Source of the DNA: Promethearchaeota archaeon | GTDB taxonomy: Archaea > Asgardarchaeota > Lokiarchaeia > Sigyniarchaeales > SOKP01 | Assembly: GCA_019058445.1 (NCBI GenBank) | Contig: JAHPZA010000005.1 | Span: 32,001 to 96,000, forward strand | Reading direction: 5' to 3' | DNA: 64,000 nt | In this document: positions 1 through 64,000 of the stretch, one piece after another | Numbering within the stretch: position 1 is the stretch's first letter | Layout: every line of letters starts with the position of its first letter | Position numbers and translations under genes: made by a program | The notes under the pieces: model-generated | Told to the model about the DNA's origin: nothing | The model's input: only the letters and a program-made list of their open reading frames with translations | Database searches by the model: none

Positions 1-3000
1 TATTTTTCTTCAGATTCTCTTAATTTTTGTTCTGCCGCTTTTTTTTCTGTAATATCTATCAAAGTTAGTAAATCTGCGGGGTGCCCTCTATATATAACTG
101 AATTGGAATAATTATCCACCCATATAATTTCTCCTGATTTTTTGATTCCCCTATATTGGTACTGCGCTACTATATCTTGTTCCCCTTTCTGTTTTTTTAC
201 AAATTGTTCTAACGCAAAAGCTCTATCATCCGGATATATCACCTTAGCAGCATCTTTAGGTTCCCATTGCATCATTTCTTCAATGTCATATCCCCAGATC
301 TCCGCATATTTTTTATTTATATATTTAATTTTATTATCTTGGGCTATACATATGCCCATCAAAGACTGCTCGGTAATTGTCCTAAATTTTTCTTCTGATT
401 CTTTTAGCTGTTGTTCTGCTTTCTTACGTTCTGTAATGTCTCTTGCAATTAATAAACCCTTTATTTTACCTTCTTTATCAATAAACCTTTTTCCCTTAAA
501 TTCAAACCATAAATAATGTCCCTGTTTATGACGTAATCTTAATTCTATTGAGCCTTTTCCCATTTCAAAACCTAATTTTAACTCTTCTATAGCTTTATTG
601 AAATCCTCAGGATGAATGATTTCCCATCGTGTTTTTCCTAACATATCGTTATTATTATATCCTAAAACATTCAAGTAAGTTTGTTCATTAATAAATTCAT
701 GCTCAAATTTCTCATTAAGAACTGCTATGAGGTCATATGCATTTTCTGTAATTAATCTGTATTTCTCTTCTGATTCTTTTAATTTTTGTTCTGCCTTTTT
801 ACGTTCTGTAATATCCCTGGACACATATAATATTTTTTTCCTATCATCTTGCCCTGTAAATACCTTTCCTTTAGTCTCAAACCATAAATAATGCCCGTTC
901 TTATGCTTTAACCTTAGTTGATAGGTTACTTTTCCTTTCTTAAAACAAACTTTACTCGCATTTTTTATGTTATCTACATCGTCTTTATGAGTAATAAATA
1001 TTTTAAATGCAAGATTGTTCAATCTTTCTATAGAATAACCTAAAAGTTTAGAATGCGTTTGCTCATTAATATATTCCAAATTAAGGTTTTCATTATATAA
1101 GGAGATAAGATCGTCAGCATCTTCTGCAATTAAACGATATTTTTCCTCTGATTCTTTTAATTTCTGTTCTGCACGCTTCCGCGCTGTTATATCTCTAACA
1201 AATATTAGTTGTTTAGGATTATTGTTATTATCAAAAAATATACTAACACTTACTTCCACTGGACAATAATAACCCTTCTTATGTCTTAATTCTAATTCTA
1301 TTGTCCCTTTATCTCTTCGAAATAGATTTTTTATGTTTAAACCATAACTTTCTAAATAATTGGGATTAATAAAAGATTTAATGTCTTCTCCAATTATTTC
1401 TTCTGGAGTATATCCATAATTCCTTACCAGCGGTCTTTTATTAATATATTCTATTATTGAATTTTTATTTATAATGACAATCAAATCATTGGCATTTTCA
1501 GAGATTAAACGATAGTTTTCTTCAGATTCTTTTAGTTTCCGTTTAGCCAGAATGCGATCTGTTATATTATTCGTCATACTCAAAAGGAAAGGTTCATTAT
1601 TGATTTCTATTAAATTTGCTGAAAACAAATCACACCGAAATTCTCCATCGTCTGTTTCTGAAATTATTTCGAGATTACTTATACTCTCTTTTTCTTGAAT
1701 AGAACGTATAATCTCATCCCTTGAATCTTTATCTTTCCATAATTTTAGTTCTTGCGCTGTTTTTCCAATAACATCCTCCCTTTTAAAACCAAGATTTTTT
1801 ATAAATACCTCATTACATTCAATAAATCTCCCTTCTTTAAGATCACTTATCGCCATTGCTACAAAATTATTATTAAATGCTTTAAAAAATTTTTCTTCTG
1901 ATTCGCGTAACTTTTGTTCAGCACTTTTACGTTTCGTTACATCCAATAAAACACCACTAAATCCAAGAAAGTTTCCTTTATCATCATATAATGCGTTACT
2001 ATTATCTTGAATCCATCGAATCGTGCCATCTGCATGAAAGATTCTATACTCAATCTGTAACGGAATTCTTTTTTGAATACAGTTAATCATTGCTTCACTT
2101 ACCCTTTTAATATCATCTGGGTGTAATAAATTCGCATATGTTTGTGTTGATTTTTTTATAAATTTTGAAGGGGGATAACCACTTATTTTTTGTATAGCTT
2201 CACTAATGTACTGCATTTTCCAATTCTTATCCGTGTGAAAAACCGCTCCAGGAATATTTGAAACAGTAGTGCGATAATTTTTCTCAGACTCTCTTAATTT
2301 TTGTTCGGACATTTTACGTTCAGTGATATCAAGAATAATACCAAAAGCCCGAATTGGCTTATGGTGCTCATCTCGATCGATCTCCCATTCAGCATGAATG
2401 TGCTTTAGTTCCCCATCCGTGCAGATAATTCGGAATTCTTTATTATGAAGATCTGTGCCAGATATGTTATCTCTAATTGAATTAAAATTTTTTTCAAAAT
2501 CTTCGGGGTGTACATGTGTAAGCCATTCTTTTATGGTAGGTTTATAGTCTCTTGGACGTTTATACATTCTATATAACTCATCTGACCAAAATATTTTATT
2601 TGTTAGGATATTCCATTCCCAGTGTCCTAGATGTGCAATTCTTTGTGCATCTGATAATAAAGCTTCGCTCCTTCGTATTTTTTCCTCAGCCAATCTGCGC
2701 TCTGTTATGTCTCTTGACATTATAAGAGCTTTTTTATTACCATTACTATCTCTAAAAATTTTTCCTTTAGATTCATACCAAATATAGGTCCTATCTTTTT
2801 TTCGTATTCTACACTCTGTCATCCCTACACCATTGTCAAATCCGACTCTCAATTTCTCAACGATTTCTTCCATTTCATCTGGATGTACAAATTTTCCCGC
2901 GAATTTCCCGATCATATCCTCTCTTGAATATCCTAAAACTCTTTTGTGGGTTTCTTCATTAATATATTCGTATCGGAACTTTTCATCAAGCACATCAATT

Positions 3001-4949
3001 AAATCATTAGCATGTTCAGTGATTAGTCTATATTTTTCTTCTGATTCTTTTAATTCTTGTTCCAAAACATATTTTTCAGTTATATCGATAATTGTACCTT
3101 CAGATGCCACAGGAATTCCTTGATCATTCATAATTAAATGTGTATTCCCTTGTAGGATAATTTTTTCTCCCGTTATTTTTTTTGCCGGAGAAATATAATC
3201 CTTTACAAAACCCCTTTCTCTTAACTCAGAAATGAATTTTTTTCTATCCTTTGAATCTTGCCATAAGTTAAAAGATTGAGTACCAATCAAATTTTGGGTT
3301 GGCTCTATACCAAATATCTCATTAAATTTTGGATTATGATCTAAAATCATTCCATCGAAACTGACTCTGAAGAATCCTACATCTAGGCTATTAATCATAT
3401 TTCTATATTTTTCTTCTGATTGTTTTAACTTCTCTTCAGCTAATTTTTGGTCAGATATATCTTGGGTAATCACTTGAAATAACGTCTCATTAGCAAGTTT
3501 TACAATAGACGCTTGTATCAAAACCCAAATAACAGGCCCATCTTTTCTATGAAGCTGTAATTCCTGTGATTCTGGAGTTTCTCCTTTAAGTAATTTACTA
3601 AAACTATCAAAAATTACTCTACTATCATCTTTCGAAAAAGGATGAAAATTTTTGAAACTTTTTCCTAAAATTTCTTCCCTTGTATATCCAAAAATCTTTT
3701 CAATATTGGAATTTACTTGGACCACAACACCTTTACTATCTATTAAACTTACAGCGTATGGTGAGCTTTCAAATAGAATTCTAAATTTTTCCTCAGATTC
3801 CTTTATTTTTTGTTCCGCTTCAATTTTTGGAGTAATATTCTGAATAAATACCATATCTGCTTTCTTACCATCATAAATGATTGTATTGGTTTGAGTTTCA
3901 ACCCAAATAATCTGCCCTGATTTTTTATTGATTCGGAAATGAAGAAAGTTTAAAGCATTATTATCACCAGAATATAACTTTTGAGCTAAGGAAATAAGTT
4001 TATTTTGATCATCAGGATGTATTACCTTAAAAAACTCTCTTGTTTTCCAAGCTGATATTTCTTCTTGAGAATATCCAATAGCTTCTGCGAATGCAGGACT
4101 GAAATATTTTATATCAAAATCTTGAAATATGGCAAAACCCATAAAGGTTTGATCTGTAATTTTGTTTAATAATTCTTCAGATTGTTTTAATTTCTTTTCC
4201 ATCTTTTTCCGATCCGTTATATCTCTACCTATTAAAATAGCTTTCTTATTCCCAGCACTATCTATTATTCTTTGCCCACGGACTTCTTGCCAATGATAAT
4301 TTCCATACTTATCTTTAATTCTTAATTCTATGGTTCCATTACTCGATTTAAAATCTTTAAATAGATCTCTAGTAATTTTTTTTCTATCTTCTGGATGAAT
4401 ATTTTCAATTGAAGGTGTGCCAAGTAAATCTTCTTTAGTATAACCCATTACCTTTTTAAAAACACCTTCATTAATATATTCGAATTCAAGTTTCTCATTT
4501 AATTTGAAAATCATATCATTAGCATTTTCTGTAATAAGCCGATAATTTTCTTCGGATTCCTTTAATTTTTTTTCTATCCTTTTATTCTCGGTAATATCTC
4601 GTCCAACTGCCAATATACTTTGCTTTCCTTTAGCATTGACTAAATTTCCCTTAGTAGAAATATAAATTTCATTGCCATTTTTATGTATCATTCTAAATTC
4701 AGAGGAGAAAATATTTTGAGATTGTTTAGCTTTTAAAATTGATTCTTTAACATTAGAAATGTCTTCTGGATGGATATAATCTAAAATGCTCGCGTTCATA
4801 AGCTCATTTTGATGATAACCTAACAGATCAACACATTGAGGGCTAATATAAATAAATTTACCATTTAAACCCATTTCAAATATAGTGTCTAAAATATTAT
4901 CTACTAAAAATTGATATTTTTGTACTGCAATATTTTTCAAATTGAGCAC
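1..4949 (-). CDS. Giant multi-PAS sensor protein, probably a histidine kinase; 5' part only, at least 1649 aa with about 13 PAS domains, runs off the window start
   Basis: Not in the ORF track. GTG at 4949 opens VLNLKNIAVQKYQFLVDNILDTIFEMGLNGKF. The same frame reads AEQKLRESEEK at positions 1-35. (E/Q)SEE-type PAS linkers recur about every 375 bp (near 4555, 4180, 3795, 3415, 3040, 2670, 2285, 1900, 1520, 1145, 770, 395, 15). I did not check every codon. No kinase domain is visible in the window. Confidence 0.88.
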   Translation of the reverse strand, partial: MLNLKNIAVQKYQFLVDNILDTIFEMGLNGKFIYISPQCVDLLGYHQNELMNASILDYIHPEDISNVKESILKAKQSQNIFSSEFRMIHKNGNEIYISTKGNLVNAKGKQSILAVGRDITENKRIEKKLKESEENYRLITENANDMIFKLNEKLEFEYINEGVFKKVMGYTKEDLLGTPSIENIHPEDRKKITRDLFKDFKSSNGTIELRIKDKYGNYHWQEVRGQRIIDSAGNKKAILIGRDITDRKKMEKKLKQSEELLNKITDQTFMGFAIFQDFDIKYFSPAFAEAIGYSQEEISAWKTREFFKVIHPDDQNKLISLAQKLYSGDNNALNFLHFRINKKSGQIIWVETQTNTIIYDGKKADMVFIQNITPKIEAEQKIKESEEKFRILFESSPYAVSLIDSKGVVVQVNSNIEKIFGYTREEILGKSFKNFHPFSKDDSRVIFDSFSKLLKGETPESQELQLHRKDGPVIWVLIQASIVKLANETLFQVITQDISDQKLAEEKLKQSEEKYRNMINSLDVGFFRVSFDGMILDHNPKFNEIFGIEPTQNLIGTQSFNLWQDSKDRKKFISELRERGFVKDYISPAKKITGEKIILQGNTHLIMNDQGIPVASEGTIIDITEKYVLEQELKESEEKYRLITEHANDLIDVLDEKFRYEYINEETHKRVLGYSREDMIGKFAGKFVHPDEMEEIVEKLRVGFDNGVGMTECRIRKKDRTYIWYESKGKIFRDSNGNKKALIMSRDITERRLAEEKIRRSEALLSDAQRIAHLGHWEWNILTNKIFWSDELYRMYKRPRDYKPTIKEWLTHVHPEDFEKNFNSIRDNISGTDLHNKEFRIICTDGELKHIHAEWEIDRDEHHKPIRAFGIILDITERKMSEQKLRESEKNYRTTVSNIPGAVFHTDKNWKMQYISEAIQKISGYPPSKFIKKSTQTYANLLHPDDIKRVSEAMINCIQKRIPLQIEYRIFHADGTIRWIQDNSNALYDDKGNFLGFSGVLLDVTKRKSAEQKLRESEEKFFKAFNNNFVAMAISDLKEGRFIECNEVFIKNLGFKREDVIGKTAQELKLWKDKDSRDEIIRSIQEKESISNLEIISETDDGEFRCDLFSANLIEINNEPFLLSMTNNITDRILAKRKLKESEENYRLISENANDLIVIINKNSIIEYINKRPLVRNYGYTPEEIIGEDIKSFINPNYLESYGLNIKNLFRRDKGTIELELRHKKGYYCPVEVSVSIFFDNNNNPKQLIFVRDITARKRAEQKLKESEEKYRLIAEDADDLISLYNENLNLEYINEQTHSKLLGYSIERLNNLAFKIFITHKDDVDNIKNASKVCFKKGKVTYQLRLKHKNGHYLWFETKGKVFTGQDDRKKILYVSRDITERKKAEQKLKESEEKYRLITENAYDLIAVLNEKFEHEFINEQTYLNVLGYNNNDMLGKTRWEIIHPEDFNKAIEELKLGFEMGKGSIELRLRHKQGHYLWFEFKGKRFIDKEGKIKGLLIARDITERKKAEQQLKESEEKFRTITEQSLMGICIAQDNKIKYINKKYAEIWGYDIEEMMQWEPKDAAKVIYPDDRAFALEQFVKKQKGEQDIVAQYQYRGIKKSGEIIWVDNYSNSVIYRGHPADLLTLIDITEKKAAEQKLRESEEK

Positions 4950-5147
4950 ATCCTGATTTTAATTGTTAGCTAATTCATTAAAAAATTAGTATGTTTTTTC
5001 GAAAAAACTATATTTTATAAAATAAGACTGCTAATATTAAAAGTTGTGTGCAAAAAGGGTATTTTTCGTCGCAAAGTTGCGTCCAACTGGGAGAAAATCT
5101 GATTTATAAATATTCAGTATAATTTATTTTAAAAAAAAGTGAAAAAT

Positions 5148-5549
5148 TCATTCTACTTCAAACCACATTGGACTTTTATCATCAACATGCCCGTTATAAT
5201 TTACTGTTAGTTCTTCCCCCTTTTTTATATCTTTGAGGGTAATATATTCTATTATTTGATTCTCATAATCATAAATATATTTTAAATTTGGTTCATAAGA
5301 ATGGTTAAAAAATTGGCATTGGCTTAATGCGATAGCATTTTGAAAATCTGGTTTATCTGGATCATCCCATTCATAAACATACTGGTAAAGTATTGTATCC
5401 TGAATTTGTTCATAATCCTTATTAGAGATTAATATTACATGCCCCTTTTCTACGAGGGTTCCTTTCTTAATGTCTTTCTTTGCAAAAATCCCTTTCCCTT
5501 TCTTAGGTGAAATATATAAAATTTCCAGATGGTTATCCAATGACGTCAC
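5148..5549 (-). CDS. Stand-alone SET-domain protein (putative protein-lysine methyltransferase)
   Basis: SET motifs KGKGIFA, FFNHSYEPN and DIKKGEELTVNY. No post-SET cysteine cluster. GTG start. Confidence 0.9.
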   Translation of the reverse strand: MTSLDNHLEILYISPKKGKGIFAKKDIKKGTLVEKGHVILISNKDYEQIQDTILYQYVYEWDDPDKPDFQNAIALSQCQFFNHSYEPNLKYIYDYENQIIEYITLKDIKKGEELTVNYNGHVDDKSPMWFEVE

Positions 5550-5691
5550 TCCTTAAAACTTAATAATAATTCCAATTACATTTTCAGCGTATTTTATTTC
5601 ATTATTGGAGATATGATTTATTAAAGCTTTTTAAATAATTAATTTTTTATGGTTCAATATTGCATGAAAGTAAGAAAATCAAATTTTTAAA

Positions 5692-8844
<3,153 letters not shown>

Positions 8845-8933
8845 TTAAGTTTTTTCACATTTACTAATAACATTTATGGAGTACAAAATATGTAAGAAAG
8901 AAAAAATAATAGTTAAAAATTTTTAAAATCGAC

Positions 8934-9143
8934 TTAGTTTGAAGCTCCGGCTTTCTTAATTAAAATTATTTTCTTTACGGGAATATAGATTAATTGTTCG
9001 TGATCCTCATCTTTAAATAAAACAATATGTTCACTAACATCTTCAATCTTTCCAAATAGAACACAATGTGGATCAGGTAAACCACTAATATAGAGCCTGA
9101 TTAATTCTCCTTTTAATTCTTCTAAAATAGACCAAGGAATCAT
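8934..9143 (-). CDS. Small hypothetical protein, possibly Sm/Hfq-like beta-barrel
   Basis: 69 aa with the pattern L..LKGE.I.L, GKIEDVSEHIVLF and IYIPVKKIILI, resembling the Sm1/Sm2 layout. Confidence 0.5.
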   Translation of the reverse strand: MIPWSILEELKGELIRLYISGLPDPHCVLFGKIEDVSEHIVLFKDEDHEQLIYIPVKKIILIKKAGASN

Positions 9144-9310
9144 AACAAATCACTATTAATTATTGTAATGAAGATAATTATGCTTATTCGCTTTTAAAAT
9201 TTTTAATCCCATCCATTTTAATAGAAACAAATCATTTTTAATCTAAAAAAGCAGTAATAATTTTTGAAATTTAATTACTTAATGTTTCCTATTTTAGAAA
9301 TTTATAACGG

Positions 9311-10570
9311 ATGAAGAAGAATATGAAAGAACAAGAAAATAAAGTATTAAAGCATGAAGAACGGAAAAAATTCGATTTTGTAGAGGATGATCCGAAAGGT
9401 AGGATTGAGGCAACCACCGAATATCCAATAATGTATCACGCGTTAGGAAGTGAACCTAAAACAGAACATCCCTATAATGTATATAACGATATTAAAACTG
9501 AACCAGTTGCTATACGCAAAACTTTAGAATATGCCAAAGAATCCATCAGTAAAATTGCTGATGAATTCATTGAAAGAGGAATTAAACATATTGTAGGCAT
9601 TGGGATGGGTACTTCTCAATTTGTGGCTCAATCAGCAGGACCCGCATTCTGGGAATGGACGAATATAACCTCTGAAGATAGAGATTCTGTTGAGTGCCTA
9701 ACAGTTAATAAGCCTTATGACTACGAATATACAGCACTATTTGCTTATAGTGGAAGTGGAAGCACAGTTGATACCCTTGCAGCGACGGAAAAATTAAAAG
9801 AAAAAGGCTGCTATTGCGTTGCTATTACCTCGGTAGCCGGAAGTCCTTTAACGAAAATATGCCATGATACAATTGCCTGCGCTGGAGGCTTTGATACAGG
9901 AGGATCGGACACATTTCATTATGCAACTCGATTAGCAGCAAGTTTATTACTCGCTCTCACCCTCGGAGAGAGAAAGGGTATTAAAGGAACAGATTTTGAA
10001 AGTCTAAGAAAACAATTGAATCAAATCCCAGATCTTATGGCTGAGAGATGGAATATTTTCGATGCGCGCTGTTGGAGCATTGCTAAATATTATGCTCAGG
10101 TTCGCAGCATAATCATAGTTGGTGCGGGACCAAATTTCGGGACTGCTGAAGAAATGGAACTTAAATTCGAGGAAATGGCCCATATTCCGGCAAAATCTAT
10201 GGTTCCTACTAGACATCTCCATGGAGCATTAGGATTGACTGATGAAAAAATCTTAACAATTCTCCTTTATCCTAAAAATAATTCGGAGAAATGGTTTGAA
10301 CAAATTGCCAAATTCACAATGATGATAAAAAGTCCTGTTATCGCGATTTTACCCGATAATGAAGATAAAATATCAGCCCTAATGGATTATGTAGTCCGTA
10401 CACCTATTGATAATGAACATTTATTTGCCTTATATGTGGTTCCAATTATTCAATTACTTCCCTATTATTGTGCAGTAGAACAAAAAAATATAAATCCCGA
10501 TTGTCAAAAATCTAATATCCCTAAACATGCGAGAGCATGGATCATGATATTAAAACCGGGAGAACATTAA
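9311..10570 (+). CDS. Double-SIS sugar-phosphate isomerase/deglycase (GlmS C-terminal / FrlB-like)
   Basis: Motifs GMGTS, SGSGST, VGAGPNFGTAEEMELKFEE and HLHG. No glutaminase domain. Confidence 0.8.
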   Translation: MKKNMKEQENKVLKHEERKKFDFVEDDPKGRIEATTEYPIMYHALGSEPKTEHPYNVYNDIKTEPVAIRKTLEYAKESISKIADEFIERGIKHIVGIGMGTSQFVAQSAGPAFWEWTNITSEDRDSVECLTVNKPYDYEYTALFAYSGSGSTVDTLAATEKLKEKGCYCVAITSVAGSPLTKICHDTIACAGGFDTGGSDTFHYATRLAASLLLALTLGERKGIKGTDFESLRKQLNQIPDLMAERWNIFDARCWSIAKYYAQVRSIIIVGAGPNFGTAEEMELKFEEMAHIPAKSMVPTRHLHGALGLTDEKILTILLYPKNNSEKWFEQIAKFTMMIKSPVIAILPDNEDKISALMDYVVRTPIDNEHLFALYVVPIIQLLPYYCAVEQKNINPDCQKSNIPKHARAWIMILKPGEH

Positions 10571-10586
10571 TCAAAGTTGTATTTAT

Positions 10587-11531
10587 ATGGATTATAAAAT
10601 AGGAGTTATAGGACCTGTTAATTTAGATTTAATAATTAAGGGTAATGCTCCAACTAATATCAATGAATTAATTGAATGGGCAGATTTATCTGATGTATAC
10701 TGCATAACGGCGGGAGCTGCTGGTAATGTTGCGCAAAATCTTAAAAAACTCGGAAATGAAATTCATTTAGTTTCTTGTGTGGCAGATGATAATTTTGGAA
10801 CAATAGTATTGTCTTCATTGAAAAAAAGTGGAATACAAACAGACTTTATCACTGTCGAAGAAGGAAAGGAAGGAGGAATCGCTATATATATTTTGTTATT
10901 TGGAGATAATAAACGCCCTGCGACATATAAAATGCCAACTCATCACGGTTGGCCGCATGAAATTAGTGAAAGTATGAGAAATTACCTATTGGATACAGAT
11001 TTATTACATTCTTCTGGCTACCTGCATTTTTCTGATTTATGGAATGATGATTTTTTAAACCTCTTTAAGGAAGCAAAAGAAAAAGGAATTAAAACTTCAA
11101 TGGATCCTCAGTTTCCTTTAAAACCTCTGGATCCCCCTTGGATTAAGGTAATAAAACCATTGATTCCTTATATTGATATTTTAATGGTTGATGAGAGTGA
11201 AGCAATAAATATAACAGGATTAAACGAAATAAATGAAGCCGCAGATATGCTTATAACTGAAGGATTTGAAATTGTTGCGATTAAATTAGGTGAGAGGGGC
11301 GCAATAGTGCTAGATAAAGATATAAGTGAGCAAATCTCGGCGATTCAACCTAAAATTATTATTGATAGTATAGGGGCAGGGGATGCATTTGATGCTGGAT
11401 TTTTGCAAGGATTATTAGAGGGAAAAACTCTAAAAAACTCCGGTAAAATGGGAATTAAAGCAGCATCAATGAGTTTACAAGGTATAGATAGTACAGAAAA
11501 GTTTCCTACGAGAGCTTTATTAGATTTTTGA
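10587..11531 (+). CDS. PfkB/ribokinase-family carbohydrate kinase
   Basis: Motifs AGAAGNVA, KLGERGA and DSIGAGDAFDAGF; 16 bp downstream of the SIS gene. Confidence 0.9.
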   Translation: MDYKIGVIGPVNLDLIIKGNAPTNINELIEWADLSDVYCITAGAAGNVAQNLKKLGNEIHLVSCVADDNFGTIVLSSLKKSGIQTDFITVEEGKEGGIAIYILLFGDNKRPATYKMPTHHGWPHEISESMRNYLLDTDLLHSSGYLHFSDLWNDDFLNLFKEAKEKGIKTSMDPQFPLKPLDPPWIKVIKPLIPYIDILMVDESEAINITGLNEINEAADMLITEGFEIVAIKLGERGAIVLDKDISEQISAIQPKIIIDSIGAGDAFDAGFLQGLLEGKTLKNSGKMGIKAASMSLQGIDSTEKFPTRALLDF

Positions 11532-11554
11532 AGGAGGTATTCTTTAGTAAAAAA

Positions 11555-14239
11555 TTATTTTAGAATAATATTGATTTTTTTAATGTTTTCCCCAGTTTCA
11601 ATAGAGATAAAATTTTCATCAATTATAGTGCGCTCTTTATCTTTCGTAATATCTTGTTGGTTAAATAATACAATTGATTCTTCTTTCCACCACTTAGGCT
11701 TAAAAATTCTAAACTTGAAATCTTGAAAGAATTCTAGATTTAGCTCGATCTTCATCAAATCTATTGAAGATTCTATTGAGAGGATAGGTGAATTAAATTG
11801 AAATTTTAGATCATCTAATTTAGGATGAATAGTTATTGAATCATAATTTGCTTCAATTCCAAGAATTTTGATTACGGATAATAAATAACAAGCGTGCACG
11901 TTGAGATTCATAAGGGGAAAATCGCACATTGGTGTAAGAAGGTGATAAAATGCTTCACCAGCATTTTCAGCATAGTCGGCAATATACGCATCAGGACCAC
12001 TCCAAATTCCATACCAAATATCGGGATATGCGTCTGCTCTCTGGGCAAGAGAATTTTTCTTTAATGAATTATAGGCTTTTTGAGGATCATATTGAGAATA
12101 ACCCCATGTTAACAGTGAATTCATGGCATGCCACACTCCCCCGTTCACGTCCCATCCTTCAGGTAAAATCCTATGTGGAGTTCTCTCAGCAGGAAATGAG
12201 ATGTATTGACCTATAGGGGAGGGTTTATCTAATGTATTGAAAATTTCATTGATTAATGCAGTAGCTCGTTCTTTTTCTAAAATCTTTGAAATTAAGAGCC
12301 AGTTATGGTGTTCCAAGTACATATTTTTATCTCCAATAGGATTATCATTGCCATCCCACCCTCTATAGAACCACTTGCCATTCCAAGTATGAATAACTGC
12401 TTGTTTTAAGTCCTCGTATTTTTCTTTACATAATTTAGCTAAATTTGGATTAAATCTTTCAAATAAAGGAATCGCTTTTGGAATAATATAAAGAGCAAAT
12501 GCTGAATTGAAGTTCGATTCTCCATATTTTATAAACTTCTTGCGATCTTGGACCATTAATGAGATTCCATCGGACCAATCTCCATCATTACACTTGATTA
12601 ATCCATGCTCTCCAAAACCCACCTTTTCTGAAAATAAATAATCGAAAGCAACATATAGCTTTTCAAGGACTGTTGATTCTTTCTTGGGAGGTCTGGAGTA
12701 AAAAGGTATTTTTTCGTGTAGAAAGGCAAAATCCCTTGTTGTATAGATATACTCCAGGATTCCCCATATTAGGAATATATAGAGATCCGAAGGTTTTGCA
12801 TGAACAGATCGGGTATATGTTTTGGCAAATCCATAAATACTGTAAGGTAATTTGCCATCTGGACGCATAAAGGAAATGGCATATGTTAAATACTCTTTAG
12901 CTAATTTAGGATCAATAAAAATTATTGAATTGAGGTATAACATATAATCTCTTATTGCTCCATCAAGCCCGTGTCCGAATAAATACACTGAACCTTGAGG
13001 AAATTTATGCAACCGAAAATACTCGTCGAAGACACAAGAACTTCGGGTATAATAAGAATGCCATCTGGTTTCGCGAGATAACCATGGATCTTTCTCACAG
13101 TTAAGTTCAATGAAGGAGTTTTTCCAGTTTTCAGCATTCCATGCAAGTATTGACGCGTCTGACGTGATTTCTCGATATTTCTCTATTAAAGTGGGTATCT
13201 CCTCTTCTTTACTATATCCGAAGATTAACACAATTTTCTGTACTTCATTTGGTTTTAAATCAATTTCAGTGCCAATTCCAAGACAGGGGTTTTTGATGTT
13301 CCTATGTGCAATTTGTTTTTCGGGAATAGCTGATTTATCCCATGTGAATTTTACATTATTATTTTTATTAATAATATTCTCGGAATTCCAAAAAACTCCT
13401 GTAGCTTTACCATGAATCATCGATAAGAATATTGTTTGGGGATAATAATTGTGTTTGGATGGTTCGTCTGGTTTAGAGGGTGGAGTTTTTTTATACTTTG
13501 GTCTAAGATAAATTGCTTGTGATTTGGAATGATAAGAAGAATTGAAATTAAATTTGTTATCAAACTTTCGCCTTGAACCATCTGTATCAGTTCCGGTAAA
13601 TTTCTGTGAAATCTTAATTAATTTCCCTATTAAATTGAGAATTTTGCTTTTACCAAATTTCTTTCTATTTTTCGCAGTTACCACTAAGGATCTTAATATA
13701 TGAAGCAAATAAATATCCCAAAGATCAAGAACTTTCACATTTTTAATCAATTCACTTTCAGAATTGTTGGAAATAATAATTTCCGAAATCAATACGGGAT
13801 CATCAGAAAAAGGAGTACAAATATTATGAGTTATATCTAAATTTTGTCTTATCATCCTTTTTTGAAAATAGCCAATTCCGAAAATCCGTTCAAAATTATA
13901 TTTCTTATCGGAATTTTCATTATCATATAAATCAGACCATAATACTTGGGAATTTCCTTTGCTAAAAAAAGCAATCCCTCCTCCAAACCTTTTTCTTTTC
14001 TCATTCCTATACGTTAACCATTGGAATCCCCGATTTGATTCTAAAACTTGAACATAACCACCATTATGAACCGTTGCTGTTATCCTATCATTTCCAATTT
14101 GATGAAAATGGTCAGCTGAAAATCCGTATGTAGTAGGAGTTTTAGCTATTGGTTCAATATATTGATTACAAGTATAGTTATATGCCGGTAAATTATAACT
14201 ATCGGTTATCCAATGTCCAAAATTACCATTTCCTTTCAT
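11555..14239 (-). CDS. GH94-like glycoside phosphorylase / (alpha/alpha)6 glycosidase
   Basis: G.IRD, GEHGLI..DGDWSDG catalytic region, WNGKWFYRG and NGGVWH resemble cellobiose/chitobiose phosphorylase relatives. Confidence 0.7.
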   Translation of the reverse strand: MKGNGNFGHWITDSYNLPAYNYTCNQYIEPIAKTPTTYGFSADHFHQIGNDRITATVHNGGYVQVLESNRGFQWLTYRNEKRKRFGGGIAFFSKGNSQVLWSDLYDNENSDKKYNFERIFGIGYFQKRMIRQNLDITHNICTPFSDDPVLISEIIISNNSESELIKNVKVLDLWDIYLLHILRSLVVTAKNRKKFGKSKILNLIGKLIKISQKFTGTDTDGSRRKFDNKFNFNSSYHSKSQAIYLRPKYKKTPPSKPDEPSKHNYYPQTIFLSMIHGKATGVFWNSENIINKNNNVKFTWDKSAIPEKQIAHRNIKNPCLGIGTEIDLKPNEVQKIVLIFGYSKEEEIPTLIEKYREITSDASILAWNAENWKNSFIELNCEKDPWLSRETRWHSYYTRSSCVFDEYFRLHKFPQGSVYLFGHGLDGAIRDYMLYLNSIIFIDPKLAKEYLTYAISFMRPDGKLPYSIYGFAKTYTRSVHAKPSDLYIFLIWGILEYIYTTRDFAFLHEKIPFYSRPPKKESTVLEKLYVAFDYLFSEKVGFGEHGLIKCNDGDWSDGISLMVQDRKKFIKYGESNFNSAFALYIIPKAIPLFERFNPNLAKLCKEKYEDLKQAVIHTWNGKWFYRGWDGNDNPIGDKNMYLEHHNWLLISKILEKERATALINEIFNTLDKPSPIGQYISFPAERTPHRILPEGWDVNGGVWHAMNSLLTWGYSQYDPQKAYNSLKKNSLAQRADAYPDIWYGIWSGPDAYIADYAENAGEAFYHLLTPMCDFPLMNLNVHACYLLSVIKILGIEANYDSITIHPKLDDLKFQFNSPILSIESSIDLMKIELNLEFFQDFKFRIFKPKWWKEESIVLFNQQDITKDKERTIIDENFISIETGENIKKINIILK

Positions 14240-14319
14240 AATTTTAAATCTCTCTTAATCAATAAGTAGAATTTATTATGTCTTATAATAGACGTTTTTA
14301 ATTAACAGGCAAGACTTTC

Positions 14320-14907
14320 CTATTCAATCGTCGCATGCCGTTTATCAATATCTTCTTCTGAAATCTTTAATATTCTAATTAAAGTCCCTCCTATTGAATC
14401 TAATACCGATAGGGCAGAAATATCAAATAGACTAGTGTAAGGGGCTAAGGTTTTTTGAGAAGTGGCTTTATCCTTACTTTTTCCCTCTATTTGTATAGTG
14501 CAATTGGATATTTTACCTATTGAACTACTTACATTACCGGTTAATAAAGCAATTTTTCCACCTATTTTTTTCGCTTTATTAGCAATTGCAACTGGAGAGG
14601 TTGTTTCACCACTACCACTAATTAAGATAAGTAAGTCTTCCTTTGTATATTGATAGGTAACCGCATCGGATACAAAGCAAGAATTAATTCCTAAGTGCAT
14701 TAATCTTTGAGCAAAACAACGTCCAATAAAACCAGACCTACCAGCTCCATAGACAAATACCATATTTTCAGAATCTTTTACATGGAGAATTAAATCGATC
14801 AATTGAAAGATTTTAGTATCGTCAATTATATTCTCATTTTTTTTTACTTGATTCGCAATTTCAGTCATAGTGTTGTGAAAAATGTCTTTAATCTCATCTC
14901 TATCCAT
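14320..14907 (-). CDS. hxlB: 6-phospho-3-hexuloisomerase (SIS domain)
   Basis: VYGAGRSG, FAQRLMHLG, ISGSGET and C-terminal RHATIE are typical of PHI. Confidence 0.85.
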   Translation of the reverse strand: MDRDEIKDIFHNTMTEIANQVKKNENIIDDTKIFQLIDLILHVKDSENMVFVYGAGRSGFIGRCFAQRLMHLGINSCFVSDAVTYQYTKEDLLILISGSGETTSPVAIANKAKKIGGKIALLTGNVSSSIGKISNCTIQIEGKSKDKATSQKTLAPYTSLFDISALSVLDSIGGTLIRILKISEEDIDKRHATIE

Positions 14908-14912
14908 CTTTT

Positions 14913-16157
14913 TTACTCCTCTTTATATTTTTCTGGATTAACACATCTCCGCCATTCTTCTACAGTTTCTTTCGGCCCTAAACCAATAATCAAATCACCT
15001 TCATCAAAAATAAAATCAGGTTTAAAACTATAAATCCATTTATCCTCTCTTTTTAATGCTATAATATGAAAACCTCTTTTATAGCGTTTATCTTGTAGGT
15101 CATGATAAGACTTTCCCCTAAAATAAGAATCCTCAGAAAGATTTTCACGGACGACAATCTCGTCAGTTTCTCGAATTGCTTTTTGTAAAATTCTATGAGG
15201 TTTAAATCCTTTTATTATATTTTCCGCTATATTTGCGGCGGCATCAGCTATTAATTCACATGAAAACACAATTCTCATAATCCCTGTGAGGTCACGTGGA
15301 GATTCAACCAAATGGGCAAAGTCTAAAAGATCCTTTTCAAAGGCAATATTTAGGCCATCCATTAATTCTTCCATTTCCAATATATCTTCTGCGAGTTCAT
15401 AATTATTAAAAAATAAAGATGCTAATGCTAACTCGATCATAGTTTCAGAAATATCAGTTATTTGAACATAAGTTCTTTTAAGTTCAGTTAATTGCTCATA
15501 AACCTCATCATTTTCAAACTTAAAATCAAATTTCTTCTTTTCTTTATCAATTTCAAAGGATAAGGGTTCTTCATCACAGCATAGTTTTTTCAAATCAATT
15601 ATTGGTTCAATTTCACCTTTAATTATTAAAATGTCATTTTCCATTACAAAATTTTCCCTATCGAAAAGCCATCGATCATTCCTTTTTATTGCAATCAAAT
15701 TAACTCCATGTTGAGACCTGAAATGTATTTCCTGTCGGGATTCCCCTATAAATTTGCATCCCTTGGTTACTTTGATTTTGATAATAGGTTCCGGTACGCC
15801 CCAAATTCCAAAAAATTGAGTAAAATCCGTAATATCACTATTAATATATACAACCCTCGCAATATCAGATAAAGCATCGCTGATTTTGTCAATAGAATAA
15901 CCCATAACTACAATTGGTTCTAATCTTTTTGCTTCTTTAATCCCTCCCGCTTGAGTTTGAATGATTTGAAAATTTAAGAGGTAGGTTAACTCATGAATTC
16001 TTCCTTCTAATCTATACGCCTCATCTGCTATTTCTTTGCTTCCGAACTTGATAGCACTATAGGCAATATCAATCATTAAGTCAATATTATGCTTCATTTC
16101 TCTTAGGATGTCCTTAAGGGATATGGGCTTATAGCTAAACTTTTTCTTAGGTTTCAT
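14913..16157 (-). CDS. PhoU + TrkA-C (RCK_C) duplicated-domain protein
   Basis: Two repeats of a PhoU-like helical unit (MIDIAYSA/MIELALAS ... DKISDA/ELIADA), each followed by an RCK_C unit (IAIKR..W...DILII.G). Confidence 0.82.
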   Translation of the reverse strand: MKPKKKFSYKPISLKDILREMKHNIDLMIDIAYSAIKFGSKEIADEAYRLEGRIHELTYLLNFQIIQTQAGGIKEAKRLEPIVVMGYSIDKISDALSDIARVVYINSDITDFTQFFGIWGVPEPIIKIKVTKGCKFIGESRQEIHFRSQHGVNLIAIKRNDRWLFDRENFVMENDILIIKGEIEPIIDLKKLCCDEEPLSFEIDKEKKKFDFKFENDEVYEQLTELKRTYVQITDISETMIELALASLFFNNYELAEDILEMEELMDGLNIAFEKDLLDFAHLVESPRDLTGIMRIVFSCELIADAAANIAENIIKGFKPHRILQKAIRETDEIVVRENLSEDSYFRGKSYHDLQDKRYKRGFHIIALKREDKWIYSFKPDFIFDEGDLIIGLGPKETVEEWRRCVNPEKYKEE

Positions 16158-16194
16158 ATGGTTTTATTCACTCATATTTTTCTATTTTTTGTTT

Positions 16195-16746
16195 CTATAT
16201 AAATATTATGATAAATATAATCAGCAGTAGAGGGGTTAAGAAATCTGCTAAAGATGTCACAAAAGGGATTAAGGTGTTGTTTGGATCTTTTCCCTTTTTG
16301 AATAAGTAAATCGAACTGATTAATAAAAATATAAACAAACAAAAAAACAATGAAAGCGTTGTTAAGATAATTATTAAGATAATTAAAAACGGATTTATTA
16401 TATTAAACCCTGTAGAAATTCCTATCATAAATCCTAATATAATTAAAACTAATAGGCTTAATAAAATCGTAATTAATAATCCAATAAAGTCCTGAAGTAA
16501 TCTTTCAGATTTTTGAACTTTAGGAGGGATTGAACCTATATAGAGGTGAGTTGTTAAACGAGAAGTTAAAACTGTACAAATATCTCCCGTCAAAGAATTG
16601 AGGGAGGGTAATATTAAGAGAATTATAGGAATGGCATAAATTATTTTCTCATTCATAGATAAAATAGTGCCTGAAAGAAGCCCCATAAGTGAGGAAATTA
16701 TAATGATAATGATTGATTCTTTAAAGATCTTTTTAAAATAATCCAT
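16195..16746 (-). CDS. MgtE/SLC41-type divalent cation transporter, membrane half B
   Basis: About 5 TM; motifs PSLNSLTGD and DPNNTLIPFVTSLAD. Confidence 0.8.
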   Translation of the reverse strand: MDYFKKIFKESIIIIIISSLMGLLSGTILSMNEKIIYAIPIILLILPSLNSLTGDICTVLTSRLTTHLYIGSIPPKVQKSERLLQDFIGLLITILLSLLVLIILGFMIGISTGFNIINPFLIILIIILTTLSLFFCLFIFLLISSIYLFKKGKDPNNTLIPFVTSLADFLTPLLLIIFIIIFI

Positions 16747-16747
16747 T

Positions 16748-17302
16748 TTAAGGAACCCCCAACATTAAAAGTGTAAAATAAAAACAGATAACAGTAAAAA
16801 AGTCATCAACAGCAGTCATTATTGGATTTACAATATTATTGGGATTTAATCCGAACCTAAAAGCTAAATAATTCAAGAATGTTGATGTTGGAATTGAAAT
16901 AGAGAGGGTTAAAAGAATTGCAATAATCGGGATTATAATAAGCATTTCCATCGAAAGAATTTTTTTTTTTATTAAAAAAAGATCGAGCATAATACTAAAG
17001 ATTCCAATTAAAATCGCTGTGACAATAGAAAGAGCATAGGTGGAAAGTACGTTTTCTATCCAAGATCTTTTATCAAATTCTCCAATTATTAAATCTTTAG
17101 AGGTTCTAGCTATAAATGGCCCGCTTAAATTTCCTCTCAGTGACAATAAGGCAGGAATTATGAGGATTAATATAATGAAGCTTTTAAAATTTAATAATAT
17201 AAGCGTTAGAATTACACCGGCAAGAATATCTCCGATTATCGAGACGATCTCGGATGGGAACGTTTCTTTGACAATCCTTCCCTTTGTATCTTGGCTTTCC
17301 AT
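16748..17302 (-). CDS. MgtE/SLC41-type divalent cation transporter, membrane half A
   Basis: About 5 TM; motifs PALLSLRGN (PX6GN) and NPNNIVNPIMTAVDD. Confidence 0.8.
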   Translation of the reverse strand: MESQDTKGRIVKETFPSEIVSIIGDILAGVILTLILLNFKSFIILILIIPALLSLRGNLSGPFIARTSKDLIIGEFDKRSWIENVLSTYALSIVTAILIGIFSIMLDLFLIKKKILSMEMLIIIPIIAILLTLSISIPTSTFLNYLAFRFGLNPNNIVNPIMTAVDDFFTVICFYFTLLMLGVP

Positions 17303-17602
17303 CTTACATCATCATCATAATAGAATAAGATTTTGGAATTACTTTCCGGCATAATTTTATAATACTTTTAATTTTGAAATTTATTAAAAATTTCTTAATA
17401 AAGTGTAAGATTTTTTATAGAATTTGAATTCGAGAAGGATATATTATTAAACGAACCGATATGGTAATATGAGTTTTACTACTCAAGCTTTTATATTGAA
17501 CGATAACCTATATTAGGTGAAGTTATAAATATAGAGATCTCATATAAATTAATTATAAGAATCCAATTTCTGGGTAAAATTCATTAACGGAGGTTTAGAA
17601 TT

Positions 17603-18817
17603 ATGACGTATGTAAGGGTTTGGGATCCTCTTGAACGTTTTTTATTTGCAATGGCAATTACATTCCTAGTTATGTGTACATTCCTGTATATTTTAAGAGG
17701 AAAAAAAAGAGAGAATTTTACCGAAAGAATTATGATGTATGGATTTGCTTGTATTTTTATTCATCATGCAATTGGCTTCTTTTTTATTTATTTAAGAGCT
17801 TTTGCAATTCCAGGATTTTACATAGACTTTATATATTATGGTGATTATGAAAAGATTGGTCCAACTTATAAAACCCTCTCTAAATTAGTTTATGTTTCAA
17901 CTGCAGTTACTTATATATTTTTTCTGTTAGCGTTTGAAATAAGTGTCAAACGAACGAAATATATTCTTACAACTATTCAAGTAATAATATCAATAATTAT
18001 AATAATATTACCTTATGAGTCTGCACGTCTTTTTCATCACATAATTTACTATCCATTTAGAACAATTTCACTTATGATTATTTTTTATTTATTTACAAAA
18101 TGGTCAAGGATTGAGTTTAAAGCAGTTTCTTCCTTTTTATTGGTCGGAATTGGTATAATTATGGTGGGTAGCACTTTAGCTAGTCGAGATGTGGTAATGC
18201 TGAATATAGTTCCTTTATACATATATCCTCCATTAATGATTTTAGGGACTTTTATTGCTATTTTACCATTAATCATGGATCCCAAACACTTTTCTAAAGC
18301 TTTATTCTTATGGAAATTAAATGGGGCTATTGTAATCAGCATTTTATGTGGTTTTTACGTCTTTTTTATTTATTACTTTGGCTTTTTCTATTATAATTCA
18401 CTCATTTTAGTACTCTATACTTCGATCTTCTTATATATTTATTATCTTACAATAAGTATTATTAAAAATGAACAACGCTTAGATAGTAAAGATGTATCTA
18501 AAGAAAATATTATAGAAAAAAGGGCGAATATTTTAGGGATTTTTACTAGACCTGAAAAAATTACCGAAGAAGAAGTCTCGATTTCAAAGGAAAAGAAGAT
18601 TTGCTTAGTTTGTAAAGGAAAAGTCTCTGGAATCAATTTCTTATGCCGGGAATGCGAGAGTTTTTATTGTGAAAAATGTTATAATGCTTTGATAGGTATA
18701 GAGAACTTGTGTTGGGCCTGTGATGCCGTACTCGACGAGTCCAAACCTTTTAAACGACTAGAGAAAGAAGAAAAAGAAACCCTGGTCGATGAGAAGGTTC
18801 GTAAGGAAAAACTTTAA
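17603..18817 (+). CDS. Multi-pass membrane protein with C-terminal 8-Cys (C4C4 RING-like) zinc domain
   Basis: About 9 hydrophobic segments followed by CLVC-x10-CREC-x4-CEKC-x10-CWAC. Confidence 0.8.
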   Translation: MTYVRVWDPLERFLFAMAITFLVMCTFLYILRGKKRENFTERIMMYGFACIFIHHAIGFFFIYLRAFAIPGFYIDFIYYGDYEKIGPTYKTLSKLVYVSTAVTYIFFLLAFEISVKRTKYILTTIQVIISIIIIILPYESARLFHHIIYYPFRTISLMIIFYLFTKWSRIEFKAVSSFLLVGIGIIMVGSTLASRDVVMLNIVPLYIYPPLMILGTFIAILPLIMDPKHFSKALFLWKLNGAIVISILCGFYVFFIYYFGFFYYNSLILVLYTSIFLYIYYLTISIIKNEQRLDSKDVSKENIIEKRANILGIFTRPEKITEEEVSISKEKKICLVCKGKVSGINFLCRECESFYCEKCYNALIGIENLCWACDAVLDESKPFKRLEKEEKETLVDEKVRKEKL

Positions 18818-18828
18818 GATATTACCTA

Positions 18829-20022
18829 TTAGATCTCATATTTCATTTTCATTACAAGAGCATTTATAATTAAAATGAAAAGTATTATGATACCCAAAAT
18901 ATAAAACATATTTGCTGAATAAAGTTCAGCGAAATACCCCCCAATGAGGGCGCCTAAGAAATTGCCAAACCATCCGAGACTTAATACTAAACCGAATCCA
19001 AATCCGATTCTTTTCGGGTGTACAAAATTATTCACCGCTGACAATAGTTGGGGATAAATAATATAAAGTAAAAAGCCCACAATGCCAAAAAAAACCAATG
19101 TTATAAACAAATCATTAATATTTAGATAGATGTATAATGTAAAAAGGCAAATTAATAAGCTACTAACTATAATAATGGATTTACTCATCCCGAGCTTCGA
19201 CTTAAAAATCCCCGATGAATAAGCACCTACTACACCAAAAAGGATTGTAAACCCTAATATTAATCCCGAAAATTCGGAGACTATACCGGTTTTTTCAACT
19301 CTAAGATAAGTTGCCAGATTTGTAATTACCATTGTATATGCGGCGGCATAAATGATATAAGTACCAATAATTAAGCCTATTAAAGAGTTCTCGGGTTTGT
19401 TCACTTCATAATTCTCTAAGTTCATATCTAAAATAGTTTGATCTAAGTAGTAATCTTCAAATTTTACATTTCTGAAGTTAACTATAATTATTATAAATAA
19501 AATAAAAGTCATCAATGACCACGTTATCAAAGCGAATTGCCATGTGAAAATGAGAATTATGAGTGCAGATAAAAACACAGCTACACATTTGCCCATGTCT
19601 CCTGCAGCACCTTGACGTCCTAACATAATATCTCTTTCTTCGATAAACATTTTGCTAGTAGTTGCATAAGAAATAGAGTGCTGAAATCCTAAAGCGACAC
19701 CGATGAGGGTAGCGAATATCAATAAACTTATAAAGTCATAAGAAAATATAATTAAAAATGATGCTAAAGCCAAAAGAAATATACCTATTTTTAATAGAAA
19801 TTCGGAATATCTATCCGTGAAATATCCTACAATAACTTGAGATAAAGTCAATGCTAACGCATTAAAGGCAAAAATCACGCCTGTCTGAAACCAGTTTAAA
19901 TTAAACGTTATAAAGAAACTGGCCATTAATATCGGTAATATAAAGGTTAAACCATCATTTAGAAAATGATATGAATAAAGCCGATTCTGGATATAACTTC
20001 GTTTATCTTTATGTGTGCTCAT
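18829..20022 (-). CDS. MFS transporter
   Basis: About 12 TM; N-terminal HFLND and a GYFTDRY loop. Confidence 0.85.
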   Translation of the reverse strand: MSTHKDKRSYIQNRLYSYHFLNDGLTFILPILMASFFITFNLNWFQTGVIFAFNALALTLSQVIVGYFTDRYSEFLLKIGIFLLALASFLIIFSYDFISLLIFATLIGVALGFQHSISYATTSKMFIEERDIMLGRQGAAGDMGKCVAVFLSALIILIFTWQFALITWSLMTFILFIIIIVNFRNVKFEDYYLDQTILDMNLENYEVNKPENSLIGLIIGTYIIYAAAYTMVITNLATYLRVEKTGIVSEFSGLILGFTILFGVVGAYSSGIFKSKLGMSKSIIIVSSLLICLFTLYIYLNINDLFITLVFFGIVGFLLYIIYPQLLSAVNNFVHPKRIGFGFGLVLSLGWFGNFLGALIGGYFAELYSANMFYILGIIILFILIINALVMKMKYEI

Positions 20023-20162
20023 TAAGGTTATAAGCGCTTTATAATATAAAAATTTCTTTTTTTATATCCAAAATTAGAAGTTTAGCTCTAATTTGAATCT
20101 TTAAGTTTTAAATAATAAAAAAAAGTAATAAAAATTTTAAAAAAAATGTCATACAACAATTT

Positions 20163-21449
20163 TTAGGCAAATAGAGCTTCTTCAAAACCCAAAACATATG
20201 CAAAATATAGACAAATAAAAGCTGCGACCATAATAAGTAAGAAAAGTATTATTTTTCCTTTTTTAGTTTGAAAAAACCCACCAGTTTCATCGATCATTTC
20301 TGGACGATTCATATATTTCAAATTAATGGTCTTTGGTTTTCGAATCTCCAATGTGCCCAATTGCATAAATTCACTTGCCCGAATTCTTACGTTATTTACC
20401 CATCTTTCATGATAGTAAGATAAATATACCAGCGTTACTAAAAAGGGTGCTGCGGCACACATACCGATTATAAGAACAAACCACAAAAGAGTTGTGGTAT
20501 ACAATTGAATCGCCAGTTCTGGTCTCGACATTAATTTTGAATAACTCATCTGTTCACCTCCGGTTAACAGAGCAGTTGCCAACTCTTGAGCTAAATTAAA
20601 TACCAAAACAATCCCAAAGAATCCCAGGATTTTACTGATTGGTCCAGTTCTTAAATAATAGCCCAGACGGACAGAGTCCTGATTTTCATTGACTCGGTAT
20701 GCTTGAGTATCTTCCGCTATCCATAATACAGGCATAATAAACGTCAGAATCAGTAAAGTAAATGGACCCATATATATCGTTATATCAATCATCAATTCTT
20801 CGATATTCCAATACCATTCATATTTGGTAATATAAGGGTCATAAATTGCTGACCAAAGAAATGGTGCTGTAATTTGAGCGATTATAACACTCATACCTAT
20901 AGAAATAAATAATACTTCCATAACCCTCTTGATAAAAATCTTTAAATGAACAAAATCACTTCCTAGATCTAAATCTACGGGATAAGCTTCAAGATAATAA
21001 ATATCTTTGGTTCTCATCGGATATCCAAGAAAAATTTCAGTGAATTTTGGTCTCTTTTTCTCTACTGTTTTTCTTAAATATTTCACAATGCTGTTTGAGG
21101 CAATTCGCGAACCAATCTGACCCCACGCTAATATGGGAACTATCGTAATCACAAGAAAAACGAGAGGTACAAAATAATATGGAAAAATGGGATATGTTTC
21201 AAGATCATAATACTCAGGATAAAAAGCCAGCATGTAGAATCCAGTGAAATAAAAGAATTGAATAGAGAATAGTATCGCAAAAATTATAAAAAGAATGATG
21301 CGTCTCTTTTTCGGTACAATTACATCGAATTTGTCATCGGCACTTTCTATATTCAAATGCATGGGTTTTCTTTTATAAAGATAAGCCTCTTTCTCTGAGC
21401 TATTTTCTTTTTCTATATAGTCTTTATTATTGTTTGACATAGGTATCAA
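20163..21449 (-). CDS. Hypothetical multi-pass membrane protein
   Basis: 428-aa ORF with about 7 hydrophobic segments and no family I recognise. Confidence 0.7.
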   Translation of the reverse strand: MIPMSNNNKDYIEKENSSEKEAYLYKRKPMHLNIESADDKFDVIVPKKRRIILFIIFAILFSIQFFYFTGFYMLAFYPEYYDLETYPIFPYYFVPLVFLVITIVPILAWGQIGSRIASNSIVKYLRKTVEKKRPKFTEIFLGYPMRTKDIYYLEAYPVDLDLGSDFVHLKIFIKRVMEVLFISIGMSVIIAQITAPFLWSAIYDPYITKYEWYWNIEELMIDITIYMGPFTLLILTFIMPVLWIAEDTQAYRVNENQDSVRLGYYLRTGPISKILGFFGIVLVFNLAQELATALLTGGEQMSYSKLMSRPELAIQLYTTTLLWFVLIIGMCAAAPFLVTLVYLSYYHERWVNNVRIRASEFMQLGTLEIRKPKTINLKYMNRPEMIDETGGFFQTKKGKIILFLLIMVAAFICLYFAYVLGFEEALFA

Positions 21450-21801
21450 TTAAGATAATTGTCTTTAAAAATTTTTTAGATTCAAAAACCACATTATTAA
21501 TGAAAATGAAAACAGATAAGCATTCATTCTTACTTCAGAAAATCAATACAAGAAAGTATATCTCATAAACATGGGTTGTCTAGTTCATATTAATGTAAAT
21601 ATTTTTAATGCAGTAATGGTTAGAAATAATTTATTTTATCCAATTAGTGTTAATTAAGATTTAATTAATAAATAACTCCAATTGCCTCAATTTAAGGGAA
21701 AGTAAATATATTCATAATTGAAATATTAAAAGACGCTCTTGAATAAAAACATAAATTGGTAAGATTTTATTAAAATCAAAAGCTTTTCAATCTCTAGTTT
21801 T

Positions 21802-23475
21802 TCATAATAAGGTCATCCAGTCAGGATTTATTTGATTCAAAGCTTTTTCAATTTCTTGACGCACGTCCCAATTGTCATCTCCGAGTGCATTTATAAGGGG
21901 ATTTAAAGCTTTTGTATCTCTTATTTCTCCTAGAGCCCTAACAGCGGCAATTCGAATTTTAGGATCGCTATCGTTTAACAGGGAGGTTAGTGGAGTAAGA
22001 TCTCTGAGATTTTCGAGTTTTCCAAGGGAATTTGTAGCCCTAGATTTAATATATACATCGTCATCATTAATACAAGAGATTAAGGGTTCCAATGATTCAT
22101 CAGTTCCAATTTTCGTTAGTAAATTCACTGCCTCTCGCCTTACTTTCCAATCTGAGCTAGTTAAATAGCTTTTCGCACGCTCTATAATTAATTGTCTATT
22201 TTTTGGTTGTTCAAATTTAGAAAGAGCATTAATTGCTCCCTTCCTTACACTTGATTTTTCATCACTTATAAGGGCAAAAAGAGGTTCAATATAATTCTCA
22301 TCTCTAATTGCTCCTATTATTTTGGCACAAAATTTACGAATTTGCCATTCTTTCGTATTTAATCCTTCAAGTACTAATTTATCCACTTTATTATCTGAAA
22401 CTTTTATAATCGCATTATAGGCTAAATTTCTAATTCTTGAATCTTTACTATTAAGCAAGCGTATTAAAATCTGCATCGCATCTGGATCATCTCCCGCACT
22501 TGACAGTAATTTTACCGCTTCCCTTCTCGCAACTAAATTTCTTTTTTGTAATACTTCATAAACTTGCTCGAATGATTGTGAATGGACTAATATCTTATCA
22601 AGTGCTTTAACTGTCTTTGTTCGAATCGCTTCATCTTTATCTTTTAATAATTCCATGAGAGATTGTATACTTCTTTTGCTTCCTATATTGCCCAAAACAC
22701 TTATTGCTGTCTTTCTGACGTCTTGATCTTCATCATTGAGCCTTTTTATAATATGGGATACTCTATTAGAAGGAATAATTTTTTCCAATGCCTTAATTGA
22801 ATTTTTTCTCACAATTGGATTTTTATCATTTAATAATTCGATAAGAGGATTAACTGCTTCTTTATCCCCAATTTTCCCTAGTATAACAGGTATGGCCTTT
22901 TTTATATTTAAATTATCGGAAGAAAGGAAGGGGATTATCTTCTGTATATCTGCCTTTTTTCCTGTCTTTATGATTACCTTAATTAAGATATCTTGAAGTT
23001 CTTCATTACGATATTGCAGAACCTCAATCAACGCTTCTAAAGCATCTACTACACCTTCAAGTGAAATTACGGCTGACTTTTTAACTTCAATATTCGAATC
23101 TCCTAAAGCGTATGTTAAAAATTCAATTGATCCTAATTTATCTGTTGTCCCAAGAGCTTCAATAAGTTTTTTCCTTACGTTCCAATCTTTTTCATTCATG
23201 TATTGAGTTTTTAAAAAATCAGTCCCTTCTTTTTGGTAACCTTCGGATAATAGCTTGATAAGCATAATTTTAGCATCTGAATGAGACTCATTCAAATAGA
23301 TACTTTTAATTTCTTGAAAATGAGAATTATCTTGAACGTGGATTAATTTTTCTATTGCTTTAGTTCTCCTCCCCGGTTCATTTGCGGTTACTATTATTGA
23401 CAAAAGAACTTCAGATGCTTTTTCAGCATCCATATCCTTTACCTTGTCAATAATTAAATCGTCATTAAAACTCAA
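21802..23475 (-). CDS. HEAT-repeat (PBS-lyase HEAT-like) protein
   Basis: Repeated L..LL.D....VR..A..ALG.IG units along the whole length; TTG start after AGGT. Confidence 0.9.
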   Translation of the reverse strand: MSFNDDLIIDKVKDMDAEKASEVLLSIIVTANEPGRRTKAIEKLIHVQDNSHFQEIKSIYLNESHSDAKIMLIKLLSEGYQKEGTDFLKTQYMNEKDWNVRKKLIEALGTTDKLGSIEFLTYALGDSNIEVKKSAVISLEGVVDALEALIEVLQYRNEELQDILIKVIIKTGKKADIQKIIPFLSSDNLNIKKAIPVILGKIGDKEAVNPLIELLNDKNPIVRKNSIKALEKIIPSNRVSHIIKRLNDEDQDVRKTAISVLGNIGSKRSIQSLMELLKDKDEAIRTKTVKALDKILVHSQSFEQVYEVLQKRNLVARREAVKLLSSAGDDPDAMQILIRLLNSKDSRIRNLAYNAIIKVSDNKVDKLVLEGLNTKEWQIRKFCAKIIGAIRDENYIEPLFALISDEKSSVRKGAINALSKFEQPKNRQLIIERAKSYLTSSDWKVRREAVNLLTKIGTDESLEPLISCINDDDVYIKSRATNSLGKLENLRDLTPLTSLLNDSDPKIRIAAVRALGEIRDTKALNPLINALGDDNWDVRQEIEKALNQINPDWMTLL

Positions 23476-23600
23476 TAGTAAAACCTATAAATGAAAATAT
23501 TTAGTTAAACTCAATATATACTCAAGATATTTATGTATTTAGAAAAACATAATAAATTCTAAACTGCAAAAATTTTTGAAAAAACTGGGGTCGAATTGGT

Positions 23601-24230
23601 ATGCTGGGACTTTTTATCATAATTTTCATGATTCTTGTTTTAGATCATATTTTAATAATAATTTTAAGGCGTAAAGAATCTAAAAATAAAATTTTAATAT
23701 ATTTTTGCTCGATTTTGTACGCCAGCGCACTTTTTTTTATCCCCTTTTACGATCCTCTACAATTATCAGGATTTTGGGCTTCTGTAATCTTACAAAATTC
23801 AGAACCTACACTTCCTAGTTTCATTATCGGATTAATTGTAATAAACTGTGGGATATATGGGATACATATATTTTTAATTAGTGCGAATTTAATATGGGCA
23901 GAAAAGTATAGGGGAAGGTTAATTTCTACAAGTCAATTCTCAAAAAGACGTTTTCCTATCTATGTGTCATATCATCTTATTGGTTTATCTTATCTTATTT
24001 TAATGGGATCCATTATTGGAGTAATATTTTTGAGTCTGATGATAATATTCTTGTATTTTGACACCATCAAGATTGAAAAAACAGTTTTAATTCCCCGATT
24101 CAAAGAAGAATATTACAAATATCAAAAACAAGTTCCTAAAAGGATGTATTCCTCCGAACTCCTGTTTATATTGATATTAGAATATATATTATTCGTGATT
24201 GGAATTGTTTTTTCTTTTATCTCAATATAA
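23601..24230 (+). CDS. Membrane protein, ICMT/PEMT (isoprenylcysteine/phospholipid methyltransferase)-like
   Basis: GRLISTSQFSKRRFPIY resembles L.t.G.y...RHP.Y, and EK..L..RFKEEY..YQKQVP resembles the ICMT C-terminal motif. Confidence 0.6.
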   Translation: MLGLFIIIFMILVLDHILIIILRRKESKNKILIYFCSILYASALFFIPFYDPLQLSGFWASVILQNSEPTLPSFIIGLIVINCGIYGIHIFLISANLIWAEKYRGRLISTSQFSKRRFPIYVSYHLIGLSYLILMGSIIGVIFLSLMIIFLYFDTIKIEKTVLIPRFKEEYYKYQKQVPKRMYSSELLFILILEYILFVIGIVFSFISI

Positions 24231-24285
24231 ATTTCTGTAATTATTATAATCTTAATATTTTCAATTATCTTATTAGTAATTTAAG

Positions 24286-24990
24286 ATGGGATTTGAAAGA
24301 TATGAATCAAGGTTTCAAGCAGGAGAAATTTTAGCAGGGGAAATTAAACGCAAAAATGAAGATCTTTATGATTTTATAATAAAAAATCCGAATCAGTTTT
24401 TTTGCTTTGCGATTCCCAATGGAGGTGTGCCTGTGGTAGAAGGGCTCTGTTCTCAGTTTAATACGGGGTATGATATGCTGATTGTGCGAAAAATCAAAAT
24501 ACCCTTTAATACTGAAGCAGGATTTGGTTCAGTTACTACTGATGGAACCGTCTTAATCAATGAGGGATTGCTAAGCCATTTAAATTTGTCAGAAATGGAA
24601 GTGTCCGATTCCATAGAATTGACTAAATCAGAAATTAGGGACCGATTAAAATTTTATGAGAAGGAGGCTAACTTAGAGCAACATTATAAACAACACATTG
24701 AAGGTAAATGTATTTTTATGGTTGATGATGGATTAGCTTCTGGTTTTACCATGCTCGCAGCTATAAAGATGGTAAAAAAATATAGTCCTAAAAAGATTTT
24801 TATAGCCGTTCCAACAAGCCCTTTAAGCTCTGTTCAAAGAGTCTCACCTTATATTGATGAATTATTCTGCCCCAATGTGAGGAATGTATGGAGATTTGCA
24901 GTAGCAGATGCATACAAACACTGGTATGATGTACCTGAATCTGAAGTATTAGAAATTATAAATACTTCGAAATATTACTTAAAAAAATAG
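24286..24990 (+). CDS. Phosphoribosyltransferase-family protein
   Basis: AIPNGGVPV, IVRKI and the PRPP-binding loop MVDDGLASGFT. Confidence 0.88.
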   Translation: MGFERYESRFQAGEILAGEIKRKNEDLYDFIIKNPNQFFCFAIPNGGVPVVEGLCSQFNTGYDMLIVRKIKIPFNTEAGFGSVTTDGTVLINEGLLSHLNLSEMEVSDSIELTKSEIRDRLKFYEKEANLEQHYKQHIEGKCIFMVDDGLASGFTMLAAIKMVKKYSPKKIFIAVPTSPLSSVQRVSPYIDELFCPNVRNVWRFAVADAYKHWYDVPESEVLEIINTSKYYLKK

Positions 24991-25016
24991 AGTTAAGAAA
25001 ATTTGTATAAACTAAG

Positions 25017-26186
25017 ATGAATAGAAGAGAACGGGTACAAAGAGCCTTCCATTTTAATCGCCCTGATAGAGTGCCTTTCCTTGGACTAACCGTACAATCT
25101 GATTTCTATCCTATAGAGCCAGTTTTGCCAATTGCATTTCAACCAGAAAAGTATCCTCCACATCCTAATGGCGGGGATACTACAATTAAGAATGCTGCAT
25201 ATCGAAGAGATGTTTATGATTGGAAACCAGAAATTAGAGAAAAATTAGGCTATTCTGAAAATTGGTGGGAAACTCCTCATGATAGTATTGATGAATTTGG
25301 TGTAATATGGCGGTCATCTGGAACTGAAAGTGGTGACAAAACAAAAGGGCATCCCTATAAAGGGCCCTTTCAAGATGAGGGTACAGGTGAAGGATGGGAT
25401 AATCTTGATAATTATGTATTTCCAGATGCAATGGATCCCAAACGTTATTCAAGGATACAGTCTGGAAGGTGGAAAGAAATCGCAGAAGATCGATACCTTT
25501 TAGGTGTTGTTAATATTAATGGAATGTTTAATAAGTGCAGTCAATTGCGAGGTTTTAGCGAACTTTTAATAGATTTGGTGCGAAATCGATATCCGAAAAG
25601 ATTGGATTTTTTAATTAGTTCCGTTCTCTCATTTACTTTAACTACTATCGAGAAAATGAAAGAATCTTGTAAACCTTTAGATTCTATATTTATTGCAGAT
25701 GATTTCGGAACTCAAAAATCAGCATTTGTAAGCCCAAGAATATTTAAAAAATTCTTTAAGGAACCATACAGAAAAATAGTCAGTTTAACTCATGATTTGG
25801 GTATGGACTTTCTCCTTCATTCCTGCGGTGACGTTCTAGGCCTTATCCCAGAATTTATAGATATAGGTATTGATGCTTTACAATTTGACAGCCCTCACAT
25901 GACTGGAGTTGAAAATTTTAAAAAATTTGCCCAAGAAAGAAAAATGGCATTTTGGCTGAGCTCAAACATACAAAGCACATTTATTAATGGAACGCCTCAG
26001 GATGTTGAAGAGGAAGTGAAATATTACATCAAGGATGTAGGGAATAATGAAGGAGGATTAGGAATCTGTGAATACACTGATTTTGAAGCAATAGAAGCCC
26101 CTAAAAAAAATGTCAGAGCCCAGAGAAAAGCCGTACAAAAATGGGGAAACTATAACGAAAATGGTATTATTGAGTGGTTAGTCTAA
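25017..26186 (+). CDS. Uroporphyrinogen decarboxylase / MtaA-CmuA methyltransferase superfamily protein
   Basis: M..RERV..A.....PDRVP, ADDFGTQ, SPRIFKKF, LHSCG and GTPQDVEEEV. Confidence 0.82.
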   Translation: MNRRERVQRAFHFNRPDRVPFLGLTVQSDFYPIEPVLPIAFQPEKYPPHPNGGDTTIKNAAYRRDVYDWKPEIREKLGYSENWWETPHDSIDEFGVIWRSSGTESGDKTKGHPYKGPFQDEGTGEGWDNLDNYVFPDAMDPKRYSRIQSGRWKEIAEDRYLLGVVNINGMFNKCSQLRGFSELLIDLVRNRYPKRLDFLISSVLSFTLTTIEKMKESCKPLDSIFIADDFGTQKSAFVSPRIFKKFFKEPYRKIVSLTHDLGMDFLLHSCGDVLGLIPEFIDIGIDALQFDSPHMTGVENFKKFAQERKMAFWLSSNIQSTFINGTPQDVEEEVKYYIKDVGNNEGGLGICEYTDFEAIEAPKKNVRAQRKAVQKWGNYNENGIIEWLV

Positions 26187-26286
26187 CCTTATTTTAAAAA
26201 TGGCTTAATTACAATATTTAAGATAGCATATAATTCATTGAAAATTATAAAATCAAAAAAAAGAAAAGTAAAAAAATAGATAATGT

Positions 26287-26553
26287 TTAGGAGCTTACCA
26301 ATCGAAATAATAAGGCGCCATGAGGAATGTAGAATTCGTCTTTTCTCTTTATCACGACGGTATGAAAATACTCCGCCAGTCCGAGAAACCCTCTTATCAC
26401 ACTCTCGTCTTCTTCAAATTTAAATGTTATATTTGATATTGCCGATCCTGTATTAAAGGCGACCTTCTCATAAACACGCTCATCGATTAAGGGAATTTTT
26501 AATTCATTGACGATTTCATAAACTCGCTTAATAAATAATTCTTTTTTAGCCAT
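26287..26553 (-). CDS. Small hypothetical protein (88 aa)
   Basis: Clean ORF with an upstream GTGATGTGA motif before the ATG; no recognised domain. Confidence 0.7.
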   Translation of the reverse strand: MAKKELFIKRVYEIVNELKIPLIDERVYEKVAFNTGSAISNITFKFEEDESVIRGFLGLAEYFHTVVIKRKDEFYIPHGALLFRLVSS

Positions 26554-26828
26554 TCACATCACGATCATGTTGATTGATTTATTCAGAAATTAACAATATT
26601 TGGTTATTCTTATTTCAGAAAATTTTGTTAATTGTATTTTTTGAAAATATCAATTTCTGATATTGTTAATAATAGTATAATAAAATACTTATATTTATAC
26701 TTTAATTATTCGAAGTCTTGACTTTCTGTTTAAATTTGGATAATAAAATCAAAAAAAAAATTTAAAAATAAAAACTATTGAAGTAGAAAAAACCTTTAGG
26801 ATTCTTCTTAAAATTAATATTTATAGGA

Positions 26829-27995
26829 TTAATTAATAGAAATGGGGTACTTTCCATGTTTTAAAATCACTTTAAAGATTGTTGGGATCGAAGCTAACAT
26901 GTGCATAAAGGAGGGAAAACCTTCTGATATACCCATAAGAAAGTTATCTCCAGGAGCGGCATCCTTCAACATTTCCAATGTCTTTTTCTTTACTGCCTTT
27001 TGACCTTGAAGGCATACAGGTTCAGGGAAGTTAGCCCAAATTACTTTATCTTTCCATGACTCTTTAGCTTCATTAATGGGAAGATTTCCTACAGGAGGTG
27101 CCGTGAAACTCTCAATGGCATCAATTCTTGTTTTCGCAATAAGCTCCTTTAAAGCTTTTAACTCGCCATCCATATGTACAACATATAGTTTATCATGTTT
27201 ATGGAAGATATCTGCTACTTCATTATAGAAAGGCAGACTATATTTCTCGAAAAATTTTGGACTAGTAACTAGAGAAGTAACGTTATCAGGACCCCAAATT
27301 ACTTCACAAGGGGATTCTGCTGCAATTTTATAAACCTCCAGTTCTTTTTTATAAATAATTTTGTAAAGCTCATCAAATTCCTTTTGATGCATATAATAAT
27401 CTAAAGCCAATCTTTTCGGTCCCATAAGCATAATTAATGATTGAAGAGGAGATTTTGGAACAAAGGAGGGGACAATCCCAAAATCACCGATAAACATTTG
27501 AAATTCCTCAATTTCATCATAAAAAGGGCTATATTCAGTATCCTCTATAATATATTTTAATACTTCATAATCCTCAAGAGTTTTGAGGAAATATCCATCT
27601 TCTGGAAACCAAGGAAGGTTCGCAGAAAGGTCAAGACTTTCCATTTTTGCTTTTACTGAAAGTTTCCCTCTTGGAGTACTTAAACTTCCGGTTATATCGT
27701 GAGGGGTATTAAATGCTATCATAATATCTACCGGTGACCAAGAAGTTTTATTCCCATAATGATGGTTAATATCCATCTTAGTATTTGGACAAGAAACTTT
27801 ATGTGTCTGAACTGCCAAAGCAGCATGTAATCCAAGCCCTTTGTCTAATAGTTTTCTCCATGGTTGATAAAGAGCTAATCCAGCTAAATATTTTGTTTCC
27901 ACATAGATAGTAAATGGTATCATATCGGGAGGTTCTCGTCGAAGAACTGCCATTATTCTTTCTTTTGCATTCAACTTTTTACCCACCTCATACAA
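26829..27995 (-). CDS. URO-D superfamily putative corrinoid-dependent methyltransferase
   Basis: ERIMAVLRREPPDMIP, SPKFFEKY, VHMDG, IWANFP; overlaps the corrinoid gene by 25 bp. Confidence 0.78.
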   Translation of the reverse strand: MYEVGKKLNAKERIMAVLRREPPDMIPFTIYVETKYLAGLALYQPWRKLLDKGLGLHAALAVQTHKVSCPNTKMDINHHYGNKTSWSPVDIMIAFNTPHDITGSLSTPRGKLSVKAKMESLDLSANLPWFPEDGYFLKTLEDYEVLKYIIEDTEYSPFYDEIEEFQMFIGDFGIVPSFVPKSPLQSLIMLMGPKRLALDYYMHQKEFDELYKIIYKKELEVYKIAAESPCEVIWGPDNVTSLVTSPKFFEKYSLPFYNEVADIFHKHDKLYVVHMDGELKALKELIAKTRIDAIESFTAPPVGNLPINEAKESWKDKVIWANFPEPVCLQGQKAVKKKTLEMLKDAAPGDNFLMGISEGFPSFMHMLASIPTIFKVILKHGKYPISIN

Positions 27996-28618
27996 ATATT
28001 AACACCATCCATCGCATTTTTCGCATAAGCATCTGCTCCGATATCCTTTATAAACTCTTCAGTGACAGGAGCGCCACCAACAATAACTTTTACTTCTTTT
28101 CTTAGATTTGCCTCTACTAAAGCTTTCATTAAATTACCAACTTCAGGTAAAGTCATAGAGACTAAAGCGGATATGGCAACTATATCTGGATTTTCAGCGC
28201 GTATAGCTTCAATAAACCTTTCTGAAGACACATCAACACCTAAATCAATGACCTCAAAACCTTCTGCTTCTAAAAAAGTTATAACCACATTCTTTCCTAT
28301 ATCGTGTAGATCTCCTTTCCCTGTTCCGATTATAACTTTGGCAAGAGCATTTTTATCACCTTTTTCTTTAATTTGAGGTTCAAGTATTTTCATTGTCTCT
28401 TTTATAATTTCACCAGCCATGATAAGTTCAGGAATGAAGAATTCTTCAGCTTCAAATTTATCACTGATAATATTTGCTGCTTTTGCGATTCCTTCTTGAA
28501 TTATCTTATATGGATGCATTCCTTTAGCAATCGCATCTTCACATACTTTCTTGGCCATTTCAATATCCATCTCGATTACCGCTTTTATATACTGACTTAT
28601 ACTATTTTCTTCTGTCAT
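27971..28618 (-). CDS. Corrinoid (cobalamin-binding) methyltransferase protein
   Basis: B12-binding motif GDLHDIGKN, DLGVDV and VIVGGAP, plus an N-terminal cap domain (FFIPELIMAGE). Confidence 0.93.
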   Translation of the reverse strand: MTEENSISQYIKAVIEMDIEMAKKVCEDAIAKGMHPYKIIQEGIAKAANIISDKFEAEEFFIPELIMAGEIIKETMKILEPQIKEKGDKNALAKVIIGTGKGDLHDIGKNVVITFLEAEGFEVIDLGVDVSSERFIEAIRAENPDIVAISALVSMTLPEVGNLMKALVEANLRKEVKVIVGGAPVTEEFIKDIGADAYAKNAMDGVNICMRWVKS

Positions 28619-28733
28619 TTTAATACATTTCTTAATTTCAATTAAAATTGATTTATTTTTATTTGATATTAGTTTCTCATGCTAAAATTAAAATTTTAGA
28701 TTAAATAAAAAATATAAATTTTTATATACATAC

Positions 28734-28787
28734 ACTATAATTTTAATATAGTCAGAAAATACTATAATTTTAATATAGTCAGAAAAT
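28734..28787. promoter_or_regulatory. Perfect 27-bp tandem duplication ACTATAATTTTAATATAGTCAGAAAAT x2, each copy containing the palindrome ACTATA-N7-TATAGT
   Basis: Copies at 28734-28760 and 28761-28787 in the divergent intergenic region between the corrinoid gene and the Pro-rich gene. The repeat is read directly; the regulatory role is inferred. Confidence 0.6.
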
Positions 28788-28849
28788 ATACTAGTAAATA
28801 AATTTAGGATTAATCTATTTTTAAAAATATTAGAGGAATTGATTAAATA

Positions 28850-29623
28850 GTGGTTTCAAAGGAACAGAAGAAGTTAAATCGTGTGATGAATTTTCTAAAA
28901 AAAGGTTTATCCGGTTTAGCAGATGAGTTAGAAGGTACAATTAAAGGAATAAATGAATTCTTAGACTCCCTTCAAAAAGCTCAAAAAGATTTAAAGGGAG
29001 TCGAATCTGAAGAAGAAGTTGTTACTGTAAGCACTTCCTCTACGAAAATTGCTACTCCCAGTCCTGAGACTGCAAAAACTGCAGCTGCAAGTACGTTATT
29101 TAGTTTATTGAGCGGAACTGGAGGTGAAGCAGCTCCAGGCTCCGCACCAGTAGCAGCTGCTGCTTCAGGTGGACTTCCTAAAACGCCTTCAGGCGGTGGA
29201 CCTCCTAAAGCACCTTCAGGCGGTGGGCCTCCAAAGGCACCTCCAGGCGGTGGGCCTCCAAAGGCACCTTCAGGCGGTGGGCCTCCAAAGGCACCATCAG
29301 GCGGTGGGCCTCCAAAGGCACCATCAGGCGGTGGACCTCCAAAGGCACCATCAGGCGGTGGGCCTCCAAAGGCACCATCAAGTGGGTTACCTCCGGCTCC
29401 AAAACTTCCTCCTGCCCCTGGAACAGGCGCCCCTCCTACAGCACCAGGTGGCGTGAAACCGCCAGCTTTTGCAAAAAGAGCAGGACCTCCTGGAGCTCCA
29501 GGAGCACCCCCCGGTGGAGCAGCCCCAGCAGTAGCAGCTCAACCTGGCGGAGGTTTGAGTTCACTTAGAGATGAAATGTTGGATGAATTAAATCGTCTAA
29601 AGAAAATTATGCGTGGAGAATAA
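28850..29623 (+). CDS. Pro/Gly-rich protein with N-terminal coiled coil and C-terminal amphipathic helix (candidate actin regulator)
   Basis: GTG start after GAGGA. Helical N-terminus, 7x GGGPPKAP(S/P), further PPAP/PPGAP tracts, C-terminus SLRDEMLDELNRLKKIMRGE. Confidence 0.85.
   Translation: MVSKEQKKLNRVMNFLKKGLSGLADELEGTIKGINEFLDSLQKAQKDLKGVESEEEVVTVSTSSTKIATPSPETAKTAAASTLFSLLSGTGGEAAPGSAPVAAAASGGLPKTPSGGGPPKAPSGGGPPKAPPGGGPPKAPSGGGPPKAPSGGGPPKAPSGGGPPKAPSGGGPPKAPSSGLPPAPKLPPAPGTGAPPTAPGGVKPPAFAKRAGPPGAPGAPPGGAAPAVAAQPGGGLSSLRDEMLDELNRLKKIMRGE
29192..29380 (+). repeat. Coding minisatellite, 7 x 27 bp (GGCGGTGGRCCTCCWAARGCACCWYCA), plus a degenerate unit at 29165-29191
   Basis: Read directly; encodes GGGPPKAPS repeats with synonymous variation between units. 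Confidence 0.95.
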
Positions 29624-29790
29624 GAGTTTTAACAAAACATTACTTTCTTTTCCTATATCTGTTCAATTTTATTGTTACAATATATAAAGTATTTTAAATT
29701 CAATTTCTTTGTATAAAATTAAATAGAAAAATATGAATTATATAATCAAAGTACATTTTTATTTTAAATAGATTTAAGTGATTAAATTTT

Positions 29791-30909
29791 ATGGGTAATC
29801 TTACTGTTGTTTTAGATATTGGTCAATTTTCGTCTAAAGCGGGTTTCGCAGGTGAAGATTTCCCATCTCAGGTATTTTTTACCATTGTTGGTAAACCTAA
29901 ATATCATAATCTTGATGCGCAATATGGTGGAGGAGCCGAACAGGAAGTTTATGTAGGAGAGGAGATTCAATCTCTTGGACTTTATAAAATTACCTCACCA
30001 ATTAATAAAGGAAAAATAATTGATTGGAGTTATTTCGAAAAGATTTTGGACTATATTTTTTATAATTTAAGAGTTGATCATACTTTAGTAAACGTATTAT
30101 TTGCTATTCATCCATTGTTTCCTAAAAAAGATCTCCAAAAAATATTCGAATTGTTTTTAGAGCATTATCAATGTATGGGATTTTATCCTGTTTTAGACTC
30201 TTTATGTACTCTTTATTCTGGTGGATTTCAAACAGGATTAATTATAGAAATTGGAGATAGTAGTACAAGAATCGTACCTATTTATAATGGATATAAAATA
30301 GATCATGCAATTAAAATTTTAGAAATTGGTGGAAGAGCTCTTACCCGGTATATGGAAACTCTTTTAGGATCCATAGGGTTTGCTTCTGATTCATCAATAA
30401 GGAGAGAATTAGTTCGAGTTTTAAAAGAAAAAGCATGTTTTGTTTCTTTGGATTATAAGGAAGATCTGAAAAGAAGTGAAGAATATACCAAACAATATTC
30501 ATTACCCGATGGGGCGACTATTTCTTTATCCAAAGAAAGATTCATTCTTCCGGAAGCTCTATTCAATCCCTCCTTAATAAATTTAGAACATTATTCATTA
30601 CCAGAAGCAATAATGGATGTAATTGAATTATGTGATGTTGATATTAGGGCTGAATTGTTAAATAATATCTTTTTGTCAGGAGGTTCTTCTATGTTTCCAA
30701 ATCTTAAAAATAGAATATATCAGGAGCTTGAACTCTTGATGGCAAGAAAAAAAATAGACAATCAAGGTATAAAAATTATTGCCCCAAGAGAGAGAACTTT
30801 TTCGGTGTGGGTTGGAGGATCCATTTTATCGATGATCCCGGAATTTTCTGACAATTGGATCACTCGGGCGAAATATTATAAGGACGGCATTCCAGAAGAC
30901 TTTATATGA
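29791..30909 (+). CDS. Actin-family protein (divergent Asgard actin-related protein)
   Basis: VVLDIG..SKAGFAGED.P (phosphate 1), EIGDSSTRIVPIYNGY (phosphate 2), LKEKACFV, YSLPDG, ERF..PEALFNP, CDVDIR, LSGGSSMFP and ER.FSVWVGGSILS. Confidence 0.96.
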   Translation: MGNLTVVLDIGQFSSKAGFAGEDFPSQVFFTIVGKPKYHNLDAQYGGGAEQEVYVGEEIQSLGLYKITSPINKGKIIDWSYFEKILDYIFYNLRVDHTLVNVLFAIHPLFPKKDLQKIFELFLEHYQCMGFYPVLDSLCTLYSGGFQTGLIIEIGDSSTRIVPIYNGYKIDHAIKILEIGGRALTRYMETLLGSIGFASDSSIRRELVRVLKEKACFVSLDYKEDLKRSEEYTKQYSLPDGATISLSKERFILPEALFNPSLINLEHYSLPEAIMDVIELCDVDIRAELLNNIFLSGGSSMFPNLKNRIYQELELLMARKKIDNQGIKIIAPRERTFSVWVGGSILSMIPEFSDNWITRAKYYKDGIPEDFI

Positions 30910-31032
30910 CTTAAACTCAGTAATATTGCACTTTATTTTGAAATCAGCTATTTTTAATGAGATGATATTGGGATATCACATTTTATTAAATAAAAAATGT
31001 TGATCTTATTCTTCACTATTAATTAAATTTTT

Positions 31033-31401
31033 TTGGTGTGTTATTTGGAAGAACTTCCTGAAAAAAGTTTCAATAAACAAAGTATGATGAGTAAATACGA
31101 TTTATTTAACAAAATCAAGGGAATTAATACTCCTGTAAAAAGCGATATTTTGATTGCTCTCTTGGATGGAGAATATCATTCTGAGACAGAATTAATCAGA
31201 TTAGCAAAAAAAAGGGGTACAAATTATCTTGGAGCAGTAACTTTAGGAACCATGGTCAATTCATTGAATCATTTATTAAAAAGTAATTATGTAGAGAAAC
31301 AATTTGTAAATGGTGAAATGAATTATAAAATCTCCGATAATTATGTAGGCCTTACGCGAGCAGCATATAATAACTGGCAGCATAAAGCATTTAAATATTA
31401 A
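31033..31401 (+). CDS. Winged-helix-like protein, paralogue 1
   Basis: DILIALLDG..HSETELIR, a helix, then the YVEKQ...YKIS wing. The true start may be the ATG at 31084. Confidence 0.65.
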   Translation: MVCYLEELPEKSFNKQSMMSKYDLFNKIKGINTPVKSDILIALLDGEYHSETELIRLAKKRGTNYLGAVTLGTMVNSLNHLLKSNYVEKQFVNGEMNYKISDNYVGLTRAAYNNWQHKAFKY

Positions 31402-31406
31402 GGGGA

Positions 31407-31775
31407 ATGATTTTGGATAAATTAGGAAAAGAATTTAATATTTCTACACTTATGAAAATCGTCTTTAAACCAGAATATTCCAATATGTTCAATAAGATCA
31501 CTAATATAAATGCTCCTGTAAAAAATGACATCCTAATAACTCTTTTAGATGGGAAATACCATTCTCAAACCGAAATTATAAGACTCATTAAAAAAAAACA
31601 TCAATATCTCGGTCCAATAACTCTTACGACCATGATAGAATCTTTGAATAGTCGCACAAAAAATAATTACTTAGTAAAAAAGATTGTAAATGGAAGAATT
31701 TACTATAAAATCTCTGATAATTATGTTGGCCTCACAAAGGCTGCTTTTACAAAATTCAGGTTTGCAAATATTTGA
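31407..31775 (+). CDS. Winged-helix-like protein, paralogue 2
   Basis: Clearly homologous to 31033-31401 (PVK.DILI.LLDG.YHS.TE.IR; YKISDNYVGLT.AA); GGGGA upstream of the ATG. Confidence 0.68.
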   Translation: MILDKLGKEFNISTLMKIVFKPEYSNMFNKITNINAPVKNDILITLLDGKYHSQTEIIRLIKKKHQYLGPITLTTMIESLNSRTKNNYLVKKIVNGRIYYKISDNYVGLTKAAFTKFRFANI

Positions 31776-31777
31776 GA

Positions 31778-33949
31778 TTATCGCTTAACACATTTATTAT
31801 TTACTATTTTATAATTCTCACAGCTAGAGCAAAAGCCTTTTGTAGTCTTACTGCTTAGTCCTTCAGCCCAACACTTCGGGCACATATAATATGAAAATTT
31901 GTTGTTCCCCTTTTTTGTGGAAACCATAAAAATATTAAAATTACAGATTGAACAAGTAGAATTCAATAATTTCAACCGACCCCGTTTAGGTAATGGCAAA
32001 TATTTTTTGCATGATTCATCTGAACATACAAGAAATCTCTTTCCCTTTAAATTAATATATTTCATAGGGACTTTTTTACAAAATGGACAATAAGATGAGG
32101 TTAATGGAAATTCCTTTTTCGGTTTTGGACTCAGTTCACTATTTTGAACCTTATAATCTTCGGCATTTTTAATCAATTCTTGCTTATTGGCAAGAAATTT
32201 ATCAAATAAAGTTAAGAAGTCTTTTTTAACATCCTCAATAACCGCAAGCATTTCCCGTTTTTCATCCTTTATCAATTCAAGTTGAGATTCAACTTCGTGG
32301 GTAAAATTAGGTTTTAGAAAAGGTAGCCATACTTTTATCAAATTTTCGATTAGAAAAGAACCTAGATTTGAAATAATGTATTTCGTTCCACTTTTATATA
32401 TCACTTTTCTCTGTTTCATGATCTCTATAATTGCGGGTCTAGTAGATTTTGTTCCCAATCCATGCTTTTCCATTAGTTTAAGAAGGGTGGTATCTGTATA
32501 ATGAGGAGGAGGCTTAGTCTCTTTTTCGTTATACTCAATACTTTTAACAGGAATTTTATCACCACCAATCTGTATTTCTGTATCATACTTTGGTCTTAAA
32601 AAGGGTGCAATTGTAAAAAAGCCAGAATCTACTAATGAAACAATCTGGGCTTTAAAGGGTTCATCTTTTATTAAGAGATCCAAATCTTGTTTAGATTCGG
32701 TGGCGCTTTCTCCAAAAAGTGCTAGATAATGTCTTGCGAGTAGGTCATAAATTTGTTTTTGAAGATTATTTTTTAATCGGGTGCTACTTAGTTCTAAACT
32801 AAATAGGGGTGAGATAGGAGGATGATCTCCAGCATCTTTTTTACCTTTAGTGGGTTTAAATCTTTTCTTTTTAATCAAATCTTGTGTATAATTTCCATAT
32901 TCAGAATGAGTTTTGAATAATTCAATTAGATCTCTATGGGGAAAGTCTGGTTTGTAAACATCACTGTCAGTTCTCGGATAGGTGATAATTTGATCTAAAT
33001 ATAACTGGTTCATAACGCTTAACGCTGTGTTCGCATTAATCTTTAAATTTTTTGTGAGTAAAATAAGTGCTTTATTAGTGTTTAATGGTGCTGGAGGTTT
33101 TCTCTTTACTATATTTTTGTTGAAATTTTCTATAAACGCTATTTTTTCATTCTTAATCTTACCATAAATATCCTTAGCTTTTACCATATCCTCTTTTTTG
33201 AAAGGATTTTTCTTATGATACGCTTTGAAAGTTGATGTTTCAGAAATTAAATTAGCGTCTATTGTAACATATTTTTCTGGAACAAAATCTATAATTTCCT
33301 TTTCTCTTAGATATAATAAATATAGTGCTGAAGTCTGTACTCGTCCTATTGAAGTAAAGGTGACTTTAAATTTTAATAATAATGGTTTCAATGTATTTGT
33401 TATTTCCCTTGTGGCAGAGAACCCAATAATTGCATCAAGTAATGCTCTTGCCTCACCAGCTTCAGCCCAGCTTAATTTGGGTTTAATTAAATTTTGAAAT
33501 TTTGTTTGTATCTCATTTTTCTGCAATGAACTTAGCCACAATTGAGATACCTTGATATTTGATTTCATTTTTCTTACATAAGGAAGAGCATCAAAAAATC
33601 CTATATTGCATCCTTCAACATCGGCATCTGTGGCGATTATTACCTCATGGCATAATTTTCCAAATTCTTTAAGCGCTGTGATATAAGGCGATGCATAACT
33701 TTTTGGCACTTTTTTAATGGCATCTGAATCCGTTATAATATTTCGAGGATTGGTTCTGCTCCAGCTTTTATATTTATCGGTATTTCGATGTTCAAGAATA
33801 TGTCCTCTAAGAGGTAATACAAAAATATCTTTTGAATAAACGTGATAAATACTAATATTTTTATTTTTTTTTATGATTTTAATAGGACCTAATGCTTCCG
33901 CAATTGCCTTTGCTGCTTTATTTTTCTCGGCAATTAACAATGTTGGCAT
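31778..33949 (-). CDS. topA: Type IA DNA topoisomerase (topoisomerase III type) with C-terminal Zn-binding domain
   Basis: TOPRIM motifs IAEK and ATDADVEG, SIGRVQT, active site ITYPRTDS, DHPPISP, GLGTKSTR and C-terminal CxxC pairs. Confidence 0.93.
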   Translation of the reverse strand: MPTLLIAEKNKAAKAIAEALGPIKIIKKNKNISIYHVYSKDIFVLPLRGHILEHRNTDKYKSWSRTNPRNIITDSDAIKKVPKSYASPYITALKEFGKLCHEVIIATDADVEGCNIGFFDALPYVRKMKSNIKVSQLWLSSLQKNEIQTKFQNLIKPKLSWAEAGEARALLDAIIGFSATREITNTLKPLLLKFKVTFTSIGRVQTSALYLLYLREKEIIDFVPEKYVTIDANLISETSTFKAYHKKNPFKKEDMVKAKDIYGKIKNEKIAFIENFNKNIVKRKPPAPLNTNKALILLTKNLKINANTALSVMNQLYLDQIITYPRTDSDVYKPDFPHRDLIELFKTHSEYGNYTQDLIKKKRFKPTKGKKDAGDHPPISPLFSLELSSTRLKNNLQKQIYDLLARHYLALFGESATESKQDLDLLIKDEPFKAQIVSLVDSGFFTIAPFLRPKYDTEIQIGGDKIPVKSIEYNEKETKPPPHYTDTTLLKLMEKHGLGTKSTRPAIIEIMKQRKVIYKSGTKYIISNLGSFLIENLIKVWLPFLKPNFTHEVESQLELIKDEKREMLAVIEDVKKDFLTLFDKFLANKQELIKNAEDYKVQNSELSPKPKKEFPLTSSYCPFCKKVPMKYINLKGKRFLVCSDESCKKYLPLPKRGRLKLLNSTCSICNFNIFMVSTKKGNNKFSYYMCPKCWAEGLSSKTTKGFCSSCENYKIVNNKCVKR

Positions 33950-34122
33950 ATTCTCATTAAATGTAACAAAAGCTTACTTTATTATTTTAATAAATAATAG
34001 TTTAATATTTAAAGAAAAACAACTTAATACTCGAGAGTCAATCAATTTTTAAGGATATTTGATATAAAGCCTAATTAAATTTTGAACAATTGGTTTCTTA
34101 AAATTGCTGATATATTATAATT

Positions 34123-36600
34123 TTAAACAGGAAGTGAAAAAGAAATAGTAGTTCCCTTATCAGGACCATCAGAAGTAGCCCATATTTTTCCACCATGGGC
34201 TTCAATAAATCCTTTAGAAATATATAGTCCCAGTCCCGTTCCCTTTTTATAACTTTCATCACTAATCTGTTTAACCATCTCGAATTTTTTAAACAGTTTT
34301 TCAATTTCCACTTCATTTAAGCCAATTCCATTGTCTTTAACTTTAAACACATAAAAGTTGTCAGCATTTTCTTTTTTAGCTGAAATTTCAATTCTACCAT
34401 TCTCAGGAGTGAACTTAATCGCATTTGATATAATATTCGAAAACACTTGAAAAATTCGGTCTGGATCAACTAATAGATTGATTTTTCCACTCATATCTAA
34501 TAAAGTTTCATGGTGTTTTTCTTTAATTAAGTAGCTTAATTCTTTTAGGCAATTTTCAACAATGCTACTCATATTTACAACTTCTTTATTTAATTCCATT
34601 TTTTGGGATTCGATTTTCATGACTTCTAAAAGCTGGTTCATTAGTTTATGTAATCGTGCGATGTTTCTTTGAACTATTTGCAAATCATTTTTTATTTCCA
34701 GTTCTAAATTCTCATATTTGTAAAGGATATAATCGGTATATCCTGCTATAGAGATTAGGGGAGTTTTTAACTCATGGGCTGCATGGGTGATAAATTCATC
34801 CTTTATTTTGTCAAGTTTCTGTAGTTCAATGTTTTTTTCTTCTAACTCTTTCGTTCTCTCCCTCACTTTTTGCTCCAGCTCTTTATTTAGCCTTAACAAT
34901 TCTTCTTCTGATTCTTGTATTTTTAAATCAGCTTGTTTCCTTTCTGTTATATCTTTAATAAACACTTGAAGTAAAGATTCATCTCCACCCTCTACAAATG
35001 AAGATTCTAACGATATCCAGAATTCTTTCCCATCTCCCCTATTTACTTTAAATTCCAGGGGTTCCAATTCATTTCCGGCTAATACTTGTTTAAATCGTTC
35101 ATGAAATATTGGTTCTAAATCCTTAAATCGCGAATCTCCTTTCATTATGAATAATTTCATGACATCTCTGAAATTTTTTCCAATAATATCATCTTTAGTA
35201 AGTATTGACAAAAATTTATTCATAGTGATATTACAATCAATTATATCTCCCTTTAGGTTTACTAACCAAACAGCATAAGGGGTGTTATTAAATAAATGAC
35301 GATACTTTGCTTCTGATTCTTTTAGCTTTTGTTCTGCTAATTTACTTTCAGTAATATCATGAAGAATTCCCCTCAATCCTACAACCCTATCATCTTTAAA
35401 TTTTGGGATCGAATGAATTCTGCCGTAAAATTGGCTTCCATCTTTTTTTTGCATTAAATATTCATGTGCTTTTGGTTTTGTTCCTTGGAGAATTTCCTTT
35501 ACTCTTTTAATTACTTGCTCTCTTTCTCTAGAATCAGGAATGAAAGTCAAAAAACTTAATCCCTTTTCTAGATCTTCTGGAGTATATCCAAATAATTCAT
35601 ATCCCATAGGGTTAGTGTAGGTTATATTTGATGATAAATCTGCCTCAAAAATAACATCTGGAAGCACTTCTGTTAAATCTCTAAATTTTTGCTCTGATTC
35701 TTTTAAATTCTCTTCTGCAAGTTTTCGATCGGTTATATCTTCATAGGTTAATAAGATGCCAACTACATTTCCTTTAGAATCATGAAGGGGAATTCTATTT
35801 ATGTCAAACCAAATATTTTTATTAATATTATAGTTCCAAGATTCAATGATGTGATATTCAGCATTGCCGTTTTCTATAACGCGCATGTCGTTAACCCTTG
35901 AAGAATAAGCAAATTCTTCACCCCATCCCAGATCAAAATCAGTTTTTCCTATCAGATCTTTTTCTTCGTTGAGACCCATTAGCTTAAGAAAATTTGTATT
36001 ACAGCCTAAATAGATTAATTCTTTATCTTTCCATGCGATATACTGGGGAATACTATCCATCACTAATCTTAGCATTTCTTGTGATTCTTGATAAGCTGCA
36101 ATAGCTTGTTTTGGCTGAAGAAATTTCCAAAAACGGATTTCAGTTAGATTATCAATCATTTCTTTAAATCTATCCTCACTTTTTCGAGTTATCCCTGCTT
36201 TGGACCTGTGGATTTCCTTTGCTATAAGCAGAACTTTAATTTTACCATCCTTTTCAAAATATCTCATTGCTTTCATAGTGACCCAAATATAACTACCATC
36301 CTTACATTTGATTCGTGTTTCTCCTTCCATTTCACCAACTGTGTATACTTTCTTTAAGCTATTAAACGTCTTTTTTTGATCTTTTGGATGGATTAAATCT
36401 GTAGCTATGTGTCCAATTAAATCTTCTTCCGAATATGCTGTTAGGATCTTATGCGCCTTGGAATTTATATATTCAAACTTATATTCATCATTTAGAATTG
36501 CTATTAAATCAGTAGCATTTTCTGATACAATCTTAAATAAAAGCTGTGAATTTAAACTGTGAAAATTATTTAATATATCAACCAATTTAATCCCCTTCAT
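34123..36600 (-). CDS. Cytoplasmic PAS (4x) histidine kinase
   Basis: Four PAS/PAC units, H-box AHELKTPL, N-box NIISNAIKF, DNGIG and GTGLGL. Confidence 0.93.
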   Translation of the reverse strand: MKGIKLVDILNNFHSLNSQLLFKIVSENATDLIAILNDEYKFEYINSKAHKILTAYSEEDLIGHIATDLIHPKDQKKTFNSLKKVYTVGEMEGETRIKCKDGSYIWVTMKAMRYFEKDGKIKVLLIAKEIHRSKAGITRKSEDRFKEMIDNLTEIRFWKFLQPKQAIAAYQESQEMLRLVMDSIPQYIAWKDKELIYLGCNTNFLKLMGLNEEKDLIGKTDFDLGWGEEFAYSSRVNDMRVIENGNAEYHIIESWNYNINKNIWFDINRIPLHDSKGNVVGILLTYEDITDRKLAEENLKESEQKFRDLTEVLPDVIFEADLSSNITYTNPMGYELFGYTPEDLEKGLSFLTFIPDSREREQVIKRVKEILQGTKPKAHEYLMQKKDGSQFYGRIHSIPKFKDDRVVGLRGILHDITESKLAEQKLKESEAKYRHLFNNTPYAVWLVNLKGDIIDCNITMNKFLSILTKDDIIGKNFRDVMKLFIMKGDSRFKDLEPIFHERFKQVLAGNELEPLEFKVNRGDGKEFWISLESSFVEGGDESLLQVFIKDITERKQADLKIQESEEELLRLNKELEQKVRERTKELEEKNIELQKLDKIKDEFITHAAHELKTPLISIAGYTDYILYKYENLELEIKNDLQIVQRNIARLHKLMNQLLEVMKIESQKMELNKEVVNMSSIVENCLKELSYLIKEKHHETLLDMSGKINLLVDPDRIFQVFSNIISNAIKFTPENGRIEISAKKENADNFYVFKVKDNGIGLNEVEIEKLFKKFEMVKQISDESYKKGTGLGLYISKGFIEAHGGKIWATSDGPDKGTTISFSLPV

Positions 36601-36917
36601 TAGACTTTTTTATTTTAGAATTATTATTCTTACAAAAAAGCTTTGTGATGTAAAATAATATTTTTACTAATATGTAAATATCATTTATCATAAAAATATT
36701 TTGAAGCACATAAAAATTTTAATAATTTTGTCTGTAAATAAAAAGATAATAACATTTATTTTATAAAAATCCTCTCTCAAACCTAACATGATTTCTAAGT
36801 TAGGTGAAAATAAACCTAATGCTTAAATGGATTTCATTCGCTAATAAAAAATATTCTTAACTCATCCAAGAAGACAATTAAAAGACAAAAAAGCGACACT
36901 ATATTTATTTTAAAACC

Positions 36918-39900
36918 TTACCATGGAACTGTGAAAAAAACTTCTGTACCTGTTCCTTTCCCTTCAGATCTCGCCCATATCTCACCATTATGGCCCTCAA
37001 TAATTCCTTTTGTTATATAAAGACCTAACCCACTTCCCGATTCAAATGTTGAAGCACCCTCAGGACTTTTTTCTAACATTACAAATTTTTCAAACAAGTG
37101 TCCAATTTCGTCTTTATTTATTCCAACACCAGAGTCTTTCACTTTAAATAAATATTTACTATCCTTCTCAAGTTTCTCTGCAGACACTTCTATTTTACCA
37201 TTGCGAGCTGTAAACTTTATGGCATTTGATAATAGATTTGTAAATACTTGGGTTATTCTATCGGAGTCCACTTCTAAGGATATATTGCTATCTACAAATA
37301 CCTCGACTTTTAATTCCTTTCTATTAATTTGAAAGTCCAATTCATTTATACATTTTTGAATAATTTCTCGTATATTTGTATATTCTTTATTAAATTCCAT
37401 TTTTTTAGCTTCAATTTTAAGAACATCCATAAGCTGTTCAATATATCTGCCAAGTCTTTCCACATTGTTTTGGACTCTTATCAAATCATCTATTATTTCA
37501 GGATCTAAATTCTTGTATTTAGTTAGAATAAGGTCTGTATATCCTCCAATAGATATTAAAGGAGTTTTCAATTCGTGACTCACCATAGTTAAAAAATTAG
37601 TCTTTAACTGATCTAATTTCTGTAATTCAATATTTTGCTCTCTCAATTTGCGCCCAGATTCCTTTAATTTTTGTTCAAGTTCAAATTTTTCTGTAATATC
37701 GATAAATGTCCCTTCAATCTCTATTGGCTCTCCTTTTTCATTTCTAATTAAGTGAGAGTGCACTTGGAGAATTATTGTCTTTCCATTTTTGTCTTTTACT
37801 TTAACGACATAATTTTGAATAACGCCATGCTCCATTAATTCCTCATAATATCTTTTTCTCTCTTCTGGGTCAATAAAGAAGTGATCAGATCTCACTCCAA
37901 TAAAGTTTTCTTTTAAGTCAAATCCCAATATTTTATTAAATGTGGAATTATGAAGTAATAATTCACCCCCAATTTTTCCTCTATAAAAGCCAACATCTAA
38001 ATTATTTATCATACTTCTATATTTTTCTTCCGACGTTTTTAATAATTCTTCCGCCTCCTTCTTCTCAGTAATATCAATCATAACATTTAAATCAGCTTTT
38101 TCACCTTGTAATTGAATACTTTTTGTATAGAGCTCAACCCACTTAATTTTCCCAGATTTCGTGACGTATCTAAAACTAAAATTATTAGCACTATCATGAC
38201 CCGCTTTTTGTTGGTTTAGAATCTGTTTAAATATATGAGGCCGATCCTCTGGATGAATTCTATAGGTAAAATGATTTCGTTTCCATGCTAACATTTCTTC
38301 AAATGTATACTCACTAATCTCGGACATTGCTTTATTGGTATATACTATAAATCCATTTTTTACAATTCCTATTCCCAGCAAAGAATTTTCGGCCATAGAT
38401 CGGAAATTTTCTTCTGATTCCTTTAATTCCTTAGTCCTTTCAAGAACTTTTCGTTCTAACTCTTTATTTAATTCTTTTAATTCTTCATCCGCTTCCCTAA
38501 TCTTTTGCTCCGCTTTTTTGCGCTCGGTCACATCTCTAGAAATCAAAATCCCTTTCATTTTATTATCTTTGTCATAAAAGACCTGTCCTTTTACTTCAAT
38601 CCAAAGATAGTGCCCATCTTTATGCCTCACTCTAAATTCACCTCTCCCCTCAGTCTTTCCTCCTCTAAGTTGTTTAAGACCTACTTCAACGTCATCTGGA
38701 TGGACAAGGTTTAAAATCGACGTGCCCAAAAGATCTTCTTTTGTATATCCTAATATTTTTAAGTGAGATTGTTCATTAATATATTCATATCTGACTCGTT
38801 CATTAAGTAAACAGATCAAATCATTTACATTCTCAGTAATGAGACGATATTTTTCTTCCGATTCTTTAAGTTTTTGCTCAGCTTTCTTTTTTTCTGATAT
38901 ATCCATCGCAACACCTACTACTTTAACAGTGTCATCAATATCTACCAAATTTCCCCTCACAAATACAGGTATATAATGGCCATTACGATGTCGTATTCTT
39001 AATTCCGCTGATAGAATTTGCTCACTCACTTCTGCCTTATCCATTATTCCTTTCAATTTTTTTATGTCTTCAGGGTAGACGAATTTATAAACATTTTGAC
39101 CGATTAGATTTTCTGGCTTAAATCCGAATATATCATAACATTTAGGACTAATATAAGTAAAATTTAACTCTAAATCTAATTCGACTATGATATCTGAGAT
39201 ATTATTTATAATATTGCGATATTTTTCTTCAGATTTCTTTAATTTCTGTTCTAACACATATTTTTCGGTAATATCTCTTATTAATCCATTAAAACCAACT
39301 TTTTCTCCATCTAAATTATATTTTAAGTATACTGAGATCTCAAGCATTATTACTTTTCCATCTTTTCTTGTGATTTTATGAATAAACTCGCTTAATCCAA
39401 CTTCTGTTTCATAAACCTTATTAAAACTCTTATAAAGTTCGTTTTTAGTTTGCTCGTCAACAAAATGCTCGAAATTTTTATCTAATAATTTATATTTTGG
39501 ATAACCAATAATTTCACATAATGATTCATTTAGAAACTTAAAATCCCCCCTCAAATCGACTTCAAAATAACCTGCTTTTAATTTTTCATGAAGATCTCGG
39601 TATTTTTTTTCAGAATCTTTAAGCCTCTGTTCTAAAATAAACCTCTCAGTAATATCTTCATAAGTAGTAAGTATTCCTATAACATTACCCTCAGGATCAT
39701 AAAGTGGTATTCTATTAATATTATACCATACTTTACTCCCATTCGGTAAAATCCAGTCTTCAACTACATTATATTCTGGAGTCCCACTGTTAATTACTTG
39801 CTGTTCAGCTTTTCTGGTCTTTTCTAATTTGTATTTAATCCAAATTAAGTCTTTATCCTTTTTACTTATAATATGGTTTGGATCATCTAATCCATTAATA

Positions 39901-40481
39901 AGGGCATAATTTGTGTTACAACCAATATAATTTAAGCTTGAGTCTTTCCAATAAATTAATAAGGGGATGTTATCAATTACCGATTCTAGCGTTTCTCGTG
40001 ATTTTTCCAGAACATTCATGAGTTTTTGAGGATAAAGAAATTTCCAAAATCGCAGTTCTGGTGCTGCGTTAAGGCGCTCCTCGATTTCTTGATATTGTTT
40101 TTCCTTTTCTTTATATTTTGTGATATTTCTTAGAATTAGCATGATCATTTTCTTATTCTCGTCAATAAATGTCTTTCCTTTAAGTTCATACCATACGTAA
40201 TATCCTTTTTTATGTTTTATCCTTAATTCATGACTCCCTCCTTCTTTTTTAAGAATTTTTTTTAATTGCTTTTCTAATTCTAGCGACTCTGAAGGATGAG
40301 AAAATTGAACTAATTGATGCTTTAGAAAATCATCTTTTAAATACCCTAATCCTTTTAGAAGTGAATTTTCATTTATAAATTCAATTTCAAAATTGAGATT
40401 AAGAATGAAAATTAAATCCTCTATATAATCAGAGAAATCTAAATTAGTGCTATTGCTTTCTTTTAACTCATCTAATATCAT
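36918..40481 (-). CDS. Cytoplasmic PAS (7x) histidine kinase
   Basis: Seven PAS units, SHELKTPL, NLLSNAIKF, DSGVG and GSGLGL. Confidence 0.93.
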   Translation of the reverse strand: MILDELKESNSTNLDFSDYIEDLIFILNLNFEIEFINENSLLKGLGYLKDDFLKHQLVQFSHPSESLELEKQLKKILKKEGGSHELRIKHKKGYYVWYELKGKTFIDENKKMIMLILRNITKYKEKEKQYQEIEERLNAAPELRFWKFLYPQKLMNVLEKSRETLESVIDNIPLLIYWKDSSLNYIGCNTNYALINGLDDPNHIISKKDKDLIWIKYKLEKTRKAEQQVINSGTPEYNVVEDWILPNGSKVWYNINRIPLYDPEGNVIGILTTYEDITERFILEQRLKDSEKKYRDLHEKLKAGYFEVDLRGDFKFLNESLCEIIGYPKYKLLDKNFEHFVDEQTKNELYKSFNKVYETEVGLSEFIHKITRKDGKVIMLEISVYLKYNLDGEKVGFNGLIRDITEKYVLEQKLKKSEEKYRNIINNISDIIVELDLELNFTYISPKCYDIFGFKPENLIGQNVYKFVYPEDIKKLKGIMDKAEVSEQILSAELRIRHRNGHYIPVFVRGNLVDIDDTVKVVGVAMDISEKKKAEQKLKESEEKYRLITENVNDLICLLNERVRYEYINEQSHLKILGYTKEDLLGTSILNLVHPDDVEVGLKQLRGGKTEGRGEFRVRHKDGHYLWIEVKGQVFYDKDNKMKGILISRDVTERKKAEQKIREADEELKELNKELERKVLERTKELKESEENFRSMAENSLLGIGIVKNGFIVYTNKAMSEISEYTFEEMLAWKRNHFTYRIHPEDRPHIFKQILNQQKAGHDSANNFSFRYVTKSGKIKWVELYTKSIQLQGEKADLNVMIDITEKKEAEELLKTSEEKYRSMINNLDVGFYRGKIGGELLLHNSTFNKILGFDLKENFIGVRSDHFFIDPEERKRYYEELMEHGVIQNYVVKVKDKNGKTIILQVHSHLIRNEKGEPIEIEGTFIDITEKFELEQKLKESGRKLREQNIELQKLDQLKTNFLTMVSHELKTPLISIGGYTDLILTKYKNLDPEIIDDLIRVQNNVERLGRYIEQLMDVLKIEAKKMEFNKEYTNIREIIQKCINELDFQINRKELKVEVFVDSNISLEVDSDRITQVFTNLLSNAIKFTARNGKIEVSAEKLEKDSKYLFKVKDSGVGINKDEIGHLFEKFVMLEKSPEGASTFESGSGLGLYITKGIIEGHNGEIWARSEGKGTGTEVFFTVPW

Positions 40482-40737
40482 TGATTGTTTCAGCCTCTTG
40501 TAGGACTCTATACAAAAAAGTTATTTATTAAATTATATGTATTCAAGAAAAGTTTTAAATTATTCATTTTTCAAATTAATTTTGTTATAATACAGAGTCT
40601 AAATAGGTTTATATTTACACAAACAGCATTGAATTATTATCTCAAAAAATCGAAATCTTAACTTTTGTATTCAAACTAGAATAGAAACAGAACGCAGTAT
40701 GCTTCTAGAAGGAATAAATAAAGCTGTTAAAAAAAAT

Positions 40738-41373
40738 TCACTTTTTTTTGGAATAAAACATCTTATAGGCATGTAGTAATCTCTGAAAGGCAGTTATGAA
40801 GATTAAAATCGCAAAAATCAATAGTAAGATGATCCTCCATGGAATAACAATGGTAATTATTATTAGAAATATAAAAGTTTCAGTTCTCTCCATGATCCCG
40901 TGAGAATAGTAAATAATTTTTTGTTGTTCTTTTAAGTTTTCCTCTTCAGCAACACAGCCTACCATTAAAAAAATAGTAATACATAGTATTATAGCACTGA
41001 GAGAAAATATACCTGGCCACATTAGTTGGATAGGATCTGTTGAAATAATCGCTAATAAAATCGCTATTTCAACAATTCTATCACAAAAAATATCCAAAAT
41101 CCCTCCAAAGGTAGTTGGTTCTTCCAACCTTGCCACTGTGCCATCCAAAATGTCTATAAAAAATGATAAACTCATTAAAATTGATGAAATAATCATAATT
41201 TCAAAAACAAACTCTACAAGATTACTTAAGAAAATACATAATGCGCTTAATAAACCTAACATTAGACCAATAATCGTAAGTGAATTAGCCGATATTCTTC
41301 CTAAAAATACTTTGCTTACAACCTTATTTATTGTTTTCTTGAGTTTAGAATTTTGAAACCAGTTATCAATCAT
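40738..41373 (-). CDS. CDP-alcohol phosphatidyltransferase family protein
   Basis: ANSLT and the signature DILDGTVAR...GGILDIFCDR. Confidence 0.9.
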   Translation of the reverse strand: MIDNWFQNSKLKKTINKVVSKVFLGRISANSLTIIGLMLGLLSALCIFLSNLVEFVFEIMIISSILMSLSFFIDILDGTVARLEEPTTFGGILDIFCDRIVEIAILLAIISTDPIQLMWPGIFSLSAIILCITIFLMVGCVAEEENLKEQQKIIYYSHGIMERTETFIFLIIITIVIPWRIILLLIFAILIFITAFQRLLHAYKMFYSKKK

Positions 41374-41382
41374 CTTATTATG

Positions 41383-42162
41383 TTATGGTTTTAAAAAATC
41401 CATTAAAATTGTATTAAATTCTTCCGGTTTCTCAACCGATACTGCATGTCTTGCATCTTCAATGACCACAAGCTTTGCATCTGGAATTAACGCGGTATAC
41501 TCTTTCTTAGCTTCTAAAGGAGTGTAATCTTCATCAGCAGCTAATATTAAGGTGGGACATTTTATCTCATGTAGTCTATCCATTACAGTCCAATTTTTAA
41601 GAGTTTTTAATGAACTAATATATGCTTTTTTATCGTTTTCGGCCCATCTAGTAGCCATTCTTTCACGTAATTCTTCTTGCTCTGGTTTTATAAAAAGTCG
41701 TTTAGCAAGTACTTCTCCCATTTTTTTCATTCCCATCATTTTGACGATGAGAACTCTCATTAAAAACATCTGTTTCTCCTTAAATGTTTTTATAGGAACC
41801 GAAGCACTCATATTGACCACTGTTAAGGTTTTAACAATATTGGGATGCTCAATGGCTAAATTAAATCCAATTGCACCTCCCAAAGAGATCCCTACAACAT
41901 ATACTTCACCAATCTTTAATGACTTTATTAGCTCGGCAATATCATCTGCGAACATTGCAATACTATACGGTCCTTTAGGTTTATCTGTTAGTCCATGACC
42001 TCGTAAATCAAGAGTAATAACTTTAAAGTTTTTAGAGAATACTGGTATTTGTTCCTCCCAATCCCTAAGACTTGATCCCAAACCATGAATAAACAGTAGG
42101 GGTTGACCTTCACCTATGATTTCATAATTAATATTTATATCTCGAATCAGTTTTTTTGGCAT
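41383..42162 (-). CDS. Alpha/beta hydrolase (PcaD/enol-lactonase-like)
   Basis: FIHGLG, DLRGHG, nucleophile elbow GISLGG and a C-terminal Asp/His. Confidence 0.88.
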   Translation of the reverse strand: MPKKLIRDININYEIIGEGQPLLFIHGLGSSLRDWEEQIPVFSKNFKVITLDLRGHGLTDKPKGPYSIAMFADDIAELIKSLKIGEVYVVGISLGGAIGFNLAIEHPNIVKTLTVVNMSASVPIKTFKEKQMFLMRVLIVKMMGMKKMGEVLAKRLFIKPEQEELRERMATRWAENDKKAYISSLKTLKNWTVMDRLHEIKCPTLILAADEDYTPLEAKKEYTALIPDAKLVVIEDARHAVSVEKPEEFNTILMDFLKP

Positions 42163-42289
42163 AAAAATTCCTTTTTTGACTTAAAATTTAAGATTATTAA
42201 GTAACCAAATAATAAAAATAAAGTATTATTTATTGAAAAAATAATATTAAAAATATTAATTAATTATAAAATTAGAATAGTAATAAATT

Positions 42290-45019
42290 ATGAATGATAA
42301 AATAATTTCTCCTCCATATAATTTACGATGTGAATATTTAAATAATCCCATTGAAATTGATACTTCTTTTCCTCGATTTTCATGGCTCTTACGCCATGAA
42401 GAAAGAGCTCAAGCGCAAAAAGCTTATCAAATTATAATATCTTCACAAAAAGATTATGCTGAATCTGGAAATGGAGATTTATGGGATACTGGGAAAGTTA
42501 ATACAGAAAATACTGTCAATATTGTATATAATGGAAAGAGTTTAGAAAATAATACTATATATTACTGGAGAGTAAAATGGTGGGATAAAAATGACAATAA
42601 AAGCGAATATAGTGAAATTGCTAAATTTGAAACTGCATTTTTAACCGAATCAGAGTGGAAAGCGAATTGGATAACAAGAAGAGCCTTTATAGACAAAAAA
42701 GAAAGGAAAAAATTTCAATATAAGTCTGGGACTCATGTTTTTCTTGGAGTAGTGAGAGAATTTTACGGAGTGTATTTGCGCAAAGAATTTAATATTTCCA
42801 AAAAAATTACTAATGCAAGAGTTTATGTCTGTGGATTAGGGAATTATGAACTTCGAATAAATGGAAAAAAGATTGGAGATAAAATCTTAGATCCAGGTTG
42901 TACCGACTTTAAAAAGCTCGCACTCTACTCAAAGTATGATGTTAATAAATCTTTAAAGGAAAAAAATGCCATTTGTGTTATCTTAGGAAATGGCAGGTAC
43001 CTAAAAAACTTTGGCTTTACTTATCCAAAACTTAAATTGCAGCTTATTATTCAATATGAAGATGGTACTAAAGATATTATATGTTCAGATGATACTTGGA
43101 AGGTTTCTCAAGGACCTATTTTAGAAAATGGGCTTTATTATGGTGAAAAATATGATGCAAGATTAGAAATACCCGGATGGGATAAACCTAATTATAACGA
43201 TTCTTCATGGGAAAACACAGCAATAGTTGATGGACCAAGGTTAACTTCCCAGATGATGCCCCCTATTAGAATTTCTAAAGTAATCAAACCTAAGAAATTA
43301 TATAGTACAAAACCTGGAGTTTATATATTTGATTTTGGTCAGAATTTTACGGGATTTATTAGATTAAAAGTAAACGGGCCAAGAGGATCTGAAATCAAGA
43401 TTAGACATTCAGAAATAATTTTTGATGACGGTACCTTAAATACAGCCACGATTCGAACTGCAAGTGCCACAGATACATATATATTAAAGGGTGGTGAGGA
43501 AGAAATATTTAAGCCCCATTTTACATATCATGGTTTTAGATATGCTGAAATAACAGGTTTTCCAGGAGTTCCATCATTAGAAAATGTTGAGGGGTTATTT
43601 ATTCATTCTGATGTTCCTAAAACAGGCAATTTTTCCTGCTCTAATGAAATAATCAATAAAACTCACGAAAATATAATTTGGGGCCAACTAAGCAATTTTA
43701 TGGGTATCCCAACAGATTGTCCTCAGCGTGATGAGCGTCATGGATGGATGGGAGATGCTCAATTAGTTGTTGAAGAAGCCATTTTTAATTTTGATACTGC
43801 AAGATTTTATACAAAGTATTTACGTGATATTAAATTATGCCAAAAGGAAAATGGCGCAATTTCAGATGTAGTTCCACCTTATTGGCCACTATATCCAGCA
43901 GATCCAGCATGGGGTTCAGCATTAGTCACAATTGCATGGTACTTGTATTGGTATTATAATGATATCCGAATACTAGAAGAAAACTATGAATCTATGAAGA
44001 GTTATGTCGATTTTCTAAATAGACATACCGAAGATAATATTTTATATAAGTTTGGAAAGTATGGTGATTGGTGTCCCCCAAGTAATATCGAATCAAGAAA
44101 AACACCGATTGAACATATAAACACTTGGTATTGTTACCACGATACATTCATCCTTTCTAAAATAGCTAGAATACTGGGAAAAAATCAGGACTTCGATGAA
44201 CTATTCAAAAAATCCGAAGAAATCAAAGTATCTTTTAATAATAAATTTCTAGGGAATAAAATTCCAATTGCATATAATACACCAAAATTTTATATGGCTG
44301 ATAGAACAATCTCTCAAACTTCTAATATCCTCCCTTTGTATTTGAATATGGTACCTGAGGATAAAAAAGAAAAAGTACTTTCCACATTACTAAATTGCAT
44401 AATTGAAGACAAAGATTACCATGTTGATACGGGTATAGTAGGCACACGATATTTATGGGATGTACTTATTGATAATAATTGTAATGATGTGGCCTATAAA
44501 ATAGTAACACAAGAGAGCTACCCCGGATATGGATATATGATCAAGGAAGGCGCTACAACATTGTGGGAAAGATGGGAAAAACTTGAGGGGAGTGGAATGA
44601 ATTCTCATAATCATATCATGCTGGGTAGTGTTGATACGTGGTTTTTTAAAGCATTAGGAGGGATTTCTTCACTTGAACCTTGTTGGAAGAGAATTAGAAT
44701 TAAACCATTTATTCACACAGATTTAAAATATGCTATTGCTTCTCTTAATACTTTTAAAGGCTTCTTATACAGCTCTTGGGAAATAAAAGAGGGATTCTTA
44801 AAAATGACTATTCACGTACCTGTAGGATGCACCGCTGAAAGTTGGATTCCTATTAAAAATACTGAGTGTGAAATTAAGGATGGAGATGATACTTTATGGC
44901 AGAATGGAGTTACTATTGAAAAAGAAAATGGTCCAGTACACAAAGAAGTGAAAGATAGCTATGTTGTATTTACAATTGGCTCAGGTTATTATCAATTTAC
45001 CATAACACCTTATGAATAA
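42290..45019 (+). CDS. Alpha-L-rhamnosidase, GH78
   Basis: DFGQNFTG, FTYHGFRY, PTDCPQRDERHGWMGD, GATTLWERW and NSHNHIMLG. Confidence 0.92.
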   Translation: MNDKIISPPYNLRCEYLNNPIEIDTSFPRFSWLLRHEERAQAQKAYQIIISSQKDYAESGNGDLWDTGKVNTENTVNIVYNGKSLENNTIYYWRVKWWDKNDNKSEYSEIAKFETAFLTESEWKANWITRRAFIDKKERKKFQYKSGTHVFLGVVREFYGVYLRKEFNISKKITNARVYVCGLGNYELRINGKKIGDKILDPGCTDFKKLALYSKYDVNKSLKEKNAICVILGNGRYLKNFGFTYPKLKLQLIIQYEDGTKDIICSDDTWKVSQGPILENGLYYGEKYDARLEIPGWDKPNYNDSSWENTAIVDGPRLTSQMMPPIRISKVIKPKKLYSTKPGVYIFDFGQNFTGFIRLKVNGPRGSEIKIRHSEIIFDDGTLNTATIRTASATDTYILKGGEEEIFKPHFTYHGFRYAEITGFPGVPSLENVEGLFIHSDVPKTGNFSCSNEIINKTHENIIWGQLSNFMGIPTDCPQRDERHGWMGDAQLVVEEAIFNFDTARFYTKYLRDIKLCQKENGAISDVVPPYWPLYPADPAWGSALVTIAWYLYWYYNDIRILEENYESMKSYVDFLNRHTEDNILYKFGKYGDWCPPSNIESRKTPIEHINTWYCYHDTFILSKIARILGKNQDFDELFKKSEEIKVSFNNKFLGNKIPIAYNTPKFYMADRTISQTSNILPLYLNMVPEDKKEKVLSTLLNCIIEDKDYHVDTGIVGTRYLWDVLIDNNCNDVAYKIVTQESYPGYGYMIKEGATTLWERWEKLEGSGMNSHNHIMLGSVDTWFFKALGGISSLEPCWKRIRIKPFIHTDLKYAIASLNTFKGFLYSSWEIKEGFLKMTIHVPVGCTAESWIPIKNTECEIKDGDDTLWQNGVTIEKENGPVHKEVKDSYVVFTIGSGYYQFTITPYE

Positions 45020-45113
45020 ACAATATTAGATATTGAGGTTTTTTTTTAAATATCTCATTTATAAAATACTAGAAATTAGAATTAACATAATAAAACTTTA
45101 TTTAGATGAAAGA

Positions 45114-48100
45114 ATGCCATTTAATTTAAAAGAAATTAATCAAGAGGAATTTAAAAACCCTCCAAAGCATGCCCGCCCCATGGTTCGTTGGTGGTGGACG
45201 GGTTTAGATGTAGAAAAAGAAGAATTAGTTACAGAAGTCCGTGAATTAGATGAAGTTGGATTCTTGGGCGCGGAAATACAAGTATTTATGATTGGGTCGC
45301 CCATGGATCTTGAAACAAAAGATAAGGAACGTGCTGTTCGTGCTCATAGATTTATGCAACCATATTATTATGAAATGATAAAAGCAGTTTTAGATGAGGC
45401 ATCTAAAAGGGGAATGATTATGGATTTAACTATTGGTTCTTCTTGGCCTGCTGGGGGAGTACATATTTCAATACAAGATTCAATGAAAGTTTTATTGGTT
45501 GGTCAAAAAACTATAAATGGACCCTTAGCATATTCTGACAAAATACCAAATTATATTAGACCGCCAAAACAAGGCCTTGCATACATAGAGGATCTTAAAG
45601 AAGGGTTCAAATTAGAAGCTGTCATAGCATTTAAACCTATTGGGAAACCAGGACAAATAAAATTTAAAAAAATTAAAACAACTTACATTGACCAAGAATC
45701 GATTATTGATTTAACTGAAAATGTTGATGATGATTATATTTTAAGCTGGAATTTTCCTGAAGGAGTTTGGCAAATTCTCTCATTTTATAGTGGGCCTTCT
45801 GGAGTTCATCCATTAGCAGATAGCCGTTCTGAACTAGATAAAGGAAGTTTAGTATTAGATCATCTCTCATCTAAATCTATTAAAAAACATTTAGATTTAC
45901 ATCTTGGAGAGGGGAAAAAATATTTTAAAAATCATTTTGGTACGACTCTTCGAGCATTTTTCACGGATAGTTTAGAATTATCATCTAGTTGGTTATGGAC
46001 TGAAGATTTATTAGAGCAATTTAATAAAAGGCGTGGTTATAGTCTTAAACCATTTTTACCAGTTTGTTTTGTTCCAAATAGAGATAATAAATATCTTCAA
46101 GCTTTTTTTGGTGGAGATACTCCGCTGTTTGATTTTAAAGACGATATTGGAGAAAAAATTAGATATGACTATGAAAAAACGATTTCAGATTTATTTTCTG
46201 AAGAATTTGTAAAAACAATGACAATTTGGGCTGAAAAGAACGAACTCAAGAATCGTATTCAAGCATATGGAATTAGAGTGGATAATTTAAAGACTTATGG
46301 TATTGCTCATATCCCTGAGACTGAACAATTATATGCGGGAGGTATTATTGATTTTTTGAAGTTTGCTGGTTCAGCTGCTATACTTTACGAGAAACCGATA
46401 GTAACAGCTGAATCTATTGTTTGGAATCAGAGAGATTATATGACAACGCCTCTTAAATGGAAAGTCGCTGCAGACAGATTATTTATATCAGGAGTTAATC
46501 AAATGATATATCATGGTTTTCCATATCAGAATATAAAATTCCCCTATCCGGGCTTTTGTGGTTTTTCTACACCATATTTACCACAGATTGCGAATTTTTC
46601 TTCAAATTTTGGCAGAATGAATCCTTTTTGGGAATTTTTTCCAATAATGAATAAGTATGTATCAAGATGTCAATATATTTTACAACACGGAAAAACAGTT
46701 TCAAATATTGCGATTTATTATTCTATTTTTAATTATTGCGATACAGTTTTTAATTATTCCGATTCAGAGGAATTAGTAGGTGGTTATTTAGACCAATATG
46801 ATGCTCCCTTAACAAAAGGGGGTCTTGTTTCACGAATGAAGAAAAAATTAGATACTAATGAAAAATGGGCTTCAAAATTATTAAATTTAACCGACAAGCT
46901 AAGTAATAATGGATTTTTTTATACACATATTAACGAAGAAAGTATCCTAAATAGCAGAATAATTAATAACAAACTTATAATAGGAATGGGAGAATTTGAA
47001 GTTTTAATATTTCCAAATATAGAAAAAATTTCTTTAAATATGGCACGTAAATTAAAAGAAATAAGTAATTCAGGTATTTCAATAATTTTTATATCTACAT
47101 TGCCTGATAAGCAACTAGGATTCTTAAACTTCGAGCAGAATGACAAAGTAATCAAAAGTATTATAAATGAACTTATTGAAAATAAGAAAGCATCTTTAAT
47201 TGATGAAAGTCAAGATATTTCACAATATTTAATCCAAAAGCTAAATATAAATCCAGGGATAAGATATAAAAAAGAACAACCATCTATTAATTATATTCAC
47301 AAAAGAACTGAAAGTGCAGACTATTGTTTCTTAAGGCACTCTCTTAATCAGCCAAAAAAGTTAAACATAAGATTCCCTTTCTCAGATAAAGTACCATTCA
47401 TTTTAGATCCTTGGAGTGGTAAAATATCTCAAGCCGCTCAATATAAAAAAGAACATAATTCCATCGAAATGGATTTGTCGTTTAATGCATATGGATCAAT
47501 AATCTTAGAATTCAAAAAAACGGAAGAAAAACTGCATATTACTGAAAGCAAGTTAAAAACTGAGAGGATTAATGGTGGGCTAGTATGCTATGGTGATACA
47601 CCTGGAAAATTTTTATTAAGATTAAGTAATGGCGACGAAAAGGTAATAATAATTAATGAGGAGGATTTAGTATCCATTCCATTAAACAAATGGCATTTAA
47701 ATACTAATATTAGAGACCACTTAGGAAATATCTCACCAATTGAAATGGATTTAGAAGAATTGGAAGATTGGCGTAATATTCCAGAATTAAAATATTGTTC
47801 TAGTAAGGGTGTTTATACTACAAAATTCAATATAGAGGAAAAATACATCCAAAATGACCTAAAATTTATTCTTTCACTTGGAAGAGTTCATGATGTCGCA
47901 GTTGTAAAAATCAATGGTTCCCTCACAGATCCTTTATTGGTATATCCCTATGAAATTGATATAGCACCCTATATAAAAAGTGGTGAAAACGATATTAAGG
48001 TAGAGATAACTCCAACGCTTAGAAATCGGTTAAATGGCTACGGTGAAAAAGGAGGTGAAAACTGGATAAATCATAAAAACAGAAAGGAATTCATGCCATC

Positions 48101-48152
48101 AGGCTTAGTTGGTCCAGTGGTAATTAACACAATAAAATTAATTAGTTTCTAA
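45114..48152 (+). CDS. Glycoside hydrolase, GH106 (alpha-L-rhamnosidase-like)
   Basis: FKNPP..ARPMVRWWW, SSWPAGG, FFTDSLE, GVNQMIYHG and C-terminal PSGLVGPV. I prefer the ATG at 45114 to the TTG at 45033. Confidence 0.82.
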   Translation: MPFNLKEINQEEFKNPPKHARPMVRWWWTGLDVEKEELVTEVRELDEVGFLGAEIQVFMIGSPMDLETKDKERAVRAHRFMQPYYYEMIKAVLDEASKRGMIMDLTIGSSWPAGGVHISIQDSMKVLLVGQKTINGPLAYSDKIPNYIRPPKQGLAYIEDLKEGFKLEAVIAFKPIGKPGQIKFKKIKTTYIDQESIIDLTENVDDDYILSWNFPEGVWQILSFYSGPSGVHPLADSRSELDKGSLVLDHLSSKSIKKHLDLHLGEGKKYFKNHFGTTLRAFFTDSLELSSSWLWTEDLLEQFNKRRGYSLKPFLPVCFVPNRDNKYLQAFFGGDTPLFDFKDDIGEKIRYDYEKTISDLFSEEFVKTMTIWAEKNELKNRIQAYGIRVDNLKTYGIAHIPETEQLYAGGIIDFLKFAGSAAILYEKPIVTAESIVWNQRDYMTTPLKWKVAADRLFISGVNQMIYHGFPYQNIKFPYPGFCGFSTPYLPQIANFSSNFGRMNPFWEFFPIMNKYVSRCQYILQHGKTVSNIAIYYSIFNYCDTVFNYSDSEELVGGYLDQYDAPLTKGGLVSRMKKKLDTNEKWASKLLNLTDKLSNNGFFYTHINEESILNSRIINNKLIIGMGEFEVLIFPNIEKISLNMARKLKEISNSGISIIFISTLPDKQLGFLNFEQNDKVIKSIINELIENKKASLIDESQDISQYLIQKLNINPGIRYKKEQPSINYIHKRTESADYCFLRHSLNQPKKLNIRFPFSDKVPFILDPWSGKISQAAQYKKEHNSIEMDLSFNAYGSIILEFKKTEEKLHITESKLKTERINGGLVCYGDTPGKFLLRLSNGDEKVIIINEEDLVSIPLNKWHLNTNIRDHLGNISPIEMDLEELEDWRNIPELKYCSSKGVYTTKFNIEEKYIQNDLKFILSLGRVHDVAVVKINGSLTDPLLVYPYEIDIAPYIKSGENDIKVEITPTLRNRLNGYGEKGGENWINHKNRKEFMPSGLVGPVVINTIKLISF

Positions 48153-51100
48153 TAGCTTCAGGAATCAAAATGACAAAATTGCTTCCTTTAGTGTAATCCC
48201 CTTTAATTTTATCTTCAACCCAGATTTTCCCATTATATTTTTTTATTATTTTTTTTATTAGCGACAATCCAACTCCCATTCCTTTACCGCCCTTATGTGC
48301 TCTTTCATACCTTTTAAAGATTAGATCTTTACGTTCATCTGCTACACCTATTCCATTGTCCAGAAATTCCATCTTGATATAACCTATTTCTTCAATTAAT
48401 TTTTTAGATATCTTTATTGAAATCTCTACGTTTTCATTGCTGTTATATTTTACAGCATTATTAAGGAGATTATCAAATACATCTTGAACAAGATAATTAG
48501 CTTTAACTGTGATACTCTCTTTAAAAGAGTCGACTTGAGTATCAAATTTTTTATTTGTATAAACATTTTTTATAAATTCAATTGAGTTTTTTAATAGATT
48601 ATTTATCTCAATCGGTTCAATAGGTATATCTTCCTCTTCTAAATTTGAAAGTGTGTGAATATTGGTTATTAGTTTAGCTCCTCTCATAACTTGCTTTTTA
48701 ATAATACTTGTTATTGCATTTACATCCCTTATTTTTTCAGATTCTGAAAGATGATATTTAATAAGTTCTGCAGAGGAATTTATCGTTTGAAGTATATTAT
48801 TTATATCATGTGCGAAAAGATCCTTATAATAATTCGCGCGCTTATAGGCTTTTCGAAATTTTTTTTCAGACTCTTTTAGTTTTTTTTCAGCTTCTTTCTT
48901 TTCTGTGACATCGCGTGTTACACCTAAAACGCCGATTGCTTTTTGATTCTCATCGCGTAAAAAAGTTACTACTATCTCCTTATTGATAATCGAACCATTT
49001 TTATGTATTTGTTCAACTTCAAAAACTCGTATTCGATTTAAATCCTTATCTTTTCGTCTTTCGATTTTTAATTCTTCTTTAAACTGCTCTACTAAAAATT
49101 TACATGAGGTGGGCGTATGATATTGATCAATTTTCATATTTAACATTTCTTCCACTGTATAACCTGATGCATTTTGAGTTGAGGGGCTAACATAAGTTAA
49201 ATTTAGATTCATGTCAGTAGTCCAAATAACGTCATTAGCATTTTCAGAAAGTAATCGATATCTTTCTTCAGATTCTTTTAATTTTCTTTCAGCTTCCTTT
49301 CTTTCGCTAACATCCCGTGTTATGCCAATGATTCCAATCGCTTTTTCATTTTCATCCCGTAACCACGTAAGAATTAGTTCTACATCAACAATAGTACCAT
49401 TTTTATGTATTTGTTGAATTTCAATCTTACGAACTCGGTCTTGATTTTCTGTTCCTCGTTTTTCTAACTCCAGCTCTTCCTTAAAGGCCTCAATTAAAAT
49501 TTTTATTGAATTTGGGGTAGTAAATTTCTGAAATCCCAAATCTAATGTTTCTTTATCAGTATAACCAAGAACTTTTAAACAAGTCGGGCTAATATAAGTA
49601 AAACTTAAATTCATATCAACTGTCCAAATAACATCATTAGCATTTTCAGTAATTAAACGTAATCGTTCCTCTGAAGCACTTAATTTTTGCTCTGCTTCAA
49701 TTCTACTAGTGCAATCTTCAATTAATGTTTGGATATATATTGTTCCAGCTATATTGATTAGTGATGAATTTATAGATCCCCAAAATTTGCTTCCATCTTT
49801 TTTGATTAACTCAACATCTATCGGGGGTAATGGTTCTCCTTCCAATATTCTTCTTAATCTCTCAAGCAAGATTGGAATGAATTTTTGATCAATTATATTC
49901 TGTATAAAATACTTTCTACCAATTAATTCTTCTCTTACATAACCAAAGTCTTCCACTTTAGAATTACAATCTACAATTATTCCTTTCGAATTGAGTAATA
50001 TTATTATAAATGGAGATTTTTCAAATAAAAACCGATATCTCTCTTCAGATTCCTGTAATTTTCTTTCAGCTTTTTTTCGTGCTGAAATATCACGTGAGAG
50101 TCCTATTATGCCAATAGCAGTATTGTCATCATCACGTAAAAATGTCGCTGATACTTCAACATCAATTATTTTTCCATTTTTATGTATTTGTTGTATCTCA
50201 AACCTTCGAGACCTCGTTAAATCCTTATCAGCTTGTTTTTCAATTGCCAATTCTTCTTTAAATATTTCTGCGATAATTTTTATAGACTCTGGAGTTGTAG
50301 TTTTTTGTATCGACAAACCTTTCAATTCTTCGGGGCTGTAACCAAGCATATCATATGATGCAGGAGAAGCAAATGTTTGTTTTAGATTCATATCCATTAT
50401 AAAAACAGATTCCTTTGAATTATCCGTAATTAATCGATATCGTTTTTCAGATTCTTTTAATTTTATCTCTGCTAATTTCCTTTCAGATATATCTCGAACT
50501 ACACCATAAAACCTCCCATTCTCCATATATGCTCCTCTAGCTGAACAATAAACATAATGACCGTCTTTGTGTAGTGTTCTATATTCTACTGTTAAATTCT
50601 TTTTAGTATCATAACTTTCTTTTAATACTTTTGCAACTCTAGGAAGATCTTTTGGATGGATAAACTTATGAATTCTTTTACCTCTAATTTCTTCGAACGT
50701 AAATCCAAAGATATCATATAATTGAGGGCTAGCATAGGTAAATTTTCCTTTTAAGTCGACTTCAAGCAATAAATCCGAAATGCTATTAACTAAATCTTTA
50801 TATTTTTCTTCTGCTAATTTTTGCTCTGTAATATCGGAAATCACATGGACAGCTCCAATGATACAATTCTTATCATTTAAAATAGGATTAGCAGAAAATC
50901 GTAGCCATTTATCTCCTATCTGAGCGATTGAGGATTCAGTTTGGCCCGATTTTTTCATAAACATGACTGGACACCAATCTACAGGTGTGGAAGTGCCATA
51001 AACAACGTCCCAACATGTACGTCCAATAATTTGTTGATAATTGGATTTTCCCAATATCTCTAATGTAGCTCGATTACATTGTATTATTCGATTATCTTGA

Positions 51101-53463
51101 TCAAGGAGAATAACAGAATCACTCATTGCATTGAAAGTTGTAGACCAATGATTAACTGCTTGCTGCAAGGCAATTTCCGCCCTCTTTCGCTCTGTAATAT
51201 TTTGAATAATAAATTGAAGCACTTTTTTATTATTGAGTTCGATTAAAGTGCCTTCAATATGAAGCCATAGATTTTCATCTCTGGATCTGAAAAGTTCGAA
51301 TTCGTAAGGATCTACTTTATTTCCCTTGATTGCCTCTTTAAATAATTTTGAAAAAATTGGGATAAGGTATCTGTTTTTTTCATTTAAAGAGAGAATTTCT
51401 CTAAAACTTTTCCCTACCACATTTTCCCTGCTGTGAAATGACATAAACTCATTAATAGTCATATTACAATCTATTAAATTTCCGTTCATATCAACTAATC
51501 CTATAAAGAACGGGGAATTATTGAATAAATGGCGATATTTTTTCTCTGATTCTTTTAGTTTTTGTTCATTTACAATCCTGTCAGTTATATCATTCACTAC
51601 ATTCAACAGATAAGGTTTGCCATTAAGATTAATTATATTAACAGAAAATAGACCGCATTTAACTTTTCCTTCTTTTGTTCTATATTCAATCAGCTTATTA
51701 GTTACCTTTCCCTCCTCTTTAATAGTTTGTAGCATTAAATCTCTTTGGCTTCTGTCAACCCATAAATCTAATTCTTTAGTTGTCTTGTCGATGACTTCCT
51801 CCCTTTCAAAGCCAAGATCGTTTAAACAAACATTATTAGCTTCGATAATCCGTCCTTCTTCAATTGTAGTGATAGACATTGATATTACACTACTGTTAAA
51901 TGCAGTTCTAAATTTAGCCTCGGATTCTTTTAATTTTTGTTCAACAGACTTACGCTCATTAATATCTCTGGCTATTGATAAGATTTTTTTGGAGCCTTTA
52001 CTATCATAAAAAATTTTGCCTCCAAATTCAAACCATTTATATTGACCATTTTTTTCTTTAAATCTTGCTTGATATGAACCATAACCTCTTTTTAGGTTCT
52101 TCAGAGTCGAACGGATAGCATGTCTTCGATCTTCAGGATGGAGAAATGGCAAATGAGTTTGACCAATTAAATCCTCCTTATCATATCCTAATAAGCGTTT
52201 GTGTACGTTTTCATTAATATATTCAAATTCGAAGTTATCATTCAATACCCTAATTAAGTCATTAGCACTTTCAGTGATTAATCGATATCTTTCTTCAGAT
52301 TCTCTTAATCTCTCTTCCGCGATTTTCTTATCAGTAATGTCTATAAACGTATTTAAAAAGGCACGTCTACCTTTATATTCTATAGCTTTAAACCAAACTT
52401 CCACCCATAAAACTTGACCATTTTTATGAATACCACGGACAATATAATTTCTTATACCTGAGGGAAATTCATCATCTCTCAATTCTGCTTGTTCTATAAC
52501 CATTTGTCTATCCTCAGGATGTATAGTTTTAAAAAATTCACCAGGCTGCCAACTTAAAATCTCTTCTGTAGTATATCCTAATGAATCTGCAAGTTGTTGG
52601 TTAAGGTATTTTATACGATTATCTTGGATTATGCATATACCCATTAACCATTGCTCTGCAATAGTTCTAAACATCTCTTCAGATTCTTTTAATCTTTGCT
52701 CAGTATTCTTCCGATCAGTTATCTCCCTTGCGATTCCTAATCCTTTCCAATTTCCCTTGCTATCCTTAAACCTCTTGGCTCTAATATCAAACCAGACATA
52801 ATGACCATCTTTATGTCTTAATCTACCCTCTCGAAAAGCTTCTCCTTTATCAGCAATTTGTCTTACAAATTTTATCCCTTCTGTTTTTTCATCTGGATGT
52901 CGTAATTTTGAAGTGAAACTTCCAAATAAGTCCTCAGAAGTATATCCTAATGTTTTTAAATGTGCTGATTCGTTTAAATATTCAATTTTACTTCTATCAT
53001 TCAAGATCCGAATGAGATCATTCGTATTTTCAGTTATCCATTGAAATTTTTCTTCAGCCCCATTTAACTTTTCCTTTAAATCCTCCTGCTTATTGACATT
53101 TTTTGTAATTATTAGGAATTTTAGGTCTCCATTCTGATCTAGAAAGATTTTCCTTTTGAATTCATACAGAAAATATTTATTCCTTTGATCTTTAATTCTT
53201 AATTTCACAATATCATTATTCTCTTCATGGTTACTATTAAAAATAGTATTAGCTCTTTCTTGATCTTTCCAATGAATAAGCTCTAATGGATTATTTCCTA
53301 TCAAATCCGCTGATAAATAGCCCAATAATTCCTTAAAAACATTTTCATTAATATATTCTATGTCTAAGTTCTTATTTAAAATAAAAATTAAATCATTGGT
53401 ATTATTTAAAATGAATTGAAACTTATCTTCAAAATTATTTAACTTTTGGTATGTTTCCGTAAT
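48142..53463 (-). CDS. Giant cytoplasmic PAS (12x) histidine kinase
   Basis: Twelve PAS units, H-box FAHDINNIL, NLLNNAVKY, DNGIG and GMGVGL. The frame stays open and PAS-like upstream of the TTG at 53325, so the start is inferred at ATT 53463. Confidence 0.88.
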   Translation of the reverse strand: MTETYQKLNNFEDKFQFILNNTNDLIFILNKNLDIEYINENVFKELLGYLSADLIGNNPLELIHWKDQERANTIFNSNHEENNDIVKLRIKDQRNKYFLYEFKRKIFLDQNGDLKFLIITKNVNKQEDLKEKLNGAEEKFQWITENTNDLIRILNDRSKIEYLNESAHLKTLGYTSEDLFGSFTSKLRHPDEKTEGIKFVRQIADKGEAFREGRLRHKDGHYVWFDIRAKRFKDSKGNWKGLGIAREITDRKNTEQRLKESEEMFRTIAEQWLMGICIIQDNRIKYLNQQLADSLGYTTEEILSWQPGEFFKTIHPEDRQMVIEQAELRDDEFPSGIRNYIVRGIHKNGQVLWVEVWFKAIEYKGRRAFLNTFIDITDKKIAEERLRESEERYRLITESANDLIRVLNDNFEFEYINENVHKRLLGYDKEDLIGQTHLPFLHPEDRRHAIRSTLKNLKRGYGSYQARFKEKNGQYKWFEFGGKIFYDSKGSKKILSIARDINERKSVEQKLKESEAKFRTAFNSSVISMSITTIEEGRIIEANNVCLNDLGFEREEVIDKTTKELDLWVDRSQRDLMLQTIKEEGKVTNKLIEYRTKEGKVKCGLFSVNIINLNGKPYLLNVVNDITDRIVNEQKLKESEKKYRHLFNNSPFFIGLVDMNGNLIDCNMTINEFMSFHSRENVVGKSFREILSLNEKNRYLIPIFSKLFKEAIKGNKVDPYEFELFRSRDENLWLHIEGTLIELNNKKVLQFIIQNITERKRAEIALQQAVNHWSTTFNAMSDSVILLDQDNRIIQCNRATLEILGKSNYQQIIGRTCWDVVYGTSTPVDWCPVMFMKKSGQTESSIAQIGDKWLRFSANPILNDKNCIIGAVHVISDITEQKLAEEKYKDLVNSISDLLLEVDLKGKFTYASPQLYDIFGFTFEEIRGKRIHKFIHPKDLPRVAKVLKESYDTKKNLTVEYRTLHKDGHYVYCSARGAYMENGRFYGVVRDISERKLAEIKLKESEKRYRLITDNSKESVFIMDMNLKQTFASPASYDMLGYSPEELKGLSIQKTTTPESIKIIAEIFKEELAIEKQADKDLTRSRRFEIQQIHKNGKIIDVEVSATFLRDDDNTAIGIIGLSRDISARKKAERKLQESEERYRFLFEKSPFIIILLNSKGIIVDCNSKVEDFGYVREELIGRKYFIQNIIDQKFIPILLERLRRILEGEPLPPIDVELIKKDGSKFWGSINSSLINIAGTIYIQTLIEDCTSRIEAEQKLSASEERLRLITENANDVIWTVDMNLSFTYISPTCLKVLGYTDKETLDLGFQKFTTPNSIKILIEAFKEELELEKRGTENQDRVRKIEIQQIHKNGTIVDVELILTWLRDENEKAIGIIGITRDVSERKEAERKLKESEERYRLLSENANDVIWTTDMNLNLTYVSPSTQNASGYTVEEMLNMKIDQYHTPTSCKFLVEQFKEELKIERRKDKDLNRIRVFEVEQIHKNGSIINKEIVVTFLRDENQKAIGVLGVTRDVTEKKEAEKKLKESEKKFRKAYKRANYYKDLFAHDINNILQTINSSAELIKYHLSESEKIRDVNAITSIIKKQVMRGAKLITNIHTLSNLEEEDIPIEPIEINNLLKNSIEFIKNVYTNKKFDTQVDSFKESITVKANYLVQDVFDNLLNNAVKYNSNENVEISIKISKKLIEEIGYIKMEFLDNGIGVADERKDLIFKRYERAHKGGKGMGVGLSLIKKIIKKYNGKIWVEDKIKGDYTKGSNFVILIPEAIRN

Positions 53464-53593
53464 ATTTATCCCCTTGGGTATCTATAAGTAAAAGAAAGTG
53501 AAATTCTCTTAAGTATACAAACTTGGATAAATATTTAAGTCCTTAGTTATTTTAGGTTTTTAATGTTGGTAGAACGTTCAAATGCTAAGAACT

Positions 53594-54214
53594 TCACCAT
53601 TCAGAGAAATGTTTCTCTTCAGAATAATCTCGCTTTAGGGGTTTTCCCGTAAGCATCGTATAATACCTAAACATAGCAGATTGTTCTGCTCCCGTAACAT
53701 TTTGGAGCGCATCATATAAAGTATTTCCTTTAGCAAACACCCCATGGGCTCTGACAACTGCTATAGGGTAATTCTTAAGAACTTTTGGCACTTCTCTCGC
53801 TGCATCTGTGGGACCAGCTGGATTATCTACCTCGATAATAGGTATTTTACGATACATATAAATTCCCTCCGCATCTAAACAGGTTATTTCATCTTCGATA
53901 AGTGAGAGGATGACACAAAAAGGATTATGAGCATGAATTACTGCCATAGCATCTGTATTCAAATAGATTTGCCTGTGTACGTCAGTTTCCGTGCTCGATA
54001 ACATTATACCAGAATCTGCCTGATATAAATCCGTTTCAATAATATCTTCTGGTTCTAAAAAGCCTAACATAGCGCCTCTACGTTTAATAAGAATCTTGCC
54101 CCCCGCTCTCATCGAAATATTACCCGAATGACTGGTGTTATATCTATGATCCGTTAACACTTTCCCTACAATTTTAAATTGTTTATAGGTTTCTTGATCA
54201 ATCACATATATCAC
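53594..54214 (-). CDS. fucA: Class II aldolase/adducin family (archaeal L-fuculose-phosphate aldolase-like)
   Basis: SGNISMR, SSTETDVH..IY, metal ligands HAH and AHG. Confidence 0.78.
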   Translation of the reverse strand: MIYVIDQETYKQFKIVGKVLTDHRYNTSHSGNISMRAGGKILIKRRGAMLGFLEPEDIIETDLYQADSGIMLSSTETDVHRQIYLNTDAMAVIHAHNPFCVILSLIEDEITCLDAEGIYMYRKIPIIEVDNPAGPTDAAREVPKVLKNYPIAVVRAHGVFAKGNTLYDALQNVTGAEQSAMFRYYTMLTGKPLKRDYSEEKHFSEW

Positions 54215-54257
54215 AGTTTTTTTTCTTTCTGATTATTCTAATTGTAATTAAAAAATA

Positions 54258-55175
54258 TTATAAAAACTTATTTATAATTTGAGTTTTAGTTTCAAGACTG
54301 ATATGGTGTACTAGAGCACCTAATTCAGGTACGACAACCAATTTACCATGATTTAGAGTCCTAAGTCCATTTAAACAGTTCCATAGTCCATATTTATCAT
54401 CATCCTCAGTTCCTAATGCTTCCGTATATTTACCTCCAGCTAAAAGATACCCTCCAAGACCTCCCAAAGCGGGCCATCTTTTCAATGCTTTTTCAAAATC
54501 CTTTTCTAATAACGCATTCATGATCTCAACTTTTTTCATGTCACAAGCTCCCAAAGCGGCTCCTAAGCTATGCTCAGCATGAGACGCGTGCCCTGCAGAT
54601 AATAATAATTTGGTATAAAAATCTGCTAAATCCTCAGCATTGTTATATCCTAATTGAGACTTTTTTTTCTCAATTGTTTCATTTGCGAGTATTTTCACTT
54701 CTTCTAAAACTCGAACCGCATTTTTTCTTGAGACATGTGCAGTTATGCCAACGAATTTTTTTAAATCTAATTCTTTTTGGATTTCTTTTTGACATTTACG
54801 TTCTAAAAGATTCCCATTTCCTCCGTGACCGGTGATTAACATAACTAATTCTGCTTCTTCTCCTCTGTTTCGAATAATATCAATAAAATAACGCATGAAA
54901 TCAACTGATTTTGTATATAATTCTTCCCAGGGGATGTAATAGGGAGCCCAATCTCTTGCTACATCTCCACAGCGATCAGTAGTATAAGGAATATGAGCAA
55001 CATAACGCTGTCCCGTATGAATCTCTAGCTCAGAGGCGGCATGTTTAGCATGGAGATCATCGATATTTTTCGTTAATGCAAATCCGTGTCTTTCATAAGG
55101 ATTGCCAATAGAAAAAAGCAACCATTTTGATTCCTTTGCTTCAAATGGTCCTAAATTATCCATTTTTTCTGACAT
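54258..55175 (-). CDS. Creatininase-family amidohydrolase, ArfB (FAPy deformylase)-like
   Basis: Metal motifs G.PYERHG.AL...D, GHGGN and GHA..AEHS. Confidence 0.65.
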   Translation of the reverse strand: MSEKMDNLGPFEAKESKWLLFSIGNPYERHGFALTKNIDDLHAKHAASELEIHTGQRYVAHIPYTTDRCGDVARDWAPYYIPWEELYTKSVDFMRYFIDIIRNRGEEAELVMLITGHGGNGNLLERKCQKEIQKELDLKKFVGITAHVSRKNAVRVLEEVKILANETIEKKKSQLGYNNAEDLADFYTKLLLSAGHASHAEHSLGAALGACDMKKVEIMNALLEKDFEKALKRWPALGGLGGYLLAGGKYTEALGTEDDDKYGLWNCLNGLRTLNHGKLVVVPELGALVHHISLETKTQIINKFL

Positions 55176-55286
55176 TTTTCTTACCCCATAGTGTTATATT
55201 TAGGTTTATCTCTTTTAAAAGTTAATTTTTTCCTTTAAGATTTAAATTTTTTCTGTACAACTCATACACTCTTCATAATAATGATC

Positions 55287-57095
55287 TCAATCCAGCCTTT
55301 TAAGAGATAATCTTTCTAATAGCTCATCAGTAGGTATTCCATTCTCATTCCAATTTCTAACTTTATAATATTCTTGCAATAAATCTTTAAGTGGCACAAC
55401 CCTGTTTTTAGATGCCCCTTCTTGTAAGGGATTTTCTAAAAATCTCTTTGGAAGTGAATCCTTCTTGCTTGAAAAACCTTCTCTTATATTAAAAAGCCTT
55501 TCTAAAGTAAAAATTCTTTCACCAATGGTTATTAGATCCGTTATAGAGATTTTTTTATCTAAAATAATGCTTAAAAATCTAGCTTGAAATTCAAAGCCTA
55601 ATGCATATCCCACAAACTTACAAACTACTAATGAATCTTCTACGGCACTTTGATTTTGTTTTAAATATAATAAATCTGATTTGCCTCGAACAGAAAACCT
55701 ATCGATTTTTTTAGGGGCTCCTAAAACCTCTAATGCAACTAAAAATCCCGTTAAATGACAAGCTCCGCGTGAACTAACAGCGTAATTTAATGCATGACCA
55801 AATGCTCCTCGGGGATCATATGCTGGAATTTCCATCCCCTTTACTTGCATAGCATAAGATTCTCCATTATACTTTTTGGATAATCTTAGTGAGCCCTCTG
55901 CTAAATCTGAGCCAATCTCTTGTTTTAATGCGATTTTTTCTATTAAATCACATAATACTTCATTATTTCCAAATTTTAAAGAAGATTCATTCAATAAACC
56001 ACATTGCGAAAGTTCCATACCACATGCAATAGTAGAACCAGTTGATATAGTGTCCAAACCATAATCATTACATAAATAATTTGCGTGGGTAATCGTTTTT
56101 AAATCAAATATTCCTGTTGAGGGTCCTAGAGCCCATAAAGATTCATATTCAGGTCCTTTCCCTTTTTTTTCACCCGTATTTGTCATTCTCCCGCATCGAA
56201 TAATACAATTATAACAACCCTCGTTACCTTCTAAATACTTTTCTCTTAATGCCTCTCCACTAACTAAATCGATCTTATTTGACTCAGTATATGCAGCCTG
56301 GAAATTCTTAACGGGAAACATACCGAATTGATTAATAACCTTGACTAACGCGGCAGTTCCAAACAACGCTAAGCCCTGTGAAGTTATAGGTACTACTTTT
56401 ATCTTGTCAATCGCATTAATTCTTAATTTTTTGAGGTGTTCCTTATTTTTTACTTCAAATTCTTTATTTCCACTCTTCACAACAATTGCCTTCAGATTTT
56501 TTGAACCCATTACAGCACCTACTCCTCCCCGTCCAAATGCTCTGTTCGCTTGATTCATAATAGAGGAAATTCTCACTAAATTCTCACCAGCGGGACCAAT
56601 ACACAGTATTTGACAGTTTTTACCCTCAATTTTCTGAATTTCGGTTAAGGCATCAGATGTCTTCAGACCCCATAAATTCTTAGCATCTTTAATTTCTATT
56701 TTATCATAACCATCAATTAAAAGATAACCTTCATTATCAGATGATAACTTTCCTGTAATATTTAAACAATCATAACCACATTTTTTAAAGAAGGGTCCCC
56801 AAAATCCACCAGAATTAGAATGAAAGATAGTATTAGTCAATGGAGATTTGGTAACTAAAGAAAACCTCCCGCTAGTAGGTGCTACACTCCCTGTCAGTGG
56901 ACCAATCGAAAATATTAACACATTTTCACCTGATAATGGATCAATATTTTTAGGTACAGAATCCGTAAATAATTTTATCCCTAATCCTCTGCCCCCAAGA
57001 TAGTTCTCTAAAATTTCCTCGTCTATATCTTCTTCAACGATTTTTTCTGAACTTAAGTTGATTTTGAGAACTTTACTGTTCATTCCATATGGCAT
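55287..57095 (-). CDS. aor: Tungsten-dependent aldehyde:ferredoxin oxidoreductase
   Basis: YLGGRGLG, KSPLT, IGPAGENLV, GRGGVGAVMGSKNLKAI, CYNCIIRC, GLDTIS and YDPRG. Confidence 0.92.
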   Translation of the reverse strand: MPYGMNSKVLKINLSSEKIVEEDIDEEILENYLGGRGLGIKLFTDSVPKNIDPLSGENVLIFSIGPLTGSVAPTSGRFSLVTKSPLTNTIFHSNSGGFWGPFFKKCGYDCLNITGKLSSDNEGYLLIDGYDKIEIKDAKNLWGLKTSDALTEIQKIEGKNCQILCIGPAGENLVRISSIMNQANRAFGRGGVGAVMGSKNLKAIVVKSGNKEFEVKNKEHLKKLRINAIDKIKVVPITSQGLALFGTAALVKVINQFGMFPVKNFQAAYTESNKIDLVSGEALREKYLEGNEGCYNCIIRCGRMTNTGEKKGKGPEYESLWALGPSTGIFDLKTITHANYLCNDYGLDTISTGSTIACGMELSQCGLLNESSLKFGNNEVLCDLIEKIALKQEIGSDLAEGSLRLSKKYNGESYAMQVKGMEIPAYDPRGAFGHALNYAVSSRGACHLTGFLVALEVLGAPKKIDRFSVRGKSDLLYLKQNQSAVEDSLVVCKFVGYALGFEFQARFLSIILDKKISITDLITIGERIFTLERLFNIREGFSSKKDSLPKRFLENPLQEGASKNRVVPLKDLLQEYYKVRNWNENGIPTDELLERLSLKRLD

Positions 57096-57226
57096 TTTTC
57101 AGCTATTTTCTAATTATATTATTAAAAAGAATAAATAAAATAAGCTAAAAAAAAATAAAAGATTTCACAAAACAATGTAAATAAAAAAAAATGGAATAAA
57201 TTTGTTTATTACTTTTATTAAGAGGC

Positions 57227-57655
57227 TTAACCTTCGTCCATTTCTTGTAAGGTTTCTGCGGCGAATGCTAAATATTCTCCATAAGCCATAGTGTCCTGTA
57301 AGTTGCCTTCGATCTTCAAGTCGCCAGACATGTAGGCGCTTGTACCGTCAACTTCCCCGGACATTAAGCCACCCATGGTCTCCCAGTTTGCGGACATGGT
57401 GAATGATGGATCTTCAGCGTCGCCTTCGCCGTAGTCAAAGGCACCATCGCCAATTTTTACCCACCATTTAAATCCTTTATCCTCAACAACCATCTGACCT
57501 ATAAATTGATCAATATCTTCTAATTCTTCCTTTAAATCATCAACCTCGGCAGATGCTTGTTTCATAAGTTCGAAAATTTTCAAGACGTCTTTAGGATCGC
57601 TCATTCCTTCATCTCGTAATTTTCTAACTTCATTTGCTAATGCTTCGTCAACCAT
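57227..57655 (-). CDS. SCP2 sterol/lipid-binding domain protein
   Basis: C-terminal P.FTMS....GL.SGEVDGTSAYMSGDLKIEGN is the SCP2 signature; very acidic. Confidence 0.85.
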   Translation of the reverse strand: MVDEALANEVRKLRDEGMSDPKDVLKIFELMKQASAEVDDLKEELEDIDQFIGQMVVEDKGFKWWVKIGDGAFDYGEGDAEDPSFTMSANWETMGGLMSGEVDGTSAYMSGDLKIEGNLQDTMAYGEYLAFAAETLQEMDEG

Positions 57656-57996
57656 TTTTAATTTCGACCTATTTTTCTGTTATTTTATTATTAATGTTAA
57701 ATATTAATCAATATCGATTAATGCATAATTTAAGGTTTTTAATATTTTAAAAACTTTCATTTTTGCATTTTTAAAATTAAGACTCATCTTAATTATCAAT
57801 ATTAATTAAATAAATAAATGATTAAGTCACATAAAAAGCTTTTATTTCTCCATCTTACAAAAAAGAAAATTGCGCACAAAAATAGAGAGTTTTTAAAATT
57901 TAATTATACTTTTTTGAGAAACTGAGAGTTTTTTTTTGTATTATTAGAATAGATTTAACGAAAAAGTTATATTTATTTTCATTTTAAGTATTTAAC

Positions 57997-59784
57997 ATGG
58001 ATGATATCTTAATTAAAAACACGAAAATTATTGATGGAACGGGAAGACCGGCATTTATTGGTAATATTGCTATTAAGGACTCAAAAATAATGTCTACTGA
58101 CAGTTCAAGTGGGTCTGCAGATATAGTAATTGATGGAGCAGGGTTTATTACATGCCCGGGATTTATTGATCCACATAGCCATCCCGATTTAACGTTTTCC
58201 ATTTTACCATTATGTCATAATTATATCATGCAAGGAATAACTACTGTAGTAGGCGGGAACTGCGGATTAGCTCAAGCACCAACAGTAAAGAGAGAAGCTA
58301 CTTCAGAAGAAAAGAAAATTGGAATTGAAAGTTTTCAAGGATCAAATAAAGATTTGAGTTTTAGTCGCTGGTTGACAAAGCTCGAAAGAAGGGGGATTTC
58401 TGTAAATTATATTCCATTAGTTGGGCACAATACCATTCGAAGCGCAGTTATGGGAGAAGATTTTAAGAGGCATTCAAAAATAGATGAAATAGAGGCTATG
58501 AAAGAACTAGTAGAAAAAGGTATGCGTGCGGGTGCATTTGGATTCTCTACAGGATTGGATTATGATCCGTCTGAATATTCAAATACAGAAGAAGTAATTG
58601 AATTAGCCAAAGTGGCAAAAAAGTATGGTGGCATCTATGCATCCCATCTTCGGCATTGCCAAAGCCAATGGGCTACTAGTGATCCCAATCTATATGGATA
58701 TGGCGTGTTTCATGGAGAAATTGAAGAAGCGTGGGTTGGAAAATATCAAGGATTAATGGAAATTCTTGAAATTGGAAAAAAAGCTAATATTGCAGTGCAT
58801 TTTTCCCATATTTACACGGTATATCTTACACCTCAACCGCATCCTGATTTCTTAGATGAAGCGACAGCAAAAGCAACATTATGGCTGATTGATAAAGCAA
58901 AAGAGGATGGAATAGATATTACTTTCGATGTAATTGTGTCAGATACGAGTATAGCTCCTTCAAATATGATAATCAATGAATTTGTCTTATCCCGTCTACA
59001 CAAACTCCAATGGCTAAGAAATATAGAAAAAGATGTATTCGTAAAACTAATTAAAAATCGGGATTTTCGTGAAAAGATTAAAGATCTTTCTCGTGAAGGG
59101 TATCTTAAGTTGGGAATGGTTAATACAAAATCAGATCCGTATTGGATGAATAAGTTTAAAATTACAGCTTGTAAGAACGAAGATTATTTAGATAAAACCA
59201 TTGGTGAAATTGCTGCGAGTTTATACAAGGATTCACTTGATTTGGTTTTCGATTTAATAATCGAAGATCCTGAAACTGAATGGATTCAGTTTACCGATGA
59301 TAGAGCAATAACTTATCTAACTTTACCTGTTTATCTCTCACATCCTTTATGTATACCCTGTACTGATATGGTATCCTTGCCACCAGTGGATCTTTCAATG
59401 GACAAATTAAAATCCGTTGGAACTGGAGTTCCTGAAGAATTTCTCAATTCAATAAATGTTCCCCATTTTTATGGAATGTATGCAAGTTATATTGGTAGAT
59501 TTGTCAGAGATAAGGGAGTATTGACCCTTGAAGAAGCGATTAGAAAAGCTACGTCTTTTGTCGCCCAGCGCTTTGGCTTGAAAGATCGGGGATTAATTAA
59601 ACCTAATTATTATGCTGATATCTTGATTTTCAATTATGAAACGATTAAAATGAATGGAACGTTACGCAACCCCCGTCAAGCACCTGAAGGAATAGAATAT
59701 GTTCTGGTTAATGGGAACATCACCTATAAAGACAATGAACATACAGGCATAAAAGCAGGCAAGATCCTTAGACATCAATTCTAA
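57997..59784 (+). CDS. N-acyl-D-amino-acid deacylase (amidohydrolase family)
   Basis: PGFIDPHSH, QGITTVVGGNCG, GFSTGLDY, YASHLR, GLKDRGLI and GIEYVLVNG. Confidence 0.88.
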   Translation: MDDILIKNTKIIDGTGRPAFIGNIAIKDSKIMSTDSSSGSADIVIDGAGFITCPGFIDPHSHPDLTFSILPLCHNYIMQGITTVVGGNCGLAQAPTVKREATSEEKKIGIESFQGSNKDLSFSRWLTKLERRGISVNYIPLVGHNTIRSAVMGEDFKRHSKIDEIEAMKELVEKGMRAGAFGFSTGLDYDPSEYSNTEEVIELAKVAKKYGGIYASHLRHCQSQWATSDPNLYGYGVFHGEIEEAWVGKYQGLMEILEIGKKANIAVHFSHIYTVYLTPQPHPDFLDEATAKATLWLIDKAKEDGIDITFDVIVSDTSIAPSNMIINEFVLSRLHKLQWLRNIEKDVFVKLIKNRDFREKIKDLSREGYLKLGMVNTKSDPYWMNKFKITACKNEDYLDKTIGEIAASLYKDSLDLVFDLIIEDPETEWIQFTDDRAITYLTLPVYLSHPLCIPCTDMVSLPPVDLSMDKLKSVGTGVPEEFLNSINVPHFYGMYASYIGRFVRDKGVLTLEEAIRKATSFVAQRFGLKDRGLIKPNYYADILIFNYETIKMNGTLRNPRQAPEGIEYVLVNGNITYKDNEHTGIKAGKILRHQF

Positions 59785-59811
59785 TTCAGAACTTACTGAA
59801 TCCAATCTTAT

Positions 59812-61215
59812 TTAGAGACCATGTTTCTGTAATAAGATTTTGTTTTCTCTCACTTTATTGGGAGTTAAGTCGTATACCAACCACATAACTAAAAATCCTA
59901 CAATAGAGAAGAACATTGGAATCAAAACCATGATAACTCTGATGCCCCATAATGCTAAGGGAGTTTGAGTTGCAGCCCCAGCTCTATAACCTGTTAATTG
60001 ATGGACTATGGTAAAAACTAAGGCTTGAATTATAATAGCAGAACGTCCAAAAAACGTTCTAATTCCAGAGTATATACCTTCTTTGCGTTCTCCTGATTTC
60101 AAAACCAGTTCATCAATCGCATCAGAGAGGCAAGGATACATTAAAGTATTAACGGCACCACCTGCAATACTGGTTGCAAGTATGATAATGAGAATAAGCA
60201 TAACATCGGAAATAAATAACAAAGGTATTGATAAAATTATAGAGGGAACAGCTCCTATCATAAAACATTTACGGTTTCCATACTTTCTGCCTAATTTAAA
60301 CCAAAGAGGGATTGACAATACCGAACCGAATATATAAGTTGCTGCTATCATCATTTCAACGTTAGGATCTCGTGTTCCTATTATATATATTGTCCAAAAT
60401 GGAAGAGAAGAAAGCACTAATACTAAGGAAACTTGAGATCCTATGTAAAAGATATTGTATGCCATGAAGTTTTTTTGCTTGATAGCAAATTTCAAGGCTC
60501 TCCAAAATGATTCTTTTTGGGTTTGTTGTTCAATAATTCGAATTTCTCTGGCAATTAATTCTTCATTTTCGCGCATCCCGGGAATTACTAAAAAAGTGAA
60601 TAATAAATTGATAATCATTAGGATAAAAGCTGCCAAAATGTAAGAATCAATATCTCCGTATTTAATGAAAAGAGGGGGGAGGATTATACCTACCGCGACA
60701 CCTAATAGCCCAGCAAGAGCGCCCAGCGATGATACTTTGGTACGTTCTTTTTGGGAACGAAATTTATCCGGATAAATTGACAGCCAATTGATTTGCCAAA
60801 GCGAATAAAACAATTCAAAAATGATTAAAGTAATTAATAGCCAAAAAAACATCCCCAATTGATCTCTAAAAGGAATAATAAAAATCAGGAGATATGTTAA
60901 GGAATATATAAAAGCACCAATTATAAACCATGGAAATCGTCTCCCCCATCGCTCTGTTAATCTGGTCTTTCGATCGCATAAATATCCTAAGAGAGGATCA
61001 TTAATCATGTTCCACGCTCCAAAAATAAAGAATGCAATGCCTATTAATGTAATAGATAAATACAACTCATTTTCATAAAAAAAAATTGTACGAACAATAA
61101 AGGCAATCATAATAAAATTTACTATAAATCCTCCCATTCCATAAGACAAATGAATTTTAGAGGAATATTGCATCTCATCAATCTCAGTATTATTACTATT
61201 TGGTTGAGAATTCAT
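59812..61215 (-). CDS. MFS transporter, GPH/MelB family
   Basis: WNMINDPLLGYLCDR...WGRRFPW and D.IDE.....G.RKEGIYSG. Confidence 0.88.
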   Translation of the reverse strand: MNSQPNSNNTEIDEMQYSSKIHLSYGMGGFIVNFIMIAFIVRTIFFYENELYLSITLIGIAFFIFGAWNMINDPLLGYLCDRKTRLTERWGRRFPWFIIGAFIYSLTYLLIFIIPFRDQLGMFFWLLITLIIFELFYSLWQINWLSIYPDKFRSQKERTKVSSLGALAGLLGVAVGIILPPLFIKYGDIDSYILAAFILMIINLLFTFLVIPGMRENEELIAREIRIIEQQTQKESFWRALKFAIKQKNFMAYNIFYIGSQVSLVLVLSSLPFWTIYIIGTRDPNVEMMIAATYIFGSVLSIPLWFKLGRKYGNRKCFMIGAVPSIILSIPLLFISDVMLILIIILATSIAGGAVNTLMYPCLSDAIDELVLKSGERKEGIYSGIRTFFGRSAIIIQALVFTIVHQLTGYRAGAATQTPLALWGIRVIMVLIPMFFSIVGFLVMWLVYDLTPNKVRENKILLQKHGL

Positions 61216-61370
61216 TTGGAACTTCTAAAATTAGTATTAAAATATTTAAAATTTTGTCGATGTTTCTTATAAATCTTATCAAATATGAAAGAATTTTATG
61301 ATGGGATTATTAATTTTCAAATGATTTCCCATATAGTTTAAATTTGTATTTCTGATTAGTAACTCCAAGG

Positions 61371-61985
61371 ATGGTATTAATAGAACCAGAATTTGAAATT
61401 GATGAAAAAAATAGAGTTATTTGCAAATCCCATACTGATTATCTTAAATTCATAAATCCTTCTAAAGATTATTTCGAGGATATCTATTTGGATAAAATAA
61501 TGACTTGTTTAACCTGTTCTCATTATACATATAATGAATGTTATTTTACTAAACCAAGAATCGAAGAAATTGAAGTTAACCGTCAAAAAAGAACAGAATT
61601 TAGATGTCAGTTATGTATTCATAAAATCGAAAGAATATTCACGATTATTTATAAGCTCTATAATAAAGAAAGGTATGGAGTTGAAATTCCTTTAATATGC
61701 TGTAATTGTTATGATAAAATTAACACAAATCAATTCTTATCCGAATCAAAAAATTTAAGAATCCTTTACCTTTTTGTTATACTCACTTCAATCTTTACTC
61801 TTTTATACTTTAACTTTTTATTATTTCTATTAAAACTAAACTCAGTTACAAAGATTTTTTTATTTGCTCCTTTTTGTATTTTTATATTATTGATCATACT
61901 TAAATTATTAATTATATTAAAGAGAAACATTTATGGGGCTAAATATTTTAAAAAAAATTTTATGCGACAGGAAGCGACTGAATGA
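61371..61985 (+). CDS. Hypothetical Cys/His-rich protein with two C-terminal TM helices
   Basis: CKSH, CLTCSHY..C, CQLC and CCNC, then two hydrophobic segments. Confidence 0.72.
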   Translation: MVLIEPEFEIDEKNRVICKSHTDYLKFINPSKDYFEDIYLDKIMTCLTCSHYTYNECYFTKPRIEEIEVNRQKRTEFRCQLCIHKIERIFTIIYKLYNKERYGVEIPLICCNCYDKINTNQFLSESKNLRILYLFVILTSIFTLLYFNFLLFLLKLNSVTKIFLFAPFCIFILLIILKLLIILKRNIYGAKYFKKNFMRQEATE

Positions 61986-61993
61986 AATAAATT

Positions 61994-63103
61994 CTAACCT
62001 AGCTTTCCAGCCCAACCTCTAACCAATTTTCTCATCTTCTCTTGCTGCGATATAACCCCATCTAATTCATTTTTAGTTTTATTCTTTAAATTGATAAGCT
62101 CAGGCACAAAGTTATAATTTATGAAATAATCTTTGCAACGTTTCGAAATAATTCCATCTTTGATATTCTTTGGATTATTTTGAAACGTAGGATATTCTGC
62201 CTCCCAGATTTTTAAGAACTCTTCAAGATTATTTTTTGCTTCAAAAACCGGCAACACTCCTAAATTATTTGGAGTGGTCACGGCGATATTAGCTCGTTCA
62301 ATTGTGAACCGATTTCCATTAAATGATACTGAAATAGCATTTTCATCCTTTAGTCTCTGTAACATGTTAATATCAGTTATAGAGTCTCCTAATGCTGTCA
62401 TAGAAGATATGTCGACTCCAGTTCTTTTTGAGATTTCTTCTACTGCAAGCTCTTTTCTTTTCCCTCCTCGAACTTGGACGTGGTTCATGATTTTAATATA
62501 ATCAGATTCTTTTCCTTTCCAAAAGAAGGTATCTAAATCTGCAATAACAGATTCGAGTTGCTTATCATTATCAAGATACTTCTGGAAAATATCTCTTACT
62601 AATATATTAACTGATTCCTCAATATCTGAAACTTCGCTTTTTAATTCTTTTACATGAAGATCAGTGCAATACACATGATCCTTAGGGATGTTTAAAGCGG
62701 CAGTTACATTATGAGCAAATTGCGTATAACTTGTAGAAATAACATATATATCCCATTCTTCATGGAGGGTTTTCATTAATTCTCTACAACCCGGTAATAG
62801 TCCAAGGTTTTTCTTGGCAAGATTGTTTAGTTCTTCATCTGAAAAACAAGCTACATATAACGGTGCCATAATTCTTAAGGTATCTCCTGGTTGGTATTCG
62901 GGGATTCCTAATTTTTCTTTCACTCCTGGAATATCAATAATATAGTCGTCATAATTTGAAATCATGAAAAAAAATTCGCCCATATCATACTTTTGCAGGT
63001 TTAATTCAGGCTTTTTGCTTAATAATCTGCCGATTTCAGCTGCAAAATCTATTACTGATATCGGACCTTCCAGATCAAATAAACAAATGTTTTCTTTTTT
63101 CAT
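61994..63103 (-). CDS. HAD-superfamily hydrolase, EhaR-like
   Basis: FDLEGP, ISTSY..F, GDSITD..ML and SFNGN match the archaeal EhaR-like HAD family. Confidence 0.78.
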   Translation of the reverse strand: MKKENICLFDLEGPISVIDFAAEIGRLLSKKPELNLQKYDMGEFFFMISNYDDYIIDIPGVKEKLGIPEYQPGDTLRIMAPLYVACFSDEELNNLAKKNLGLLPGCRELMKTLHEEWDIYVISTSYTQFAHNVTAALNIPKDHVYCTDLHVKELKSEVSDIEESVNILVRDIFQKYLDNDKQLESVIADLDTFFWKGKESDYIKIMNHVQVRGGKRKELAVEEISKRTGVDISSMTALGDSITDINMLQRLKDENAISVSFNGNRFTIERANIAVTTPNNLGVLPVFEAKNNLEEFLKIWEAEYPTFQNNPKNIKDGIISKRCKDYFINYNFVPELINLKNKTKNELDGVISQQEKMRKLVRGWAGKLG

Positions 63104-63374
63104 ATAACTGTAAAAGTATCTTTTTTAGTAGAATGATGCAAAAAATTTTAAAAAAGATTTCTATTAAAGTAGAAATAAAACTCAAGTTAAAACACATTCT
63201 GAGAAATAGGTCTTATTTTATTTAGAAAGTTTATTAAATTTTATTTCAGAGAAGGTTTTAAATTCTATATTATGAGCTTATTTATTAATTGTGTATTTAT
63301 ATTGTATCACATTTTTAATAATTATTAATAGAAAAGAAAAAAAATTTAATCAAAAATAAAAAAGAGAATTTATT

Positions 63375-64000
63375 ATGAGTGAATCATTCGGAGATAAAGC
63401 GGGTGAACGCTTAGAAGTTCCTTCAAGAAGCTCAAAAAAAATGGTGCTTTTTCAGTTACACATCATCATCGGAGGTATCCTTTATGCAATGTGGAATCGT
63501 ATTCAATTTTTTGCGGTCTCATTACTTCTTATCCCCCAATTCACGATCGTGTTAATTTATTTAGTCTATTCGATTGTTGATGGTTCAAATGATCCAATAA
63601 TAGGATATCTCAATGATCGTTCAAAGAGATTTACGAAACAATACGGTAAACGATTTCCATGGATCATGTTCGGGACGGTTGCCGCTCCGATTTTTTTAGT
63701 ATTATGCTTTATACCTGTTATTGCAATACACGTTGATTCTAGAGGGAATGTGACGAATCCAGAAGCAGTGACTTTTGCCGCTCTTTGGTTAATTCTTTTA
63801 ATGTGTGTATACGAATCATTTCGAACTCTTGCAGAAGTGAACACCAATGCTTTAATTCCTGATATGTATCGAGGGGATGAGCAGAGAAGAAAGTTGGGTT
63901 ATATAGGACAAATTATTGGTATAGTAAGCAGTCTGTTATCAGCCATTCTGATTCCTTTATTATTAGTGAGTTATGGCGGGGTAACCTCAATACAAGCCTA
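63375..64000 (+). CDS. MFS transporter, GPH/MelB family (partial, runs off the window end)
   Basis: Not in the ORF track. ATG at 63375 gives MSESFGDKAGERLEV...VDGSNDPIIGYLNDRSKRFTKQYGKRFPWI. Confidence 0.85.
   Translation, partial: MSESFGDKAGERLEVPSRSSKKMVLFQLHIIIGGILYAMWNRIQFFAVSLLLIPQFTIVLIYLVYSIVDGSNDPIIGYLNDRSKRFTKQYGKRFPWIMFGTVAAPIFLVLCFIPVIAIHVDSRGNVTNPEAVTFAALWLILLMCVYESFRTLAEVNTNALIPDMYRGDEQRRKLGYIGQIIGIVSSLLSAILIPLLLVSYGGVTSIQA

Follow-up and report, generated by a model that had tools for sequence, protein, structure and literature searches.

The WH2 motif, found in WASP/WAVE proteins and thymosin β4, consists of a three-turn amphipathic helix followed by a short linker and an invariant LKK[TV] motif (LLxxIxxGxxLKKV), and helices of the WH2 type bind the hydrophobic cleft at the barbed end of actin. 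In the VCA region of the WASP/WAVE proteins the Arp2/3 complex is engaged by a central (C) helix together with an acidic tail in which a Trp is conserved. In Ena/VASP proteins an EVH1 domain and a proline-rich region precede EVH2, which contains the GAB and FAB motifs and a tetramerizing coiled coil. The ligands of profilin, such as the FH1 region of formins and the proline-rich region of VASP, contain runs of at least five consecutive prolines. The MIM1 consensus (D/E)xxLxxRLxxL(K/R) is found at the extreme C-terminus of ESCRT-III proteins, and IST1/CHMP proteins combine a MIM1-like C-terminal helix with a proline motif for the MIT domain of Vps4.

Arcadin-2, a regulator of crenactin in Pyrobaculum, contains a conserved C-terminal helix preceded by an unconserved and unstructured linker, and the helix suffices on its own for binding to crenactin in the hydrophobic groove (PMC5173319). 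Asgard archaea possess dynamic actin filaments and protrusions, for which nucleation, elongation and anchoring are an open question, and the only actin regulators described in these organisms are profilins and gelsolins, with no nucleator or elongation factor (PMC13716822, PMC12050087). Loki profilins have been reported not to bind polyproline (PMC8410842). The proteins named for a co-immunoprecipitation with Lokiactin from L. ossiferum, in the portion of that report available to us, comprise profilin, gelsolins, an ARF GTPase and BAR proteins (PMC13716822); the public co-immunoprecipitation and proteome data cited there are PRIDE PXD068820 and PXD074767.

The window analysed here is a stretch of 64,000 nucleotides from the genome of a Promethearchaeota archaeon (contig JAHPZA010000005.1, positions 32,001 to 96,000). 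An initial annotation proposed that a proline-rich protein of 257 residues, here termed X, is a WH2/VASP-like nucleation factor dedicated to the actin-related protein (ARP) encoded directly downstream of it. The two open reading frames (28850–29623 and 29791–30909) were confirmed to lie on the same strand, 167 bp apart. The features of the locus are as follows.

26287–26553, minus strand: p88, a conserved small protein of 88 residues (AlphaFold2 pLDDT 91)
28850–29623, plus strand: gene X, an open reading frame with a GTG start encoding 257 residues, with GAGG 12 nt 5′ of the start
28859–28996, plus strand: N-terminal helix of X (residues 4–49; 46 residues), a probable coiled-coil oligomerization element with a conserved KKGL...KDLK pattern (AlphaFold2 pLDDT ~90)
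29063–29110, plus strand: short hydrophobic helix of X (residues 72–87) with the motif AAxxLFxLLSG, including STLFSLLSG (AlphaFold2 pLDDT 56–64)
29126–29536, plus strand: disordered Pro/Gly/Ala-rich spacer of X (residues 93–229; low pLDDT), containing PPKAP (PxxP) units as well as the conserved segments LPPAPKLPP and FAKR
29189–29380, plus strand: 27 bp in-frame tandem repeat in X, 7.1 copies, with the unit SGGGPPKAP (TRF: period 27, 95% matches)
29555–29611, plus strand: C-terminal amphipathic helix of X (residues 236–254, LSSLRDEMLDELNRLKKIM), a putative docking peptide (AlphaFold2 pLDDT ~94)
29624–29790, plus strand: intergenic spacer between X and ARP, 167 bp, 85% A+T in the window sequence
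29791–30909, plus strand: ARP, a divergent actin paralogue of 372 residues (Pfam Actin, 286 bits)
31033–31775, plus strand: two tandem paralogues of 122 residues (p122), located 3′ of ARP and without a Pfam match (open reading frames; synteny in the family of the window)

The layout described for X in the initial annotation, with an N-terminal coiled coil, the STLFSLLSG helix, a Pro/Gly tract and a terminal helix, was recovered in full by AlphaFold2, by the heptad pattern and by TRF. Hydrophobic residues occupy 85% of the heptad a and d positions of the N-terminal helix, and the regions between the three predicted helices are all predicted to be disordered. The spacer differs in length among homologues, and its 27 bp repeat is expanded in the source genome, two to three units being present in the aligned homologues. 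Its prolines occur mostly as PP pairs rather than as polyproline, within a median of 11 PxxP motifs per homologue. The protein ends in KKIMRGE, with basic residues following the C-terminal helix, and neither a signal peptide nor a transmembrane segment is visible in its sequence.

X belongs to a real and widely conserved family of Asgard proteins, previously undescribed in the literature, which is present in at least 12 GTDB families (f1–f7, f19–f21, f26 and f27, f1 being the family of the window and f3 its sister family) and in which the modular arrangement of putative oligomerizing helix, Pro-rich spacer and C-terminal helix is conserved throughout the phylum. Weak matches of the full-length X profile in f13, f16, f18 and f31 were left uncounted, because one such match that was inspected covered only the Pro-rich and C-terminal positions and lay inside an open reading frame of 573 residues. 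The N-terminal 100 residues are 59–88% identical across 37 homologues and the AAxxLFxLLSG motif of the short helix is kept across families, yet the best-conserved segment of X is its C-terminal helix; lack of conservation here, set in advance as grounds for abandoning the proposed function, is thus the opposite of what the alignments reveal. The C-terminal 24 residues are nearly invariant across genera, the helix itself is invariant within f1, and the core [LI][RK]xxM[LM]xE[LI]x[RK][LI]K, which has X as its single match in the source genome, is retained in X of all families. Both faces of the helix are conserved, which suggests an equally conserved partner.

Searches for relatives gave little beyond the family itself. 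The protein encoded in the window matches no Pfam family at E ≤ 0.01, and at E ≤ 1 all aligned members of X and p88 return only noise, such as DUF948, flagellin and coiled-coil families. In sequence searches of the PDB nothing beyond tau-repeat noise was retrieved with the C-terminal 30-mer, and with the N-terminal profile nothing beyond designed coiled coils. In the ESM Atlas, X, p88 and a 207-residue neighbour of the sister family Y (see below) each match only their own unnamed Promethearchaeota clusters.

The only neighbour of X conserved across classes is p88, which adjoins X in nine GTDB families (f1, f2, f5, f6, f7, f19, f21, f26 and f27) spanning at least three classes and in divergent, tandem and convergent orientations; in the genus of the window the two are separated by two methyltransferase-system genes. 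The proteins share one phyletic distribution (f1–f7, f19–f21, f26 and f27), p88 being absent from f8–f18, f22–f25 and f28–f30. Outside f1 the other neighbours of X are unrelated housekeeping genes (adenylosuccinate synthetase, lysyl-tRNA synthetase, ribosomal protein S25, PhoU, NUDIX, a methylase and a GTPase). Our preferred explanation is that X and p88 constitute a two-gene module, specific to Asgard archaea, that would predate ARP and is more widespread than it.

Comparison of the p88 model with the PDB (Foldseek and a wide structural alignment) and with the Atlas identified no convincing fold (best Z of 4.4), the partial matches being to glyoxalase-like β-α-β-β-β halves; none of these searches retrieved Roadblock, gelsolin or profilin. 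An exhaustive profile search recovered only 27 representatives, all of 33–115 residues, and no fused forms were found among longer proteins. Second copies of p88 have no coiled-coil/proline/helix gene beside them.

ARP is a full-length member of the actin family, matching positions 6–401 of the 410 in the Pfam Actin profile (PF00022) and PDB actins with E ~1e-84. It shares 40% identity with the two Lokiactin-like genes of the same genome, in which it ranks fourth best among six actin-family genes. In the alignment the phosphate-1 loop reads DIGQF, where actin has DNGTG, and an Asp replaces Gln137 of actin. Orthologues (48–55% identity) are found in f1 and f3 only. The spacer upstream of ARP contains TATA-like hexamers at 29681, 29683, 29712 and 29739; those pointed out in the initial annotation are therefore present (at 29681 and 29739), but since such hexamers occur at 2.3 per kb throughout the AT-rich window they are not diagnostic. 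A single copy of TTTAAATA, the archaeal consensus, lies at 29763–29770, 21 nt 5′ of the ATG of ARP, and is possibly the promoter of ARP itself, giving a leaderless or short-leader mRNA.

Comparison of neighbourhoods across families revealed that the adjacency of X and ARP is limited to f1. There, in a sample of 30 loci, ARP lies directly downstream of X in roughly two of every three, and in most genomes the two form a same-strand tandem with a spacer of 120–470 bp, while in some a PIG-L gene or other genes intervene. In f3, on the other hand, X and the ARP orthologue are 44–273 kb apart, so that the linkage anticipated by the initial annotation holds, with interruptions, within f1 and is absent from the sister family. 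In closed f3 genomes 8–19 kb separate p88 from ARP, and one genome (G135) has X, p88 and ARP all within 45 kb. In L. ossiferum (G138) the orthologue of X is located at about 729.7–730.2 kb and that of p88 at about 466.8–467.1 kb. X occurs without an ARP orthologue in f4, f7, f21, f26 and f27, and two X-bearing genomes (G300 and G117) contain one actin-family match each. The synteny block conserved in f1 comprises p88, X, ARP, p122 and topoisomerase III, and because the unrelated topoisomerase III is kept in the same block, the adjacency of X and ARP is explicable as residual synteny. The placement of X upstream of ARP is a lineage-specific arrangement and not a defining feature of X.

X has in common with WH2 proteins that a disordered, Pro-rich chain terminates in a short amphipathic helix bearing an LKK[IV]-like motif. 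However, the LKKI of X continues the helix, the WH2 linker of three to five residues is missing, and LKK is not invariant, being replaced by LKS, IKE, LKT or LKKL in other families; the WH2 profile (PF02205) gave no match in 20 members of the X family, even at E ≤ 1. X also differs from WH2 proteins in having no central or acidic (CA) region, and the alignments display no acidic or Trp tail in any homologue. An obligate co-occurrence with an Arp target of the WASP/WAVE type was ruled out by the five families that keep X without ARP.

X and Ena/VASP proteins both combine a coiled coil (oligomerizing in VASP, probably so in X), a Pro-rich region and short basic amphipathic helices, and the end of X (GGGL..LRDEM..L.R.KK) resembles the FAB of human VASP (PMC10340426). 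The order of the modules is nevertheless reversed, the coiled coil of X being N-terminal, and VASP has GPPPPP runs where X has PP pairs. No EVH1 or VASP Pfam match was found in X, and the likeness lies within chance, X ranking 129th for human GAB and 135th for human FAB among the 6562 open reading frames of the source genome in Smith–Waterman comparisons. The identification of X as a WH2/VASP-type protein is accordingly unsupported. X also lacks the runs of a profilin-recruiting polyproline protein, the longest run being of two prolines in 40 of 51 homologues, short of the five or more that occur in family Y; on this composition, and given the report that Loki profilins do not bind polyproline, the recruitment of profilin by X is doubtful.

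The nearest precedent is arcadin-2, in which, as in X, an unconserved linker leads to a conserved helix at the C-terminus. The two have no sequence similarity, and they differ in that arcadin-2 is part of the crenarchaeal arcade cluster, is encoded beside its actin homologue (as X is in f1 only) and has a helix that relies on a Trp, a residue missing from X; the N-terminal coiled coil and the PxxP-rich spacer of X in turn set it apart from arcadin-2. The MIM1 tails of ESCRT-III/IST1 likewise have an amphipathic helix that follows a Pro-rich linker at the extreme C-terminus, and DELNRLKKIM at the end of X resembles EEIEKLKKEL at the end of the source genome's own ESCRT-III protein. In contrast to ESCRT-III, X has only one helix in its N-terminal part, which is not an ESCRT-III core; X has no Snf7 Pfam match, and the Snf7 gene of the source genome sits elsewhere. 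On direct reading, Leu247 and Arg249 of X are one residue too close for MIM1.

A sister family, Y, with proteins of ~145 residues, is represented in the source genome by the gene at G000:C1:106032-106496 (L073:7033-7497). It repeats the design of X: the N-terminal region is helical, a Pro/Gly spacer follows, and the C-terminal helix, SLRxx[IM][ML]xELxxL, is invariant. This helix, SLRGAIMGELKQLF, is related to that of X, whereas the N-terminal domain is different. True PPPPP, in runs of five or more prolines, is present in 101 of 120 members. Unlike X, Y shows linkage neither to p88 nor to any actin gene, its conserved flanks being occupied by proteins of 207 and 578 residues, both unknown.

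We tentatively prefer to view X and p88 as a module in which X is a multivalent adaptor whose C-terminal helix may dock on the groove of an actin fold. X would be a mostly disordered adaptor, most likely rendered multivalent by coiled-coil formation through its 46-residue N-terminal helix, with the PxxP-rich spacer as a flexible tether whose length would drift through repeat expansion. The C-terminal helix would dock on a very conserved partner, for which the hydrophobic groove of actin-fold proteins is the preferred candidate, on the model of the arcadin-2 helix on crenactin and of WH2-type helices on actin. In every lineage this partner would be canonical actin, with ARP perhaps an additional target in the two Loki families where it occurs. 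If so, p88 may be a cofactor or a regulator. By these analogies actin binding by X is possible, and X is best described as a candidate cytoskeletal adaptor and not as a demonstrated actin-nucleation factor. Hints towards actin are the position of X upstream of ARP in f1, the proximity of p88 and ARP in f3, the arcadin-2 precedent, family Y and the fact that no Asgard nucleator or elongation factor has been described. On the other side stand the lack of detectable homology to WH2, VASP, WASP or any other Pfam family, the chance-level likeness to GAB and FAB, the decay of ARP adjacency outside f1 with its interruptions inside f1 and the prevalence of PP pairs over polyproline, as well as a p88 without recognizable fold or relatives, the second copies of which are not beside Pro-rich genes. 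A complex prediction for ARP, p88 and full-length X, run with custom alignments, gave ipSAE values of 0.14 and 0.10 against a mark of 0.32 and counts neither way. The absence of an X-like protein from those named for the Lokiactin co-immunoprecipitation in the portion of PMC13716822 available to us is weak evidence against actin.

The same adaptor could instead present its helix to a target other than actin, such as p88, the MIT domain of Vps4 in a MIM1-like manner or another conserved hub, with ARP reduced to neutral synteny. We consider this only slightly less likely than the actin reading; it accommodates the conservation of p88 as a neighbour across classes, the persistence of X without ARP, the lack of significant similarity to actin-binding motifs and the ESCRT-III-like end of the protein. 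For the MIT domain in particular, the likeness to MIM1 was judged by eye and the canonical spacing is not observed; moreover, the ESCRT-III gene is outside the top 25 matches of the helix profile in the source genome, and the loci examined have no ESCRT gene close to X. X might also be a membrane- or envelope-associated disordered protein in which the helices at residues 72–87 and 236–254 bind lipid on either side of a long Pro-rich spacer or brush and no specific protein is targeted, as the hydrophobic or amphipathic character of both helices and the basic residues after the second would allow. Lipid-binding helices, however, usually keep their physicochemical character and not their exact sequence, and 24 consecutive near-invariant residues, together with the lack of a visible signal peptide or transmembrane segment, make this very unlikely.

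The role originally proposed, a nucleation-promoting factor dedicated to the adjacent ARP and an ancestral form of an NPF–Arp pair, draws on the same-strand tandem found in most f1 genomes and on a layout that recalls WASP and VASP. It has become the least probable of the readings weighed here: X is present in at least 12 families, single-actin genomes included, and ARP orthologues in two; the genes are far apart in f3 and interrupted in some f1 genomes; X has neither a CA tail nor a WH2 match; and ARP probably has its own promoter, judging from the spacer. Adjacency to ARP within one family gives no ground for inferring an ancestral NPF–Arp system.

A bolder proposal, to which we assign little probability, is that X and the polyproline-bearing Y together represent the factor for actin assembly that is still missing in Asgard archaea, an oligomeric protein analogous to VASP or a formin tail, with p88 as a new small regulatory subunit. 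If true, this factor would be older than the eukaryotic WH2, VASP and WASP families and have no relationship to them, and would deliver or tether actin through its C-terminal docking helix. The X family is abundant and strongly conserved, with a layout like that of a multivalent adaptor carrying a tethered peptide; irrespective of what X binds, the invariant 20-residue helix, p88 and the polyproline-bearing Y provide experimental handles on its function.

The gene encoding X, a 257-aa protein, and an actin-family gene 167 bp downstream on the same (+) strand, both claimed in the initial annotation, were confirmed by ORF listing and a Pfam Actin match. The genome is that of an Asgard archaeon (Promethearchaeota; 30–33% G+C), and the genes concerned are as follows.

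26287–26553, minus strand: p88, a small 88-aa protein, from neighbour clustering across X loci
28850–29623, plus strand: X, ORF of 257 aa
29791–30909, plus strand: ARP, the divergent actin-family protein, ORF of 372 aa
31033–31401 and 31407–31775, plus strand: two tandem 122-aa paralogues, conserved downstream of ARP throughout the window's own GTDB family (f1)
31778–33949, minus strand: topoisomerase III-type gene, 723 aa, with Toprim and Topoisom_bac in orthologues; end of the f1 synteny block
G000:C1:106032–106496 (= L073:7033–7497), same genome outside the window, minus strand: Y, sister family of X, from the helix profile and FAB scan

An AlphaFold2 model of X, based on 17 diverse, aligned homologues, points to a modular and mostly disordered architecture, with helices predicted for residues 4–49 (pLDDT about 90), 72–87 (the STLFSLLSG segment; pLDDT about 60) and 236–254 (pLDDT about 94) and disorder throughout the regions between them (pTM 0.22). 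The first helix is likely to form a coiled coil, since 85% of its a/d positions are hydrophobic in the best heptad register. Proline accounts for one-third of the spacer residues, with a median of 11 PxxP motifs and a longest proline run of just two in 40 of 51 homologues; a 27-bp repeat in this spacer reaches 7.1 copies (95% match) in the window genome, compared with two or three units in relatives. In the A+T-rich DNA upstream of X, at about 28740–28795, a sequence of about 24 nt (TAATATAGTCAGAAAATA...) is present as two direct copies.

A word-index search retrieved 37 proteins of 176–267 aa with 59–88% identity to residues 1–100 of X, all of them unnamed and from Asgard MAGs. The alignment of homologues shows good conservation over the first 92 residues, a proline-rich part that differs in length and a nearly invariant stretch of 24 residues at the end (GGGL[SG]SLRDEMLxELxRLKKIMRG[ED]). 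An N-terminal profile scanned over 400 genomes of the phylum detected X in 113 of 134 f1 genomes, in families f2–f6, in 16 of 19 f19 genomes and in all four f27 genomes (1.3–1.4 Mb in size), and a broader full-length profile gave further clear full-length matches in f7, f20, f21 and f26. The layout and the end-helix core [LI][RK]xxM[LM]xE[LI]x[RK][LI]K are kept in every X-bearing lineage; the C-terminal helix that had been claimed is conserved to an extreme degree. X is a genuine and ancient gene; no relative of X was found in Pfam, the PDB or the Atlas, and a full-text literature search for its motifs returned no paper.

The WH2/VASP-like identity originally ascribed to this helix was not borne out. 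It has no match to PF02205, the WH2 linker is lacking because LKKI simply extends the helix, and LKKI is not invariant across X families; the acidic/Trp tail of the WASP type is also missing. Scoring of human VASP FAB and GAB sequences (PMC10340426) against all 6562 genomic ORFs of at least 80 aa placed X 135th for FAB and 129th for GAB, so that its resemblance to either is within chance, and membership of the WH2, VASP or WASP groups was rejected on these grounds. An ESCRT-III MIM1 reading was likewise discarded, the canonical spacing not being fitted; an ESCRT-III protein of this genome has an ending similar to that of X.

ARP matches Pfam Actin with 286 bits and PDB actins at about 1e-84, and is a complete member of the actin family. 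Nucleotide-site residues are altered in its clade relative to the two Lokiactin-like genes of this genome: DIGQF replaces DNGTG in phosphate loop 1, EIGDSS replaces DIGDGV in the second loop, and the residue aligned with actin Gln137 is Asp (Gly in orthologues from the sister family f3). Given the altered loop 1, this Asp and an identity of 40% to the Lokiactin-like genes, 'ARP-like' is a fair description. A+T makes up 85% of the X–ARP spacer, which has the TATA-like hexamers that had been noted; these are common across the window (2.3 per kb). The archaeal TATA-box consensus TTTAAATA, an octamer pattern with a frequency of just 0.39 per kb in the window, lies at 29763–29770, and separate transcription of ARP is plausible. 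Since this box is only 21 nt upstream of the ATG, the ARP mRNA is possibly leaderless or very short-leadered.

Linkage between X and ARP is limited. Along the f1 block, p88 (−) is followed by X (+), ARP (+), the 122-aa gene in one or two copies (+) and topoisomerase III (−), with ARP directly downstream of X in about two thirds of the 30 f1 loci sampled; a PIG-L deacetylase gene separates the two in L023, L026 and L028, and other genes follow X in L015, L029 and L039. Outside f1, all 20 loci lack actin genes at distances of up to 8 kb from X. ARP orthologues (48–55% identity, versus 40–44% for canonical actins) extend only to f3, where their distance from X is 44 kb in G135, 67 kb in G132, about 100 kb in G143 and 273 kb in G138. 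Families f4, f7, f21, f26 and f27 retain X, and matches to ARP there are just at canonical-actin level; just one actin-family gene was detected in each of G300 and G117. Because X is kept in many families without an ARP orthologue, it is older and far more widespread than ARP and is therefore not its dedicated factor, and the synteny expected of a dedicated pair is confined to f1 and interrupted even there. In closed f3 genomes p88 and ARP are still 8–19 kb apart, and G135 has X, p88 and ARP inside a 45-kb stretch, which fits a decaying ancestral block of order p88–X–ARP. The topoisomerase III gene kept in the same f1 block is unrelated; its product has a Cys-rich C-terminal zinc-ribbon region. 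The 122-aa paralogues, of which f1 genomes have one or two copies, match no Pfam family, and similarity to them in f3 is weak and within much longer proteins.

Clustering of X neighbours from 23 loci yielded one family common to different classes, p88, the remainder being unrelated housekeeping genes with no conservation. In f1 it lies upstream of X in divergent orientation; in f2, f5 and f6 the two genes are in tandem; and in f7, f19, f21, f26 and f27 p88 is downstream and convergent. In the window's genus, genes for a URO-D-like methyltransferase and a B12-binding corrinoid protein (26829–28618, minus strand) are inserted between p88 and X, which are direct divergent neighbours in other f1 genomes; a second URO-D-like gene lies at 25017–26186 (plus strand). 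The phyletic pattern of p88 (f1–f7, f19–f21, f26 and f27) matches that of X; it is absent from f8–f18 (including 0/31, 0/22 and two sets of 0/12), f22–f25 and f28–f30. X and p88 are linked. The confidently predicted fold of p88 starts with a helix and continues as a beta-alpha-beta-beta-beta unit (pLDDT 91), with no convincing match among solved or Atlas folds and no Pfam family; just 27 representatives, all small and unfused, occur among 1.84 billion proteins. Some genomes carry second copies of p88, which do not adjoin proline-rich genes.

Y was picked out both by the FAB scan and by a search of every six-frame ORF in the genome with the X end-helix profile. Its members (about 145 aa; at least 202 homologues) have a conserved, helical N-terminal region that a GGPP/PPPPP spacer joins to an invariant C-terminal helix, SLRGAIMGELKQLFAKR, with a longest proline run of at least five in 101 of 120. 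The Y gene is always the middle one of a conserved trio, flanked by genes for proteins of 207 aa (all-helical) and 578 aa that belong to no known family. The likeness of the helices suggests that X and Y may have a common docking target. X-like helices also occur in a 259-aa protein (G000:C10:30086–30862, minus strand; ALRQEMLGELDRLRSV, close to its C-terminus) and in a 163-aa Cys-rich protein (G000:C9:173184–173672, minus strand; QLRDQMLDELNNLREI), neither with a Pfam family.

The initial reading stands in part: X is modular and conserved, as is its docking-type helix, but WH2/VASP/WASP membership and a dedicated ARP partnership do not hold. X would oligomerize through its N-terminal helix and present the end helix as a tethered docking peptide, with p88 as a putative cofactor. 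Actin-fold proteins are tentatively the likeliest single candidate target, at well short of an even chance; they are favoured by the precedent of arcadin-2, an archaeal protein with a C-terminal helix that binds an actin homologue (PMC5173319), by the weak genomic association with ARP and by the lack of a known Asgard nucleator or elongation factor (PMC13716822, PMC12050087). The end helix has almost the same probability of docking on something other than actin. The new point is the X–p88 module, together with a sister family carrying polyproline runs.

What the first reader, a model, noticed from the sequence alone, without database searches (positions are those of the whole stretch)
29791..30909. 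Actin homologue with substituted nucleotide-binding and hydrolysis residues (ARP-like rather than a filament actin)
By-eye alignment to actin gives: DNGSG to DIGQF (S14Q, G15F), catalytic Q137 to D (YPVLDSL), D154 to E, G158 to S, H161 to R, the H73 loop PIEHG to PINKG, TEAP to AIHP, a Gly-rich D-loop (HNLDAQYGGGAEQ) and no C-terminal CF. Established: Q137 and H161 drive polymerisation-coupled ATP hydrolysis. Inference: this is a specialised paralogue (nucleator, cap or scaffold) distinct from the conserved Lokiactin.
Basis: partly seen in the sequence, partly recalled or inferred. Interest (0 to 1): 0.7.

Follow-up and report, generated by a model that had tools for sequence, protein, structure and literature searches.

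The report
Lokiactin-derived actin paralogue, catalytic site rewired
This gene encodes a real, well-conserved actin-fold protein, found in only one order of Lokiarchaeia, whose ATP-hydrolysis residues have been replaced; it is the counterpart of an uncharacterised "ARP" already listed for the cultured Lokiarchaeum ossiferum, so it is a known kind of gene whose function can now be tested.

Summary
The genome also has two canonical Lokiactins, only 41% identical to it.

I call the family ARPx. The substitutions are fixed family traits: S14Q/E, G15F/Y, G158S/A and H161R across the whole clade, and Q137 to D or G. The sister GTDB family also loses D157.

ARPx is not Asgard-wide. Orthologues occur only in the window's own GTDB order. 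MAG labels such as "Thor" or "Heimdall" on close hits conflict with GTDB placement. The Ca. L. ossiferum orthologue carries the published RT-qPCR primer for UYP44126.1, one of three "ARPs" reported in 2022.

In trees ARPx is a 100%-supported clade on a very long stem. It groups with Lokiactins against eukaryote-type actins, and descent from the order's own Lokiactin is not rejected.

ARPx evolves 6-20 times faster than Lokiactin. Its nucleotide site and barbed-end cleft are its best-conserved parts; the D-loop and lateral-contact regions are its least conserved.

Best reading (0.55): a non-hydrolysing accessory actin fold, not the main filament.

The Pro-rich "WH2-like" neighbour is linked only within one family and also occurs in lineages without ARPx.

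First readers of this scan noted the same family in other genomes.

The parts
29791..30909 (+). ARPx coding sequence: 372-aa actin-fold protein, orthologue of Ca. L. ossiferum UYP44126.1
   Evidence: ORF. Pfam Actin, E 4e-85. AF2 pLDDT 93.5, pTM 0.90. Foldseek TM 0.90 to conventional actins. Orthology by clade and exact published primer.
29815..29838 (+). Phosphate-1 loop, residues 9-16, DIGQFSSK (actin D11-K18): N12I, S14Q, G15F, M16S
   Evidence: Alignments. Q in 116/120 and F in 118/120 relatives. Q/E and F/Y(S) across both GTDB families. Q was not seen at this position in 43 other actin-family representatives.
29902..29946 (+). D-loop region, residues 38-52: Gly-rich, 3 residues longer than actin's, low model confidence
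   Evidence: pLDDT <50 at residues 44-48. Least conserved stretch of the family: mean 0.50 against 0.71 overall, with variable length.
30196..30198 (+). Asp136, the equivalent of actin's catalytic Gln137
   Evidence: D in 119/120 close relatives. D in family f1 and genus g11; G in genera g10, g12 and g13, including the L. ossiferum orthologue.
30247..30270 (+). Phosphate-2 loop, residues 153-160, EIGDSSTR (actin D154-H161): D154E, G158S, V159S, H161R
   Evidence: R161 is invariant in all 18 clade members. D157 is kept in f1 but is A or S in all f2 orthologues.
30868..30906 (+). Family-specific C-terminal tail ...YY..G[IL].E[DE].[LFI] replacing Lokiactin's ...GPQVIHRCF
   Evidence: The tail is shared by f1 and f2 orthologues.
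29762..29770 (+). TATA-like TTTTAAATA about 25 nt upstream of the ATG. This suggests the gene has its own promoter and a short or absent leader (inference only).
   Evidence: Sequence read. The 167-nt AT-rich gap after the upstream gene contains T-runs. No transcript data.
28850..29623 (+). Upstream neighbour PRO (257 aa): helical N-terminus, AKTAAASTLFSLLSG motif, Pro-rich repeats, and an invariant C-terminal helix ending LKKIMRGE
   Evidence: Upstream of ARPx on the same strand in all 13 sampled f1 loci. Not adjacent in f2, and present in lineages without ARPx. No Pfam hit.
31033..31401 (+). Downstream neighbour P122a, a small winged-helix-like protein
   Evidence: A homologue lies immediately downstream of ARPx in 12 of 13 sampled f1 loci; one of these is truncated, and the remaining locus (L013) showed none. 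AF2 pLDDT 73.6 with H-H-H-beta-beta-H topology. Only weak Foldseek matches (E about 1e-2, TM 0.5-0.6) to ArsR/MarR/PadR, Sso10a, AspA and TubR.
31407..31775 (+). P122b, a tandem paralogue of P122a (55% identical), 5 nt downstream of it
26290..26553 (-). P90: an 88-aa protein that accompanies PRO across Asgard lineages. In this window two methyltransferase-system genes separate it from PRO.
   Evidence: tblastn, 81% identity to the L007 copy. Found near PRO in families f1, f2, f4, f5 and f14.

Best explanation
ARPx is a lineage-restricted actin-related protein. It most likely arose by duplication of Lokiactin in, or before, the ancestor of one Lokiarchaeial order (the order that contains Ca. 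Lokiarchaeum ossiferum) and then diverged fast. It keeps the complete actin fold without insertions, the adenine/ribose side of the nucleotide pocket, and a hydrophobic barbed-end cleft. Both phosphate loops and both residues that drive polymerisation-coupled hydrolysis (Q137, H161) have been replaced.

I infer four things:
1. It may still hold a nucleotide, but it does not run the actin ATPase cycle.
2. It is not the cell's main dynamic filament.
3. It acts stoichiometrically as an accessory actin-fold subunit that engages a partner through its conserved barbed-end face. The partner would be either the pointed end or D-loop of Lokiactin (a cap or seed) or an amphipathic helix of a regulator.
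4. Its partners differ between lineages: a Pro-rich protein plus a winged-helix protein in the window's family, and a small Ras-like GTPase in the L. ossiferum family.

Shown here: identity, fold, residue states, distribution, orthology, relative rates and gene neighbourhoods. Inferred: loss of hydrolysis, lack of polymerisation, and the binding mode.
For: - Actin family with a full-length, high-confidence actin fold and no Arp-type insertions.
- Two canonical Lokiactins exist elsewhere in the genome. ARPx is 41% identical to them.
- Clade-wide substitutions: S14Q/E, G15F/Y, G158S/A, V159S/N and H161R. Q137 becomes D or G. D157 becomes A/S in all f2 orthologues. K18, R210, K213, E214, G301, G302 and R335 are kept. 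That Q137 and H161 position the attacking water in F-actin is established actin biochemistry.
- Purifying selection: at least 80 species-level genomes carry intact 71-95% identical orthologues.
- Across the same genome pairs ARPx changes 6-20 times faster than Lokiactin: 77/63/47/55% identity against 99/96/91/88%. It changes more slowly than its neighbours; the topoisomerase is 55-62% identical.
- Region-wise conservation within the clade: nucleotide site 0.84 and barbed-end cleft 0.81, against 0.71 overall. D-loop 0.50, hydrophobic plug 0.57, lateral contacts 0.48.
- Restricted to one GTDB order. It groups 100/100 with Lokiactins against eukaryote-type actins, and sisterhood to the order's own Lokiactins is not rejected (p-AU 0.74).
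- The L. ossiferum orthologue is UYP44126.1. The paper's RT-qPCR found Lokiactin expression 'severalfold higher' than that of the other homologues (PMC9834061).
Against: - No biochemical data exist for any member.
- In this protein and its family, D136 and E153 are carboxylates and D157 is kept. Many ASKHA ATPases (MreB, ParM, Hsp70; from memory) use a Glu or Asp as the catalytic base, so hydrolysis could persist by another route.
- The nucleotide site is the best-conserved region, which suits an active site as well as a structural one.
- The protein is actin-sized with no insertion blocking polymer contacts, so polymerisation or co-polymerisation with Lokiactin is not excluded.
- Buried cleft residues are expected to be more conserved than surface loops, so the region-wise contrast is only suggestive.
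- The actin-residue ranges used for the regions come from memory of F-actin structures.
Confidence: 0.55

Rival explanations
1. ARPx forms its own non-canonical filament and still hydrolyses ATP, using the acidic residues at 137/154 as bacterial actins do. In the window's family it works with the downstream winged-helix protein(s) as a DNA adaptor, like the ParM-ParR pair, to move or position DNA.
For: - D136, E153 and D156 are carboxylates in f1.
- The nucleotide site is the most conserved region.
- It is actin-sized with no insertions.
- The gene order, actin-like gene followed by a small winged-helix gene, holds in 12 of 13 sampled f1 loci.
- The weak Foldseek matches of P122 include the plasmid centromere binders AspA and TubR.
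Against: - The f2 orthologues, including L. ossiferum's, have Q137G and D157A/S, and no winged-helix gene lies next to them.
- The D-loop and lateral-contact regions are the least conserved parts.
- P122's structural matches are weak (E about 1e-2) and are mostly ordinary transcription regulators.
- No centromere-like repeat array was seen next to the genes. The only repeat is a two-copy 27-bp duplication upstream of PRO.
Confidence: 0.18
2. ARPx and the upstream Pro-rich protein form an archaeal nucleation-promoting-factor/Arp-type module. The Pro-rich repeats recruit profilin-Lokiactin, and the C-terminal WH2-like helix (...LRDEMLDELNRLKKI...) docks in the barbed-end cleft of ARPx or Lokiactin to seed filaments.
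For: - PRO lies upstream of ARPx on the same strand in all 13 sampled f1 loci, spanning 8 sampled genera.
- Its C-terminal 25 residues are nearly invariant, while the Pro-rich middle varies.
- The ARPx barbed-end cleft is well conserved and hydrophobic.
- The helix-plus-LKK[IV] pattern resembles WH2 (my recollection of the consensus).
Against: - PRO is not adjacent to ARPx in f2; it lies 44-70 kb away.
- Full-length PRO homologues occur in families f4, f5 and f14, which lack ARPx. There, and in f1 and f2, PRO sits near a different conserved 88-96-aa protein.
- There is no Pfam WH2 hit, nor any hit above threshold.
- Loki and Odin profilins were reported not to bind VASP polyproline (as summarised in PMC8410842).
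Confidence: 0.15
3. ARPx is a decaying, functionless duplicate of Lokiactin.
For: Catalytic residues are lost, and it evolves much faster than Lokiactin.
Against: - Intact full-length ORFs in at least 80 species-level genomes at 71-95% identity.
- 97 invariant columns across two GTDB families.
- It is more conserved than the neighbouring topoisomerase.
- The L. ossiferum orthologue was among the four homologues whose transcripts were quantified by RT-qPCR (PMC9834061).
Confidence: 0.02

Closest known systems
Ca. Lokiarchaeum ossiferum actin homologue UYP44126.1, one of three 'ARPs' in Rodrigues-Oliveira et al. 2022, Nature (PMC9834061)
   Same: Orthologue. It lies in the same 100%-supported clade and is 50% identical over the full length. 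It has the same phosphate-1 motif (DMGQFSTK) and R161. The published 82F RT-qPCR primer matches exactly inside the gene in the 6.04-Mb single-contig genome G309.
   Different: The L. ossiferum protein belongs to the sister GTDB family and is more degenerate at the catalytic site (Q137G, D157S). Its gene sits behind a small Ras-like GTPase rather than behind the Pro-rich protein. The paper gives a tree position and a transcript level but no function.
Lokiactin, the conserved Asgard filament actin
   Same: Same fold and length. ARPx groups with Lokiactins (100/100) against eukaryote-type actins. Descent from the order's own Lokiactin is not rejected. K18, K213, E214, G301/G302 and much of the barbed-end cleft are shared.
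   Different: 41% identity. DNGTG, Q137, G158, H161, H73 and the C-terminal HRCF are all replaced. The D-loop and plug differ. ARPx evolves 6-20 times faster and is restricted to one order, whereas Lokiactin is found in nearly all Asgard genomes searched.
Eukaryotic actin-related proteins (Arp1-Arp10), especially nuclear Arps with non-canonical nucleotide sites
   Same: Both are divergent actin-fold paralogues with altered catalytic residues that coexist with a conserved filament actin. From memory, unverified here: Arp4/BAF53 also has an aromatic residue at the G15 position and binds ATP without cycling.
   Different: ARPx has no Arp-type insertions. Its closest solved structures are conventional actins (TM 0.90), not Arps. 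It groups with Lokiactins in the reduced tree.
ParM/ParR (type II plasmid segregation)
   Same: An actin-fold gene is followed by a small putative DNA-binding protein gene. An acidic residue sits at the catalytic-base position, as I recall for ParM and MreB.
   Different: ARPx is a eukaryote-type actin (Pfam Actin at 286 bits; MreB_Mbl at only 16.8 bits, below its cut-off). The adaptor candidate is a winged helix, not a ribbon-helix-helix. No centromere repeats were found. The linkage is absent in the sister family.
WASP/VASP-type factors with poly-Pro plus WH2 (for the neighbour PRO)
   Same: Both have Pro-rich repeats followed by a short amphipathic helix and an LKK[IV] motif at the C-terminus.
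   Different: PRO has no Pfam WH2 hit. It has no EVH1, GBD or acidic-Trp tail. The family also exists in Asgard lineages without ARPx.

Membership tests
Actin family (Pfam PF00022) | Full-length match above the curated cut-off | tested here: met
   286.2 bits against a cut-off of 27, residues 5-366 on profile positions 6-401 of 410.
Actin family (Pfam PF00022) | Four-subdomain actin fold | tested here: met
   AF2 pLDDT 93.5, pTM 0.90. Foldseek TM 0.89-0.93 to many actin structures.
Lokiactin (orthologue group) | High identity to Lokiactins of related genomes (88-99% within this order) | tested here: not met
   41% identity to both own-genome Lokiactins. Lokiactin orthologues are 88-99% identical across the same genomes.
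Lokiactin (orthologue group) | Canonical catalytic and phosphate residues: DNG[ST]G, Q137, D154/D157/G158, H161 | tested here: not met
   The protein has DIGQF, D137, E154, S158 and R161.
Lokiactin (orthologue group) | Presence across Asgard lineages | tested here: not met
   Orthologues of 47% identity or more occur only in GTDB families f1 and f2 of one order. Elsewhere the best hit is a Lokiactin at 41-46%.
Asgard ARP group containing L. ossiferum UYP44126.1 | Same clade and best match in the L. ossiferum genome | tested here: met
   It is the best hit in G309 (50% identity, E 1e-118). The published primer matches exactly inside that gene. The clade has 100% support.
Eukaryotic Arp2/Arp3 (Arp2/3 complex) | Orthology to Arp2 or Arp3, with their characteristic insertions | tested here: inconclusive
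   There are no insertions relative to actin, and the top structural matches are conventional actins. No named Arp2 or Arp3 sequences were available for a tree.
Eukaryotic Arp2/Arp3 (Arp2/3 complex) | Accompanying ARPC1-5 subunits | not tested
ParM/ParR-type segregation pair | Polymerising ATPase with an intact catalytic site | not testable with these tools
   The residue pattern argues against this in f2 (Q137G, D157A/S) and leaves it open in f1.
ParM/ParR-type segregation pair | Adjacent DNA-binding adaptor plus a centromere repeat array | tested here: inconclusive
   A winged-helix-like neighbour is present in f1 only. No repeat array was found apart from a two-copy 27-bp duplication upstream of PRO.
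WH2 domain (for neighbour PRO) | Match to the Pfam WH2 profile | tested here: not met
   The window's PRO had no Pfam family at E <= 0.1, and two homologues had none at E <= 1 other than weak coiled-coil-type hits. Short-motif profiles are insensitive.
WH2 domain (for neighbour PRO) | Binding to the barbed-end cleft of an actin | not testable with these tools
   Needs a binding assay or a solved complex.

The most novel reading that the evidence does not exclude
ARPx is a hydrolysis-dead actin fold that, together with lineage-specific partners (the Pro-rich/LKKI-helix protein in one family, a Ras-like GTPase in the other), forms an archaeal filament-seeding or pointed-end-capping module for Lokiactin. 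Such a module would have evolved independently of eukaryotic Arp2/3: a convergent 'Arp plus activator' system in the closest cultured relatives of eukaryotes.
Probability: 0.12. Interest if true: 0.85.

Novelty: new member of a known kind. Interest (0 to 1): 0.45.

Why it matters
Asgard archaea carry several actin paralogues, but only Lokiactin has been seen as a filament. Recent work on Lokiactin regulation names profilins, gelsolins, an ARF GTPase and BAR proteins, and does not mention the ARPs (PMC13716822).

This family is well defined. It is conserved in more than 80 species-level genomes. Its catalytic site is remodelled in a graded way between two families. It is present in the cultured Ca. 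L. ossiferum, and probably in the closed 4.36-Mb genome of the same family.

This gives a concrete, testable candidate for an archaeal actin-fold regulator. It is also a natural experiment on what an actin fold does once polymerisation-coupled hydrolysis is removed.

The result also corrects a trap. Submitter labels made the family look Asgard-wide, but by GTDB placement it belongs to a single order.

Tried and rejected
- **Complex prediction.** ARPx with PRO residues 205-257 gave no verdict (ipSAE 0.00; controls were not run). This is neither support nor evidence against binding.
- **The look-up of sequencing runs.** No RNA holder was listed. The only strong DNA holder is a sediment metagenome that may be the source of this DNA.
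- **Asgard-wide reading.** I first read the family as Asgard-wide because hits at 73-77% identity were labelled Thor-, Heimdall-, Hod-, Odin- or Hermodarchaeota. I rejected this. Whole-genome searches place all orthologues in one GTDB order. One 'Hodarchaeota' MAG is in the window's own GTDB genus with a 99% identical Lokiactin.
- **Profile and Atlas searches of the neighbours.** Pfam found nothing above threshold for PRO, P122 or the 88-96-aa protein. The only PRO-family hit was CCDC53 (WASH subunit) at E 0.012, below its cut-off, on an Odin-type homologue. The ESM Atlas returned only 'hypothetical protein' clusters of Promethearchaeota.
- **Naming tree neighbours.** The listing of cluster members returned names for only 3 of 10 proteins, all MAG labels.
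- **Literature.** No held paper other than PMC9834061 mentions UYP44126. No supplements are held for the 2026 Lokiactin co-IP paper. A review of nuclear Arps gave no residue-level data on Arp nucleotide sites.
- **Co-absence of PRO and ARPx.** Six f1 MAGs lack both. I set this aside as uninformative, because adjacent genes drop out of assemblies together.
Full report
**1. The observation**

Window 29791-30909 (+) is an uninterrupted 372-codon ORF with an ATG start. It matches Pfam Actin over almost its whole length (286 bits, E 4e-85). Its best matches among solved structures are conventional actins and the 'HC1 actin' (E about 1e-82 to 1e-84).

- DIGQF for DNG[ST]G.
- D for Q137.
- E for D154, S for G158, S for V159 and R for H161.
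- PINKG for PIEHG.
- AIHP for TEAP.
- A Gly-rich D-loop, three residues longer than actin's.
- A ...GIPEDFI C-terminus instead of ...HRCF.

**2. Paralogues in the same genome**

The assembly is 4.6 Mb in 10 contigs. The window is contig 5, positions 32001-96000. The assembly holds six actin-family genes.

| Gene | Locus | Features |
|---|---|---|
| Lokiactin A | L001 | 381 aa; DNGTG, Q137, H161, ...HRCF |
| Lokiactin B | L002 | 384 aa; same motifs; 83% identical to A |
| ARPx | window | this gene |
| ARP | L003 | 361 aa |
| ARP with Zn-ribbon insert | L005 | 513 aa |
| Very divergent ARP | L006 | 381 aa |

. The protein studied here, which I call ARPx, is 41% identical to both Lokiactins and 28-35% identical to the other three ARPs.

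**3. The substitutions are family traits**

A word-indexed search found more than 120 full-length relatives at 71-95% identity. An exhaustive search of 50%-identity cluster representatives found one representative at 75% identity. The next hit dropped to 34% identity. The group is therefore sharply bounded.

Among the 120 relatives the unusual residues are nearly invariant: Q14 in 116, F15 in 118, D137 in 119, E154 in 118, S158 in 120, R161 in 120 and H108 in 119.

**4. Distribution, and a correction**

Several close hits carry submitter labels such as Thor-, Heimdall-, Hod-, Odin- or Hermodarchaeota. That made the family look Asgard-wide. Whole-genome searches show otherwise.

| Genomes (300 of the phylum sampled) | ARPx identity |
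|---|---|
| Window's own GTDB family f1 (most genomes) | 71-95% |
| f1, genus g4 | 62-63% |
| Sister family f2, same order | 47-55% |
| All other families | best hit 41-46% |

. The sampled 41-46% best hits from fourteen other families are canonical Lokiactins.

One 'Hodarchaeota' MAG belongs to the window's own GTDB genus, and its Lokiactin is 99% identical. The labels of that submission series are therefore unreliable. At least 80 species-level genomes carry a 71-95% identical orthologue.

**5. Link to the literature**

Rodrigues-Oliveira et al. 2022 (PMC9834061) reported four actin homologues in Ca. L. ossiferum: Lokiactin and three 'ARPs' (UYP47647.1, UYP44711.1, UYP44126.1). By RT-qPCR, Lokiactin expression was 'severalfold higher' than the others.

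A 6.04-Mb single-contig genome of family f2 (G309) carries the paper's 305F primer exactly. Its ARPx orthologue (50% identity, E 1e-118) carries the 82F primer of UYP44126.1 exactly. ARPx is therefore the orthologue of UYP44126.1.

No other held paper mentions that accession. A 2020 preprint had already sorted Asgard actins into five clades, two of them restricted to Lokiarchaeota. The 2026 paper on Lokiactin-dependent motility lists profilins, gelsolins, an ARF GTPase and BAR proteins as Lokiactin partners, and does not discuss the ARPs. The kind is known; the function is not.

**6. Catalytic-site decay is graded**

Across both families the clade shares these changes:
- S14 to Q/E.
- G15 to F/Y (S in one sequence).
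- M16 to S.
- G158 to S/A.
- V159 to S/N.
- H161 to R in all members.

Q137 is D in f1 and in genus g11. It is G in genera g10, g12 and g13, including L. ossiferum. D157 is kept in f1 but is A or S in every f2 orthologue. D154 is E in f1 and g11.

The adenine/ribose side of the pocket is kept: R210, K213, E214, G301, G302 and R335. So are D11, G13, K18 and G156.

Among 43 other actin-family representatives, Q at position 14 does not occur and R at position 161 is not among the four commonest residues.

Q137 and H161 organise the attacking water in F-actin; this is established biochemistry. The f2 pattern in particular is hard to reconcile with an actin-type ATPase. In f1 three carboxylates remain, so residual or alternative catalysis cannot be excluded.

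**7. Fold**

AlphaFold2 with a 109-row alignment gives pLDDT 93.5 and pTM 0.90. Only D-loop residues 44-48 fall below 50. Both phosphate-loop hairpins are modelled confidently.

Foldseek's best matches in the PDB are conventional actins (TM about 0.90, 38% identity). They include actin bound to gelsolin, profilin and WH2 ligands. ARPx has no Arp-type insertions.

**8. Rates and surfaces**

| Genome compared | Lokiactin identity | ARPx identity |
|---|---|---|
| G144 (same genus) | 99% | 77% |
| G147 (f1, genus g4) | 96% | 63% |
| G210 (f2) | 91% | 47% |
| G165 (f2) | 88% | 55% |

. The neighbouring topoisomerase is 55-62% identical and the other neighbours 48-64%. ARPx is under clear purifying selection but is far less constrained than the filament actin.

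Within 17 clade members, mean column conservation is 0.71 overall:

| Region | Mean conservation |
|---|---|
| Nucleotide-site positions | 0.84 |
| Barbed-end cleft | 0.81 |
| Hydrophobic plug | 0.57 |
| D-loop | 0.50 |
| Lateral contacts (110-115, 191-199) | 0.48 |

The region boundaries come from my recollection of F-actin contacts, and buried positions are expected to score higher. The pattern is therefore suggestive only. It fits a protein that uses its barbed-end face and does not maintain F-actin-type longitudinal and lateral contacts.

**9. Phylogeny**

- In a 76-row tree and an 83-row tree, ARPx (f1 plus f2) is one clade with 100% support on a stem of 1.0-1.2 substitutions per site. 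It is separate from the Lokiactins.
- In a 50-row careful tree rooted on eukaryote-type actins, ARPx plus all Lokiactins form a 100/100 clade. ARPx sits in an unresolved position among Lokiactin lineages, on a stem of 1.61.
- An AU test of 'ARPx plus this order's six Lokiactins as one clade' does not reject it (p 0.74). That constrained tree scored 20 lnL better than the quick free search.

Together with the single-order distribution, this makes a Lokiactin duplication followed by rapid divergence the most economical origin.

Two limits apply. Long-branch effects are in play. [quoted passage not shown]

**10. Neighbourhood in family f1**

The common gene order in the f1 loci where the wider flanks were read is:
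- phosphoribosyltransferase;
- an 88-aa protein (P90);
- PRO;
- sometimes a PIG-L gene;
- ARPx;
- one or two ~120-aa proteins (P122);
- a TopA-like topoisomerase on the opposite strand.

Across the 13 sampled f1 loci, PRO lies upstream in all 13, P122 downstream in 12 and the topoisomerase nearby in 8.

In this window, two methyltransferase-system genes lie between P90 (26290-26553, -) and PRO. No PIG-L gene is present.

PRO (28850-29623) has these parts:
- a conserved helical N-terminus;
- an AKTAAASTLFSLLSG motif;
- a variable Pro-rich middle, here a 27-bp coding minisatellite of 7.1 copies;
- a nearly invariant C-terminus, GGGLSSLRDEML.ELNRLKKIMRGE.

P122 models as a winged helix-turn-helix (pLDDT 73.6). 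It has only weak structural matches (E about 1e-2) to ArsR/MarR/PadR regulators, Sso10a, and the centromere binders AspA and TubR.

**11. The linkage is not universal**

In f2 genera g10, g12 and g13, ARPx follows a small Ras-like GTPase on the same strand and faces an ~80-aa gene. In g11 it follows PIG-L. PRO lies 44-70 kb away in two f2 genomes.

Full-length PRO homologues also occur in families f4, f5 (1.4-Mb genomes) and f14, all of which lack ARPx. There, and in f1 and f2, PRO lies within a few kb of the conserved 88-96-aa protein.

PRO therefore has a role that does not depend on ARPx. The PRO-ARPx adjacency is a family-level feature.

The held literature reports that Loki and Odin profilins do not bind VASP polyproline. 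That weakens a profilin-recruiting reading of PRO's repeats in these lineages.

**12. Verdict**

The protein is not a one-off. It belongs to a bounded, order-restricted family that is already listed, but not characterised, as an Asgard ARP.

The best-supported mechanism is an accessory, non-cycling actin fold derived from Lokiactin (confidence 0.55). Rival readings:
- a self-polymerising, ParM-like system (0.18);
- a module resembling a nucleation-promoting factor plus an Arp, formed with PRO (0.15).

None of these can be settled without biochemistry. That biochemistry is feasible, because an orthologue exists in a cultured organism.

Noticed in passing
window 28850-29623 (+), repeats at 29189-29380: PRO contains a 27-bp coding minisatellite (7.1 copies, 95% matches) that encodes PSGGGPPKA repeats. 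The repeat number differs even from the 95%-related genome G279, whose PRO is 246 aa against 257 aa here.
   Followed up: partly
window 28734-28787 (+): A perfect two-copy tandem duplication of a 27-bp AT-rich unit (ACTATAATTTTAATATAGTCAGAAAAT) ends 62 bp upstream of the PRO start codon. It could be an operator or promoter element. It is found nowhere else in the window.
   Followed up: partly
window 26290-26553 (-); L028 7203-7493, L029 5760-6032, L031 5879-6157, L032 8758-9036: An 88-96-aa protein of unknown family lies within a few kb of PRO in five GTDB families (f1, f2, f4, f5, f14). This is a conserved Asgard gene pair with no Pfam or Atlas annotation.
   Followed up: partly
window 31033-31401 and 31407-31775 (+): Tandem paralogues (55% identical, 5 nt apart) of a small winged-helix-like protein. 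Most related genomes have a single copy. Genus g1 has two.
   Followed up: partly
L006 644-1426 and 1477-2622 (own genome, contig 9); L117 1861-2553 and 723-1646 (G309): The most divergent ARP of the genome (L. ossiferum counterpart UYP47647.1) is preceded, in both genomes, by a 230-260-aa coiled-coil-like protein with a similar C-terminal half. It is a second ARP with its own conserved upstream partner.
   Followed up: no
L005 934-2475 (own genome, contig 10): An ARP of 513 aa has a ~130-residue insert with several CxxC zinc-ribbon motifs near the C-terminus. Frames of similar length (513-555 aa) are found in the same-order genomes G144, G147, G165, G210, G279 and G309.
   Followed up: no
L001 1495-2640 and L002 1495-2649 (own genome): The genome has two Lokiactin genes, 83% identical. 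Of the five related genomes checked, only the closest (G279) also showed a second, diverged copy.
   Followed up: partly
L016 6264-6857, L017 2348-2992, L018 4066-4656, L118 2821-3390: In genera g10, g12 and g13 of the sister family, a small Ras-like GTPase (189-214 aa) lies directly upstream of the ARPx orthologue on the same strand in four of the five loci examined. This includes the L. ossiferum genome.
   Followed up: partly
All carry 74-77% ARPx orthologues. One, labelled Hodarchaeota (L040), is on the contig that GTDB puts in the window's own genus, and close relatives from the same series share the window's synteny.
   Followed up: partly
window 31778-33949 (-): A 723-aa TopA/Top3-like topoisomerase with C-terminal Cys-rich zinc motifs was found within the sampled flanks, convergent with the ARPx cluster where adjacent, in 8 of 13 f1 loci (55-62% identity).
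   Followed up: no
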